From Amoebophrya sp. A120 (Eukaryota; Protista; Dinoflagellata), in NCBI GenBank assembly GCA_905178155.1, contig CAJINV010000011.1, positions 2,101,503-2,165,502 of the forward strand: a stretch of 64,000 nucleotides of DNA, in the 5' to 3' direction. The notes under the pieces were generated by a model. It was not told the origin of the DNA, did no database searches, and saw only the letters and a list, made by a program, of their open reading frames with translations. This document shows, piece by piece, positions 1 through 64,000 of this stretch (positions within the stretch are counted from its first letter, which is position 1; each line of letters starts with the position of its first letter). The translations under genes were made by a program, and so were the position numbers.

Positions 1-1940
1 GGACTCGGTCCCCGCGTCATGACCTAGGGGCCAGCTTTGGGCGCTTCCCGGAAACTAACCGCACGGCCCAGGGGCATCAAAAGCCCTAGGTCAGCGCGGG
101 GGCCCGGTCCCCGCGTCATGACCTAGGGGCCAGCTATGGGCTCTTCCCGGAAACTAGCCGCACGGCCCACGGTCAATGCAAAAGCCCTAGGTCAGCGCGA
201 GGACTCGGTCCCCGCGTCATGACCTAGGGGCCAGCTTTGGGCGCTTCCCGGAAACTAACCGCACGGCCCAGGGGCATCAAAAGCCCTAGGTCAGCGCGGG
301 GGCCCGGTCCCCGCGTCATGACCTAGGGGCCAGCTATGGGCTCTTCCCGGAAACTAGCCGCACGGCCCACGGTCAATGCAAAAGCCCTAGGTCAGCGCGA
401 GGACTCGGTCCCCGCGTCATGACCTAGGGGCCAGCTTTGGGCGCTTCCCGGAAACTAACCGCACGGCCCAGGGGCATCAAAAGCCCTAGGTCAGCGCGGG
501 GGCCCGGTCCCCGCGTCATGACCTAGGGGCCAGCTATGGGCTCTTCCCGGAAACTAGCCGCACGGCCCACGGTCAATGCAAAAGCCCTAGGTCAGCGCGG
601 GGACTCGGTCCCCGCGTCATGACCTAGGGGCCAGCTTTGGGCGCTTCCCGGAAACTAACAGCACGGCCGAGGCGCGAAAGCCCTAGGTCAGCGCGGGGAC
701 TCGGTCCCCACGTCATGACCTAGGGGCAAGCTCTTGGCGCTCCCCGGGAACTAACCGCGCGGCCCAGGGACAACAGCCCTAGGGCAGCGCGGGGACTCGG
801 TCCCCGCGTCATGACCTAGGGGCCAGCTTTGGGCGCTTCCCGCAAACTAACCGCACGGCCCAGGGGCAAAGGCCCTAGGTCAGCGCGGGGACTCGGCCCC
901 CGCGTCATGACCTAGGGGCCAGCTTGGGCGCGCCCCGGGAACTAACCGCACGGCCCAGGGACAAAAGCCCTAGGTGAGCGCGGGGACTCGGTCCCCGCGC
1001 CATAACCTAGGGGCCAGCTTTGGGCGCTTCCCGGAAACTAACCGCATGGCCAAGGCGCAAAAGCCCTAGGTCAGCGCGGGGACTCGGTTCCCGCGTCATG
1101 ACCTAGGGGCCAGCTTTGGGCGCTTCCCGGAAACTAACCGCACGGCCCAGGGGCAAAAGCCCTAGGGCAGCGCGGGGACTCGGTCCCCGCGTCATGACCT
1201 AGGGGCCAGCTATGGTTGGGCTCTTCCCGGAAACTAGCCGCACGGCCCACGGGCATTGCATGCAATGCAAAAGCCCTAGGTCAGCGCGGGGACTCGGTCC
1301 CCGCGTCATGACCTAGGGGCCAGCTGTGGGCTCTTCCCGGAAACTAGCCGCACGGCCCACGGGCATGCAATGCAAAAGCCCTAGGTCAGCGCGGGGACTC
1401 GGTCCCCGCGTCATGACCTAGGGGCCAGCTTTGGGCGCTTCGCTTCCCGGTCGGAAACTAACCGCACGGCCCAGGGGCAATGCAAAAGCCCTAGGTCAGC
1501 GCGGGGGCCCGGTCCCCGCGTCATGACCTAGGGGCCAGCTTCGGGCGCTTCCCGGATGGAAACTAACCGCACGGCCCAAGGGCAATGCAAAAGCCCTAGG
1601 TCAGCGCGGGGACTCGGTCCCCGCGTCATGATCTAGGGGCCAGCTTTGGGCGCTCCCCGGAAACTATCTAACTGCACGGCCGAGGCGCAAAAGCCCTAGG
1701 TCAGCGCGGGGGCTCGGTCCCCGCGTCATGACCTAGGGGCCAGCTTTGGGCGCTTCCCGGAAACTAACCGCGCGGCCGAGGCGCAAAAGCCCTTCCTAGG
1801 TCAGCGCGGGGACTCGGTCCCCGCACCATGACCTAGGGGCCAGTTTTGGGCGCTTCCCGGAAACTAACCGCACGGCCCAGGGGCAAAGGCCCTAGGTCAG
1901 CGCGGGGACTCGGTCCCCGCGTCATGACCTAGGGGCCAGC
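1..1940. repeat. GC-rich tandem satellite, ~95-105 bp unit, ~20 copies, internal palindrome
   Basis: Unit GGACTCGGTCCCCGCGTCATGACCTAGGGGCCAGC...AAAGCCCTAGGTCAGCGCGG. A 200-bp dimer period is visible at 1, 201, 401, 601. Each unit contains the inverted repeat CCCTAGGTCA-GCGCGGGGAC-tcg-GTCCCCGCG-tca-TGACCTAGGG. Confidence 0.97.
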
Positions 1941-2177
1941 TACAAATCCGGCGCCAGTTTCTTCCTTTCATCTGTTCTCTTTGTTCGCGGTAGGCCAACG
2001 GGTCTAGTGTGGGCAAACAGAGGGGCTCCGTCCGCAGATCTGTCGCGGATCAGGGGGCGCAGGCCACACAGAGACGCCGGGCTGCAGGGGCCTGCCTGCC
2101 CAGTGCCATCCACCACGGCCCCCGAACTCGTCCCAGACAAATGCCGGAAGGTCGCCGCACGGGGACTCTGTCCCCGT

Positions 2178-2375
2178 GCTCGGACCTTGTTTGTCATGCA
2201 AAATACCGAATCCACATCTTGCCTTTAAGCACTCGGCGCATGACAAGTTTTGGACGCCCAAACAGGACTACATTCCATGTGCGGATTTGTCATGCAAAAG
2301 CTACATTTGTGGCATTGCTTCTGTTGCTGCTCATGCTATACAAATGAGGGGGAGGGGGGGTTGTGCCCTTTCATA
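2178..2375. mobile_element. Truncated introner/MITE (family F4), right TIR only
   Basis: Right end CAAATGAGGGGGAGGGGGGGTTGTGCCCTTTCATA resembles the right end of 4786-5003. Internal TTTGTCATGC motifs are present. The left TIR is absent. Confidence 0.8.
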
Positions 2376-2817
2376 ACGAAAACAACAGCACCCCGAGCAC
2401 CAGCGGCCAGCTGAACCTTGACGGCTGCGCGGCCGCGACCATCCCCTTCCAGCTCCGCGCGCTCCGCTTGGCGTCCACCTCCACCCCCGCGGCGGCGGAA
2501 ACCCCGCGGGGCGAAGTCGGCGAGGCGCTGCTCTTACTCTGCTCGGCCACCGAGGGCAAGAACACGTTGCCGTCGTGGTCTTCATCTTCACGACCGGGGG
2601 CCGTCGTGGTATCAATCTTCAGCTTTACCCCCGCAGTCCCCGGCTGCGCGGAGTAGTCGTGCCGCAGAAGCGCGTCGTCCTCCCGGGCGGCCGGAGGCTG
2701 TATGCTCTGGTTTCGCATTTTGTTGAATTTTGAGTTCGTGTCCAAATCGTCTGTCTCGGCGTGGTCGTCAACGGCCGGAAGGTTCAGCTTCAGCCAGCGA
2801 AAACTACTCCCATGCAT
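2376..2817 (-). CDS. 5' exon of an unknown, possibly membrane, protein; 3' part not identifiable
   Basis: ORF with GC-rich codons ending in hydrophobic WPLVLGVLLFS exactly at the introner boundary (2375). No downstream exon is recognisable before the satellite. Confidence 0.5.
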
Positions 2818-3868
2818 AAAACAGAGGATCTACAAGAACTTCGCCTACATTTATTCACAGGCGCAGGATGAAAACAAGGGAGAGGGATCAACTATGTTTG
2901 TGATTCTAATTGTAAGTACATCAACAGGGTAGTTGTGATTCACACGACCACAAACGATGGGACACAACATCAAGCCTGTATGTTTATTAACCCATTAGCT
3001 TTCGGCTTGCCGGTCGCGAATTGACTTCTTACCATAGTGTTACATAAGTCCTAGACTCACGAAGTTCACGAATTGTCTTTCTTCCGAGAGAAGAGCAGAG
3101 AAGTACGACTTTTAATCATGTCCCTATGTTGCTCGATGCACGAAAGTCGGTGACGGACGGTACGTGTGTAAGCGAAAACTTTTGCACGGAACCGATGTTA
3201 TGCTCTATGTGCTAATCCAATGGCAATGAACCGATAAGTACCGATATAATTCTTGACAAACGAGATATGACTGTACCCGAGCGGGAGTTGTGAGTACGTA
3301 TCTACGGTGGAGAAGGCGAGAGACCGAGCAACAGGCGAGGCTTAGAGCAACCGATGGACGAAAGTTTTCATCCGTTAGTGGATCGAAACGAAATCATTCA
3401 GGACGTGACCGACCCTTCACTTTTGTTCTCAAGGCAGCGCCAGCGGCCAGGGGAAAACTACGAAATCGAAACTCGTAGCAGCTTTTCAATCGAGTTGCAA
3501 AACGCGCTAGCTTCCCGAAAAGTTCTGTACATGTATTCTGGTCGATTGGCCGCCGTGCGAGCAAGTGCTAGAACGGCGGCACAGCACAAGAAGTACTATA
3601 GAACAAACAAGCAAGTGCTGTGATTCGTGACTCCCTTTCTTGCGCATTGAAACAACTATTCACCTACGAACCGCAACAGTGCAGACCCGCGGAATTTGTT
3701 TGTCTGCGTGAAGATCATCTTGGGCCTCATTAAAGGAAAAGAACTATCGAGGCACAAACTCAGCACAGCATCCTTTCCCACAGGAATATAGATTTTTTTT
3801 TTCCAACCCGACAGGTGCAACTAGCCGTAAAATAAACGTCATATAATTCGTGCCTCAGCCCGCCCCTG

Positions 3869-6002
3869 TCAGAGTGGCTTGACTATCTGGCGAAAGGTGA
3901 GATTTATCCGCTCCTCCGCGACCTTTGCGCGCTTCGGGAGGCTGTGCTGCCACAAGTGCTGGATGGGTCCGTACATCAGGAGTAAGCTCCCGGACTCTAG
4001 GGTAACCGCCGCTTTTTTCCCGTGGTCGGCAATTTTGCGGAACGAGCTATCCCGGCGTGGCAAAATGTTCTCACCCGATGCCCAATCCGATTGAAATAGC
4101 TACAAACGAAGAAGTTATAATTTGGTGCGTTGTGCATACGAAACTTGATCTTCCCGCCGTCGTGTGCTAAGCGGAGACTCGCAAGTAGGGCCGCACTTCT
4201 CTTTGCACATTTATGTCGTATTAATATAGCGTTGTAATATTGGCCAGCACGTACTGACATCAAATTATAAAAGCAATGCTCACACAGCAGCACCGGGTGA
4301 GAACGTTACTTTGCCGCAGGATAGTGAAACTCGCGCGGAGCGCCGAAGGACACGGATGCGATGGTGGGGTTTTTGCCGTACACCGCCTCGTCGTCGCTGT
4401 GCCAGCCCTGATATTGCAAGGAAGAATACCCCCTCCGCATATCAAAACGGAAATCTGTGGTGCGGATTTGTGGTCACAAATCAGCTTTGTCATGCTAGAA
4501 GGGAAAAGATGCGGGCTGTAGTGCTGGGTCGCGTGGGAAAGCCTTGCATCGTCAGCATGAGAGGAGGCAGCTGGAAGTGGGAAACTGCATGACAAATTGC
4601 CTGCAAATGAGGCCACAGCTGCGGCTCTTGGCCTTCTAGCAATACAAGTCGATTTGTGTACTCAAATACAGCATCAGAAATTTCGTGTTCGATATGGGGA
4701 GGGGGGATTTTTCCTTTTGATACCTGACTGTCCGCTCCCGATCGGTACCGGTTTAACAGGACGCTGTTGAACGAGGCCGTCTCCGTATGAGAGTGCACAA
4801 CTCCCCCTCTCCCTCATTTGTAATGCAAAACCCCAAATGCCGTTGGTGTATTGTGGCAGTGTTTGCATGACGAATTCCGGAAGCCAAAGCACGCACGACA
4901 TTCGGTGCGTAAACTTGTCATGCACAGGCTCCAATTGTGTTGGTGTTTGTGATGCTGTTCATGCCATACAAATGAGGGGGAGGGGGAGTTGCGCACTCTC
5001 ATACTCAGGTACTAGCGGTGCTGCTGCTGGCTGCCCCCCAGGGGACTGCTTCACGTTCACATCGACTTTAATACTATTCTGCGCTGCAGAAGATATCAAA
5101 ACAGAACTCTTACCGCCCATAGTAGAAATACTGCCAGAACAACCAGAGCTCGTTCTTTGCGCACCAGATGAACTACAACTTCTTTCCCCCTCCATCCTCT
5201 CCAGTACGGTCTTTCTCAGCTCCTCCAGGATTGGCGGGAACAGCCGCGCGTGCAGCAGTCGCCCAGAGTATTTGTAGCTGTGGTCCCCAAAGTAGCAGGT
5301 CAATCGGGGCTCGGGAATCTCCTTCCCAAACAGCTTCACGCTCCCCTGCGCCCACGGCATCTGCTGCTGCAGCTTGCGCAAAAGCTCGTCTGGGTTCTCG
5401 AAGGCGCGCGGGAGGTACAGCACCGCTATTGTGAGCAAAAACGTCCCCGCCCCAGTGTCAAGATGGGGAATCTGCTAGACAAATCCACAATGACAAGTTT
5501 GGCCTCGGAGTGTGGTCCTGTTTGGTTAGTGCAGCAGCATCACAGATCTAGTATATCATGCTGAGACGAGCATCACAAATTTCAAAACACCGCTAGAAAA
5601 CGCTTCTCATGGGGCTGCTCCGCATGACAAACATTTTGTGCATGCAGATTTGCATCACAACTATGGAGTGGGAACGTTTCTACATAGGATATCCGCGCTC
5701 CCTTCCCCATCCAGGAGGAACACCTCGTTTGGAGGAATCGCCACGACTGCGCGAACAGAATCCTTCTGGCCGATCTTGCCCCGATCTTGCTTTCCTGCTC
5801 TCTTTTGCACCCCGCCCGGATTGACTGCTTGTGCCGCGGACGAGCTTGCTTTTGATGTCCTTGTTGGGAACGAGCCGCCCACCTGGAGGTTCTTTGTCGC
5901 GGCAGACTTAGGCTCATCTCCCGGAGCCTTCTTGCGCACGGTCGTACTCGGGCCCGGGAGGAGGGTTCCACTCGCGACTTTCCCGCCCCGTTTTGAGGTC
6001 AT
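3869..6002 (-). CDS. alkB: AlkB-family 2OG-Fe(II) dioxygenase (ALKBH2/3-like), 5 exons split by 4 introners
   Basis: Approximate exons 6002-5692, 5426-5004, 4785-4723, 4411-4324, 4047-3869. Spliced motifs: EPRLTCYFGD, FNSVLLNRYRSGADSQGWHSDDE (HxD), IASVSFGAPR, GSLLLM, WQHSLPK, RINLTFR. Confidence 0.93.
4048..4323. mobile_element. Old introner (F2-like), TSD eroded
   Basis: TATCCCGGCGTGGCAAAATGTTCTCACCCG ... CGGGTGAGAACGTTACTTTGCCGCAGGATA. Flanks CGAGC/GTGAA no longer match, but removing element+5 nt restores REFxFRK. Confidence 0.8.
4412..4722. mobile_element. Introner, family F3
   Basis: TATTGCAAGGAAGAATACCCCCTCC ... GGAGGGGGGATTTTTCCTTTTGATA; perfect TSD CCTGA. Confidence 0.95.
4786..5003. 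mobile_element. Introner, family F4
   Basis: TATGAGAGTGCACAACTCCCCCT ... AGGGGGAGTTGCGCACTCTCATA; TSD CTCCG/CTCAG. Confidence 0.93.
5427..5691. mobile_element. Introner, family F2
   Basis: TATTGTGAGCAAAAACGTCCCC ... GGGAACGTTTCTACATAGGATA; TSD ACCGC/TCCGC. Confidence 0.92.
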
Positions 6003-6698
6003 GTCTTGTTCTGGCAGGCAGGTAGGCTACTATAAGCAAAAGTGATCTAAAGTGTTTTCTTTTGACAAAAGCACAACACAACTACTTAGTACAGAGCCGT
6101 CGACGTGGCGTCTGCTGTCGCAGTCGCTGTGAAAGTCGAGCAATAAGCACTTATAGATCTACTTTTTGGGCACTGCAACGTTGCTGCTTCATTACAGTTT
6201 TGGTGTTATTACAGTTCTCATCTGCACGTAAGAGCGAAGTATCTACGTAAAAACGTAGTTGTAGAACAAACTTCTACTTCTCTACATCAAACACCGATTG
6301 CAAGTTACATCGCTGTCAATGACACGTCGAAACATAGAACAAGTACTGGAACTCTACTGTAGAATTCTCCACCTCTCGCGGGTCACTTAAGCGCGAGCCA
6401 GGGCACAAGGCTGCTTCGCTTCTTCTTCCAACCCACGCACGACGACCAAGAAGACAAAAATCTTCGTATCTGTACCTTTCATGTTTAAAACGCGATCATG
6501 AAATAGTTTTCATCTTAAACGGCTGATATTTATTTCACGTCTTTTTTCGCAGTGTCAAAGCCAAATTACTTATACGAGAGTTCTAAGCCATGATCCTAGT
6601 GTGTGTAATGTATGATATCCTGCTTGTTCTTTTGCCGCCCCGCAGTGCTGTCCACACACTCACATGCGCGTCCAGACACGCCGGTGAAAGTTTTTTAG

Positions 6699-8186
6699 TC
6701 AGTCTAGAATGCTCCGCAGATGGTCGCTGGAAGACCTCAGCCGTTCTTTCGCGTTCTTTAGGCGCACCGCCGTGTCGTTATCCGTTATCGTCTCCACGCC
6801 GAGGTGAAATCGATCCTCGAGCGATCTCGGCGGGTCCTCGTGGTCCTCTTCCGCGGACCTCTGGCGCTGCGGCGATCGGGACTCCCCAGGCCCCGACCCG
6901 TCCTCCGACGAACCTCCCTCCGCCACGCTTTCCAGCGTCGTCCCGGTGTTGGTCCGCTGGAGCGAGATGCCGCTTCCGGACCCGCTGCGGCGAGGCGGGC
7001 GCGCCTGGTGCTTCGCTGTGGCGGGAGAAAGGGTGTTTCCCGCGTGGGGTGATGACGTCGCTCCCTGTGGAGGTGGTCGTCCAAAACTTGCCGTGGAACA
7101 CGCCCTTGATCCAGGCGACCCTCGCTCCCCCGGGCGCCGAGGTGGGGACTCGCAGTCTAAAAACCCGACCTGATGTAGTTGACCCTCACGACCAGCGAAG
7201 GTGCGGCGGCCGCCGCCGTTCCCGAACAGGTTCAGGCGACAGGACCGTGGACAGCAGGCGCAACAACTACACGACCGCCCCGTCGAGGAGGCGCTGCCGC
7301 AGGTTTCGAAGGAGTCCCCCGAGTCGAAGCTGGTCGCGCGCTGTTCCTGTGCGGCCCCGAATGATCCTGCCGCCCCGTCCACAGTCGTCGCTCTGGTGCT
7401 GAAGGAGGCCGCGTGGTCAGGAGCGGGGGGATTAGTATCAGTGGGATCTTCATCGGAGGTACTAGTAGTCGCACTTCTTCCTCCACGACCATCAACTACT
7501 TCGACGGGCAGACACAACATTCCGCCGCGTGACATGTCTACAGCCATCGTGAACCGGCCCCACGGTACCGCCTCCGCGGTGGCCGCATTGGGGGAGTAGG
7601 ATTGCGCGGCCAACGGAGTCCGCAGCGAGTTCGGGCTCTGCGGATCCGCCGTCATCACGCAAGGGGTCGTGGGAGGTGCGGCGCGCACGAGGGACGACGA
7701 GGGTCCGGCGCCATTAGGCGCACCGTCGTCCGAGGGTGGTTCTACTGAGCCGGGTGAGCGTGGTGCGCTGGCCTTGCCACTTGTACCAGAAATTATTAGA
7801 CCTTGCTGGTCTCGGCTAATAGTACTATCCCCCTCCGTTCGCAGGAAGGCTGCATTGGGAACACCACTTCTACTCGTCGCGGCCGCACCCCAGAAAGAAC
7901 CTCCGTACGCCCCCAGCACCGGCCGGAATCCGTGGGCGACCGGAAGCCAGACTAACAAGGCCGCTGTTGACGTAGTCGCGAGTACCAGGATAGACTGTGC
8001 TGGCGCTGCAAATTTGTTTCGAACTCCGCGGCATGAAGATATCCTTCTAGGCGACATGTTTCTTGATATTCCGACTTCCTTCGACCTTATCATTTTCTCA
8101 CTGTGAATTTTGTATAAACTAGTTGTACGGCAGTCTCTTAGGGCCGAGCGCTCGGCGGTGGCGCCCACAGAGGAAGGGAAAAACAA
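6699..8186 (-). CDS. Hypothetical S/G/P-rich protein with an N-proximal hydrophobic segment
   Basis: Uninterrupted 495-codon ORF with hydrophobic ILVLATTSTAALLVWLPVAHG. True start uncertain (MIRS or MSPR). No recognised domain. Confidence 0.55.
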   Translation of the reverse strand: MFFPSSVGATAERSALRDCRTTSLYKIHSEKMIRSKEVGISRNMSPRRISSCRGVRNKFAAPAQSILVLATTSTAALLVWLPVAHGFRPVLGAYGGSFWGAAATSRSGVPNAAFLRTEGDSTISRDQQGLIISGTSGKASAPRSPGSVEPPSDDGAPNGAGPSSSLVRAAPPTTPCVMTADPQSPNSLRTPLAAQSYSPNAATAEAVPWGRFTMAVDMSRGGMLCLPVEVVDGRGGRSATTSTSDEDPTDTNPPAPDHAASFSTRATTVDGAAGSFGAAQEQRATSFDSGDSFETCGSASSTGRSCSCCACCPRSCRLNLFGNGGGRRTFAGREGQLHQVGFLDCESPPRRPGERGSPGSRACSTASFGRPPPQGATSSPHAGNTLSPATAKHQARPPRRSGSGSGISLQRTNTGTTLESVAEGGSSEDGSGPGESRSPQRQRSAEEDHEDPPRSLEDRFHLGVETITDNDTAVRLKNAKERLRSSSDHLRSILD

Positions 8187-9597
8187 AATAGTCCGCGAAT
8201 CTATGGTTTAGAAGAAAGTCAAAGTGTCACTACCGAAGGAAGACATACTGTGTTTCTAGGTCTACAGAAGACAGCGCACAAATCCTGCCACATGTCACGC
8301 TAAACAGGAGTGTCTTACAGCACGAGCTGCGACAGACAGAAACATAAAGATTACACAAACCACGGATTCAGGGCGGGATGCACGGGCTTCTTCTCCCTGG
8401 CAAGCAGGCATAAATGAAGGTCAGTCTCACGAAGACAAAGAGGATCTCGACCTAGATCTAGTAAAATTGACAGTGAGTAAGAAAAAGTGATCGCGGAAAA
8501 AAATCACACATGTTGTCCACGGCCGGATCCTATCAGAGATGAATGCTCCACATATAGTTCTGGATGCTGTATTCGAGCACACCCGTACTTTTTTCCACAT
8601 CGACAACAAACGAAGATGCTTCGCGGAAACACCAGCCACTGCTGCTGGTGCCACATTCAATTCCACCCCGAAGGATGTGTCAACAAACATTTTCATTTTA
8701 TATCAATCGTCTGCCGAACTGATTTTTCCGAGCTCCCGCTTGCACCCGCGACCACGGGCTTGGTCTGATTTCATCTCATCACAGCAGAAGAGTCTTACAC
8801 TCGCTTCCATGGTCGTCGCAAGGGCAAGTTCAGCAGCAGAAGAAGTCTTCCAATATGTCGAAAAAGACATTCTCACGAAGTAGGTTTCGATTGCGTCAGC
8901 GTCTGTCGTTGGTAGTACTACTAGCATGACAATCTACTCCACCATGGGGCCTGAGCTGCTTCCTTGCGAAAGAGCGGCGTCTGCGTCTCCCCCCCCAAAT
9001 TTCTACCTTCACGGCCCGCTTGCCCAAGGCGTTGCGCTCGCCGGGCTGCCATCCATCCGCTTCCACCCTGAAAGGAAAGTGCAAAAGGAACGAACGTCCA
9101 GCAACAAGCATCCGGGCGATGTAGAGCTCGCTGCAACTACCTTTGCAATGATCTCCCGTCCTGTCGACCACGTTGGACCCGCCGTATCTTTTCGTCTTCC
9201 GCAGCTCGCCATCTTCTATGCTTCACTACCGAGAAGAATCAATTATCCGGCGAATCCGGTCGTGACAACATACCAGCAGATCACGGAACAGTGCGTAGCT
9301 CGACGCGCATCTGCTCCCGCACTTTCTTCTCGCAACGCCAACGCAAGAACCGTTTGCACTTCCAAGTGTCGTCGTGCCAGGTCCCTGAAAATGTTGTTCC
9401 ATTAGCGGTGGAATAGTAGTTGCGGGTGAATTCATTATCGTAGCTTAGCTGGTGGAGTGGGGACGGGGAGGCAACGGCGAGAAGGACAGCTATCCCGACG
9501 TGTATGTAAGTACTTACTTCGAGTTCGACCTCCACCTGCACCTCCTAAAAATTGCCATCACGACAACTGCTCTTCGGACGCGACAGTCAGTCCGTCG

Positions 9598-10671
9598 TCA
9601 CCCGAGGGCCGCCTCCGCTGCCCCCGGCAGGGGTCCGTCCGGCGGGGGGTCCTTGCGCTGGAGATTTGTCGATCCCTTCCGCCGCAGGTCCGATACGACG
9701 TGCAGGGTTAGCAGCGGTGGAGTTTTCGACTGCTTCGGCGACGAGTCAGCGGCGGTGCACTGCAGGGGCCACGGGTTGGTTTGGTCCAACGCCCGCGGGT
9801 CGTCCAAGGGAACGGTGGCCTCGCCGACGAGCACGTCCCCTTTTTGCAGGTCCTCCTCCCATATGCATTCCAAAAATATATCTGGGTCTGGACACTTGTG
9901 TTGCTGAGACTTGCATTGCAGACTGGCTCCTTGGACGGCATAACCGCATGAGAAGTTTTCCTCAGCTTATTGCGGATTCATTCGCGTTTTAGCATTACAA
10001 ACTGAAACTCTTTCATCCAGCACGACAAAAATAAAAAAAGTGGCCCCCAATCGTATTCATGCATTACAGCTTTTCTTGCCCTTCAGATCTTGCATTACAG
10101 ATCCAGACCCAGACATATTTGCGATTCATATCCCACAAGGACACCAACACGACTGTCTGCGCTGCGTCGCTCGGCATTTGGATCTGGCAGTGAAAAACGC
10201 AGTCGCTGTATCCTGAGTAAAAACGTACCCACACCAGAGTTGTCATGCAGATTTGCCATGGCAGGAGCATTTGTGATGCGCAACCCCATGACAGGCATTT
10301 TCAATCGTGTTTGGGAACTTGTAATGCTGTAAACAGGATCAGCAGATCGATTTGTGATGCGGCTTTCCTTGCTAACTTGCACTACCTTACGGACTGAAGC
10401 TTGTCATGCGTGACTCCCAAAACTCATAGGTTTGTGTTGCAAAGTCCCCATCTTGACTCTGGTGTGGGTACGTTTTTAATCAGGATACGCTGCACCGCCC
10501 CGCACCCGGGTTCCCCTTCTGGCCCTGCGCGGGCTGGCGCCGGGCCGGCTGCTCGGCGGGCTCCGTGGGATACCGCGCCGTCACGTAGTATACGCGACTG
10601 GAGAAGAGGTCCGACGGAAGGATGTTCAGCGCCGAGTCGATGTTCAGCGTCAACTCCGAGAAAAACGGCAT
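9598..10671 (-). CDS. Small C2-domain-like protein, 3 exons split by 2 introners
   Basis: Exons 10671-10488, 10208-10131, 9861-9598. The splice gives VVLVSLWEEDLQKGDVLVGEATVPL, which resembles the C2 loop-3 signature (V-WD-D---D-FLGE--VPL). Confidence 0.75.
9862..10130. mobile_element. Introner, family F1
   Basis: TATGCATTCCAAAAATATATCTGGGTCTGGA ... TCCAGACCCAGACATATTTGCGATTCATA; perfect TSD TCCCA. Confidence 0.95.
10209..10487. mobile_element. Introner, family F2
   Basis: TATCCTGAGTAAAAACGTACCCACACCAGAGT ... ACTCTGGTGTGGGTACGTTTTTAATCAGGATA; perfect TSD CGCTG. Confidence 0.96.
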
Positions 10672-11399
10672 AGTGTTTTTTGAAGTCCTACCCGACTCCT
10701 GGAAGCTCCAGCACAGGTGGTAGGTCGGACGATCACCAGCTTCTATCTAATAGTGCGGCCGCCCCGTTGTAAGTACTTCACCTAAAGACCCGCTGCCCAC
10801 ACTGCGCAATAAACGTGCTCCCATTGATGTTCAAATACTGACGTAGATGTGTTGGAAGGAGCAGGCATCAACAAGCACTACTGACTTTTTCATCTCACCG
10901 GCACGACTAGTACGCATGACCACAACGACTGTCAGTACAATTTGTACCCGAAGATGCGCACGCAGTGAAAGAAGGCATGTAGTTCGTCCATGTTCACCTT
11001 TTCCTGCAAACCATTCTAACCATGTGGATCATCTTCTCCGTGCAAAATCCCCCTATTACCTGCACGAAATTCGTCCCGACGATGAAAAGAAGATGTGAAC
11101 ACAAGTGTGCAGCGGTTCTACTCCCTACTGCTCACCACAAACTACTACCTTGCAGTCCTCTGACCAAGTGTCCTGAGACTTGCTTTGATTTATCGACTTT
11201 TTTGAAAAAATTATGTCTTCCCTGGGTCAACTAGCACTCTGTGCTTGCTGTACGATGTCGTCAGTTTCTAGTACTACAGCTCTTAGGGGGTTCTTCAAAT
11301 GAATAAACCTAGGGTACTAGAAGAAGTAGTATCTATCCTGAAGGTACAGCACAATCCAACATGCATCTACTACTCCCGGAGTGCTGTGGTTTATCGTTC

Positions 11400-12638
11400 T
11401 CACCACGAGGCCGTGCCGGTGCCCGTGTGCTCGCTGCCTGGCTTCATCCAGGTAGGGTGTTCCCAGAAGGTCTTCAGCTTGTGTGGCGGCTCGATGGTGA
11501 CTTTGCTGTCGCTGCCGACGGTAGCGAACTGGACCTCCATCGAGGCTTTGCAGTCCCGGTAGAAGAGCAGCTCCAGGCACTCGGTCGCCACCTTCTTCGC
11601 CGCCTCCAGGGTCAGGGTCTTGTATTTGCCGTATTCGCAGTGTTTCCGCAGGATCGGAATGGCCAGGTGGAGCCCGAACCCCGTCGCGATGAAGTCCTCT
11701 TCAAACGCCGTGCCCTGCAGGTCCACGTACGCCAAATGTGGCTCGCCGTGCTTCACTCCGCCGATGACCAGCTGTATAGTAGTATAAATGCATTACAAAT
11801 TTCCTCAGCATGAGAAATAAAATTTGTAATGCTGGTTTCCCTTTAAACAAAGATTTGTAATGCATAACGTGCAATACTAGTTCTAGTACCTGATTCCAGA
11901 GCGGTTTCACCTTACTCCTTCGGTTGTAGAGAACGCGACCCAAAAAGCTCGCCACTTGCTTCGGCCCCATTCGGCTGCCGTCTGTTGGAATTTAACGAAT
12001 TACAATTTTGAACTCGGAATAAAGTAAACGGAAATACGTCGGCTATTTGAATCAGATACAGCTGCACATTTCAAAAAAAGTTCTTATTGCGACCGTCGCA
12101 TGCTTGACGGTCAGTGGAAACCACGTCGAGCGCTATTATATTTGGAATTTGTAATGCTGATTTCGTTAAGGAGCAAGATTTGTCATGCTTGATTCCCTAT
12201 ATACCTTGCTCGATCCAGTCCTCTTCGTCTACGTCGCCCATGAGGTCTTTTATGTATTGGAAGTCGCTCAACTCGCCGCTGCAGCCCACCAGCGTGCAGT
12301 CCCCTACCTGCTCTATCCTTTGCACGCCGGGAAACTTCAGACTACCGCCATACGCGCACATTCGGTCGCCAGCGATAAGCACGCCATCTGTGCAAAAATT
12401 TATTTTGTGGTCGGGACACACAATTTCGCCCGCATTTCATCAATGAGCGGTTTTTATGATTGGGAAACGAGATTTTGATTTTCGTTCTTTTGCAGCGGAG
12501 TTTGTAAAGGTATGGCCATGATCGCCGCGTAGTCAACGCAGGAACATAAAACAAATAGTTGCCCCCGCAAGCACCAGTTTTTATTGTACCTTTGTATTTT
12601 AGCCCGATTATGCTGGAACCGGTGGTAATGGGGCCCAT
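11400..12638 (-). CDS. PSMB4: 20S proteasome subunit beta type-4 (beta7), 4 exons, canonical introns
   Basis: GT-AG introns 12589-12388, 12204-11982, 11889-11772. Motifs PITTGSSIIGLKYKDGVLIAGD, SGELSDFQY, LYNRRSKVKPLWNQLVIGG, IATGFGLHLAIPILR, LFYRD. Confidence 0.95.
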
Positions 12639-13662
12639 CTTTGTCGCTTTCCGCAGAAATGGTTTCTGCGCTACTTCTGTCGCTTGTCAGGAATGTGATA
12701 ACGTGGACGTGCTAGCTTCCAGAGAGGAGAAAAAATTACTCTTTCCTTAGCGATATCTGTGGTCTAGTACTGAAACTTTCGTGATCGCTAAAGAAACATA
12801 AATGTCGCTTGTGTAGTTTCGTTTGTTTTTTATACTTTTTTCGGCCTGTGGGGATGAAACAAAGAAGAATATTAGTAACACCAAGACTAACAGCTATAAA
12901 CAGTTTTTGTGCTGAACGAATTGATTCATTGTACTCATGCTGTATATGCATACAGAAAGCTGGTCGCGCGATGGATCAAGTTGTATGGTACGTGTCAGGT
13001 TCCGGATCTTTGCGTGTATCTTCTAGGTAGATAAATGTCTCCTTTTTACTTTTGTCGTTCGTGGTGTAGGGAACAGCAGCTGAAGAAGCAAGAAAAGTCG
13101 GCGCAGCTGCCAGTGAGAGCATACACGGCAGCGCGTCGCCCGTATATTCGCAGCCTGCCCACGCAGGCACAGGAGGATATTCATACTGTCAAAGAATTTT
13201 ACTGCACTTGTAGTGAAGAAGAATGTTGAGTATCCCGCAGTAGAAGGTAGTGGCAGCACGAGAAGTATTCGTCTTGCTGACCAAATATCAAATACACCTA
13301 CTTCTTTCTGATCGCCTGCTCCTGATACTAGTGTACACTTTTATTTGAGCTTTTGCAAATCCGTATACAATCTTCGGTGAGTTGTTACCAACTGTATTCT
13401 CGTACACCAAAAAGTAGACGTTTGCAGAATTTTGAGTATAATTGCGCCAAGGCAAAGTACTAGACAAGGCTTTAAGAAGAATTCAGGCACTCCTACTAAT
13501 ACTACTATCTATCATTCGCTCATCTTTAGGTTTCTCTTTTTTTCTGAGTGAATTCTTAAATACGATTTTTGTTTTGATGTTCATTTTATTCCTGTGTGGA
13601 AGTAGACAGACTACGGGATAGTTGTAGTTTTCCACGTGGATCAAAGTTGTGCATCAAGCACT

Positions 13663-16600
13663 CTATAATTGGCCCATCCCCCCAACCGGGAGCACCTCTT
13701 CCTCGTCGTAAAGCAGCATCTGCAGCGCGTCGCCCGCTGTAAAGATGCGCGTCAAAACCCCTTCGCGGTGGATATGACCCGCTCAGACGTTACAATCTCA
13801 ACTGTCACAATAGAATCTGGAAATCTGTGATGCAAGAAGTGCGTGATTTAGCCTACACCTATAGGATTGCGCATGACAAGTTTCGGAGTCCCAAACCCAC
13901 CTGAAATCCGGCAAAATTTGTATTGCGAAAAGCTCAATTCTTTCTGCGTTCCTCATGCTTTTCATGCAATACAAATTCCAGATTCTGTTGTAACGTTTGA
14001 GGTTGTAACGCTTGAGCAGGCCATAGTCGAGGAAATGGCAGGTTCCGCCGGTGTCGAACGCTACAACGGCATGCTGCTGATATGAAATGCAAAAATAAAT
14101 GTCTGGGTCTGGAAGGTCACAACTTGTGATGCTGTCTGTGGATTCAAAAAAAAACTGTGCATGACCAGCAAGAGGGGTCGGGTTTGTCCTACGTGGAGAG
14201 CGCATTTCTCATGCGGTAGAGGTATCACAAAGCCCTCTAAAGATCTGTGATGCTACGGCATGCATCACAGACATCATGACTCATGGAAAATATGCATGAC
14301 AAGTCTAGAAATCTTCCAGACCCAGACATTTTTGCATTTGATAGCTGAAATCTTATTACGATCATGTCTAAAGTGATATCTGAAGACGCGGAACAGAATT
14401 GAATTCTGTTCCGCGTCTTCCGCGCCACCGAACAAGTAACCTTCATTTTGGTATAACTATAATTTTACTAACACAACCCTCTACCGTCGGTGGGTAATGA
14501 CGTCTTGCATAGGCTCATCTTCGCCTCTTGCACGACTGTCAGACAAATCCTCTAGAAACTTGACGCAAGATTTCATCGAAACGCATCGGATACAGTTGCA
14601 GTGCGTCTTTCAGGGAGGTGACGGGGCGGTAGGACCAGCTGGTTCCCGGCATCCGCGAAGTCAGCAGGTCTCCGGTCGTCGAGGGGCCGCGGGCCGCGAC
14701 GAGAACCCCCGCCGGCATGGCGACCGGTGGATTATTTTGTTCAAAGTTTGATGTTCCTCCCGCCGCCGCGCCGAGCGTGCTGGGATCGCCCCCGAGAAGA
14801 ACCGCCTGCTGCTCGAGGGGGGTGAGCTGATGTGGGGGCTGGTTGATGTTGTTCGGCATGGTATTTCTATTTTGTTGCACGGCGGCGACAACTGCGGCTG
14901 CGCTGCCGTTCAGCTGCCCGGGCTGATGTTGCTCAGATTTATTGCCGAAGGAAGGATCTTGCGAAGAAGAAGACGATGCACCAGCTCCTGGTGTTGACAA
15001 TGTTGTTCCAGCACCACCGGCGTTGTAGTTACTGTTCCTTTCTGGAATAGTACCCCCGCCTCCCTGCGGGAAGTAGCCCAGCGTGAGGGGCGGACGCCCG
15101 CCGGGCGGGTTCACCACGGGCGGGACGGGGATGCGGCACTCGGCGGACTTGTATTGCACCATACTCCACGACAACAGCTCAATTTGACGAAAGACCTCGC
15201 CCACGGATTGCTCCATGTCGATGCGCAACCGGTGCTCTGGCAACAGCAAACCGTCGAGCGCCATCTGGAAACAGACGTCGAAGTACTGCAGCACCTGTAT
15301 CAAAAGGAAAAATCCCCCCACCCCATATCAAATGGGAAATCTGTGATGCAGGATTTGCGTACAGAAATGCGCGCTGTCTTGCAATACCGCATCGCAGCCA
15401 GATCCGCAGCCTAGGGAGGGACGTTTTGGTCTAGTTGCTTAGCATTACGAACGGCTGCCCTCTAGGCCCAACAGCATGCTAAACCGCTCCCATGATGGCA
15501 GGGAAGCCTCTGCATTTGTCTTCTTGCAAGACAGACATGATTTGTGGTCTCAAATCAGCAAGACAAATTTTCGAAAGCATGCCTTCTCGATATGGGGAGG
15601 GGGGATTTTTCCTCTCAATAACCTGCCGCCGCGAAATGGAGCCCAGCATCACCTCCGTCTGCCGGTCGATGATGGGAATGGACGAGTAGTGCTCCTCGTA
15701 GAAAAAGGTCATCAGGTGGCGAAAGGGCGTGCTGTCGCGGATTACGGTGTAGGTCGCAGACGACTGCAGGCTTTTGTCCTCGAGATGAAGAGTATTACCA
15801 CTAGAGGGACTGCTGCCACTGTTGGGGAGTGGTGCCGCTTGTTTCATCGGGCTGCTCGTGGAGGAGGACTTGTTGCCCGGATTCGTAGCTGCACTTCCAC
15901 TTCCGCCCCCGGGCATGAGCTCCTCTTTACTGGTGGACGCCGCAGTGGTCGTCTGATGAATTTTCAGAATTTATTGCTGCACGGACTTCAATAAAACGAA
16001 TCCGCTCGCTCATCGCGCCTGTAGTTGTGCCGCCTGTGAACGACCATAACTTGCGTCTAGAAAATCTAAAAATAGTACCGTGAAGAATTGTCGTGAAATA
16101 GACCCACAAATAAACCAAATACCGTCTCCGCCGTTTCCTCCGTGGCCGTGGGACTGGTGGTCTCGCTGTCCTTTTCGATTTTGTATTACAGTGAAAAACG
16201 CCCCCACCCCGAAAGTTGCAATAATTCGTGACGCGAAGCTTCCAAATGAAAACCGTTTGTCATGCATAAAAGGAGTCTGAATCTTTCTCATGCAGAGTCT
16301 AGTCGCATACAGCGGCGCTTGCATACAGCATCGCTTGCATGACAAGCGCCGCTCTTGCTGGGATCTTTTGCAACACAGTTTTTTGCTATTCACGATTGGA
16401 AATCTCTGATGCTGACACATGCAAGCGGGCGAGTGCTTCAATTGGAAAGGTTTGCAATACAAATGCTCCCAAGTTCTGCAGTGGGGGCATTTTTCCTCAC
16501 AATATTTTGTCCTGATTATTCCCTAACTCCACGACCCCCGAGGAACCGATCCCCAGCTCGGCCGACGCAGCACCAGCCTCCTTTTGCACAACATGCTGGT

Positions 16601-19600
16601 GCGCCGCCGGTCCGCTCGAGCTGGTCGCCCCGCCCGCCTGTTGCTGCTGCTGGCCCGCGAGGGTACTAGAGGACGCGCGCGGCGCTGCGGTGTGCTTAGC
16701 CGTTCCACTTCCCCCCTCGCTGTCCTTCACGACTTGCGTGCGCCAGTGGCAGCCGGGAACCACACTCGTCTTTGGCGCTGTGGTGTCGTACAGGATTTTC
16801 GCGTTCTCCGGAACATTTTTGGCGTTGTTGTCCACAAACCCGGGAGCAGGTGCTGTTTTGCTGCTCGTCGCGGCCTCGCCGTACAAACTAGCCGAGGTGT
16901 TGCGCGAAATGCCGTCCAAACTGGGGTCGGGCACCACCTTTGCTGCGGGCGTGCTGGTAGCGGTGGACGTGCTGGCGAGCTGCGCCTGAGAGGACGCGTG
17001 CGGGTATGCCACGACGAGAGATTGAAGGATTTTTAAAATCTATAACACGTTTTGATAGACATCATAGATGCAGCTACAATTTTTCGTTAAAAGCTTAGGT
17101 CCTTATCCTGTTGTGCTTACATGATCCCCCCGATTCAGATTTCCGGCCGGCGTATCGTACGAAAAAAGTGTGTCACTGTGATGATTTTGGAGGACCCGCG
17201 TGACAAGGACATCCTTCACAGATGCGTGCAGGTAACCAACCGGGTTGGGAAAACATAGAAGATAGTATCCGCTCTTGCATTTCTAGTTGTGTGCTCTTGC
17301 ATATAATTTTACTCAACTCGAGTATGACTTTCGTCCAGTGACACACATCGCTTTTTTCTCTTGCGATACTGGTCGCCGCCGCTTTCCTCCCCGACGTAGC
17401 GGTAGTGGAGCGTCTATCCCGTGTAAAAACATCCCCATCCCAGAGCTGTCATGCAATTCTGCATGCCAAAAAAGTTTCTCATGCGGAGCCCTATGAGAAG
17501 CATTTTCTGCTCGTGTTTTGGTATTTGTGATGCTAGGATCAGCATGCTGTGCTAGATCTGCGATGCTTCTGAGCTAGCCAAACAGAACCACACTACGAGG
17601 ACAAACTTATCATGCCAAACAACCAAAGCTGTGTGATTTGTCTAGCAGATTTCCCATCTCGACTCTGGTGTGGGGACGTTTCTGCTCCGGATAGTGTCTT
17701 GCAAAACCTCGCTTTGACGGCGATCTCGCACAGGGGCTCCAGGCTCGCGTCGCGCACGTGGATCACGATGAAGGCCAAGATTTGCCGCAGCGTCACGTAG
17801 AACTGCACTGCCGCCGTGTATGCACTGCAAATATCTATGTCTGGGTCTGGAAGGTTGTACTGCTAGCTTTCCATACCTAGGAATTCTGTATTGCATAACC
17901 AACAAAAGTCGCAGCCTCTTTTGTGCAGGTAAAAACGCAGCTGCTCACGCGGATTGCCTATGACAAAGCGTTCTGGAAAGTTGTCATGCTGGCTTGCATT
18001 CAGAACTGTTTCTATTATCCACATTTTAGCATCACAAGTTTCCAGACCCAGACATATTTGCATTTGATACCGTGGCCGCGTTGACGACGGGGAGTGCGTT
18101 CAGCCGGGGGTACTTGAGTAGCAGCTCGACCGCGCGCAGCACCGTGGCCTCCCGGTCGTCCACGTCAAGCATCGGGCGCATGGTGCCCCGCGCCTTGTAA
18201 ACCAGCAGGTTCTTGCGGCTCTGCGAAGACAAGCTTGCGGAGCTGACACTACTTTTCATCATTTTCGCGTGACCACCGAGAGTGGTTTTGTTGCCGTGGT
18301 CTGCTCCGATTTTTGACGACGCCGCAGAAGTGCTACCGTTCAACTGCTGCGGAAAAGAAGAAGTTCCGGAGGTCGTACAACTGTTGTTGCCGCTCCAAAG
18401 GTACTCGTCTTCGTCGATCACCTTCAGCGGGTCCCGGTCGGGTTCGGCGAGGACGTAACTAGGAAGTAGTAAACCCGACGTACCTCCACCCGCACTGTCC
18501 TTGCTATTTTGCTTCGACAAGCTCGCCGGCGTTCCGCTTTTGCTGTGGCCGCGGATGCTGGAGCTGGCGGTCGATCCATTCTTGTTGTTCGCCGCGCCAC
18601 TTCTCATAGGTCCGGAGGGTGACGAGGTGGAGCTTTGCTTCCGTGCCTTCCGGTTCGCCGCGCGACTGTTTCGCAGCGCGTGCAGGTGGGTCGTGGTCAA
18701 ATAGGGCCGCTCGTCAAACTCCCGCATGTAGTACGCCAATTCGCCGAAAGTCAACGGGTGCTGCGCTTTCACTTCACTCGCGTCCTCTACCACGGTCAGG
18801 GACGTTCCGTTCGGGCTGATTTTTTTTTTTAAAACGGACTTTTCTTGTTGAGGGTGAAAAAGAAAAAGTTTCTCGTATGAAGTAGAACAATCAATTTTAT
18901 CCACACTACAAGGAGGCAGGTCGAAGTTCATCAATGCTCTGTGATTCTGCTTTCATCATTGCAGCAGTACGATGACTGGAATACTAGCAGCTAAATGCTA
19001 CAACCAGAATCTGCTTGAAGCGCACTTCTAGTAGTACTAAAATACCCGTCTAACTCGGTCCGCTGCAGGCCGTCTTTCCCGGGATACAACCCCGCTCCTG
19101 AGGTTGAATATGGAAACGACCAATTGGCCTTCGTACTAGTATTCCCAAAAAGTTTATGTAGCTTGTGTTCTTCGGGATTGAGCTCTTCGCAACTTTCATC
19201 ACGTACGTCGTACACATCAGTGTTGTAACAAGCCACCACAAATATTAAATTCGTGTTTTTATGCAGAAGAAGAACTTCCGGGTAGTTGTACAGCCTAGAT
19301 CAATGGATCATGCCACTGGCTTTAATTGGGCATACTACTGTACATACCGGAGTTCTTTCAACATTGGATATCAAGATGTCTTGGTTGGATATATACGCCA
19401 CCTCCGAAAGCACGTCACTTGGCAGATACAAATTTGGCGTCCCGAGCCCGTATTGCTGGTGGTAGGCAGCCTGCGGTGGTGGGTTCCAGTGAAGAGTCTA
19501 CTTGAAATAAATCATAAAACCTGAAACAAAGTTAAGTAGTTGTTTAGGCGCAGTCAAAGGCAAAAAACTGGAGCTGTATCTAGCCTAAACTTGTACTGCA

Positions 19601-20148
19601 TAAATCCCAGTTCACAACACGTGAATCAAAAATACAACTCTTTCCGCCTGCTGGTCTGCTCCTCGCGACATGCCACGGGTATCATGATGAAAACTTTTTT
19701 GTTTCTTTTCCATTTTCGAAGTACTTTAGTAATTCCACCCCGTGCAGCTACTGATATTCCCTTTTCTACTAGCTCCGTGACTTTTGCTGTAGAACAAACT
19801 CGGGGTGCGAGCGAAAAATTTGGATCGATTCTGTAGGAGAAAACCTGCAAGCCCTGAAATACAACATAGGGCTGCATTAGTTCCGTCCTACAGGTAGCGA
19901 TGATGTACTGACAAGAACATCTAACCTACCATCAAGGGAAAAGTAAACATTGCCTCTGCGTTCTGCCGGTAGCTGTCCGGCGGAGTCCAGGCGGAGTTAT
20001 GATGGTGGTCGAATTCCAAAACAGCGTTTAGCATGGTGTGAAACGGCACGTGCTCGTCAATGACCGCAACCGTGCTGCGCTCCTGGCTCAGCTGCCGCAC
20101 GTGGGTTTGCTCCCTGAGAAAGAGGATGATAACGTTCTCGGAATTCAT
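13663..20148 (-). CDS. Multi-exon CBS-domain protein (AMPK gamma/SNF4-like); 5' exons uncertain
   Basis: CBS-like segments: STVAVIDEHVPFHTMLNAVL; LRAVELLLKYPRLNALPVVN..FYVTLRQIL; FYEEHYSSIPIIDRQTEVMLGSISRRQVL; FLDREGVLTRIFTAGDALQML. Stop TAG at 13663-13665. Six introners plus canonical introns; some junctions and the start are unresolved. Confidence 0.75.
13773..14025. mobile_element. Introner, family F5
   Basis: TATGACCCGCTCAGACGTTACAATCTC ... GAGGTTGTAACGCTTGAGCAGGCCATA; TSD GTGGA/GTCGA. Close copy of 45427-45679. Confidence 0.95.
14081..14343. mobile_element. Introner, family F1
   Basis: TATGAAATGCAAAAATAAATGTCTGGGTCTGGAAG ... CTTCCAGACCCAGACATTTTTGCATTTGATA; perfect TSD GCTGA. Confidence 0.95.
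15298..15620. mobile_element. Introner, family F3
   Basis: TATCAAAAGGAAAAATCCCCC ... GGGGGATTTTTCCTCTCAATA; perfect TSD ACCTG. Confidence 0.95.
16184..16504. mobile_element. Introner with F2/F3-intermediate ends
   Basis: TATTACAGTGAAAAACGCCCCCAC ... GTGGGGGCATTTTTCCTCACAATA; perfect TSD TTTTG. Removal restores QDKIEK. Confidence 0.93.
17415..17693. mobile_element. Introner, family F2
   Basis: TATCCCGTGTAAAAACATCCCCA ... TGGGGACGTTTCTGCTCCGGATA; TSD GCGTC/GTGTC. Confidence 0.93.
17819..18069. mobile_element. Introner, family F1
   Basis: TATGCACTGCAAATATCTATGTCTGGGTCTGGAA ... TTCCAGACCCAGACATATTTGCATTTGATA; perfect TSD CCGTG. Confidence 0.95.
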
Positions 20149-21781
20149 TTACGACACGCAACTTTCGCAAAACAAATATTCATTCGCAATATTGCGTGAA
20201 ACAGGGTGGCTTATGGGTATGACATGCACATCATGTAAGATTCTAGTATGCATTGGTAAAAACATGAAATCTGGTACAAAAAATCCCGCAGCTGCTTCCG
20301 GTACGGGCTGAATCTCGCATTGCCTCCCACGGTCGAGGACGACGCGGGAACGGACGGGCCTTCTTCGACCATCGTGGCTGTAATCGTAGGGAATATTAAA
20401 CCGCCGTTCTTCCCCTGCCCTTCCCGCAGCGAGACCAGACAAGATCCAGTTCGATCGCTCCTCGCGGCACAGGAGTTTTACTTATTCGGGGGCTTCAGGA
20501 GGTCCTGCGCCGAAGGCGAGGTGCCCGTCCCAAAGCGGACTGCGACCACCCGCGGCCACGGCAACTCGGACTCCGTGCCGTGCGCTCTAGTACTGTGGTC
20601 CCTGAAATAACAAGTACTTTTACCGTCCGACGTTTGAAAGAATCCAGACTCGTGAACAACACTCGTTACCACCAGCCTCTGCTACCCACGCCAGCTGCCC
20701 GCAGACTGGGTTGTATCTGGATGACCGGCGAATGGGTGGGTTCTTGTACATGGCGGCGGAGCGGGCACCAACATAGTACTATATCTCTACCTTTGCTGCT
20801 TGCTCGACCATGCGAAATCGACGCCGGGTGGGTTTCGGCTTAAAACGAGGTGTACTTCTTACGAGGAAACCATCATCGAGCTGAACCCGCTAGTGCCGCA
20901 GCTCTCCTGGTTACTTACAAAAGTGCAGCCAAGTAGAGACAATCATACAAAGAACCTTCAGATTACTTTTTCGTCGTTGTGATTGACACGACGCCCCGCA
21001 CGGCTGAAAAAATCACGCCAAAACAAGGTGAAAAATGCGACGCAGTGGGTCGATCGTGTGTGCCCAGTGGAGCTAGGGAAATAGCCGTTTCGTGCTCGGC
21101 CGCGTGGAAAAGTTTTGGATCTCGTCTTGCAAGAAATACACAAAAAAGAGCAGGCGAATTATAGTCGAGTGACCAGAAGTGGGCGCACACAGATCTTTCG
21201 TCACTTTCCTCTGAGTCGCTGTGGGTTTTCGTCACAAGTGAGGATCTTCTTAGCAAAGGAAAGATAAAGAACAAGAACACCTCTGAGAAGTAGAGAAAAA
21301 TAATCTGCAACAGCTGAAAGTGCCTCGACGGCGTTGCAAGCTGCGTCTAAGATTGCAAAAATGCGGGTCGTTGTACTCAAACGAAAAACAGAAAACATCG
21401 AAGGGAAAATTGAAATTTCTGACTGCAGAAAAGAAGTGCTGGCTCCTCGACGAGAGTGGGGAAACTAAGTACTACTGCCGATGAAATAGGGTACAGCGGA
21501 AACCACGCCTGTTGTGTGAACTACTTCTCGTCCTGGGAACTCAGAAGAACAAGAATGCAGCATACTACCAAACACAAAATCGAGTTCGCAAAATTTGGCA
21601 CCAAAAACTAACTTTCAAAAATCCCGATCGCGCGCCGGTGCGGAAATATCATACATATCAACTTCAAACCTCCAAGACCAACTGCAAAGGAAAGCCCAGC
21701 TGAAAGAGGAAAATGAACCGCAACAAAAAATAATTTTCATATAGTGAACAACAACAACAGGAGATGTTAAAATTTCTTTCC

Positions 21782-23575
21782 CTAATCCACTTCCACATCC
21801 TCCGGCAAGTCCACTTGCATCTCCCACCGCCCCCCGAAGGAACTCTGTTTTTCGGGCACTTTCTGCAGCCAGCCTAGGCGGATGTTCTCTGGCTTTACCT
21901 TGACCGGCTCCGCCTCGCCCTGGAACTTTACCTCCCACCGCTCGAAAAAACCCTCCTTGTTCTCCTTCCGGCTGGCAAAAATCCAGCCTCGCTTGTCGCC
22001 CGCGCCCCGGTGCACGAGCAGGCCGCGCTTGTTGTTAAGCCGCTGCGCTTTCTCCGACTGCAGGCCGGACGCGGTGACCCGGTTTTTCACGAGCCGCTGG
22101 CAGGCGCACATCACCATGGAGAGCACTTCCAGACAGTTGGCGTAGATCTGCCCGAAGTCCGTTCTCATGTCCATGTCTCGGCTCAGCGTCTGCATGGTTC
22201 CGTGCTTGTGCTCCGCCGTTTTAGTGCACCGCTTCAGGCAGGAAAAGCAGGGCCAGTCGAGGATTTGCGCGTCTTGGATTTTCTTCCACTCCGCCACATC
22301 GAAAAACAACTCAAACCCGGTCGGGCCGTCCGCTACCGGCTTCTGGAACTGGCTGAAGGAGAGCGTTTTCGTCTTTTCGTCGTAGTTCATCGACAGAATT
22401 TCGCCCCCGCTGACCGGGGACAGTTTCAGCACGCCCTTGGGCAAAACGCGGTAGGAAACGGGCACGTCGTGCGCCTTTGTTTCCGATTCCTTCACGCTCA
22501 CGTACTCAAACACGCCCCAGCTCGGGCCGTTCAGGTCGATGTGCACCGTCTCCCCGGTCTCCAGCTCGGCGACGCACCAGTGGTGCCGCACCACGCTATC
22601 CTCGTCCTTCAGCCCGAGTTTCTGTGCCTCCAGCCGGTGCGCGCGCTCCTGCGCGACGTTCCGCGGCTGGCGAAATTCTATACCCGGGAAAAAGGCCTTT
22701 TGCTCGTCCGGGAGGGCGCGAATCAGGTTCAGCGACTTGTGGGTGGGGAGCAGCGGGATAACCGTCTTCTTCTCGTCCTCAAACTGAATCACGGCGTGTT
22801 TCGACTTCTCCAAAAACGGGTTGCCTGCGGTCTCCACGTCGATCCCGGCGTTCGCCACCCCGAAGTTGGTCACCTTCTTCCCCTCGTGCGTCAACCCCAC
22901 GCCCATCTCCGCGAGCCGGTGCAGCATGACGAGCAACGTGCCCTGCATGGTCACGCTGGTCCGCGTCTTCGTCAGCATCCAAAATTCGTCGCGCTGTTCC
23001 GTGGCGGACTGCTTGTTCCCCGGCTGAAGATGTGCCGGCTCCTGCTCGAAAAATTCGTCTGGGTATCCTGAGTAAAAATGTCCCCACACCATAGTCAAGA
23101 TGGGGAATCGGCTAGACAAATCCACAAGTTTTGGCTGTTTTGCATCACAAATTCGGACTCGTAGTGTAGTGCTGTTTGAGCTAGCTCAGCAGCGTCACAG
23201 ACCTAGCATACCATGATGATTGGAGCATGACAAATTGCAAAACACGACTAGAAACTGCTTCTCATGAGGCTCCGCATGAGAAACATTTTCAGCATGCAGA
23301 TTTGCATTACAACTATGGGGTGGGGACGTTTTCAAATAGGATACTGGGTTCGGCGGAATTAACGCCGTGGTCTTGGCGGGTTGGAACCGGGAAGGGCCGA
23401 TCTTCTTGTACCGCAAGTGCGAGGTCATCGGGAGGCGGTTCATCGCGGCCGCCACGTTCGTGATCTCCAACCGCAGCGGGTCCGTGGACAGGGGCGCGCC
23501 GTCCGGCCCAAACCCGAGCGCGTACACCAGCGCCTCGTTGATCTCGTCCATCCGCATCAGCACCGGATCCAGCAT
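21782..23575 (-). CDS. Hypothetical ~500-aa protein, 2 exons split by 1 introner
   Basis: Exons 23575-23344 and 23063-21782 join as LIPPNPDEFFEQ. Strong GC3 bias. The C-terminal V-ASGLQSEKAQRLNNKRG...RWEV...VKVKPENI segment may be an SH3-like fold (inference). Confidence 0.8.
23064..23343. mobile_element. Introner, family F2
   Basis: Perfect TSD CTGGG. Near reverse-complement copy of 55251-55530; both are 280 bp. Confidence 0.96.
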
Positions 23576-26480
23576 CTTTGGGATTCTAAAGGGTGCTATC
23601 GAAGATCAAAGGCAAAATTTTCGGCGGGAAGAGTCGTAGTTCTTGGGTCAAGCATATGGTCAAACAGACCGGGACAAACGGAAAAAAAAAACCTCCTGAA
23701 ATAAACTGCGAAGAAGTGGAAATGAAATGCTGGCCGTGAAGAGTTTATTGCGTAGTAGTTTCTACGAAGAAAAAAACGCCGAACTTCTTTTATGAGCTGT
23801 ACTTGCATGTACGATTTGGGATTTGAGCGACCACTACTTTGACGAATCAATTTGTCAAACACCATCTAACTCCGCGACGAGGACGTGTATACGCAGACAA
23901 AAGCGCTGGACGAGTTGCGAGGAAGAGCACGACAACGTTTGATTTTAAATGTACGGAAACGATGTTTGCGAAGTACAGTCTAGTCCAAAGTGCGCTCGAC
24001 CACGCCGCGCTCGTGCGCGAGCGGTGGCGGAGCGGCGCAGCTGTTGTGCTTCTGACGACGATGACGGCACGAAGATAGTTGCGATGCCAAGCACGATAGT
24101 TTCGATCAAGTATGGTATTGGATCGGAACACCGGTAGGCCCCGGGCCGCGATCGAGTAGCGGTGGTCGCGGCAAACGGGCGGGACTTCGAGGTGGGTGCC
24201 CCGTGCAACCCGCGGCGGGGGCAGTGAGTGAGCGCCCGGCTTCGGCCGCGGCTCTTCGGAATGCGGCATTCTTCCCGCCGGGGCTACCAGTTTGAGGGAC
24301 TTTGCCCGCCCGGCCGCCCGCTTGCGGGGTTTTTCTCGGCCGGGCTGCCTGGTTGCGAGATTTTGCGAGCCGGGGCGCCATCCTGCAAGATTTTTCCCAA
24401 AGGGGCCGTCGGTCCGCGCGATTCGGCCGACGGCCTGCTCTCTTCCCAGTCCGGGATACGCCCTTCCCGCCCCGGGCAGCGCCGGGTCCCCTGCCCGTCC
24501 TAGCCCCCTCCCGGGAAGGCCTGCGCCCCCGCCCGGTCCGGCATTTACCCTGCTATGCCCAGCCAGCGCGCCAGGCCCCGCTTGCGCGCCGTCCTTTATC
24601 GTCTGCCGCCCCGGCCGGGTCTTGTAGGGGGTGCGCATGGGGGGGGGGGGGGGGGAGGGGATTCCCGAAAAAAAATGCAAAAAAGGTGGCAAACAGGGGT
24701 AAGCTGCCATAGAAAGTGGCAAACCGGGGCAAATATGTGCGGTCGCTGGGTGCTTTTTGTCTTACAAAAGCTGACAAGGTCACACATTGCTGGGGGTGAG
24801 CTCTTTTAGAAAATTCTCACGATTATAAATTTTAGGATTGCGGAAAAAATTACGCAAAATCTGCATAGAAGAGCGGTGTGCGCCGTTGAAGTGAATTGAT
24901 ATGCGGTCTCCGTGTATCTGTCAAACGATATATGCCCACACTAGGACGAAAATGCATAGCCTCAGAAATTTTAAAAAAATCTGAAAAAGGTGGGCTTGTA
25001 CAAAATGGAAAAATATCATTATCACGCAGCCTATAATGGTCCCAATTTGTGTCAGTTTTCCATATTGCAGTGTTTTGCTCATTTATAAAACTAAAATCAC
25101 GAATATTATAGGCGTTTCCGTGAGTTGGCAAAAAGTTCACAAAAATGCAATTTTGCCACACGATAAAAATATACTAAAAAAACCTGAAAAAAACTCCCAC
25201 ACTCTGCGTAAATATGGAGTATACAAAGTATTATCTGGTCCGATTATCGTAATTTGCTTAATATAATTACAAATCTTCTTCCTCGAAAAACTCGAAAAAA
25301 ATCAAAAAAATGAACACTGACAACTTTGCATGATTTTGCAAGTGTCACATATAAAAGAATGTCCTCAGTAATACAATAGGTGCAATCATGCAGATACTGA
25401 ATATTTTTCATATGAGAACTCTGCTAAATTTTGGGTTTTTTCAACATGTCTTGTAAAATCGAAAAGTGCACTTGTTGGCATTATGAGAAAATTTGAAAAA
25501 CTTTAAAGGTGTCATGTGTTTCAAATGACGAAAAGCATAGACATTAACCCACTAAATCACTTTAAAAAAGCAACTAGACCTCTGCTTCAGCAGCTTTGTG
25601 ATATACTGGAAATTGGAAAAAATTAAGAGGTGGCTACATCGAAACAATTAAGATGTAAGCATGCAAAAAGGGGCAAGATGCGTCGCATTCAGTGCGGTTT
25701 TCAAGTATTAACCACCCCTATAGAGTCGACTTATCTGCACATGGGCCGTTCCTGGATACGCTGGAAAATTTCAGAAACTCCGCATCAGGGGACAACGGAA
25801 AAAATCTGTCAGGCCCCGTCGAGGGAGGCGTTGGGGGATGGGCAACGTTGGGGCTGTGCGCGGGGGCCGCCGTGACCGCGCGGCCCGGCACAGTTGCGCG
25901 CCCGGCCCCGCGCGTGCTGCTCTCTGAGGTGTCTGCGCGCAGGCCAGCTCGGTAGCAGCAGACGAGCGCCCGCGGCGGCGCGCGGTTCCTGCCGCGTCGC
26001 GCCTTCTTCGTCTGGCCCTCGTCTGCCGATCGCGCTGTCCGTTCGCAGGGAGTCGCGCAAATGTCAAGAAATTCCGGGGCGCGAGGCTAGAATACGGGCC
26101 TGGCCAACGGAAGAAAACCCTGCCGTTGGGGATGCACAGGCATTAGACAATGAGGGCAAACCCTGCGCGATCCGTTTCTGTACTGAGTAAACAAAACGCT
26201 CCGGAAAGTCTTCACGATCAGCCCCTGCTCATGCAAAGGGAGCCCGGTTCTGTTTTTTCATTGTTAACGCCGTTCACGAATTTTCCGGTCCTAGATCCTT
26301 CCTTTCTTGCATCACAACCTCACACATGCAAAGCGAAGTGCTATAGCAGCGGCAATTTGAGTTTTGTCCACTAGTATTCCAGTATACTCTCTCACTACGA
26401 ACGCGAAGAGATACAGCTGTGCTCACGGAACAACTACCAGAAAACACGAAAGAACAAAGTAGACTCTTTCTACAAAAAGT

Positions 26481-28120
26481 ATGGCGACCAGCCACGCTAC
26501 CGCGGCTGCAACCAAGCACACGCTGGTTCGGGCGTCTGCTCTGCCCGCGGCAGCCGGCCCGCTTCACTCGTCGGTTTGGCAAGTAAAAGTTCAGAGCAGC
26601 TTCGTCCTCACCAACCTCATCACGCCCTGGCCCGTGGTGGAAGATCCGTCGTGCTATCGTCCAAGGGCGGAACAGCACGAGGCCGTCGTCCTCTACTTGC
26701 ACGGCTTTCCGGCGCAAAGCTGCGACCACCGGCGACAAACACAGTTCTACGGAAGTGTTTCCGAGCGGTTCGCGAAGAAGGTCCAAGAATTCGTCACGGC
26801 GGGAATAGCTCCTGCTACTGCAGCGTCCGGGGCTGTGAACAGCAACAAAAGCGGTTCTTCCGCACGGGAAGAAATTTCGAGCAGCACTAGTCCCGGTTCC
26901 GCACCACACCAAGTACGAAGTTTTTGCGCCTGCAATTTTCGCGGTACCCCGGGTTCCGGAGAATATGAGAATGCACACGAACTACCCGCTTGATTCCACC
27001 ATCCGGGTTGTCATGCAAAATGCAAAAGAGCATCAGCGTCCTTCCACTTTACTGCATTTGCTGAGCACTGCTACGTCTAATATCACGCGGAAGCGGAACT
27101 TGCCAGCACAATTGTGTCTCTACTTGTTTTTATCGCTGCGGAGATGCCTTTATTTTGTAAATCAAATGAGGAAAAAGAGCAAGCACGGACAAGCAGGTTG
27201 TAGTGCGCTCGCATACAGACAGTTTTCGAAGCAAAACGGTTCGTAAGGAGGTGGAGGACGTCGTTGCGGTGATTCAGTTTCTAACCGAAACTCTCCCCCA
27301 CTTCTCCGGCGTGCACGTCGTTGGAATCTCCACCGGCGCCATCATTGCTTCGTTGCTCCGCGGTCCGCTGGGCGAAGCGGTGCGGGAGAAGATTCTCACC
27401 CTGACCGCCATCGCCGGCTGCGGGTGCAGTGGCATGGACACGGCGCTGCGGTACGATTTCGACGAGGCGCAACTCTTAAGTTTCGAGGAAAACGGGTACT
27501 GTCTGAAGGACTACTGGCTCCCGCTGCGGGATGAAAGTAACCCGGGGGAGGCGGTTTTGGTGGCAGAGGAAATGCAAGTTGTAGAACAAACAACAGAGCA
27601 GGCCGACGAGAAGAGCCGGCAAGCGGCACAGAACGCCCTGGACAACCCGAAGTATTACAAACACCAGCTGAAACTCGATAAGAGTTACATGGACGACTTC
27701 TTGTCTTTGGATGTCAAAGCCAGCGTTTCATCGCCTGCTGGTAGTAGTTGCGCCGTGGTCGCGCAAGGAGTAGATACTGCACTATTTCCGGGGCGGGACG
27801 ATGATGCTGAAAAAGATCCAGAGCAGCACTTTACCCCCGCGGCCACTCCGCTGTTAATAATCCACGGAAAAGAGGACCGCGCGGTGCCGTTTTCCGAGGG
27901 CGAGCTCTTGTTCCAGACGGCTTGCGAGCCCAAGCGCTTTTGCGGCATCAACAAGGGCAATCATCTTTTGACGAACAGCAAAGACATGAAAAAAGCGCTG
28001 AATGAAATTGCGGACTTTATCAAAACGTATAATTCTCGTAGTATGCATTCGAAGCCATTGTTTTCAAATATTCGCAACGTCATCGGAACCGATGAGGCTG
28101 CGAAAGCGAAAGGAGCGTAG
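26481..28120 (+). CDS. Alpha/beta-fold serine hydrolase, 2 exons split by 1 introner
   Basis: LYLHGF oxyanion motif, CNFRGTPGS, nucleophile elbow GISTGA, IIHGKEDRAVP (catalytic Asp), KGNH (catalytic His). Confidence 0.9.
26964..27215. mobile_element. Diverged introner, F4-like
   Basis: TATGAGAATGCACACGAACTACCCGCTTG ... CAAGCAGGTTGTAGTGCGCTCGCATA; TSD GAGAA/CAGAC (3/5). Frame is restored on removal. Confidence 0.85.
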
Positions 28121-28297
28121 GAAGGTTACAGAAAAGTTGCGGGTCCATTTTTTTCGGGAGTGCTTCTGTTCGTGAATAATTCTTGCGGGTTCTCCAATAT
28201 GTAGGCCGTAGTGCGTGGCTTCCGCAGCCGTGCGCTGTCGTCAAAGAGTTGGCTCTAAGTGCTTCGTACCGCTTAACGGCGTTGCGCGCTCAAGTCA

Positions 28298-28722
28298 TTC
28301 GCACGACTGAACCGCGGCGGACCTCCTCAGTCGTTCGCACGACTTAAGCAAGGCTTTCGCACGACTTAAGCAAGGCTTTCGCACGACGTAAGGCTTTCGC
28401 ACGACTTAAGCCTTTCGCACGACTTAAGCCTTTCGCACGACTTAAGCCTTTCGCACGACTTAAGTCTTTCGCACGACTATAAGCCTTTCGCACGACTTAA
28501 AGCTTTCGCACGAGTTAAGGCTTTCGCACGACTTAAGGCTTTCGCACGACTTAAGGCTTTCGCACGACTTAAGGCTTTCGCACGACTTAAGCCTTTCGCA
28601 CGACTTAAGGCTTTCGCACGACTTAAGTTCGTAGGGTTTCTTTCGCACGACTTAAGTGCGTAGGATTAGAAGTCTTTCGCACTACTTAACTGTGTAGGGC
28701 ATGAGTCTTTCGCACGACTCAA
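28298..28722. repeat. 18-bp minisatellite (CTTTCGCACGACTTAAG[G/C])n, ~20 copies
   Basis: Direct tandem repeats between the hydrolase and DUS1 genes, degenerating at both edges. Confidence 0.95.
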
Positions 28723-29272
28723 CTGCGTGCGGCTTCTTGCGCATGAGAAAAGATGCGCAGGACTGAAGCCTTTCGCCCGACTGTACGCAAGGCCGTGATC
28801 TGTACGTCCCGCGTGGATCTTGGTTGCTATCGGTTTCGTTCTACTGAATCGCGCGAAAATTTTAAACTGATCGCTCCGTTTGGAAAGATTAAAAAGAATC
28901 AGAAGAATCTCGTGCGATCTAGTACTGCTGCGGCGAGAATATGCTCCGCGGGGTGGTCATGGTCAATAGAGAAAAGCTCATCAGGTGGATCCCCGAGATC
29001 ATTCCAAGAACCACACGACAGAGATCAAGGAGGGGAACGAAAAATAATGATGAGCAGGAAGCACTGATGTTCATGTTGCTGATCTACAACGCTTTGTGTA
29101 GATCAAAGTTTCAACGCAAAACTGAATTTCCAGGCCGCCAGTGTCAGAAGAATTATTGGAAATAGCGGCGAAGCATAAAGTTTTTGTATCAGTAGTTTCT
29201 CCTTATGAGTCGGCCTGTTCTTCTGAAGTTGAGTTCCCACCTAATAACATCTCATCACTAAGCTGCAAAATC

Positions 29273-31372
29273 ATGATGTCGCAAACGCAGAAAAGCGGGA
29301 CCAAGCTCAAGAAGAAGAAAAAGGTCAAGAAGAATACCTCGACGGCTCCGGTTGGAGTTAGGATTTCGGAGGATCCTCCACCCGGTCCACGATCGGACGA
29401 CCCAAAGACAAACGTAGTACCGCACACGGCTGTGGCCGCCGCTGGCGAGGAGCAGGACGAACAGACGACAAAAAATCCAAAGCACCGGAAGAAAAAAACC
29501 AAAAGCAAAACGCACCCCTTCGTGAAAACCATTCTCGACCGTCGCAACCTGAATGTCTGCGCGCCGATGGTGGGTGGGTCCGAGCTCGCGTTCCGCTTGC
29601 TGGTCCGAGAATACAACGCGGACCTCTGCTACACCCCGATGCTGTACTCGGACAAGTTTGTGTATGGAAGCGTCAGGTTTGAAATCGACAAAGTCGAGAT
29701 GATTTGTGATGCATAAAACGGATGCCAGTTGTAACCCAGCTTTCAAGTGGCGCATGACAAATTTGGGTAGAGCCGAAATTCAGTTTGTCATGCTGTTTGG
29801 GTAAGGAAGACGCCTTTTGTCATGCTACTATAGCAGCTCTATCGCAGACCGCAAACAGGCTGACAGTCGGCCTCACTTGCCACCCCTGCAACAGAGGCAC
29901 TTCATGCCAGGCAATTTATGCATGACAAAGCATTTCAACTTTGACGATTTCAATCCTGACACATCCATATTGTGGGGGGGCATCAAGCGGGTCTCCTTGG
30001 TAACAATTGTGAGCCTGAATATAGTACAACAGGAATAAGAACCGCCTACGCCGAGGAGCAGTTTTTCCAGCAGTTGCACAAACAAGACCGCCCGCTAGTC
30101 GCGCACTTCTGCGGCAACAATCCTCAGACACTGCTCAAAGCGTGCAAGCTGGTGGAAAACCACTGTGATGCGGTAGATTTAAACCTGGGCTGTCCGCAGC
30201 GGGTGGCACACGCCGGGCACTTCGGGGCGTACTTGTTGGGCGCGGAAGATCGACCTCTGTTGAAGGAGATCGTGGAAACTCTCGCGAAAAACCTGTCCGT
30301 GCCCGTTTTCTGCAAGATTCGGCTGCTGGAAAGTTACGAGGAAACGCTAGAGCTGTGCAAAGACCTGAAAACCGCCGGCTGCGCCCTGATCGCCATCCAC
30401 GCGCGCCAGCGGGGCACCGCGACGCGGAGACGCGAGGGGCCGGCGAACTTGGACTGGGTGAAACGAATAGTGGAGGACATGAGTTCTGGGGGCGGAGCGA
30501 GCACATGTTGTTCCTCTGGCGGAGGTGGAGAAAAGGCGAAAACAAAACGGCCTTTTCCAATTTTTGCTAACGGGAACGTGCAAAATGGAAATGACGTGGA
30601 AAAAAACCTGAAATTCACCAACGCCCACGGCATCATGAGCGCGGAGGGTTTGTTGGACAACCCGCGGATTTTTTTCAAAGCGACACGACAAAACGACGAC
30701 ACAGAGACGAAACTAAGGAGAGTAGAAGGAGTTCTTGGCCACGAGGACGCAGCAGCAGATCCGCACAATTTACTTCTCGCGGAGGAATACCTGCAGCTCG
30801 CAGCTTTGTACCCGCCGCCCGAGTCCGAGAAGGGCAACGGGTTCTCCACTGTCAGGTTTCACGTGCGGCGAATGTGTAAGGGGATTTTAACGGAGACGAA
30901 GTTGCTTGAAGCCGCGAGTACCGCGGAGTCGGTGGCGGAGATCCGGGAAATTCTGGCGGCGTGTGGTCGTGAGGCGAATAAGAAACTCCTTTCCTTGACG
31001 ACGGCAAGCTGTAGTGGGACTACTGCGGAGAGCAAGGCGTCCAGTTCCAAGAGTTCTTCATGTAGTAGTACCCAAAAGCCTGTGAAGATTCCAACGAAGA
31101 AAAACGTGCATCCGGGGAAAAAACTACACGTTTCAGCGGTAGCTACTACGGCTGCCGCGCGAGGTGATGAAGACGTTCCAGCAAAAGACGCGGCCGCCCA
31201 GAGTACTAGAACCCCACAGCAAATCGCCGCGGAGAAGGCAGCGCAAAACAAGAAAGCGAAGGAAGAAAAACGGTTTTTAGACCGGATGGCGCGGAAAGCG
31301 AAAAGAGAGGGCCGAAACGTCGAAGAGGTGGTGGCGGAACACCGGCGGAAGAGCGCTTTTTTTCAAGGATAA
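29273..31372 (+). CDS. DUS1: tRNA-dihydrouridine synthase 1-like, 2 exons split by 1 introner
   Basis: APMVGGSELAFRLL, LCYTPML, DRPLVAHFCGN, VDLNLGCPQRVAHAGHFGAYL, PVFCKIR, IHAR, ANGNV, GIMSAEGLLDNP. Confidence 0.95.
29663..29969. mobile_element. Introner, family F7
   Basis: TATGGAAGCGTCAGGTTTGAAATCGACAAAG ... CTTTGACGATTTCAATCCTGACACATCCATA; perfect TSD TTGTG. Confidence 0.94.
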
Positions 31373-32263
31373 AGAAGTGGAATGGAATTATGTTGACCAT
31401 CAAGAAAATAACAGGATTGTCTTCCTTTTCAGTTGACACGACCAGATTGTTAGTTGTAGCGACCCAAATTTTTTTCAAACCGATGTTGAGACCAAATGCG
31501 TATCAAGAGGCAAGGAAATTTGCCTGCTGTAAATGCGACACAGCCAGCAGGGCTCCGGGCGTTTTTTGTACACTGCGTTTTTTTTTCTTTTGCTTTTCTC
31601 TGAGCTTCACTACCAGAGTGGAGCACGAGATTGTGCTTTCCTGAGGGAGCATCGCGTCTGTCAGACTTTTTTCTCGTTCTTTTTCTGATGCAAGCGTTGT
31701 TTTTTGTGAATCCCGCCACTGTAGCGTTTTTTTTTGCTGGTTGGGCACGAGAGAGGGTAGTGGTTCTTGAGTGTTGTCTGTTGCAACGGCTAAGATGCTA
31801 AGTGTGTCGTCTTCGACTCATGAAGCAAGTAGCCCTTTCATCCTTCTCATACAACCCAGCAGAGCTTTTTCTTGCACGCCTTTGCGCCGTCAGATTTGTA
31901 ACAACAAAATCCTCCATCCTGTAGGTCCGAGCTTTTAGTGAGCGCGGCCTGGTTTCGCACGAGAATTTAGTGACGGCTTCCTTTTTTCATCCGAGTGTGA
32001 GCGATAATTCTGCTCATGTATTGCAACATTTCATCTTCTGTACTCGATTTTACTGTATCTTCTCCGCTTTACTCATTTGCTAATACCAAATGATTTCCCG
32101 ACTGACATCTCATGATGCAGCAAGAAAAGAACGATTTTCGTATACCTTTGTATACCTGCTACAAGAACTCATGTGGGTAAAATGAAAACCTATCACCGCA
32201 ATTATTTGACGTGGATCATGATTTGTAGCCTACAAAACTAACAGAGAAAGAAGCTTCACCACC

Positions 32264-35200
32264 ATGCTGCTTTCGAGTACTTCCCCGCGGGCCCCGTCCG
32301 CCCCCCGCGACAAGTACGAGCTCGAGTTGCGGTGGCGTCCCGCGGGCAGTGGAGTATGGAACAACGAGAAGTCCGTGGTGGTCCCGGGCAAGGACGAACT
32401 CGACAGGGTCCTCGGCTGCTGCTTCAGCATCTGCGAAAGTTCGTCCAGTCCCAGAGCGGCTACTGCTTCGAGAACTGCGCACTTGCTGCAACCCGTTGAT
32501 GCGGAAAACCTTGCTGGGATGAGAGGAAACGAAGATAATTTTGACGTCCAAGGTGGGATCAATCATTTGATTCCGGTGTTTCGCTCCTCTGCGTCGAGAG
32601 AAAACTCCGCCCGCGAGCCGCAGGAACAGGAGTTCATTCTCGAAGACGTTGAAAGCGCCGACGGTCGTAGGGATCAGGAACAAGTAGAGGACATCAAGAA
32701 CTCGGTGCGTGGAGGCCCACCAGCTGCAGGAGCCGGGTCATCGTCCAGCAGTGGTGGTATTAATATTTTGCGACAGGACGTCGACCAGGAGCAGCTAGAT
32801 AGACACGATCCTCCGGAGGCGGCAAATGCGGAGATACTAGAGGGTGGTGAGGCAGCAGGAACAACATCCGCAAATGAACATCACCAGAATAATTATTTCA
32901 ACCGCAGCGAACAAAGTCAAAGTGTGACCCTGTCAACAGAGCAGGAAATAATAGCCGCGCACGAGAACAACAATAGTAACAGACAGATCGCTGCGCACAA
33001 CTCCGCCTCCAGCAATTTTCTCGTCTCCACGACAAATTCCGTGAACACCGCGGAGACCCCGCCGCAAGCTGTACAGCTAGCCGGCGGAATCACCGCGAAC
33101 AACGATAATAACGCCCAAAATAACACGACGGCGACATCATCGATGTATCCGCAGCAGCCGCAACAATTCCTGCAACAAACCACGAACCTGCACGGCAGCA
33201 CGCTGACGGCCTTCACCCAGCGCACCGTGCTGCTGAACCAAAACAACTCGCCTACGGGCGACAGCACTTCCGCGCTATCCCCGTCAAGAGGGACGACGTT
33301 GTTTTCCCCGCCCGCGCGGTATCTGACGGGAATTAATGTTTTCCTGCACACGTCGCGACCTCTAACTTTTTCCTTGCATGACATCAAGACCACTTTCCCC
33401 TACCTGTGATCCAGCATTTAGAACTCGTTATAGATTTTTTTGCTTCCGAGAATTTATCTTTATGCACTTTGTGTTTCTTTGTATGACATGGACGTGTGCT
33501 GCGCCGTTGAAATTCGTCTTTCATAAAATGCGCGAGAACCGCCTCGACCCAAATTCAAGCTGCCCGCCAACCGCGTCACCGCCGGCGCGACCAGCGAGCG
33601 ACTACTTCTGCTCCGAAAATACCATTCCGGTTAAAAGATACAACGTAACATCTTCTTGAGCGAAATTCATTTTTTGTGACGCCACTTACTTCTTCTTGTT
33701 AAGGTTGACATGCTCGTTCTCGTTATAGCATGAAGTCCGACAATCGCTGAGAAGTGGCACATTGAAACAGATCCAGCCCGTGATGCTGCGAATGCAAAGC
33801 CAGGAGCCAGATTTCGTCACTGCGGGGACTGCGGCCTCCAACACGAGCGACGGGCAAACGAACTCAACGACGGCAAAAATGCCCCACGTGCCGCAGCGCA
33901 CAAAGAGCACCGAGGCGGGCAGCAGTGGGTCGACGGAAGACATTCTCCCCGCGGGCTTGGACAGCGATCACCAAAACAACGCAATATACGGGGAAGCTCC
34001 GAGTGAAAGTGGGGGCAGCAATGTGGTATACTTATTTTTGATGAGCAGCTGCGTGGTTTTTCATTTTCTTTTTCAAAGTACACTGAAGTAAACCACTCCA
34101 CCCTCCGTTAATTAATTCGTATTCTTGTTGGCACGAAGATGCAGGATTTGTTGCGAAAATTTTTCTTTATGTTGTGCACAGAACAAAAACGACCGTCTTT
34201 GCAGGTAAGCGCCTTGGATGAACCAGGAAGGTTTGGTGCGCCGATTCATTTATACCACTCGAGTAACGTAAGTAGCTCGCTGACCGTAGAAAAAGCGCAA
34301 CGGACGCAGTCGGCCACCAGCTCCAAGAGCCTGATTTCGGTGCCCGGCGGGGAAGGAGCAGCGTCTGCGCATGCTGCGGCCGTGAACGCGCGCGACGGTG
34401 GAGTCGTGACAGGAAGTGGTACTTAGTAAAGATTCATTTCTGACGAGATGACTTTCTGCAGAGGTTATATGAATGAAGCAGAGGAGAATAACAAATGATA
34501 AGCGTACAAGCCTGTATGGATAGTTTTGGTTCACTTGTTGCACATCCTTTTGTCGAGTTTCCAAGCATAATTTCTTTCACGTGATTTGTCCAGCTGAAAC
34601 ACAACCTCGAGCGTCTACTGCACCGCATGGACTGCAACCAGGTTTAGATAATCGCCCGAGCACCAGCCACCAGCACCACCTGCTTGATAACGATGCTCCT
34701 TCAAGTAGTGCCACGAGCTCCATCGTTCTCGTGCACAGCCAGCGCGGCGGTCAGACGTCGTTGACTTCTCCCGAAACGTCGGACAGTGTCGACTTGTTTA
34801 TTCCCGAGGAAAAATCCAGCCAGAGCACCAACTCCGTATGCGAGTGCACAAACTCCCGCTCTTTCTCATTTGTCATGCAAAATATCAAATGCGATCTTTG
34901 CTTCTTGGCACCTGTTGCAAGACAGGGTCTGACGGCCCAAACAGCACTGGACTCCTGTGTGAATTCGTCATGCAAAACGTGGACGAGGGATCATCTGTGC
35001 ACAACTCGCATACTCGGACCGCCGGGTGTACAGCCTGAGCGTGAACGGGGTTCCGGCGGTGCTACTCGCGGGCGCGGGGGGAACAAGGAATCACAGAACT
35101 TCGTCACACAACAAGCATGTGGCGACGACAACGACCGCGGTATCGGCGTCCGTCGTACCCGCAGAGCAGCGCTACCGACTCCGTGCGGGCCGGCAGCAAA

Positions 35201-37943
35201 CGCCCTTTTCTCTCTCCGCAACTTCTTCTGCGGATTTGAACGGTGACTTTTCAACATCTCACAACCGGAGGGCGGGAACGACGAACAGCTCCTCGTCGAA
35301 CAAAGCCACACAGATTATGACACTGAACAACATTTTTGTAGTTCCCCGCCTGCGCATTTGTGACGCAAAGCGCCAAATTCATTATTCCCACCCGGCTTTT
35401 AAGTAGTTTTTGCATGTCAAGTTGTTCCAGAAGCGGCTATAAAGTTGAATTGCAGTTCCTAAGTAGAAGTTTGTCATGCCGCATTCACATTTCTCGGTTG
35501 GATGTGTTTTGTGCTGCCGACGCGTTTCAAAGCAGGAGACGGGAAAGTTGTCCGCTACCATACGAACCCCCACCAGCACGGAGAATGACCACTCGTTGGA
35601 GCTGCCATTAAATTCGCGTAAGCACCACACGAACAGCGGGCAGATGCTTGCGGCAGCAGCAGCAACATCCGGGAGGGCGGCCGCGGGCCCAACTACCTCT
35701 TCTTCGCAGCACAAGAGAGGGAGCACGGCCACGACCGTGAAGAGCGCGTACACTACGATAGAGAACGAAACGGTCGGAGCGGCAGGAGGGTTGTACTACA
35801 ACAACTCTGGAACAACGACAAGCCCGAGCAAACCCACTCTGCGCGGTATCATCAGCAAAACGAGGTCCGAGTTCAAGCCCACAGCGGGGTTGTTCGGCAC
35901 CGACGGAGCAGGAGGTGCCCTTGGCGGTCCAGAACAACTACCGCAGCAACAAAACACTACCTCGGCCACCCGCGCTGCGAGCCACTCCAACGTCGCTACC
36001 ATCTCTGGCACAACGGTAACAAACACGGAGAAGCATTCGCTGGCTACGCTGCGTGCCGCAGCGGCAAAGCGGAGTCAGAGCCATAACAGGAACAACAATG
36101 CTCGGAATAGTGAGCAGATGACTTCGAGCAAGGAGGAGGAGTGTGGGTCTCGGAATTCTTCGACCAACACCTCGCGTGGGGGCCGGATTTTCCCGGCAGA
36201 CAGTGCCAGTAATATCCCAGAGTCCTCCGACGACCAGGAACAGAACTATTTGAGTAGCAAGGAGAAAACGAACAGTTACGACGAGCTCGGGGAAAACCAA
36301 CTGTGGAAAGACGCACGGGCACGAATGGAGCGGAGGGATTTGGAGTTGCAGTTGTTTCACCCACCAAGCTCCTCCTCTGTCGGGGAGAAGACGCATACGG
36401 TGACCACCGTGTCCAAACCGGAGTTGCGAGCGGTTCCTGCGACTGGCGAGGACGACGTGCAAAATGCTGAACACGAGAGAAGTGTTTCTCTTGCTGTTGT
36501 GCGGGGGCAACAGGAGGGGGCACATCAGCCACGCGGGAACAACGAGCCGAGCCTCGTGCCGAGAAAAAGCCAGAACTACCTCATCAATCCTGACCGTTTG
36601 CAAGTGCAAGACCCGCTCCTCGATTGGCACCAGCGCTGGGAGGCCGTGGAGCAGGAAGAGCTGCGCTTGCCCCTGGAGGCGGTAGCGCAGATATTGCGAG
36701 CAAAAATCCCCCCTCCCCATATCAAAGCGAAATTTCTGATGCTGGGTTTGCGTACACAAATCAGCCTTGTCTTGCAGTAGGGGAGTGCAGGCCCATGGCA
36801 AGCCTGAGCGGAGAGGTTTTGGCGTAGGCGCTCACCATGACAAAAGTCTATGCTGTAGGCCCAACAGCATCACAAACCGCTGGCATAATGCGGGAAGTCT
36901 CCTGGGCTTGCCTTCTTGCAAGACAGACGCGATTTGTGACCACAAATAAGCATCACAAATTTCCAAAAATATACCTTTTCAATGTGGGGAGGGGGGATTT
37001 TTCCTTTCGATAGCAGAGAAGAGACCTTCATGCTCATCATCTGGAGCAACGAGACGTTTTGCAGCACAAGGCCGCGCCTTACCCTCGACAGCACGCCACG
37101 CCAGCTGGTCATGATTCTCATCACGGCGCCGCGCCTGCGAACAATGTGAACTACTCGGGTCGTGAGCAGCCGCAGCAGCAGAGACAGGAACACAGCAAGC
37201 ACAAAAACTTTGAACAGAACAAGCACTATCGCCCGCCGATGGATGGAGAGAACTACCCGGTTGTGATGGTGTCTTCATCATCTTCACGGGGGAAAACCAG
37301 CAGCGGAAATGGTACAACTGTTAAACACCCTGCTCCGCATCCAGGTACGGTGACCACCCCGAAATTCTCTATGCGGCTGGACGATTACAAGCCGGGCGGA
37401 CCCCTGAATCCCTCTCCGCGGGCCATGTTTTTCGGGGAAGTGGCAGGTCCTCGGACGAACAGGGTGGAAGAGGTACTTTAGTAGAGCCTCCTCAGCAGTT
37501 ACACTCTCAACTGTTACTCCACGTTGTCATGCAAAATTTGCGCCACATTTTCTTTTTCATCAAGCAACGCATCACAATGTTTGCAGGTGGCACCTCCTCC
37601 GACCAACATCGTCGAAGTGGAAATTCAAAGTGCAACCTTTTCGACTTCCCGGCCAGTACCTGCAAGTAGCCATGCCAAACACCACCACAGTACAACCAGC
37701 CGTGGCGCGGCTACTAGTGCAACAGCGTCGATGAAAGAGAAGCCAAAGGGGGACAAATTTGGCAAAGCATCTGCACAACACGCCGTTGTTGCAGGGCAAG
37801 GACAGCAGCAGCTGCATTCGCGCGTTCCCTCGTCCGACGTCGGGACGCCGAAGGCTTTGGAGCTCATTGAGGATTTTCGCTTTCGATTTTCTATTCCGGC
37901 GTCACCAGCGGCACGGGGTAGCAACAATGGGGGCCTGCCGTAA
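32264..37943 (+). CDS. Long multi-exon low-complexity (S/T/N/Q-rich) hypothetical protein
   Basis: Chain of same-strand ORFs (32264-, 33762-, 34581-, 35026-, 35476-, 37059-, 37524-37943) joined in frame across introners 34837 and 36692. Other junctions are unresolved, so this could be more than one gene. Confidence 0.55.
34837..35012. mobile_element. Introner, family F4
   Basis: TATGCGAGTGCACA ... TGTGCACAACTCGCATA; TSD CTCCG/CTCGG. Removal restores NSDRRVY. Confidence 0.9.
36692..37012. mobile_element. Introner, family F3
   Basis: TATTGCGAGCAAAAATCCCCCCTCCCCA ... TGGGGAGGGGGGATTTTTCCTTTCGATA; perfect TSD GCAGA. Confidence 0.95.
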
Positions 37944-40076
37944 GAGCAGGATGTATGGTCGTTTCGCAAGAACTACAGGCTGTATGGAGAAAATGTGTCG
38001 CGCTGTATCGTGTTGAATCTCGTCGCGTAGGTACTAGTAGTTTCCTTGAACTTTGCAGAAGATTCTGAGTCGTTATAAATTGCCGGTAGTAACTTTGGTC
38101 TGTATAGATTCATCAACGTTAAAGATCAAAATCACTCTTGGTTCATGAGCAATGTTGAGCCTCTACTTCTTGCCGCCGTCGTGGCTGGCGCATTTTTCGC
38201 GTCGTCGTGCTTCTGGGTTTGATAGAAGCAGGCAGAAGCTGCAAAAACCGCCTCTGGGGCTTGATGGCGTAGTTTCTGTGCGGTGTACTAGTAGAGCAGT
38301 GGCGCCGCCGCCAGAGCGCTACAAGTTTCATCCAGCTTCCGCTGTGTGCTTTGTTGGTTCCTCGGATCCTCCCACGCGCATGCAATTTTTCCAGATGGTC
38401 TCCCGACGACGCTGTCCGTGTAACATTCGATTCCAGGTTGTACTGCTTCAACCAATAGTATTATACCTTTGTGCTACGAAAATTATGTGATGCGTGCCCT
38501 GCTGTGCAGGTTTTTCTATCCTCAGGGTAAGTACGCAAATAAAACTTTTAAGACCTTGATATATTTCGACTCTGTAAATATAGTAATGGCTCGACGAGAT
38601 CACGCGATCAATGAAGAAACCACTGTGCTAGCTAGCCGCCGTTGGGTGGAGTGCCTTAATTTTTGTTTTGAAGGTGCAGGTGTGAAGTGGGTGTAAAATT
38701 TTTTTGTAGTAATCCTTCAACCATTCATTTTTCAGTTTCAAATCCGAGAAGATCCTATAGAGACACTTTATCGCAATAAACAAAACTTATATAGCCCCGT
38801 GTGATCACGATCATTACTTGCAGGACGACGCGCTAGCTGACGGCGAAGCGGTGACGGTTTTTTCTCCCTCTGGAAGGTAAACTAATAGTTTCGCATCTGA
38901 TTCTTGATCGATAGCAAGCAGAGGCGGAGCTTGATCTTGACAATGTTATCTATCAATTTCTACAAGAACACATCATGGTCTACTGTTTTTTCATGCATAA
39001 TTTCTTCTCTAACATGTCGACGTCTCATCCCAAATCGACGCTGGCTGCCCAAGTTGATGTAGTGACCCACAACAAGTCCGAGTGTCATTATGCCTCTTGC
39101 CGCCCTATCGCGCTGCAGGGCAGGGAGTTGCAGGCGTACCCAACCCGTGTAGTAGTTTAACGTATACGTACGGCTGCAGCTGCCCAACATGTTGTAGGGC
39201 GTTGTTTATTTACTTTAGAAAAATCATTCTTTTTTTTTTATCCATAAGAGGAATTTATTTTGTCGCCATCGCAGAGGGGGTATCATTCTCATATCGTCTT
39301 ATCATTTTCGTGTCGTCGTCGCAATTCGTATGATGAGTTTGGCTTTCTTTTTCCGCTACGCTACAGTAAAAAATTTTCTGGGCGAAATATTGTGCTATTT
39401 CGCCGGGTAGAACAAACATCAGGACGATATTGTTCAGAAAAAAACCTTAACAGCGCTTTCCATCGCAATAAATCTAGCCGCATTCGAGACACAGTAGTTG
39501 CCATAAACTTCTATTGGATTTTTTGGCGACCACTTCGTTGCTCCGCGCTTTTTGCTTTTCTATACTGAGCTGCGGTTCTGGAATTTCTTTCTCCTAAGAT
39601 CTTCACTATCGAATTTTGAGCAAATCTTCACGATCTTTCAACGAGATGATCTCGTGCACAGCAGTAGTTTGGATCAATTTCAAGAAGGCATCAAGCCGAA
39701 CGATCGACAAAGAAAGGATCTTCCGATCTGAAGATGCAAAAGATCTGTCTCGCTAAGGATCCACGAAGACTGTGATCCACTAATTTTTGGAGGTAATCCG
39801 ATAAAACTGGACCTTTTCTAAGTATTGCACGGTGTATTTTCTAAATGATCAAAACTTCCACCACGAGAAACTGTTCAATTTTTTTCCAGTGACCAAAAAG
39901 GCAAAAAAAAAAAATATCGAAGACCCTAGTCGCCTCGTTTAGTTGCTTTCAGAAAGGCTCGAACTACGTTGATAGCGGATAATTCCCAGGCAACATGGGT
40001 AGCAACTTCTAAGTAAGTGAGAAGACGATTTATTTTTTGCCAAGACTTCTTCTCTCCCAATCAGCGAAAAGGAAAA

Positions 40077-42688
40077 ATGCTTCCCAACCACGAGCAAGAG
40101 AGGAAGGTCGTCGTCGACGCGGGCGCGGCCATCAAATTGCAACGGATCGAGCAGTTTGGTTCGGAGTTTTTTACCACAGAAGAAGTACACAACGAGATCA
40201 AGGACACGCAGGCTCGGAGACATCTGCAAACTTTGCCGTTCGAACTGCAGCAGAAACAGCCTTTCAAGGACGACTATTTATTCGTATTTGATATTTTGCG
40301 CTGTGTGCTGCTGTTTCCAGCTCATTATTGATGTTGTTGCATACCAGAATCTTTACACAACATGTACATGCAGCTTGTGGTCGCGATTTTAATATTTCTA
40401 CAGCAATGACATGAAAATTTCTAAACGTTATTCACATTTTTTCGAACCAAATAGTACATCTCGTTCTTCTACTTCCCAGGTGAAGAAGTTTGCCACCGCG
40501 ACGGGTGATGTGGGTTTCTTGTCGCAGAACGATATGGGGCTGCTGGCGCTCGCGGTACGGTTGCACCGGGAATCCGGAAGCGAGATTCAGCTTCGGGACG
40601 AGCCGGAGATGGCGCAGGTGAGCAACCGAAGGGTGGCGTTCTCCTGGGCGCCGAGCGAGCAGCATTTCCGCAGCAACCCGCGGCTGAACAGTGTAGAAGG
40701 TGGAACTACCGGATTTAGTTGTTCCAGCTCTTTGTTGGACTCGACAACGGAGGTCGATGGGGAAGAGGATCATGATGACCGGTTCGACGACGAGGAGCCC
40801 GCGTTGTCAGAAATTGACGAGGAGGGGCGGGACGAGGACTCTGCGTCCGCCAGCCGGCCCTCTGAAGTTGCCGTGCCGGCGGAGGGCGAGGACGAGAGGG
40901 AAGATGACCTCAACAAGAAACCGCAACAAGAGCAGGCGTTTGCGGATGATGAGGAACAAGAGAACAAGGCGAATGAAAGAGTAGAAGACAGCAGCGAAAC
41001 CTTGCTCGGGGTCCCACCAGCGAGGACAGACGACGCCACCGAAGCGACGCCTGCACCGAAACCAACACCACCGCCTAGTTCTACCCCCGCCGCGCCGCAG
41101 AAGCCGCTCTCCTGGGCGCAGCGGGCCGCCGCGGCAAGGGACATCGTAGCCCCGGCAGTGCTGGACAACGATCCGCAGAACAAGGCGGGTACAAAAACTC
41201 GGGTGTTTGTGACGCCCGAGGTGGTGAAGGAGGAAGAGCCTGAAGAGAATAAGCTGCCAATGAAGTTGCTGTGTGCGTCAGAAGAAGAACCACGCTCAAC
41301 ACCTTCGGTACTACTATCGACCGATGGCAAAGACCAAGACGAAGACCAAAAAGTAACCATCAAGCCGAAAATCGAGGAGGGCAAATCGCGGATTCTGACC
41401 ACGGGCGCTGGCGTGCAGGATTTCATTATCAATCCTGATGAGGAATCGTCCGACTCGGATGACGATTGGAACAGTGGCTGGGTCACCTCAGAGAACATCA
41501 ACCGACTCCAGAATACGGTGGACGCCAACCACAAAACGGCAAACACATTGGACTCGCCGATCTCGGTGCTTTCCGCCGATTACTCCGTGCAAAACGTGGC
41601 GATTCAGATGGGCCTGCAAGTAGTCTCGCTCGACGGACTGCGGATCCGGAGCGTCAAGCTGTGGGGTATGGAATTTGTTTTTGAACATAATTTCTTGAAT
41701 AGTTTTGTCTGAAAGAATGCACACTCTTATATATAGTTCAACCGGCTTAACTTACGGCACAAGCAGGCTGCTAAAGAAGTCCCAGAAACATTCTTTTTCT
41801 ACTTAGCGGAATAAATATCGTCGTGCCAACATTTATCTTCACAGGTAAGATCTGCCGCGGTTGCTTTGCGACGACGCGGGACACGACAAAAATGTACTGT
41901 CCGAAGTGCGGCAACCCGACCCTGGACCGGTGTCCGTACACTTTGGACGCCGAGGGACGGGTGGTGATGCACGACAACAGGCGGAGAAAACCGAACCTGC
42001 GCGGAACCGTTTACTCGATCCCGAAGCGACGGGGCGGGAGAGGTATACTATAACTTAAGTGTGGGTTATTTAACGTCGAGTTGATGTGCTGGATTTCCAT
42101 TCGACAAGATGATCGTGATTTTTCTATAGAGCTAGCGTGTGATCGTGATGGAAATGAAAAATCCGAAGCTGCTATGATGAACCCTTTTCAATTCTCATAA
42201 GGTGGTCTGAAAAACAGATTCTGTTCTCGAATCGCCTTGTGTAGAACCTTCGTCTGCAATTCTGACATGCTGCACAAATGTTGTTTAAGTACATGCAAAA
42301 AGAACTCTGCAGCCATATTTATCATCCCTTGTTTGTGTGCAAAATTTTCGTTTGTGCCTCTACCTCGCAATAAAGCGGTAGCCTCTGTTGCAGCAAAAGC
42401 TATACGAATCTTCAAACCTGTCTCGCAGCTGCCGACCTGCTCTTACGTGAGGACGAGCAAGTGATGGGGGGTCGTGACCGGCAGATCCGATACGAACAGC
42501 GTTTGGCGGAAAAGCAGCAGCAGAAACGCGAAAAAGACGGGATTGACATTGTCGACGGGTGGTGCGCCCGGCACATCACCGGGACGGGCAACGCCGTGAA
42601 CCGGGGGCCGGGCAGCTTCAAGCACGGCTACGGGGGGAGAAGGAATCCCAACGCGAACAATTTCAAAACGCAGCGATTTAAGAAGTGA
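40077..42688 (+). CDS. NOB1: 20S pre-rRNA D-site endonuclease NOB1, 4 exons, canonical introns
   Basis: GT-AG introns 40284-40479, 41666-41844, 42043-42428. PIN motifs VVVDAGAAI, EVHNEIKD, FATATGD..LSQND, ADYSVQNV. Zn ribbon CRGC..CPKCGN, then RGTVYSIPK and LLLRED. Confidence 0.96.
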
Positions 42689-43277
42689 TGGAATTTCACT
42701 TCATTTTATTGCAAGTGACGTTTATTTTGTGCTTGACGATAAGATGTGATGTGAGGACATGAAGCTTCTTCCAAACGCTTACCTAACTGACAACGACGCA
42801 ACGAAAGATTGAGCACCGGCACGTAAAAGCACCTGCGACTTCTGAAGGTCGTGTTTGCAACTGGCAGTGAGCTGTTAAGAAGTGTTCCGACCAGCGCGTG
42901 GAAGTCTGAATCCACTTGAGGATCAAGAAATTAATTCAAAACCACCGATCTGCTTGCCAAAGCCCAATAAAAGGAAAAGAAGCATGTGGTAATGGTTAGT
43001 AAAGCCAAGTAGTAACGATTTTCGTCGCTGCAGATCTAGCTATTTCGGCACTGAATGCACTTCAGTACCAGAGCGCAAGACAGCGACACTCTTCAGAGAT
43101 AGAAATACTTAGATTATGTCATTTTTCATGACAGAATAGTACTTAGTAAAGTTCTTTTCAGTCTTTCTCGCGTAAAAAGAAGAGGCCGCTCGGGAGCCCG
43201 ACGCTCGTTCAACAACTGCGATACTAGTGCGAACACGACATCGATCTGAGTTCAGCTACACAACAGCACGAAAAATC

Positions 43278-44513
43278 ATGACGTTTCGTCGCAGCGCCAC
43301 GACTTTTGCCACCCTGAGCCGCCGGCTCTCAACCTCCTCCTCTCGAGGTGGAGCGACATCCGGTTTGGCTGCAGCAGTAGCCGGACGTGCAACTGCCGGG
43401 AGTTTGCATTCGCTTGCAAAGAACGTGGCAGTGGGGAGGTCCTTTCAGGCGACCTCGGCGGGACTTTCTCTCTTATCCAAAAACGACATCACGACTACAC
43501 CAGCAGCCGTCCAGCAACGGTGCTTTTCCGCCGCCGCTTCCGGGAAAACGGAAGAGACGCTGCTCGACGCGGTGAGCAAACATCTGAAGGACCGAATCGA
43601 GGACGTGAAAAAGGAGATGGAGGAAACCAACGCCGTATGAATTGCAATAGCATCGCACTTTAGTAGTAGAAATCGCATGACAAATTTCCGCAGCATAAGA
43701 AATGAAATTTGTAATGCGTTCTTAATAGCTTCAGAGAAGAATTTTTGTCATGCGTGATTGCGATCACCCTACGAGTGCGATGCTTTGGCAATGCATACGT
43801 TCCGAAGGAGAAGCTCGCGGCGCAGTTGGAATCTTTGCAGAAGCCCGTCACGATCAGCACGACGTGGGATGCCCTCGGGTTTGACGAGTTCGACCGGGTG
43901 GAAGTGTTGCTAGAGGTGGAAGAGGCGTATGGATTGCAAATATGTGACGGTCTGGAAAGTTGCAACTTGTGCTGCAGTCTTTGGACTCGAAAAAAATCTG
44001 TATTGCATGACCACCAAGAGGAGACCAGTTTGTGCTACGCGGAGAGGGCCGCGTTTGTCATGCGGAATGGGCAGCAGAAAGCCCGAAAAAAATCTGTGAT
44101 GCTCGGTCATGCACATTACAGGCATCATGGGTCACGGAAGACCTGCATGGTAAAGTCTTGCATTTCTCCAGAACGCCACACATGTTTGCAGTGGATAAAG
44201 CGTTTGGGGTCACGATTCCGGACGAGGAGGCGGACGCGATCGGGTCGGTGAAAGAGACACTGGACTGGCTGGAAAAAATATCCTGAGAAAAAAGTGTTAC
44301 AGTTACACATTGTGTTGCAGGCCAAGCAAGACAGACGAGCTCTGTGATGCCGGATGTGCATAGGAGCCTCCTTTCATAGCTGTTTTCCCGTAGGATTTCT
44401 GCATCGCAAGTTTTCTCTCTCATGCAGAGAAATTTGTGTTGCTGAATTGACAACAAATGTGTAACTGTAACACTTTTTTCGTGCGATAAAAAAACTTGGA
44501 AACCAAAGAATGA
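43278..44513 (+). CDS. Divergent mitochondrial acyl carrier protein, 4 exons split by 3 introners
   Basis: R/S/A-rich presequence ending QQRCFS. ACP core LGFDEFDRVEVLLEVEEAFGVTIPDEEADAIGSVKETLDWL. Stop TGA 44511-44513. Confidence 0.88.
43636..43797. mobile_element. Short introner
   Basis: TATGAATTGCAATAGCATCGCACT ... AGTGCGATGCTTTGGCAATGCATA; TSD eroded (CGCCG/CGTTC). Frame is restored on removal. Confidence 0.88.
43928..44197. mobile_element. Introner, family F1 (diverged)
   Basis: TATGGATTGCAAATATGTGACGGTCTGGA ... TCCAGAACGCCACACATGTTTGCAGTGGATA; TSD AGGCG/AAGCG. Confidence 0.92.
44279..44488. mobile_element. Introner, family F6
   Basis: TATCCTGAGAAAAAAGTGTTACAGTTACACATT ... AATGTGTAACTGTAACACTTTTTTCGTGCGATA; TSD AAAAA. 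Confidence 0.93.
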
Positions 44514-45220
44514 GCAACTTTATTCATTCTACTCGTGGAGCAGCGCTCATCTAGAAGCTACTTTGAATAAATAAGTCCGCGAAAATCATGTAGAGTTCGT
44601 TTATTTATTGTACCAGGCGACTGACTTTGAAGAGTTCTTCATGAAAAAGACCACCTGTAGTTCTTACAAGGTAAAGGTTGCCCCTACCACTTACAGCGAC
44701 GATGTGCTGGTTTCCTCGGAAAACTATAAATCTGCACTTCGCACGAAACCATTTTCCTTGTTGCGCCGTAGCAAAAATTCTGGTCTTGTGGTCGTGTGAG
44801 GGCCACTTATGTGATGTTGTTAACCAGCAGGAATTCATAATAATCTGACTTTCATTGTTCCACTCACAGCGACTGTCAGTCCGTTATCGCCAGTGGGAAA
44901 TGTGGTCTTCATCTTCTGTATCATGTGAAGATGCTTCGGTTCACATAAGATAGATGCCGCCTGTGCTTTTACCCCGCATGATCCCCGAGTGGCTGTTTCG
45001 TAAAATCATTTGAGTGCCGGCCGGTGCCTTCTGAATTATTCGAAGAATTTGCCTATACGAAAAGATCAGTGTTCGCAAGACATCCTTGTGACGATCCTAT
45101 TCAAAGAAACAGTACTGCGCGTTGACCAAGATCACGATGAGGTGTTGGTGACGAAAAAGTTTCTTTTCTTCCATCAGAAGACCGTCAAGATTTTACAATT
45201 TTAATGCTACAAAGAAACAA

Positions 45221-46418
45221 ATGAGCATCAACCCCACCCTGGCGGAGGACCAGGTCACCAAGGAGCTCTTCCCCCTCCCCCGTCCCGGCGAGGTTTTCAT
45301 CCTCAAACGCGAGAACATTTTTTTCGAGTCCGCGTCCAGGAAAGCAAGATGCAAGGCACTGGGGCTGTTCATGCTGTCCTCCCAGCGGTTTGTGTTTGTT
45401 GCCCAGAAGGACAAAAATAACGAGGATATAACCCTCTCAGGTGTTACAATCTCAAACGTTGCAATAGAATCTGGAAATCTGTAATGCAAGAACTGCATGA
45501 TCTAGCCTACGCCAATAAGATTGCGCATGACAAGTTTCGGAGTCCCAAACCCACCTGAAATCTGGCGAAATTTGTATTGCGAAAAGCTCAGTTCTCTATA
45601 CGTTCCTCATGCTCTTCATGCAATACAAAATCCAGATTCTATCGTAACGTTCGAGATTGTAACGTTTGAGCGGGCCATAGAGGATTTTGGCAGTTTCGAG
45701 ATTCCGATGGACAGTATTCTGAAGCAGGAATTTATGCAAGAAAAAAACTGTGTAAGTGTAACTCTGTAATGCACAAAGTGCAAAACTGTTACACCTGTCA
45801 TGCCAGACAACCACGCAGTCCTCTTTTCATGTGTGTTTTCTCTTGTAAGCCACGCATGACAGGATTTCTCTGTCATGTAGAGCAAATTTGTGATGCTGTC
45901 AGCCAAAGAAAGTTACACTAACACAGTTTTTTTCTCGGATAGAATTCCAGCAGCCCATCTTCGGCTGCAACTACCTCGAACTGCAGGTCACCAGCACGGA
46001 CCCGAGCATCACGGGCGACACCAATTTCCCGATTTACCTCTACTTCTACGAGGGTGGTGCGGGCACCTTTCTGCAGGTGTTTTTCAAGTTCTTCGTGGAG
46101 GTACAGCGGCGGCGCGGCGAGGCGAACAGCCAAAACGGGTTAGCGCAGGTGGCCGTGCAGTTAGTGAATAACCGGCACGCCTACGTCGACCGGAGCGACC
46201 CGTCGACCTTCTACCTGCAGCAGCCACAGACTGCTGGCGCGGCGGGAGAGAATGTCGATCGGTCAACAGCGACGGAGCAGGAGGGCACAGACATCGGGCA
46301 TGTAGGCGGTGGTGGTCCGAGTGGTTCGGGGGGAGAGCAAGAAGTGCCTAATACTGCGTTTCCCGGGACAACAAGTGGAGCGTTTCCCGGGCGAGGACAT
46401 GTGTTGGGGGACAGTTGA
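45221..46418 (+). CDS. WW-domain-binding protein 2-like (GRAM/PH-like) protein, 3 exons split by 2 introners
   Basis: MSINP start, GLFMLSSQRFVFV, FGSFEIPM, EFQQPIFGCNYL, LYFYEGGAGTF, AYVDRSDPSTFYLQQP. Confidence 0.85.
45427..45679. mobile_element. Introner, family F5
   Basis: Perfect TSD GAGGA. 253 bp, close copy of 13773-14025. Confidence 0.96.
45733..45941. mobile_element. Introner, family F6
   Basis: TATGCAAGAAAAAAACTGTGTAAGTGTAACT ... AGTTACACTAACACAGTTTTTTTCTCGGATA; perfect TSD GAATT. Confidence 0.95.
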
Positions 46419-46940
46419 CAGAGATGGAGGAGGGAGAATTTAATAGCAGCTAAAGAAACAGTAACAGACAATGAACAAAGCACATCTTCTTCGCCTTCGG
46501 CACATATCATAGCAATCCGCAGGACGACCTCCCGGAGGTGGCGCATGAAAAAGGTGCGAGGATTTGCACACAAGAGCAAGTGTGTGACACCGTCTTGTTT
46601 AAAGGCTCCAGCGCGTGTTCACCCTTGCATTACAGTTCTTTTACGTTTTCTCTCGCTCGACCCATCCTACCGCCCGTGTGTTTTGAAGGCGTAGGAATTA
46701 TTACGTAAGGACCCGAGCTCGTGATTTTTATGGATATTGTCCGTCAGAAATACTCCGCTAAACATGCTGATTTAGAATAAGTACCCAACGTATTTTGACG
46801 TTTTGGCAGAACAAGATGGAACGAGTTTTCACCACCAAACCGCAGCAAGCAGGTAGATCGGCCGTCGGATTGGCGGCTATTTGGGACAGGATAAACATGA
46901 TTTCTTTTTCCAACTAGGGACCACGCACACTAGATCTTCA

Positions 46941-48308
46941 ATGATGAGCAGCACAAGTTCAACGTCCGCCCTTGCCCGCCGCCGCATCGGCGAGATTTTC
47001 CAACAAAGCGCATTGGCCCCCGCCACGTCCTCTTCTTCTTCCTCCTCAACAACTAAACCCGCCGCAGTTTTCGGCGTGGAGTTCGTTCCCGCGGACGACA
47101 AAACCGTCTATCAACTGTAAAAATGTTTGGGTCTGGAAGATTCTGACAGTTGTCATGCACGTTTTGCATGAGCCCTGATGTCTGTGATGCATGCCCTAGC
47201 ATCACAGATTTTTTGAGAGCTTCTCGATGCCTATTCCGCATGATAAATGCCCTCTTCGCGTAGCAAAAATTACATTCCCTTTGGTACTCATGCAAGACAG
47301 ATTTTTTTGGAATCCAAATGCAGCATCTCAAATTGCATTCTTCCAGACCCAGACATTTTTACATTTGATACCGTCGTGGCGCAGCGGATTTCCCGAACGC
47401 AGAAATGGCAGCCCGCCTGGGTCGGGGTCACGTGGCACGTGACGCAGGCGGACCAGAGCAGAAAAACGCTGCAGTTGGTGCAGAATTTGACGCAAAACAC
47501 GGAGTTGAACTGCATGATGCACCTGACCTGCCGCGACATGACCAAAACCCAAATCCGCGAGGTGCTCGACCAGTGCAAAGCGCTGGGCGTGCGAAACATT
47601 CTGGCCTTGCGGGGCGACGGCATGACGGCGGGAACCCCGAAGGGGGATCATGGGGGTGCCACTACCAGTACCTCCTCTTCGCCGGTCACGACCGAGGCAG
47701 CGGTGGAGGGAACAGGTTGTGAAGTAGACGATAAAAATGTAGTGAACAAAAACCACTCCGACCAGCAGTTTCAATACGCGATCGAATTGATTCAGTTCAT
47801 CCGCACGGAATACGGCGATTTTTTCGGCATTGCGTGTGCGGGGTACCCGGAGATGCACCCAGATTCCAAGCAGGATTTGGAAAAGGACATTTTCTTTTTG
47901 AAGCAAAAAGTAGCCGCCGGCGCGGACGTGATCATTACCCAGTTTTTCTACGACGTGGGGAAATTTTTCGAGTTCAAAATACAGTGTCGGAAGAGTGGGA
48001 TCGAGTGTCCGATAATACCGGGCATCATGCCGATTACGAGTTACGCCCGGCTGGGAAAGATCAACCGGTGGAACCCCACGGCGGCGGTTCCGGCGGCCTT
48101 GCGAGAGGAACTGGAGAAGCGGAAGGAGGATGGTGCTGCGTTGCGCGCGTTTGGCATCGAGGAGTGTGTGAGAAGTTGTAGATTGCTGTTGGAAGAGGAG
48201 TATGGGGCTGCAGAGGGGGAAAAGTTCTTGCCAGGGTTGTACTTCTTCACGTTGAATCAAGATGATGTGATACATGAAATTTTGAAAGCTTTGAAGCTGG
48301 TGGAATGA
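46941..48308 (+). CDS. MTHFR: Methylenetetrahydrofolate reductase, catalytic domain only, 2 exons
   Basis: MMHLTCR, GVRNILALRGD, GIACAGYPEMHP, LKQKVAAGADVIITQFFYD, PIIPGIMPI, GLYFFTLN. Confidence 0.93.
47109..47370. mobile_element. Introner, family F1
   Basis: TATCAACTGTAAAAATGTTTGGGTCTGGAAGA ... TCTTCCAGACCCAGACATTTTTACATTTGATA; perfect TSD CCGTC. Confidence 0.96.
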
Positions 48309-50272
48309 AGAGTGTGGCTCGAAGGATTAGACGTTGGTCGGCACAGTGCTGATTTCACTTGATACGAAGGCGCTATCTGAAAAGCGCGCACTGAACTAAG
48401 GCAATAGCGACAAGTATGGTCGCGTCTGCATTGTGTTCCATGCGGTCTCGTAGCTCCGGTGAATGTAAGAAGGGCCTGGAAGCTGCTGCGCACCTTGATA
48501 CAAGAAGCACAACGCGCTCCAAAGGATGCAGCGGCCGGATGCAGCGCGCCCCCTCGGTGTTTTTTGGTAGATCCCGGGGCGGAACTAGAGCCGGCCGCCA
48601 AAACGGAGAAGATGACGAGGCTGCCCCGGGCGCGATTCGTAGGCAGATGGGAGGAGCTCTCGCCATCAGAAACTCTGACGACTCGGAGGAGGTCTTGCGG
48701 CGCATCTCCGAAGGCTACGAACCTCCGGGGCAGGGGCCAGTGGCTGCGGACCACGGGCGCGCGGCGCGGGGCGTGCCCGAAGAGGGGGGGCCGGCGCGGC
48801 CCAGGCCGCGCAGCCAGCAAGAGCGCGGCGGTGGGGGTGTTGCAGTTCATCAAGCACTGCCGGGGCGCGATCAGTGTACGCGGCGCGGCGCGCCATGCGA
48901 TGCCAGCCGCAGAAGCCATCAGCGCGATCAAGTTGGCCGCCGGGAGCGAGTGGACCGAGGACTGCCCCCCGCCTGCCTGGGGGGGGGCCAGGGCGCCGCC
49001 AGGTGGATCCTCCGCGGCACGAAAAGAGCCCGGGGGCCTGGCGGATTAATAGGCGCAGGCCCAATGCCGCGCGCGGCGTGTCTCGGGGCTGGCTGTGCTC
49101 GGGGCGCGCAGCAGGGCGGGCAAGGCCAAAGCCACAGCAGCGCGCAAGGCCGGCGCGGCGGACGGGCGACGATTCGGGTGCTGGCCCCTGGCGAAAGTTA
49201 AAAAAGCCAGCCCCGAGCTACATCAGGCCCTGGCGCTTTGTGTTTTTTGGATCTTTGCCCGCGGGCGCGGCCGGCCTGGGTCATGTTGGTTTGTAGGTGG
49301 GCACGGTTTGCGCCGTATCTCGAGGCTACAGAAACGGCTCCAGGTTGGGCGCGCACAAAGTCCAACATCTGGCGCGGGGGCTGCGGGAGAAAGTGCCGGC
49401 GCGCCCCATGTCGCGCGGGCTTCATGTCCGGAGCTGTGGCGTCTTCAGGCGCCGGCGGGCGCGTTGTGGCGGGAGGACGAGTGGAAGCGTCAGCTGCGGC
49501 CCATTGATGACTTGGGGCCCTTCGCTGGGCCGCCTGCGTTTTCGCGTCGTGTGGCAGAGCCAAACCATAGCGGGGAACTATCCGCCGCCCTGGGGCGCGG
49601 CGAAGGCCGGGCGCATAGCCAGGGGCCGGCCGTCGGTGCCGCGGCGTGCGGGGCTGTTCAGCAAAGTGCCGCGGAAAAACGAATCCGCCGCGGCAGCGCG
49701 TGCAAGGGCCGCCGGAACAAGAAGCATGCCGCGCCGGGCGCTCCTCCCCTCGCGCGGAAAAGAGCGCCAGCGCTGCGGCGGGCCTTCTGTTTCTTTTTTG
49801 AGGCCCGCGGCGCCCTCTTGCTGCCCGCCTCACTGGTCCGCCTTCGTGGCGGCGGGGCCCTTGCAGTGCTGGCAGGGCGAAATCAATTTGCGGCCGTTTC
49901 CGGCCTTTCCTCCACTCGCTGCCACTTCTGGATAGGGGCCCGCCGGTGGCGGCCAGGTTCGCTACGCCGGCGCCACTTCGGGCACGGCTCCCGCCGCCTG
50001 TTGGGCGCGCGCTTGCCTCTTGTTGTCCTCCGCGCAACGCCCTGTATTCGTGCCAGGTATCAGAAATTCAGCTTGTTTTCCTGGATGCGTTTTCGCTATG
50101 TTATGTGTTGGGCCATTTGGCACCGAGTGTTCAAGCAGTACGGATTTTGGTCAGGCTTGTGTGTGTGTGGGTAAGGGCTGCGGAGACTCTGGCTACGTGG
50201 GTAATTACGTCTCGCCTGAGCTTATTCCTAGCTGTTCACTATCTGCACCGTCGTGCAGTCTGCAAAAAAGCG

Positions 50273-51518
50273 ATGACAACTCAGCCCGAGCACGTCGCCG
50301 CCGCAGCAAGGGAAAAGTTCAAGGAGCAGGCCACCGCGGGGAGGCGCAGTGCCTACGGTGCCGTCGGCGACCACGACTACGTCATCGAGGCCTTCCTCTG
50401 GTCCGACGTGAAAGAAGACTCCAAAGCGCCCATTTACCAAAACCGGGCGCCGTATCTTTCTGTTTGCCAAGACATTCTGGATCCGATTATACTCGGCCGC
50501 GCCCAAGCGGACAACCAAGAACCCGGGGCAGCAGCATCTCTTCCAACTACCCCCGCCGCTGCTCCCCCAAGTACAACATTCTCTCTCCGTCCTCGACCTT
50601 GGTACCGGCGATGGCAAATTTCTCGCGACGCTGCACAACAAGTACGACCTCCCATGGGCCAACGTCTGCGGTGTCACCGCCGAGGACATGCGAAACCAGG
50701 AAAATTTTTCCAGCGGCGGGGAAATTTTTGACCCGAAGTGTCCGGAGTCCAGCTACTTCGTCGGGAACATCGAAGACCAAAACCTTCCAGCAAAGCTCGG
50801 AAAGAACAGGAGGTTTGATGTCATCGTCTCCTTTGTCACTTTCTGCTGGCTGACCGACCCGTTGCGAGCGGTGGTACTGTGCTGCAACGAGTTGCTGAAG
50901 CCGAACGGGATTTTCCTCGCCGGAGGGATCCAGTTGTTGACGGACGCAGAAGAAGCAAAGAACACCGACGGCACAACATTAACAACCACAACGACGATGA
51001 GCGCCGAGGAAGAACAGAAGTGGCTGTTCGCACTGGCGAAGTACTGGCAGGAGGAACAAAGCGCGGGTCAAGTGCGGATTGAGCTGGTCGTGGATGCCTC
51101 CACCGGAGCATACGTCTACTGGCTGATGCAGCGCAAAGCACATGATCATGATCACACCCCCGCGAGGACGAGCAGTACTTCTCCTACCCAGGCGGTGACC
51201 ACAACGGACGCAAAAAGAAAGCTGCTCTCTTTGTCTCCGGCACTGGAATATGGCCAGATCGATACAGAGTCGTCGAAGGTGTGCTACAAAGTGAACGAAA
51301 CCCTGCTCCGGCCCTACTTGCCAGCATGCGATGGTGCCTCACAACTACCGTCGACGCGGGTGCGGAGGAAAGGCGTTGAGGGAAAGATTTCTGATTCGGT
51401 GAAACGGGAAAAACTTCTTTCTGAATTCGCAGAGACTGTCGAAGAAAATCAGTTTCGGACAGCACTGACACAGATGGTTGAGGAACTGGAGCGGGGTAGA
51501 CGGCAGAAAAAGGCGTAG
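50273..51518 (+). CDS. Class I SAM-dependent methyltransferase with apparent frameshift near 50580
   Basis: The frame from ATG 50273 switches to another frame carrying VLDLGTGDG (motif I), RFDVIVSFVTFCWL and LLKPNGIF. Could be a pseudogene, an assembly indel or a cryptic intron. Confidence 0.7.
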
Positions 51519-51909
51519 CTGGTGTCAACAGCATATTTTGTCCATGTGCGGGGCTTTGTCCATATTCCGCATGAAGAGTGTTCGTGCGCTGTGTCACAAA
51601 TAAAGATCAATGAAGAACACGAGAGTTTGCTTCGAGGATGAACGCAGGATGGATCGAACACGCTCTACTTGCACAATCATCAAAAGAGCCACTGAGTGGT
51701 GACGCATATGATGCGCCTCGGCTGATCAACATTCTCAGGTAAAAACATAGACACTCGACCGCCGCAGTTGTAGCTGCACTTTTGTAGGAACCACGAGCAG
51801 AAATGGTGAATCCTTGAAGTAGCCACTGTGTCAGTGGGCTGCTGCAGCTCCTACGCTTGTTTCTCCTGGTCGACGAGGGAACTAGTGCAAACCACTCCCA
51901 GAAGTGTGC

Positions 51910-52086
51910 ATGGCCTCTACCGCGTCGTCAATCCATTTTTACGTCGACCTGCTTCCGCTTTACGTCGTCTGGCTGGTGTACCTGGCCCTGGGGCTGGGCT
52001 ACCTGCTCACCACGCGGGTCTACGGGCACACCGTGTTGGAGCACCGGCTGACCGCGTTTCTGGAGCGGTGGGTCCCGGTCGGGTAG
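51910..52086 (+). CDS. Putative 58-aa single-pass membrane microprotein (or terminal exon)
   Basis: Strong G/C third-position bias and hydrophobic LLPLYVVWLVYLALGLGYLL. Confidence 0.5.
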   Translation: MASTASSIHFYVDLLPLYVVWLVYLALGLGYLLTTRVYGHTVLEHRLTAFLERWVPVG

Positions 52087-52132
52087 GATTGTACTTCACA
52101 CCTTTGTTTCTCTACTTTTGTCTTTCGGGAGT

Positions 52133-55100
52133 ATGAAAATGGTGCCTCGTCTACTACTACTCACGAAGCCGGTTTATCCGGTAGTTCTCGTCGCGGCCGC
52201 CCTATTCCTAGACCAGATTGGCTACGTTGCCGCGGGGCCGAACCCGATCCGCAAGGTTGTCACGTTACTCGAGGACCTCGCGAAGGAGATTGAAGCCGAG
52301 TCGGCGGAACAGGCCAAACTGCACGAGAAGATGCAGTGCGCGTGCAAAAAAGCCGTGCCGGATATGGAGCAGGAAATCGAAGACGCGAAAAACTCCATCT
52401 CCGCGCTCCAAGCCTCCATCCAGGAGAAAAGCGGCGCCGCGGAGCAGCTCGGCGCCGAGGTGGCGGCCTTGGACAAGGATATTGCCGAGAACAAACAGTC
52501 GCTCGCCGAGGCACAGTCCGTGCGGAAGAAGGAGGGGGATGAATACCAGGCGGAGTCGGCGGTGACAAGAACCAACATCGCCGCCATGGACCAGGCGATC
52601 CCGGCCTTGCGGAAGGGCATGGGGGGCGAGGACCCCGACGCGTTTCTGCAGGTGAAGGGCAAGACGGAGGAGAAGAAGATGAAGAAGAATTTGCTACTCC
52701 TGCTCCAGAACGGCGCGTTTTCCTCGGAAGCAGATCGGGAGCTGGTGTACGAGCACGCCACGAGCAACAGCAAAACGGAGTCTTCGGGCGAGATCGTCGG
52801 GATTCTGGAGCAGATGCGGGAGTCCATGCGAGACAACCTTATCGCCGCGACGAAGCAGGAGGAGCAGGCGCGGGCCACTTTTTTGAAGCTGGAGCAGAGC
52901 AAGAAGGGCGAAATTTCCGCGGCGGAAAAGGAGCGAACGGAGAAGGCAAACCGGCAGGCCAAGCAGGACTCGGAAAAAGCGACGGCGGAAGAAAACTTGT
53001 CCGACACGGAGGCGGCTTTGACGGACACAACGCAGGAATTGGACGACAAAAAACGCGAGTGCGCGGACGAGGAAAAGTTGTATGACGAGATATCAAAAGG
53101 AAAAATCCCCCCTCCACCCCATATAAAAACGGAGATTTGTGTAGCATGATTTGTGATCACAAATCTTCACGTTGTCATGCTAGAACGGAAGAGAAGATGC
53201 GGACTGTAGTGTGCTGGCTCGTGTTCTTGGAAGGCCTTGTAGTGTCTTTAGCATGACAGAAAGCACCTGGAACCGGGAAACAGCATCACAGACTGGCCGC
53301 AAGTGAGGCCGCAGCTGCCTCTCTTTGCCTTTTAGCAATACAAGTCGATTTGTGTTGTACTCAAATACTTTCGTTTCGATATGGGGAGGGGGGATGTTTC
53401 CTCGCAATACGAGAACGAAAAGGCGAGGCAGGCCGAGGTCATCGGCGTGCAGGAAGCCATCAAGATTTTGAACAGCGACGACGCGCTGAAGACCTTCGAC
53501 AAAACCATGCAGAAAGGCGAACCGGAACAACCAGCGTCCTTTTTGCAGCTGAGTTATGAATTGCAAAAATGTCTGGGTCTGGAAGATTGCAACTTGTCAT
53601 GGTAAATCTGAAGCATGCAAAAATCTGTGTTGCATGAGTGCCAAAAGCTGTCCACTTTTGACCAAGTTGGAACGGAGTTTCTCATGCAGAATAGGCATGG
53701 CAGAGGCCTCGCAGAGTCTGTCATGCTACGTCCCGCATTCCAGACCTCATGGGTCATGGAAAATCTGCATGACAAGTCTACACTCTTCCAGACCCAGACA
53801 TTTTTACATTTGATACGAGTTTGACCTCGCACGGAAAATTCGACGCGCTCTTGGGGAAATGCGGAGAGTACTAAATATTAGATACTGGCGCTGCTGGTCT
53901 TATTCAGTCACCTACTTGAAGAGCCGTGTTTGTGCAATGCGCAATAAACTCGCGTTTTTTATGCTATACAAATATACAACCTGACCAAAACACAACAGCA
54001 TGATTACGCTTTTGAAGCAGGAACAGAAAACGGAGGACGAAGAAAACGACAAGTGCAAAGCGGATCTCGCCCAGTCCGCACTGGATGTCCAGGAAGCTGG
54101 GAACACAGAGACCAACGCCGCGCAGGCGGTGGAGCAGAAGAAGGCAGAAGTGGCGGCCGTAAAGGACGAAGTAGCGGCGGTCAAGTCTGTGCTCGCGGAA
54201 ATTGAGGCGACGGTGAGTGAAGAGTCGGAAAACCGGAAGAAGGAAAACGCGGCGTTTATCGCGGAGCAGAGTGAGCTCTCCCAGGCGGTGAAGTTGCTGC
54301 AGAAGGCGGGGAAGAAACTGAAAGAGACCTACGCGGCAAAAGAGTTGCTGTTGCAAGAGGAAGGTGGAGCCTCTACTTCTTCCGCTATTACTGACGCGGA
54401 TAGCAGTACAACGACCACTTCTGGTGCCAATGATAATTCTGGCGCGGTTGTTGACTCTACTCAAGAGGAATCTACTTCAACCTCCGCTAATGAAGACGGC
54501 GAGAATTATCAAGAAGAAGTCTCCCCCGCCACTACCGCTGAGTCGGTCGACCAGGTTTTTGACTCCTTCCTCAGCTTCACGCAAGTAAAACAGGAGCAGC
54601 CAGCGGGGCAGGACAACCGCGCCCGGAAAGGCGGGAACATCGTGATCATCCTTACCAACATGGCCGCAGACGTGAAGAAGGACATTGCGCTGTTGGAGCA
54701 GCAGGAAAACCAGGAGCAGAGCGACTACGAAAAGTTGATGAAGGACTTAGCGGCCACGAAAAAGCAGCGGAAAGACGAGTTGACGACGAAAAAGTCCACG
54801 TTTGCGAAATTGTCCCAGGAGCAAGAGGAGCTGGAGGAGGATTTGAGCCTCGCGCAGGACGAGAACGCGGGGCAGCAGAGCGAGGACAAGATATGCATTG
54901 CAAATATGTCTGGGTCTGGAAGGGTGCAACTTGTGATGCATTTTTTGGATTCTAAAAAAATCTGTATTGCATGACCCCCCGCAATATGAGTTCAGTTTAT
55001 GCTATGCGGCGAGTGCATTTCTCATGCGGAATAGGCATCAGGAAGCTCTCTAAAAATCTGTTATGCTACCGGTCATGCATGCATAACGGGCGTCATGAGT

Positions 55101-55920
55101 CATGCAAATTATGCATGACAAGCCGGGCAATCTTCCACACCCGGACTACATATTTGCAGTTGATACAAGGCACTGCACGAGAACTGCGACTACCTGCTGA
55201 AGAACTATTCCGCGAGGAAGGAGGAACGCGCCGGGGCGGTGGACGGACTATATCCTGAGTAAAAACGTACCCACACCAGAGTTGTAATGCAAATCTGCAT
55301 GCTGAAAATGTTTCTCATGCGGAGCCCCATGAGAAGCATTTTCTAGTCGTGTTTTGCAATTTGTCATGCTCCAATCAGCATGGTATGCTAGATCTGTGAT
55401 GCTGCTGAGCTAGCTCAAACAGCACTACACTACGAGTCCAAATTTGTCATGCAAAACAGCCAAAACTTGTGGATTTGTCTAGCCGATTCCCCATCTTGAC
55501 TATGGTGTGGGTACGTTTTTACTCAGGATAGACTACAGCAGGCCATCGCGATTCTGCGGGGCATGAAAGACCCCAGTCTGTTGCAGAAGGGGGGAAGCTA
55601 TGGATTGTAAATATGTCTGGGTCTGGAAACTTGTAATGCCAAAAGTGAATGGTAGACGCACTGCAATACGCAGCTATGCATGACAAATTTTTTGGCTGCC
55701 ATGTCTTACGTGTTCCGCATGGCAAACTGCGTTTTTCCATGACAGGTAAGAGGGCCTTTTCGCGCCTATGCAACACAGATTCTCGAGTCATGCCAGACAA
55801 GCATGACACACTTGCATTCTTCCAGACCCAGACATTTTTGCATTTGATAGAAGCGGCGTTGTGCGGGTGGAAAAACTGATGTCCCGGGCGGGGGCGGCCC
55901 TGCAACACCGGGGGAATTGA
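52133..55920 (+). CDS. Secreted coiled-coil protein, 7 exons (5 introners + 1 GT-AG intron 53868-53998)
   Basis: N-terminal hydrophobic signal, long E/K/A heptads, repeated (F/L)LQ linkers and spaced Cys. Every junction restores the frame, up to TGA 55918-55920. Confidence 0.88.
53091..53409. mobile_element. Introner, family F3
   Basis: TATCAAAAGGAAAAATCCCCCCTCC ... GGAGGGGGATGTTTCCTCGCAATA; perfect TSD CGAGA. Confidence 0.95.
53555..53815. mobile_element. Introner, family F1
   Basis: TATGAATTGCAAAAATGTCTGGGTCTGGAAGA ... TCTTCCAGACCCAGACATTTTTACATTTGATA; TSD TGAGT/CGAGT. Confidence 0.95.
54892..55165. mobile_element. Introner, family F1
   Basis: TATGCATTGCAAATATGTCTGGGTCTGGAAG ... ACATATTTGCAGTTGATA; TSD CAAGA/CAAGG. 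Confidence 0.94.
55251..55530. mobile_element. Introner, family F2 (young)
   Basis: Perfect 28-bp TIR TATCCTGAGTAAAAACGTACCCACACCA and perfect TSD GACTA. Confidence 0.97.
55599..55849. mobile_element. Introner, family F1
   Basis: Perfect TSD GAAGC. The homologous site is empty in the duplicate at ~57815-57825. Confidence 0.96.
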
Positions 55921-57432
55921 GTTGATACAGATTGAAGGTTTCGTTTTCGTTTGCGTTGGCGCAGCCACTTCAAGTGGATCACGAAGAGCGCTGCGCTTGT
56001 ATGATTTTTGGCCCGCAGCAACAGCATTGGTTGGCGCTTTATTTTTTCCGGACAGTTTAGAGAAGCTGAAGTTCAAGTGTATGAGTTGCGGTAGCCCTAG
56101 CGCTATTTCTCACTGGCAGAAGTAAAGTGAAGATTCTAGCCTGCCGTCGCGAGACTAGCCGCGAAGGTGCTTCGATTTTTTGAGTGAATCTGGTGTTCCA
56201 AATTTGAGTGCGACTGCTGAGATTGTTGAGAACGCAGAATACATCGCGATTCTGCGGGGCAAGCGCCAGCAGGAATACATTGCAGAATACATTGTCTGAA
56301 CGCAGAATACATTGCGAGAGCAACCTCCAGCAGGCCATCGCGATTCTGCGGGGCATGAAAGAGCCCAGTCTGTTGCAGAAACGTGCGCCGGGCGCTCCTG
56401 CCGCCAGCCAGGTACCTAGGTTAACGCATTTAGGTCATCACATTCTAGGTTACGCAGTCAGCATGCGGGCGCGCAACCTCGTGAGGACCGAGATGGGGGG
56501 ACTGACCACCATCTGTGGCCCCATCTTTGTACAAAAGGCCCCGACAACAATCGGGGCCTGTCCGTGACCAAGCCCAAGCGGTGGTCAGCGAGAGCGAGCG
56601 GGGAGGCGGCCACCCTCCCGCGGCCGCCATGCGCGCGCCCGCCAAAGCCACGTACCGTAAGGTGAAACCGTCGGCGCCGATCGCTATGTACAGGATCCGC
56701 CCTGAGCGACCGGAGCGCGGGTCAAGCCGACTCACAACCAGGACGAAAGTCTACAGAGGGACACCTCTGTGCGCCCGCACCATACCGCCCCGCACCTCTG
56801 TGCGACGGTCACAGCCCGAAACCCCCGGCTTCGGCGGGGGGCTAGTAGGGATTTAGGATGGAAGGCTGCGAAGTGCGTCTAGTGCATGAATCTGAGAACA
56901 CTAATCCGTGACAGATACAAGGATGGCCACACAGAGTGACACACAATGCGCAAGCACTATACACGAACGACACACACCAGCCGACCGTGTGCCACCTCTG
57001 TGGCACGGCTAGCTAGGGACTGCGTAGCCACCTGTTCGCACAGTTTACAAGCACGGCGATAGAGATCTAAACTGATGCAGCGACACCATACTTGCTTGCC
57101 TTCAAAATCAGGCTAGCTGCAGCGAACCTATACACTAGATGGAATGCGAATGATGTCTCACCTGTTGCAACACCCATCGAATGCACATGCTCTACTGATG
57201 CTTTTGGTCTTATTAATTTCCAAATGAGTATTTTGGTTTTGCTTTGGACCTCCGTTGGCTCTATTTGCAAAAAACGGAATGATGTTGCAAGCTATTTGCC
57301 TCCCTGCCTGCACCTGCTCGAGTGAATGACTGTTGATGGTTCTGACTTTAGACTTGTCTGTCTTACTTGTGTTTTCGCTCTCATTTGGAATGCTATCAGT
57401 GCCCTCTCGTGTGCTTATAGACTTTCTGGCCT

Positions 57433-58223
57433 CTACACCAGGCCATCGCGATTCTGCGGGGCATGAAAGACCCCAGTCTGTTTATCAAAAGGAAAAATCC
57501 CCCCTCCCCATATCAAAGCGGGATACTTCTGAAAATTTGTGATGCTGATTTGAGACCTCAAATCGTCTCTGTATTGCAAGAAGGCCAAGAGACGAAGCTG
57601 CGGCCTGAATTGCAGGGAATCTGTCATGCTGTTTCCCACTTCCTGTTGCCTCCTGTCATCCTGGAGCTGCAAGGCTTTCCCACGCTAGGCAGCACTACAG
57701 TCCGCATCTTTTGCCTTCTAGCATCACAAAGCTGATTTGTGACCACAAATCTGCATCACAGATTTCCGTTTTGATATGGGGAGGGGGCATTTTTCACTGT
57801 AATACTGTTGCAGAAGGGGGGCAGCGGCGCTGCGCGGGTGGAAAAACTGATGTCCCGGGCGGGGGCGGCCCTGCAACATCGGGGGAATTGAGGTGATAAA
57901 GATTGAAGGTCAAGGTTTTAATATCGTTTTCGTTTGCAGCGTTGGCGCAGCCACAAGGGGATCACGAAAAGCGCTGCGCTTGTATGATTTCTTGTCCGCA
58001 GCGATGGTCGTTGGTGTGTTATTTTTTCCGGACAGTATACCAGAAGTTGAAGTTCAAGTCTATGAGTTGCGATAGCCGTAGCGCTATTTCTCAATGGCAA
58101 ATAAAGTGAAGATTCTAACCTGCCGTCGCGACACTAGCCACGAAGGTGCTTCGAATTTTTGAGTGAATCTGGTGTTCCAAATTTGAGTGCGACTACTGAG
58201 ATTGTTGAGAACGCAGAATACAT
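57433..58223 (+). pseudogene. Duplicate of the 3' end and 3' flank of the coiled-coil gene (55533-56244)
   Basis: Colinear similarity from CAGGCCATCGCGATTCTGCGGGGCATGAAAGACCCCAGTCTG through GAGAACGCAGAATACAT. No upstream exons are attached. Confidence 0.9.
57483..57804. mobile_element. Introner, family F3, in the duplicated exon
   Basis: Perfect TSD CTGTT. Reverse-complement relative of 4412-4722. The homologous site CAGTCTGTTGCAG is empty at ~55574-55586. Confidence 0.96.
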
Positions 58224-58701
58224 TCGGTTTGTTGCAGAAGCGAAATTCTACCGCCGTCGGTCTTGCATTTTCTTTCCTCAAATTTTAATTTTTGGAGTTG
58301 ATGTCGTGCAGGCTCACATAAATCACAGTTCGCTGTTGAGATGATGTGGTAATTTGCATTGCAAGAACGCAGTCAGCTTTTCAACGACAACAACCATCTT
58401 TACGGCAAAAAACTTTTCAACAGGTGCGATATCCTCATTCTCATTTATCATATAAGTACAGTACAGTAGACCCAACTCACGCATTCTTTGTGCAGTCAGA
58501 GTCAATCTTCATTTCATTTTTTTCCTCATCTTTCTCGTCATAACGCATTTGCCAAATCATGAAAACACCCAACCGCAGTTGTTTGGCTCCACCTAGTGAG
58601 AGGTCTACCTTTCGCAGAACCTAGTAGATAGCACCCATAGGTGGAAATAGAACCTGATATAAGCAGGCCAGAAAGTCTCGCCCCGTACAAGTAGTAGTAC
58701 T

Positions 58702-62669
<3,968 letters not shown>

Positions 62670-63401
62670 AGGAATTATGGTGATCTTCACTTCAGGATAT
62701 GGATCTTCATCTTCACAACTTCAGCATTGTGATCTACAACTCTGGGAAAAAATTTTATCTACCTTCTTGAAACAATGAATCTGATATACCGTACAACTCG
62801 TTTATTAGTCTGAAACCTGGCAACCTTGATCGCACAGTAGTGCTTTCGCTTTTCGTTTTCTATCTGGTATAGCGTATAAGATTTTGTGGCAAAGAAAGTA
62901 CTAAATGTGCAGACATAATCGAGATCAAATTCTCGAAATAACCATACGTGTCGTCGTGAAGATTGTATGTATTGATATGATAAGTTGTACCCAATAACAT
63001 ATCTGTGTGGAACTAGTTAGTCGAAGATGTCTAACCGCATTTTTTAGTCCACGTCTACCCCCTTTTTGCTCTTTTGATTTCTGAAACTATACCCACGACT
63101 ACCCGACAGATTGATACGGCATCTCGCTTCCCAATCCCAAATAATGGCCCTGCGACTTTTATCGTCGATACAAGATTAGTACGCTAAACACGCGACAACA
63201 TAATGGCAGCGATCTTTTCTTGGTTAGTACCTCCCGCACGAGGCCAATGGGCGCGTTGAAACGCGCTGGCGCGTCGTAAACAGAATTACTTCTGCGGAGT
63301 AGATTTTTTTGGTTAAGGTCAAGGAAAAGCAGCCCTGCTTTCACCTAGTACCCCGTGTGACAGACCACAACTGGTGCGCACCAGCTCCCATTATCTATCT
63401 A

Positions 63402-63689
63402 TCAGTGCGAAACGTAAACCCTACCCTTTGATTTGCCAGTGAGAGGACGATCAGCATAAAGAAAGTATCTATCCGAAAAAACGAGCAGTATAAGAAAGGC
63501 GACAACAAAAGCGACAAAGAAGTAGTACCGTTCTACAGAGCGAAGCGTGGCCACAAGGTCGTGCATTTTTGGATCGATTAAGGATCTGCTCTGGAAGGTG
63601 GTGTGTTCGTCGCAACTACTCGTGGTGGGCAGATTAAATCGGAAATAAGTGTCGATCGACTCCTCGTGGAGAACTTTTGGCAAATACAA
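63402..63689 (-). CDS. Possible 3' exon of a membrane protein extending beyond the window
   Basis: ORF with one hydrophobic stretch, YYFFVAFVVAFLILLVF. No other support. Confidence 0.3.
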   Translation of the reverse strand: MYLPKVLHEESIDTYFRFNLPTTSSCDEHTTFQSRSLIDPKMHDLVATLRSVERYYFFVAFVVAFLILLVFSDRYFLYADRPLTGKSKGRVYVSH

Positions 63690-64000
63690 ACAAATGAATC
63701 AATGCTGTTCGTTTTCTTTTTTTCCTTTTCGTTCGTGAGGGATCGTTAAGCACTTCGTCGGGGGGCAGTTTAGTACGCAGGGGTACAATTTCAAGGATGA
63801 AAATTGCTATACATTTACTGATCTACTGGCTCGTCTGCTTTTATGTACTATCGACGTGCTTATCATGATCTTCGAAGACACCAGGGTGTCTGTCGTATTC
63901 GTTGCATGCGTTTGTATCGTTTCTTGCAAGAACACCTATTCGCCTTCGCAGCTTTCCCAAATCGCGTGCATTGTCGTCGTCGCGTTGCATTTACGGTTTG

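Follow-up and report, generated by a model that had tools for sequence, protein, structure and literature searches.

A GT-AG intron in the PSMB4 gene of Amoebophrya sp. A120 as a probable end-trimmed copy of a 149-nt introner

How Amoebophrya removes the 60% of its introns that are non-canonical, and what becomes of them, is an open question. The parts of Farhat 2021 (PMC7789003) drawn on here describe the IEs of strain A120 as having an inverted repeat of 8-20 nt that starts with TAT and joins the intron ends, direct repeats of 3-5 nt and non-canonical ends. They also report that A120 introns conserved with A25 amount to 19.4%, of which 98.6% are canonical, that A120-specific intron positions are 24.8% canonical, that introners are rarer in core genes and that U1 snRNA was not detected in A120. 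Among the A120 rows consulted in Gozashti 2025 (PMC12130899), fam17 (supplementary file 8, row 560) comprises 372 introns of 149 bp with a TIR of 25; its donors are GT (96), GC (11), GA (19), AT (75) or other (171), and AG is the acceptor in 105 of the 372.

Here we analyse the third intron of the A120 PSMB4 gene, an ordinary-looking GT-AG intron within a window of 64,000 nucleotides (the whole stretch of DNA analysed). An introner origin of this intron is strongly supported. Its interior belongs to a high-copy family of TIR-bearing introners, and the outer parts of both TIRs are missing from it (Table 1).

Table 1. Coordinates in the window of the PSMB4 gene, its introns and the related elements
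Feature	Position	Strand	Description
PSMB4 (proteasome beta-7) gene	11400..12638	-	exons 12590-12638, 12205-12387, 11890-11981, 11400-11771
PSMB4 intron 1	12388..12589	-	202 nt, phase 1, GT-AG; without trace of the family, serves as internal negative control
PSMB4 intron 2	11982..12204	-	223 nt, codon 78, phase 1, GT-AG; the 149-nt introner family is traceable, more weakly, in its 5' part (12146-12197)
PSMB4 intron 3	11772..11889	-	118 nt, phase 0 after codon 108 (Gln/Leu), GT-AG; TIR-trimmed introner copy
5' end of intron 3 with GT donor	11878..11889	-	first 12 nt, at the place of the inner TIR; 8/11 to inner TIR
Hairpin core	11790..11832		43 nt, 43/43 to consensus, two inverted copies of the 9-bp motif; -15.8 kcal/mol, z -5.9
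3' end of intron 3	11772..11781	-	last 10 nt: inner-TIR remnant, then AG acceptor
Candidate second TIR-less GT-AG intron	37473..37586	+	114 nt, predicted only; frame-preserving removal
Intact, more diverged family copy	43636..43797	+	162 nt, 24-nt TIRs, target duplication 2/5; in acyl-carrier-protein-domain gene

The four PSMB4 exons, when joined, reproduce the annotated A120 protein P0001, which matches the last exon at 100%, and matches to PDB structures name the product proteasome beta type-4 / PRE4. The annotated start (12636-12638) lies about seven residues later than in the homologues, which open with an HTxQP-like stretch. All three introns are skipped, at the boundaries given in Table 1, by one contig of run X3 (depth 16), and each reads CT..AC on the plus strand, that is, GT-AG on the minus strand. 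The splice evidence is this single assembled contig, and the RNA status of X3 is only a tool's guess. None of the three joints is present in the DNA run X1, and the three pieces of metatranscriptome X8 that lie over PSMB4 hold no joint. Because CAG is repeated at its borders, the joint of intron 3 has a slack of 3 nt, and one placement gives GT-AG; the ordinary GT/CAG ends attributed to this intron by an earlier, sequence-only reading of the window are borne out. Removal of intron 3 restores the reading frame, as in a canonical U2-type intron, and the protein at the junction is collinear with 21 homologues, with no insertion or indel at the site. An Rfam search of 11700-12650 (E up to 1) returned no family, so the PSMB4 introns show no indication of harbouring a snoRNA or another known RNA. 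Orthologous PSMB4 loci were sought in viral and prokaryote collections; of 69 and 56 pattern matches, none was confirmed.

The introner origin had been proposed from a match between 11790-11832 and 43675-43717, inside the family copy that starts at 43636. We recovered the same 39 identities over 43 nt, and offsets of 1-3 nt gave only 11-14. The proposed upstream extension also holds: with the TAGTAGTA stretch, the local match reaches 57 nt at 89.5% identity (E 5e-16 within the window). Scored against the 28 elements of the window, intron 3 reaches 82 with 43636-43797, 39 with the next best and a median of 24. The comparison with motif-rich shuffles that the same reading had put forward was run, and none of 5,000 motif-kept shuffles reached 82 (maximum 64), which rules out a match due to chance or to motif content only. 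An HMM of the family gives intron 3 87.5 bits (E 2.6e-26) over model positions 22-127 of 149.

The consensus of 20 copies describes TAT...ATA elements of about 149 nt that end in TIRs of 25 nt and are flanked by target duplications of 5 bp. When metagenome contigs were searched for the core, 21 loci emerged, which share one accession prefix and belong to another assembly. In twenty of these the element is complete and measures 144-171 nt, its target duplication agreeing at 5/5 positions in 12 loci, at 4/5 in 7 and at 3/5 in 1; L014, in which the right end is missing, was left out of the family alignment, for which 20 of the 21 were used. These reference members were selected by a near-exact core, and so core identity among them is inflated. 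Six further copies, found in flanks and not selected by their core, have TIRs that match at 18-24 of 25 positions, cores that match at 33-41 of 43 and perfect duplications in five of the six cases. These loci contain 12 further strong matches, nine of which lie clear of a locus edge, and all nine end in TIRs. No copy that lacks both TIRs was found among about 30 in this other assembly. Two copies (L003:1401-1497 and L014:968-1099) are one-ended and a third (L016:1245-1428) lacks a target duplication and has GT at its left border; these are possible intermediates. The family is probably fam17, a match by length and TIR length only that drew on 19 of the 58 A120 rows plus length matches in supplementary file 8, in which fam60, fam92 and fam36 have similar lengths. 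Three short core motifs had no match in the 12 of 14 Gozashti 2025 supplementary files searched.

DNA run X1 places 2,451 contigs on 11400-12700, about 2,400 of them on PSMB4 introns and nearly all of these at intron 3. Summed depth is 743,976 at 11796-11839, 5,673 at 12148-12191 and 40-42 on exons, which is to be read only as high-copy and not as a copy number. The pile-up of other copies stops at about 11782 and 11865. Among the X1 pieces listed, the loose ends at 11782 run on into the family TIR and the longest foreign piece covers 11776-11865. The exact core is absent from viral contigs.

Intron 3 aligns end to end with the element minus the outer 14 nt on each side. Identity to the consensus is 88% over the interior (80-95% for the 20 members) and 79% over the non-core interior (66-91%). 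As the sequence-only reading had stated, there is no intact TIR: the outer 14 nt of each TIR are gone (0/14), the inner parts match at 7/11 and 8/11, and the intron ends still pair weakly. When the flanks were included in a gapped alignment, exon bases matched the outer TIRs at 7/14 and 9/14 (no control). The intron is shorter than the element, which measures 144-171 nt, and at most about 12 nt at its 5' end and 2-10 nt at its 3' end are not clearly element-derived. The inner-TIR match of the 3' end is equalled by only 4 of 432 AT-rich controls. At the 5' end, 129 of 456 AT-rich GTA starts score equally well, and this end resembles other GTAC-starting donors in the window. Because the match of this end to the inner TIR is at chance level and the end looks like other donors, the donor of intron 3 could be older than the element. 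The direct repeat at the borders is CAG only, without a full 5-bp duplication; the final CAG, which repeats the end of the upstream exon, is possibly a remnant of a target duplication ATCAG, and CAG is also the usual proto-splice pattern. Folding energy is halved, at -26.8 kcal/mol (z -3.6) versus about -54 (z -8) in two intact members. The end stem beats 1,483 of 1,500 random pairs, yet at a score of 12 it exceeds only slightly the 10 of intron 1, in which the family has left no trace. Measured against the definition of an intact IE (Farhat 2021), intron 3 lacks both the TAT-starting inverted repeat that joins the ends, of which there is an imperfect inner stem only, and the non-canonical ends.

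The term fossil, which the sequence-only reading had used for intron 3, overstates its age. Its interior is as near to the consensus as that of intact copies and nearer than that of the 43636 copy (88% vs 81%). The intron is probably recently trimmed rather than ancient, and it is not evenly decayed, the damage being confined to its ends. Its TIRs match at 7/25 and 8/25 beside a core at 43/43, whereas ordinary copies keep their TIRs better than their interiors. Since the six copies not selected by core show this reverse pattern, the loss in intron 3 is specific to the ends.

We consider it probable, although well short of certain, that intron 3 is a copy of the high-copy 149-nt TIR introner minus the outer 14 nt of both TIRs, which was non-canonical at the start and was turned into a GT-AG intron by short deletions at its ends. 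That GT-AG was gained, as had been claimed, and gained after insertion is the best reading, for the 43636 copy is non-canonical by the annotated protein of its gene and no 5-bp target at PSMB4 gives GT-AG. That protein, P0023, is reproduced only by cutting 167 nt (the element + 5) at 43636, with CG-GT or GT-TT ends, a non-canonical removal that comes from the annotation of P0023 and not from reads; for the second element of the same gene (43928), comparison with P0023 gave no fitting removal. Six 5-bp targets are possible at the empty PSMB4 site; exact removal yields neither GT-AG nor GC-AG with any of them, and TA-AG with ATCAG. GT-AG at birth requires a G after the AG, which makes the next residue Val; none of 22 homologues has Val at this position (Leu in 20, Phe in 2). 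We also rejected the use of an inner AG or inner GT of the element at insertion: by counting, this would add 10-25 nt to the exon, out of frame, but the protein is collinear with its homologues.

The proposed series of events would begin with a cut-and-paste element that inserted at the Gln/Leu junction, most simply with duplication of ATCAG. Initially, the element plus one target copy would have been removed, as for other A120 introners, with TA-AG ends, the target duplication having supplied the AG. If the first 14 nt were then lost, the GTAT with which the inner TIR starts would have come to lie next to the exon and served as a GT donor, with the frame unchanged; 14 of the 20 members, read in the orientation of intron 3, have GT at TIR position 15, where the inner TIR starts and intron 3 begins. 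With GT-AG splicing in place, there would have been no further need for the long stem between the ends, and the TIR on the 3' side, which contained a competing inner AG, could have been deleted. The intron ends may subsequently have drifted toward the host donor pattern, and the copy would now be immobile. The likely driver is selection on an essential gene to be spliced efficiently. The second remnant, near the GT of intron 2, agrees with this reading, as do the Farhat 2021 figures on A120-specific positions (24.8% canonical) and on core genes, where introners are rarer. Intron 3 would thus likely catch a non-canonical transposon intron soon after its switch to normal splice sites.

The uncertain origin of the donor bears on another reading, in which the element entered an existing GT-AG intron at an old position and deletions took the outer TIRs together with nearly all of the old intron, leaving its donor and acceptor. 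This agrees with the first 12 nt of intron 3, which resemble the TIR no more than other GTA starts do and are similar to host donors, and with the estimate from the figures of Farhat 2021 that about half of the A120 canonical introns are at A25-shared positions, and more in conserved genes; intron 2, in which about 160 nt of unrelated sequence lie beside the remnant, fits it well. For intron 3, however, two deletions are needed that left at most 12 nt of the old intron on each side and came to a halt at the inner TIRs on both sides alike; moreover, its 3' end resembles the inner TIR (only 4/432 controls are as good) and the whole intron is shorter than the element alone. We regard this course of events as rather unlikely. 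A pristine core beside altered ends would also be the expected outcome of later gene conversion from intact copies. Intron 3 might then be an older insertion with long-eroded ends and an interior refreshed in this way, or else a copy of a short-ended subfamily or an interior captured during repair, and in none of these cases a step-wise convert. Next to the core at 43/43, the inner TIRs carry three or more TCG-to-TAG or CGA-to-CTA changes, on matching arms; among 26 copies, this change is found at just one of the four sites (8/26), which counts in favour of such histories. But no second copy with the ends of intron 3 appears among the listed X1 pieces, and short ends on both sides occur in none of the 21 pattern-found copies, so that we hold this group of histories to be improbable.

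Splicing as GT-AG from birth, with the duplicated target supplying AG and G as in Aureococcus-type introners and the TIRs decaying afterwards, is the reading to which we give very little credence. It would be within reach of the family, in that exact removal could give GT/GC-AG in 4 of the 20 intact members, on one strand; that only these four could be cut so, on either strand, counts among the points for conversion. It also agrees with the parts of Farhat 2021 (PMC7789003) in which 15% of A120 canonical introns have both an inverted and a direct repeat, and with the GT donors (96/372) and AG acceptors (105/372) of fam17 (Gozashti 2025, PMC12130899). At PSMB4 itself, the required Val in 0/22 homologues and the 0/6 targets that give GT-AG speak against it, and neutral decay leaves an intact interior beside destroyed ends unexplained.

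The more general claim, that introners mature into conventional introns, fared less evenly. Intron 3 is a clear case, but as a rule the claim has otherwise two weak cases in the window and none among the about 30 copies of the other assembly; because none of those copies has lost both TIRs, conversion is at most uncommon among recognisable copies. The remnant in intron 2 comprises 52 nt near the donor, in the same orientation as in intron 3 (HMM 22.5 bits, E 2.5e-6); 0 of 5,000 motif-kept shuffles reach its score against the consensus, and 63 of 5,000 do so against the 43636 copy. Intron 1 scores just 17-25 against the 20 family members. The candidate intron at 37473-37586 follows, in collinear fashion, the left half of a different introner family, which has copies at 13773-14025 and 45427-45679. 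Its global score of 35 against the chosen element exceeds the maximum of 32 in 2,000 shuffles, and 21 of 300 shuffles reach its best local score over all elements. A wider path is conceivable but doubtful: non-canonical splicing may need TIRs, so that selection keeps them, and a gain of GT-AG, helped by the GT inside the inner TIR and the AG from the target duplication, would free an introner to shed its TIRs fast. Such a path would be routine and one-way, would run mostly in essential genes and would be the source of much of A120's lineage-specific GT-AG introns.

A pair of motifs 31 bp apart had been noted in both intron 2 (12147, 12178) and intron 3 (11822, 11853). Both pairs are present, but the spacing is generic, a same-strand pair 30-33 bp apart being found in 12 of 27 elements of other families; it marks introner origin in general. 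A special duplication between intron 2 and intron 3 was rejected, since intron 2 is equally close to family members and to intron 3. The 9-bp motif concerned, YTGTNATGC, has 94 sites in the window (2191 to 61340) versus 3.8 expected, and occurs in all 27 other TIR elements, across unrelated families. Of 49 same-strand pairs, 14 lie 30-33 bp (about three helical turns) apart, versus 1.4 by random placement, and the motif often lies 30-55 bp inside an element end. A transposase or host protein likely binds this shared site; the parts of the literature covered here do not describe it. The window contains about 28 TAT...ATA elements (4412-60416), and in most of them 5-bp target duplications directly abut the ends, which exceeds the 4 nt that predominate in published A120 work. 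At about 2100-2375, a member of the 4786/34837 family has its right TIR, but TIR scans found no left end to match it. Two tandem arrays were also observed, a GC-rich one at 1-1900 with units of about 100 nt, each with a partly palindromic 45-nt segment, and one at 28290-28780 with an 18-nt unit.

A young interior with destroyed ends, beside TIR-intact copies, allows a direct genome-wide test of the need for TIRs in splicing: if they are needed for non-canonical splicing, TIR loss is expected only in GT-AG copies. Intron 3 also offers an origin for A120-specific canonical introns left unexplained in the parts of Farhat 2021 (PMC7789003) considered. Introner counts based on inverted repeats miss some transposon-made introns and are undercounts.

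In the parts of the literature covered, the 149-nt family resembles the Amoebophrya IEs of Farhat 2021 in its TAT inverted repeats, direct repeats at the borders, lack of coding capacity, many copies and mostly non-canonical ends; its target duplications are of 5 bp, compared with 3-5 nt, most often 4, in the published A120 work. Intron 3 differs from these IEs in having neither a TIR nor a full target duplication and, lacking a TIR, would therefore be missed by definitions of introners based on inverted repeats. Of the canonical introns in Farhat 2021, 15% keep the inverted and direct repeats, and sections 11, 12 and 16 of that work do not report TIR-less converts with introner interiors. Conversion of a non-canonical introner to GT-AG in Amoebophrya was not found in the literature covered, which included 12 of the 14 Gozashti 2025 supplements. 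That introners age into ordinary introns has already been published for fungi, which makes the idea less surprising; the switch of class from non-canonical to GT-AG in Amoebophrya is what we did not find described. In the parts of Collemare 2013 (PMC3609843) consulted, the fungal introner-like elements are, like the family of intron 3, multi-copy structured introns that shorten, lose fold stability and turn ordinary-looking. They have normal splice signals from the start and fade throughout, whereas the A120 family is mostly non-canonical and the change of splice class is concentrated at the ends. The euglenid intermediate introns, as covered from Milanowski 2016 (PMC4770533), are MITE-like and non-conventional with pairing ends, and one GC-AG case was proposed as a possible conversion to a conventional intron. 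That case keeps its end structure and is not linked to a high-copy family, whereas intron 3 has lost its TIRs and shares its genome with abundant copies of the parent family. Introns of Fritillaria borealis, as far as covered from a review (PMC11282704), likewise combine TIRs and TSDs with non-canonical splicing and species-specific positions. There, GT-AG introns are the old conserved class, whereas intron 3 would be a young GT-AG intron that arose from the non-canonical class.

What the first reader, a model, noticed from the sequence alone, without database searches (positions are those of the whole stretch)
55533..58223. Reciprocal filled and empty sites in a local duplication
Seen: the gene copy has an F1 element at 55599-55849 (TSD GAAGC) and an empty CAGTCTGTTGCAG site. 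The duplicate (57433-58223) has an F3 element at 57483-57804 (TSD CTGTT) and reads straight through GGGGGGCAGCGGCG where the F1 element sits in the gene. A third fragment (~56328-56379) is also empty at CTGTT. Each empty site has a single 5-mer. Inference: two independent insertions only ~16 bp apart occurred after the copies diverged. This supports the 5-bp TSD, recent mobility and possibly a hotspot.
Basis: seen in the sequence. Interest (0 to 1): 0.85.

Follow-up and report, generated by a model that had tools for sequence, protein, structure and literature searches.

The report
Introner insertions into a duplicated gene end
The 3' end of a gene in the marine parasite Amoebophrya was duplicated locally, and each copy carries a different small transposon-like intron (an already described 'introner') that the other lacks, which likely records two separate insertions with a 5-base target duplication; it is a clear worked example of a known process, not a new system.

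Summary
The window matches Amoebophrya sp. A120: the host protein is 99% identical to an A120 entry. F1 and F3 are the published A120 introners, with TAT…ATA inverted repeats and 5-bp direct repeats (PMC7789003).

Removing each element plus one 5-mer reproduces the annotated 748-aa protein. It also fits contig lengths in a probable RNA run exactly.

The duplicate is not a haplotype. Both copies have their own contigs at full single-copy depth, 39 and 43 against 43–47 in the flanks. It likely arose at the DNA level, with a templated filler at the junction.

F3 gain after duplication is well supported, since two other copies are empty. F1 gain is likely, but loss is not excluded.

Corrections: the duplicate's empty F1 site differs from the TSD by one base. 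'Recent' means only younger than about 7% divergence. The 16-bp distance has P≈0.07 by chance, so it shows no hotspot. Sites do cluster 53–85 bp apart across the window.

The parts
52133..55920 (+). Host gene, 748-aa coiled-coil-like protein of no Pfam family; five introners and one GT-AG intron (53868-53998)
   Evidence: in-silico removal reproduces the annotated A120 protein; A25 orthologue 64% identical in alignment; no Pfam hit
55251..55530 (.). Introner 'F2' (280 bp, TIR 29/30, TSD GACTA); its right end lies 3-9 bp from the left breakpoint of the duplicated unit
55533..56244 (+). Copy A of the duplicated unit: last 43 codons, stop at 55918-55920, 3' flank; empty at the F3 site (55578-55582)
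   Evidence: own DNA-run contig 55878-56206 at depth 39.1, 0 differences
55599..55849 (.). Introner F1, 251 bp, TSD GAAGC (55594-55598 and 55850-55854); inferred spliced out with one TSD
   Evidence: probable-RNA contig laid from exactly 55850 with 55 unlaid letters; unspliced reading would stop after 3 further codons
56245..56324 (+). 80-bp junction filler built from short pieces of both ends of the unit (20-, 9-, 11- and 16-nt exact matches)
56325..56380 (+). Fragment C: 56-bp copy of the unit's start, empty at the F3 site, ends before the F1 site
   Evidence: 2 differences to A, 3 to B
56381..57432 (.). 1052-bp spacer of unknown origin, apparently low-copy repeat; no second copy in the window
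   Evidence: (summed depth 88-135 in its bins against about 45-55 in unique flanks)
57433..58223 (+). Copy B: duplicate without upstream exons; frame open to the same stop; empty at the F1 site (one mismatch to the TSD)
   Evidence: own DNA-run contig 57849-58185 at depth 43.4; contig 58165-59200 bridges its end into unique DNA
57483..57804 (.). Introner F3, 322 bp, TSD CTGTT (57478-57482 and 57805-57809)
   Evidence: 82-84% identical to 4412-4722

Best explanation
The gene's 3' end is present in two full copies and one fragment, likely made by a DNA-level tandem duplication, and two known TAT…ATA introners likely inserted afterwards, one into each full copy, each with a 5-bp target duplication. 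Shown: the three copies, the reciprocal sites, equal single-copy depth, and a uniform 5-bp flank repeat. Inferred: (1) the duplication came from repair or replication with repeated template switching, since the filler is a patchwork of both ends of the unit; (2) the elements are non-autonomous TIR DNA transposons moved by an unidentified transposase or integrase that makes a 5-bp staggered cut; (3) in the gene, F1 is removed from the RNA together with one TSD copy, which restores the pre-insertion reading frame still visible in copy B; (4) F3 sits in a promoterless 3' fragment that probably makes no protein. The 16-bp distance is most likely coincidence on top of a general local clustering of introners.
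For: Alignment of copies. TSD statistics and shuffles. 21 of 25 high-confidence elements carry the published A120 motif TAT+7+AAA on at least one end (PMC7789003 passages). Removing five elements plus 5 bp each and one GT-AG intron gives the annotated protein P0001; TSD mismatches place the cut inside the TSD if all elements are cut alike. In probable-RNA run X3, contig 9 has a 193-nt unlaid stretch, exactly what removal of two elements plus 10 bp and the GT-AG intron predicts. Its 119-nt tail ends at 55568, and contig 13 ends at 57468; each is the A/B-distinguishing base plus 30, as expected for 31-mers. Contig 11 has 55 unlaid letters, matching 55539-55593. DNA-like run X1: A-specific depth 39.1, B-specific 43.4, flanks 43.1, 47.3 and 44.3. 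Related elements lie in both orientations in + strand genes (54892 vs 47109 and 60171, 72-75%), as expected for DNA insertion.
Against: No listed contig bridges A to filler, filler to C or C to spacer; only 8 of 27,966 laid X1 records were shown. The place of contig 11's 55 letters assumes record coordinates run in the record's own orientation. X1 has no library type on record and X3 is only guessed to be RNA. X1 may be the sample the assembly came from. F1 polarity has no outgroup. PMC7789003 found no transposase in A120 and argued against general transposase-mediated movement. The start of B appears in the probable-RNA run at depth 9, so B is not strictly silent.
Confidence: 0.8

Rival explanations
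1. F1 was already in the gene before the duplication and copy B lost it, by precise excision or by conversion from spliced cDNA; only F3 is a new insertion.
For: Splicing removes the element plus one TSD, so loss through cDNA leaves the same empty site. C does not reach the F1 site. F1 is internally only 53-58% like its nearest relatives in the window. B starts almost exactly at an exon start.
Against: The unit extends 197 bp beyond the laid end of the RNA contig, with no poly(A) at B's end. The filler points to a DNA repair event. Both TSD copies in A share an A where B has C, which fits a substitution in A before insertion but also a later one in B.
Confidence: 0.12
2. B is a mis-assembled second haplotype, so the two sites are allelic presence/absence polymorphisms.
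For: A to C to spacer linkage is not bridged by a listed contig.
Against: Both copies have full, not half, depth in one run. B joins unique downstream DNA in X1, and joins the spacer in X3, a run of another study code. A three-part structure with filler is not what a haplotype bubble gives. The published A120 assembly used Nanopore reads to cut chimeric joins (PMC7789003 passages).
Confidence: 0.04
3. The site is a true sequence or chromatin hotspot that attracted two insertions 16 bp apart.
For: Introner sites cluster in the window: 7 of 24 neighbour gaps are 53-85 bp. The expected number is 1.0 if the whole element-free window is open (0 of 20,000 simulations reached 7), 2.0 if half is open (P=0.002) and 3.0 if a third is open (P=0.016).
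Against: The chance of 16 bp or less is 0.07 in the 448-bp unit and 0.23 within the 132-bp coding part. The two TSDs share no motif, and TSD composition over 25 sites is mixed. The genome has about 29,850 repeated introns (PMC7789003), so such pairs are expected. Gene-to-gene differences in element density could explain the clustering.
Confidence: 0.15

Closest known systems
Amoebophrya A120 introner elements (Farhat et al. 2021, PMC7789003; read: passages, section 16, supplement legend passages)
   Same: Same strain label as the host protein's best hit. Non-canonical introns with terminal inverted repeats starting TAT+7+AAA, mean non-canonical intron length about 240 nt, flanking direct repeats. 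The Fig. S19 legend shows a 5-bp example.
   Different: That paper reports direct repeats of 3-5 nt overlapping boundaries and argues against transposase mobilisation in A120. Here a single 5-bp length fits 24 of 30 elements, and paralogous empty sites show the 5-mer was single before insertion. The figures themselves could not be seen.
A120 TIR-DNA introner families (Gozashti et al. 2025, PMC12130899; read: passages and 22 of 58 A120 rows of supplement file 8)
   Same: Classified as TIR DNA transposons of unknown superfamily. fam160 and fam183 (about 320 bp) and fam19 are listed with a 5-bp TSD.
   Different: I could not assign F1 or F3 to a numbered family. Automated TSD calls in the rows seen range from 2 to 5.
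Introners of Micromonas and Fritillaria (review PMC11282704; read: passages)
   Same: MITE-like TIR elements with TSDs that become introns.
   Different: Micromonas uses a 3-bp TSD and canonical GT/GC-AG ends; the A120 elements have no fixed splice dinucleotides.
Templated-insertion junctions of polymerase-theta end joining or microhomology-mediated template switching (recalled, no call)
   Same: Junction filler made of short copies of both breakpoint flanks, with a 3-nt microhomology at the first jump.
   Different: It also holds a 1052-bp unrelated spacer; the repair pathway was not tested in this organism.

Membership tests
Amoebophrya A120 introner elements | Inverted repeats at both ends, starting TAT + 7 nt + AAA | tested here: met
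   F1, F2 and F3 meet it at both ends or one end; 21 of 25 high-confidence elements meet it
Amoebophrya A120 introner elements | Short direct repeat at the exon-intron boundaries | tested here: met
   5-bp repeats
Amoebophrya A120 introner elements | Repeated in the genome | tested here: met
   Relatives within the window; summed depth over the elements is thousands of times that of the flanks in X1 (not a copy number)
Amoebophrya A120 introner elements | Spliced from the mRNA (F1 and the four upstream elements) | tested here: met
   Indirect: annotated protein reproduced and exact contig-length arithmetic in a probable RNA run; no joint row was displayed
Amoebophrya A120 introner elements | Spliced from RNA (F3 in copy B) | tested here: inconclusive
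   The probable-RNA contig ends at 57468, before F3; no X3 depth at 58025-58265
Non-autonomous TIR DNA transposon (MITE) | TIRs, fixed-length TSD, no coding capacity, single target copy at the empty site | tested here: met
   empty F3 site exact in A and C; empty F1 site 4 of 5 in B
Non-autonomous TIR DNA transposon (MITE) | Cognate autonomous element or transposase in the genome | not testable with these tools
   No whole genome is held for this window; PMC7789003 reports none found in A120
Processed (retro) copy, for duplicate B | Ends at the transcript end with poly(A); lacks untranscribed DNA | tested here: not met
   The unit runs to 56244 while the RNA contig is laid to 56047; no A-tail at 58223
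Allelic haplotype duplication (assembly artefact) | Each copy at half depth | tested here: not met
   39.1 and 43.4 against 43.1-47.3

The most novel reading that the evidence does not exclude
The duplication itself was triggered by an introner transposase cutting at the right end of F2: the breakpoint lies 3-9 bp from that end, and the break was repaired with templated filler. New introners also prefer to land 50-85 bp from existing ones. The locus would then be a direct footprint of DNA-level cutting by the still unidentified A120 enzyme, and of self-reinforcing intron clustering.
Probability: 0.2. Interest if true: 0.55.

Novelty: new member of a known kind. Interest (0 to 1): 0.3.

Why it matters
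How Amoebophrya introners move is open: the original paper found no transposase in A120 and described variable 3-5-nt repeats. Paralogous empty sites show directly that the 5-mer was single before insertion, so it is a true target-site duplication. They also show that an element can enter a gene fragment that probably makes no protein. Both points favour DNA transposition. This is one locus, and the 5-bp repeat and the TIR-DNA classification are already in print, so it confirms more than it discovers. The same test done genome-wide would date insertions and measure site preference.

Tried and rejected
- No whole genome is held, so the spacer's other copies, the nearest F1/F3 relatives and a transposase could not be sought.
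- Scan of metagenome contigs with the host protein: 438 pattern matches, none confirmed. No wild alleles could be genotyped.
- Spacer: no Pfam hit for 6 ORFs across the spacer region; one chance-level Rfam hit at E=0.44; its hairpin motif had 0 matches in metagenome contigs. A Helitron-like 3' end (recalled motif) is therefore only a lead.
- No RNA holder was on record. The raw-read RNA run X11 covered only element sequence, so it was uninformative. The estuary run X9 gave only short low-depth pieces.
- A window-wide six-frame test of frame restoration was too noisy to tell +5 from +4 or +6 and was not used.
- The cut enumeration had a start-offset error and was redone.
- Selection on B: coding 5/132 vs non-coding 26/316 differences, Fisher P=0.10, with 3 of 5 coding changes non-synonymous. 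No evidence that B is maintained.
- Earlier scan notes: nothing returned.
- Four paper searches listed no report of this locus or of reciprocal empty sites in Amoebophrya. I saw listings only, apart from the three papers cited. Roy et al. 2023 (Curr Biol) was seen only as a reference. Supplementary figures and 36 of 58 A120 rows of the Gozashti table were not seen.

Full report
Observation. F1 (55599-55849) is flanked by GAAGC twice and F3 (57483-57804) by CTGTT twice. With each element and one 5-mer removed, copy A (55533-56244) and copy B (57433-58223) align over their whole length with 31 mismatches in 448 columns (6.9%) and 24 gap columns; the coding part differs at 5/132 and the non-coding part at 26/316. 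Fragment C (56325-56380) differs from A at 2 and from B at 3 of 56 bases. A and C are empty at the F3 site with an exact single 5-mer. B is empty at the F1 site but reads GCAGC, one base off the TSD. C stops before the F1 site.

The 5-bp repeat is general. I called 30 TAT..ATA elements in the window by TIR score alone. Eighteen have a perfect 5-bp flank repeat, six have 4 of 5, and six have 3 or fewer. Only n=5 gives high flank identity (83% against 25-40%), and five shuffles gave 0-3 calls.

What the elements are. The large exon 53985-54890 found two proteins among 7,996 scored candidates: Amoebophrya sp. A120 (99%) and A25 (54%). Farhat et al. 2021 (PMC7789003; passages, section 16 and supplement legends read) describe A120 introner elements: non-canonical introns with inverted repeats beginning TAT + 7 nt + AAA and 3-5-nt direct repeats, about 29,850 repeated introns, with a 5-bp example in the Fig. 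S19 legend. Twenty-one of 25 high-confidence elements here carry that motif (the set is the 24 with at least 4 of 5 TSD matches plus 5427-5691 added). Gozashti et al. 2025 (PMC12130899; passages and 22 of 58 A120 table rows) class most of the rows I saw as TIR DNA elements of unknown superfamily and list 5-bp TSDs for three families.

They are introns. Removing the five elements in the gene, each with 5 bp, plus the GT-AG intron 53868-53998, reproduces the annotated 748-aa protein. Two imperfect TSDs constrain the cut: the left copy's first base is kept at 53555 and the right copy's fifth base at 54892. If all elements are cut alike, the cut lies inside the TSD. This rests on the annotation. 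In run X3 (RNA by the tool's guess), contig 9 lies on 52000-53084 and 53999-54885 with 193 letters between, exactly the model's value. Its 119-letter tail would end at 55568. Contig 13 (56777-57468) ends at 57468. Both equal the A/B-distinguishing base plus 30, where 31-mer contigs must break if A and B merge there (word length inferred from the tool text). Contig 11 is laid from exactly 55850 and has 55 unlaid letters, the length of 55539-55593. These are indirect but exact fits; no joint row for X3 was displayed. Copy B, read without F3, keeps the same frame to the same stop, so it preserves the pre-F1 state.

Is the duplicate real? In run X1 (type not on record; its contigs run unspliced through intergenic DNA), A has its own contig at depth 39.1 and B its own at 43.4, both without differences, against 43.1, 47.3 and 44.3 for unique flanks. 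Alleles would show half depth. B's end is bridged into downstream DNA in X1 (58165-59200), and the spacer-B junction is bridged in X3, a run of another study code. The A-filler-C-spacer joins are covered (bin depth 48.5 at 56097-56337) but not bridged by any of the 8 X1 pieces shown. X1 may be the assembly's own sample, so this tests the assembly, not the population.

How the duplication likely arose. The 80-bp filler is a patchwork of exact 9- to 20-nt pieces from both ends of the unit, and the first jump uses a 3-nt microhomology. That is the pattern of templated-insertion repair or repeated template switching (recalled knowledge). C and the start of B flank a 1052-bp spacer as a 56-bp direct repeat; the spacer has about two to three times flank depth and no identified homologue. 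The unit extends 197 bp beyond the laid end of the RNA contig and has no A-tail, which argues against a retrocopy.

Order of events. F3 is absent from two of three copies, so gain in B is well supported. F1 has only one empty witness. Gain in A is simplest, but loss from B would look the same because splicing removes one TSD; I give loss about 0.12. Both events are bounded only by the 7-8% divergence. TSD pairs in the window differ at 7 of 125 bases, so the age is unremarkable and 'recent' is not shown.

Hotspot. Two uniform insertions in a 448-bp unit fall within 16 bp with P=0.07, so the distance alone shows nothing. Across the window, 7 of 24 neighbour gaps are 53-85 bp, above a uniform null (P=0.002 if half the DNA is open, 0.016 if a third). 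Gene-level differences in density were not modelled, and six weaker candidates were left out.

Mechanism. Shown: fixed 5-bp TSD, TIRs that pair in a predicted hairpin, related elements in both orientations in + strand genes, reciprocal empty sites. Inferred: non-autonomous DNA transposition by an unidentified enzyme with a 5-bp stagger, and orientation-independent removal from RNA guided by the paired ends. Against this, Farhat et al. found no transposase in A120.

Verdict. A real and tidy example of known A120 introners inserting into a real local duplication. The elements, the 5-bp repeat and the TIR-DNA classification are published. Four searches listed no paper on this locus or on paralogous empty sites in Amoebophrya. 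The boldest reading left open is that a cut at F2's right end caused the duplication; the breakpoint is 3-9 bp away, a post hoc observation. Interest 0.3.

Noticed in passing
window 4412-60416: Introner sites cluster: 7 of 24 neighbour gaps are 53-85 bp and none is shorter, more than a uniform null gives.
   Followed up: partly
window 55530-55539: The left breakpoint of the duplicated unit lies 3-9 bp from the right end of introner F2, within or next to its TSD.
   Followed up: partly
window 55576-55589 and 58227-58240: A 13/14-nt near-repeat lies just past the end of copy B; fragment C stops at the end of the same word, which may mark a template switch.
   Followed up: no
window 56822-56846: GC-rich hairpin followed by CTAG in the spacer, reminiscent of a Helitron 3' end (recalled); no match in metagenome contigs.
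   Followed up: partly
window 56777-57468: The spacer and the start of B appear as one contig at depth 9 in the probable RNA run. Single-base differences at 56946 (X1) and 57081 (X3) suggest other spacer copies or strain differences.
   Followed up: no
window 53550-53820 and 54887-55170: Mismatched TSD pairs constrain the splice cut to inside the TSD according to the annotated protein; RNA reads over such sites could map the cut genome-wide.
   Followed up: partly
window 1-1940 and 28289-28750: Tandem arrays: about 96-101-bp units at the window start and an 18-bp unit array at 28.3-28.7 kb.
   Followed up: no
window 47109-47370 and 60171-60416: F1-type elements in reverse orientation at an MTHFR gene and inside an AAA-ATPase gene; removal plus 5 bp joins the latter in frame.
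   Followed up: partly
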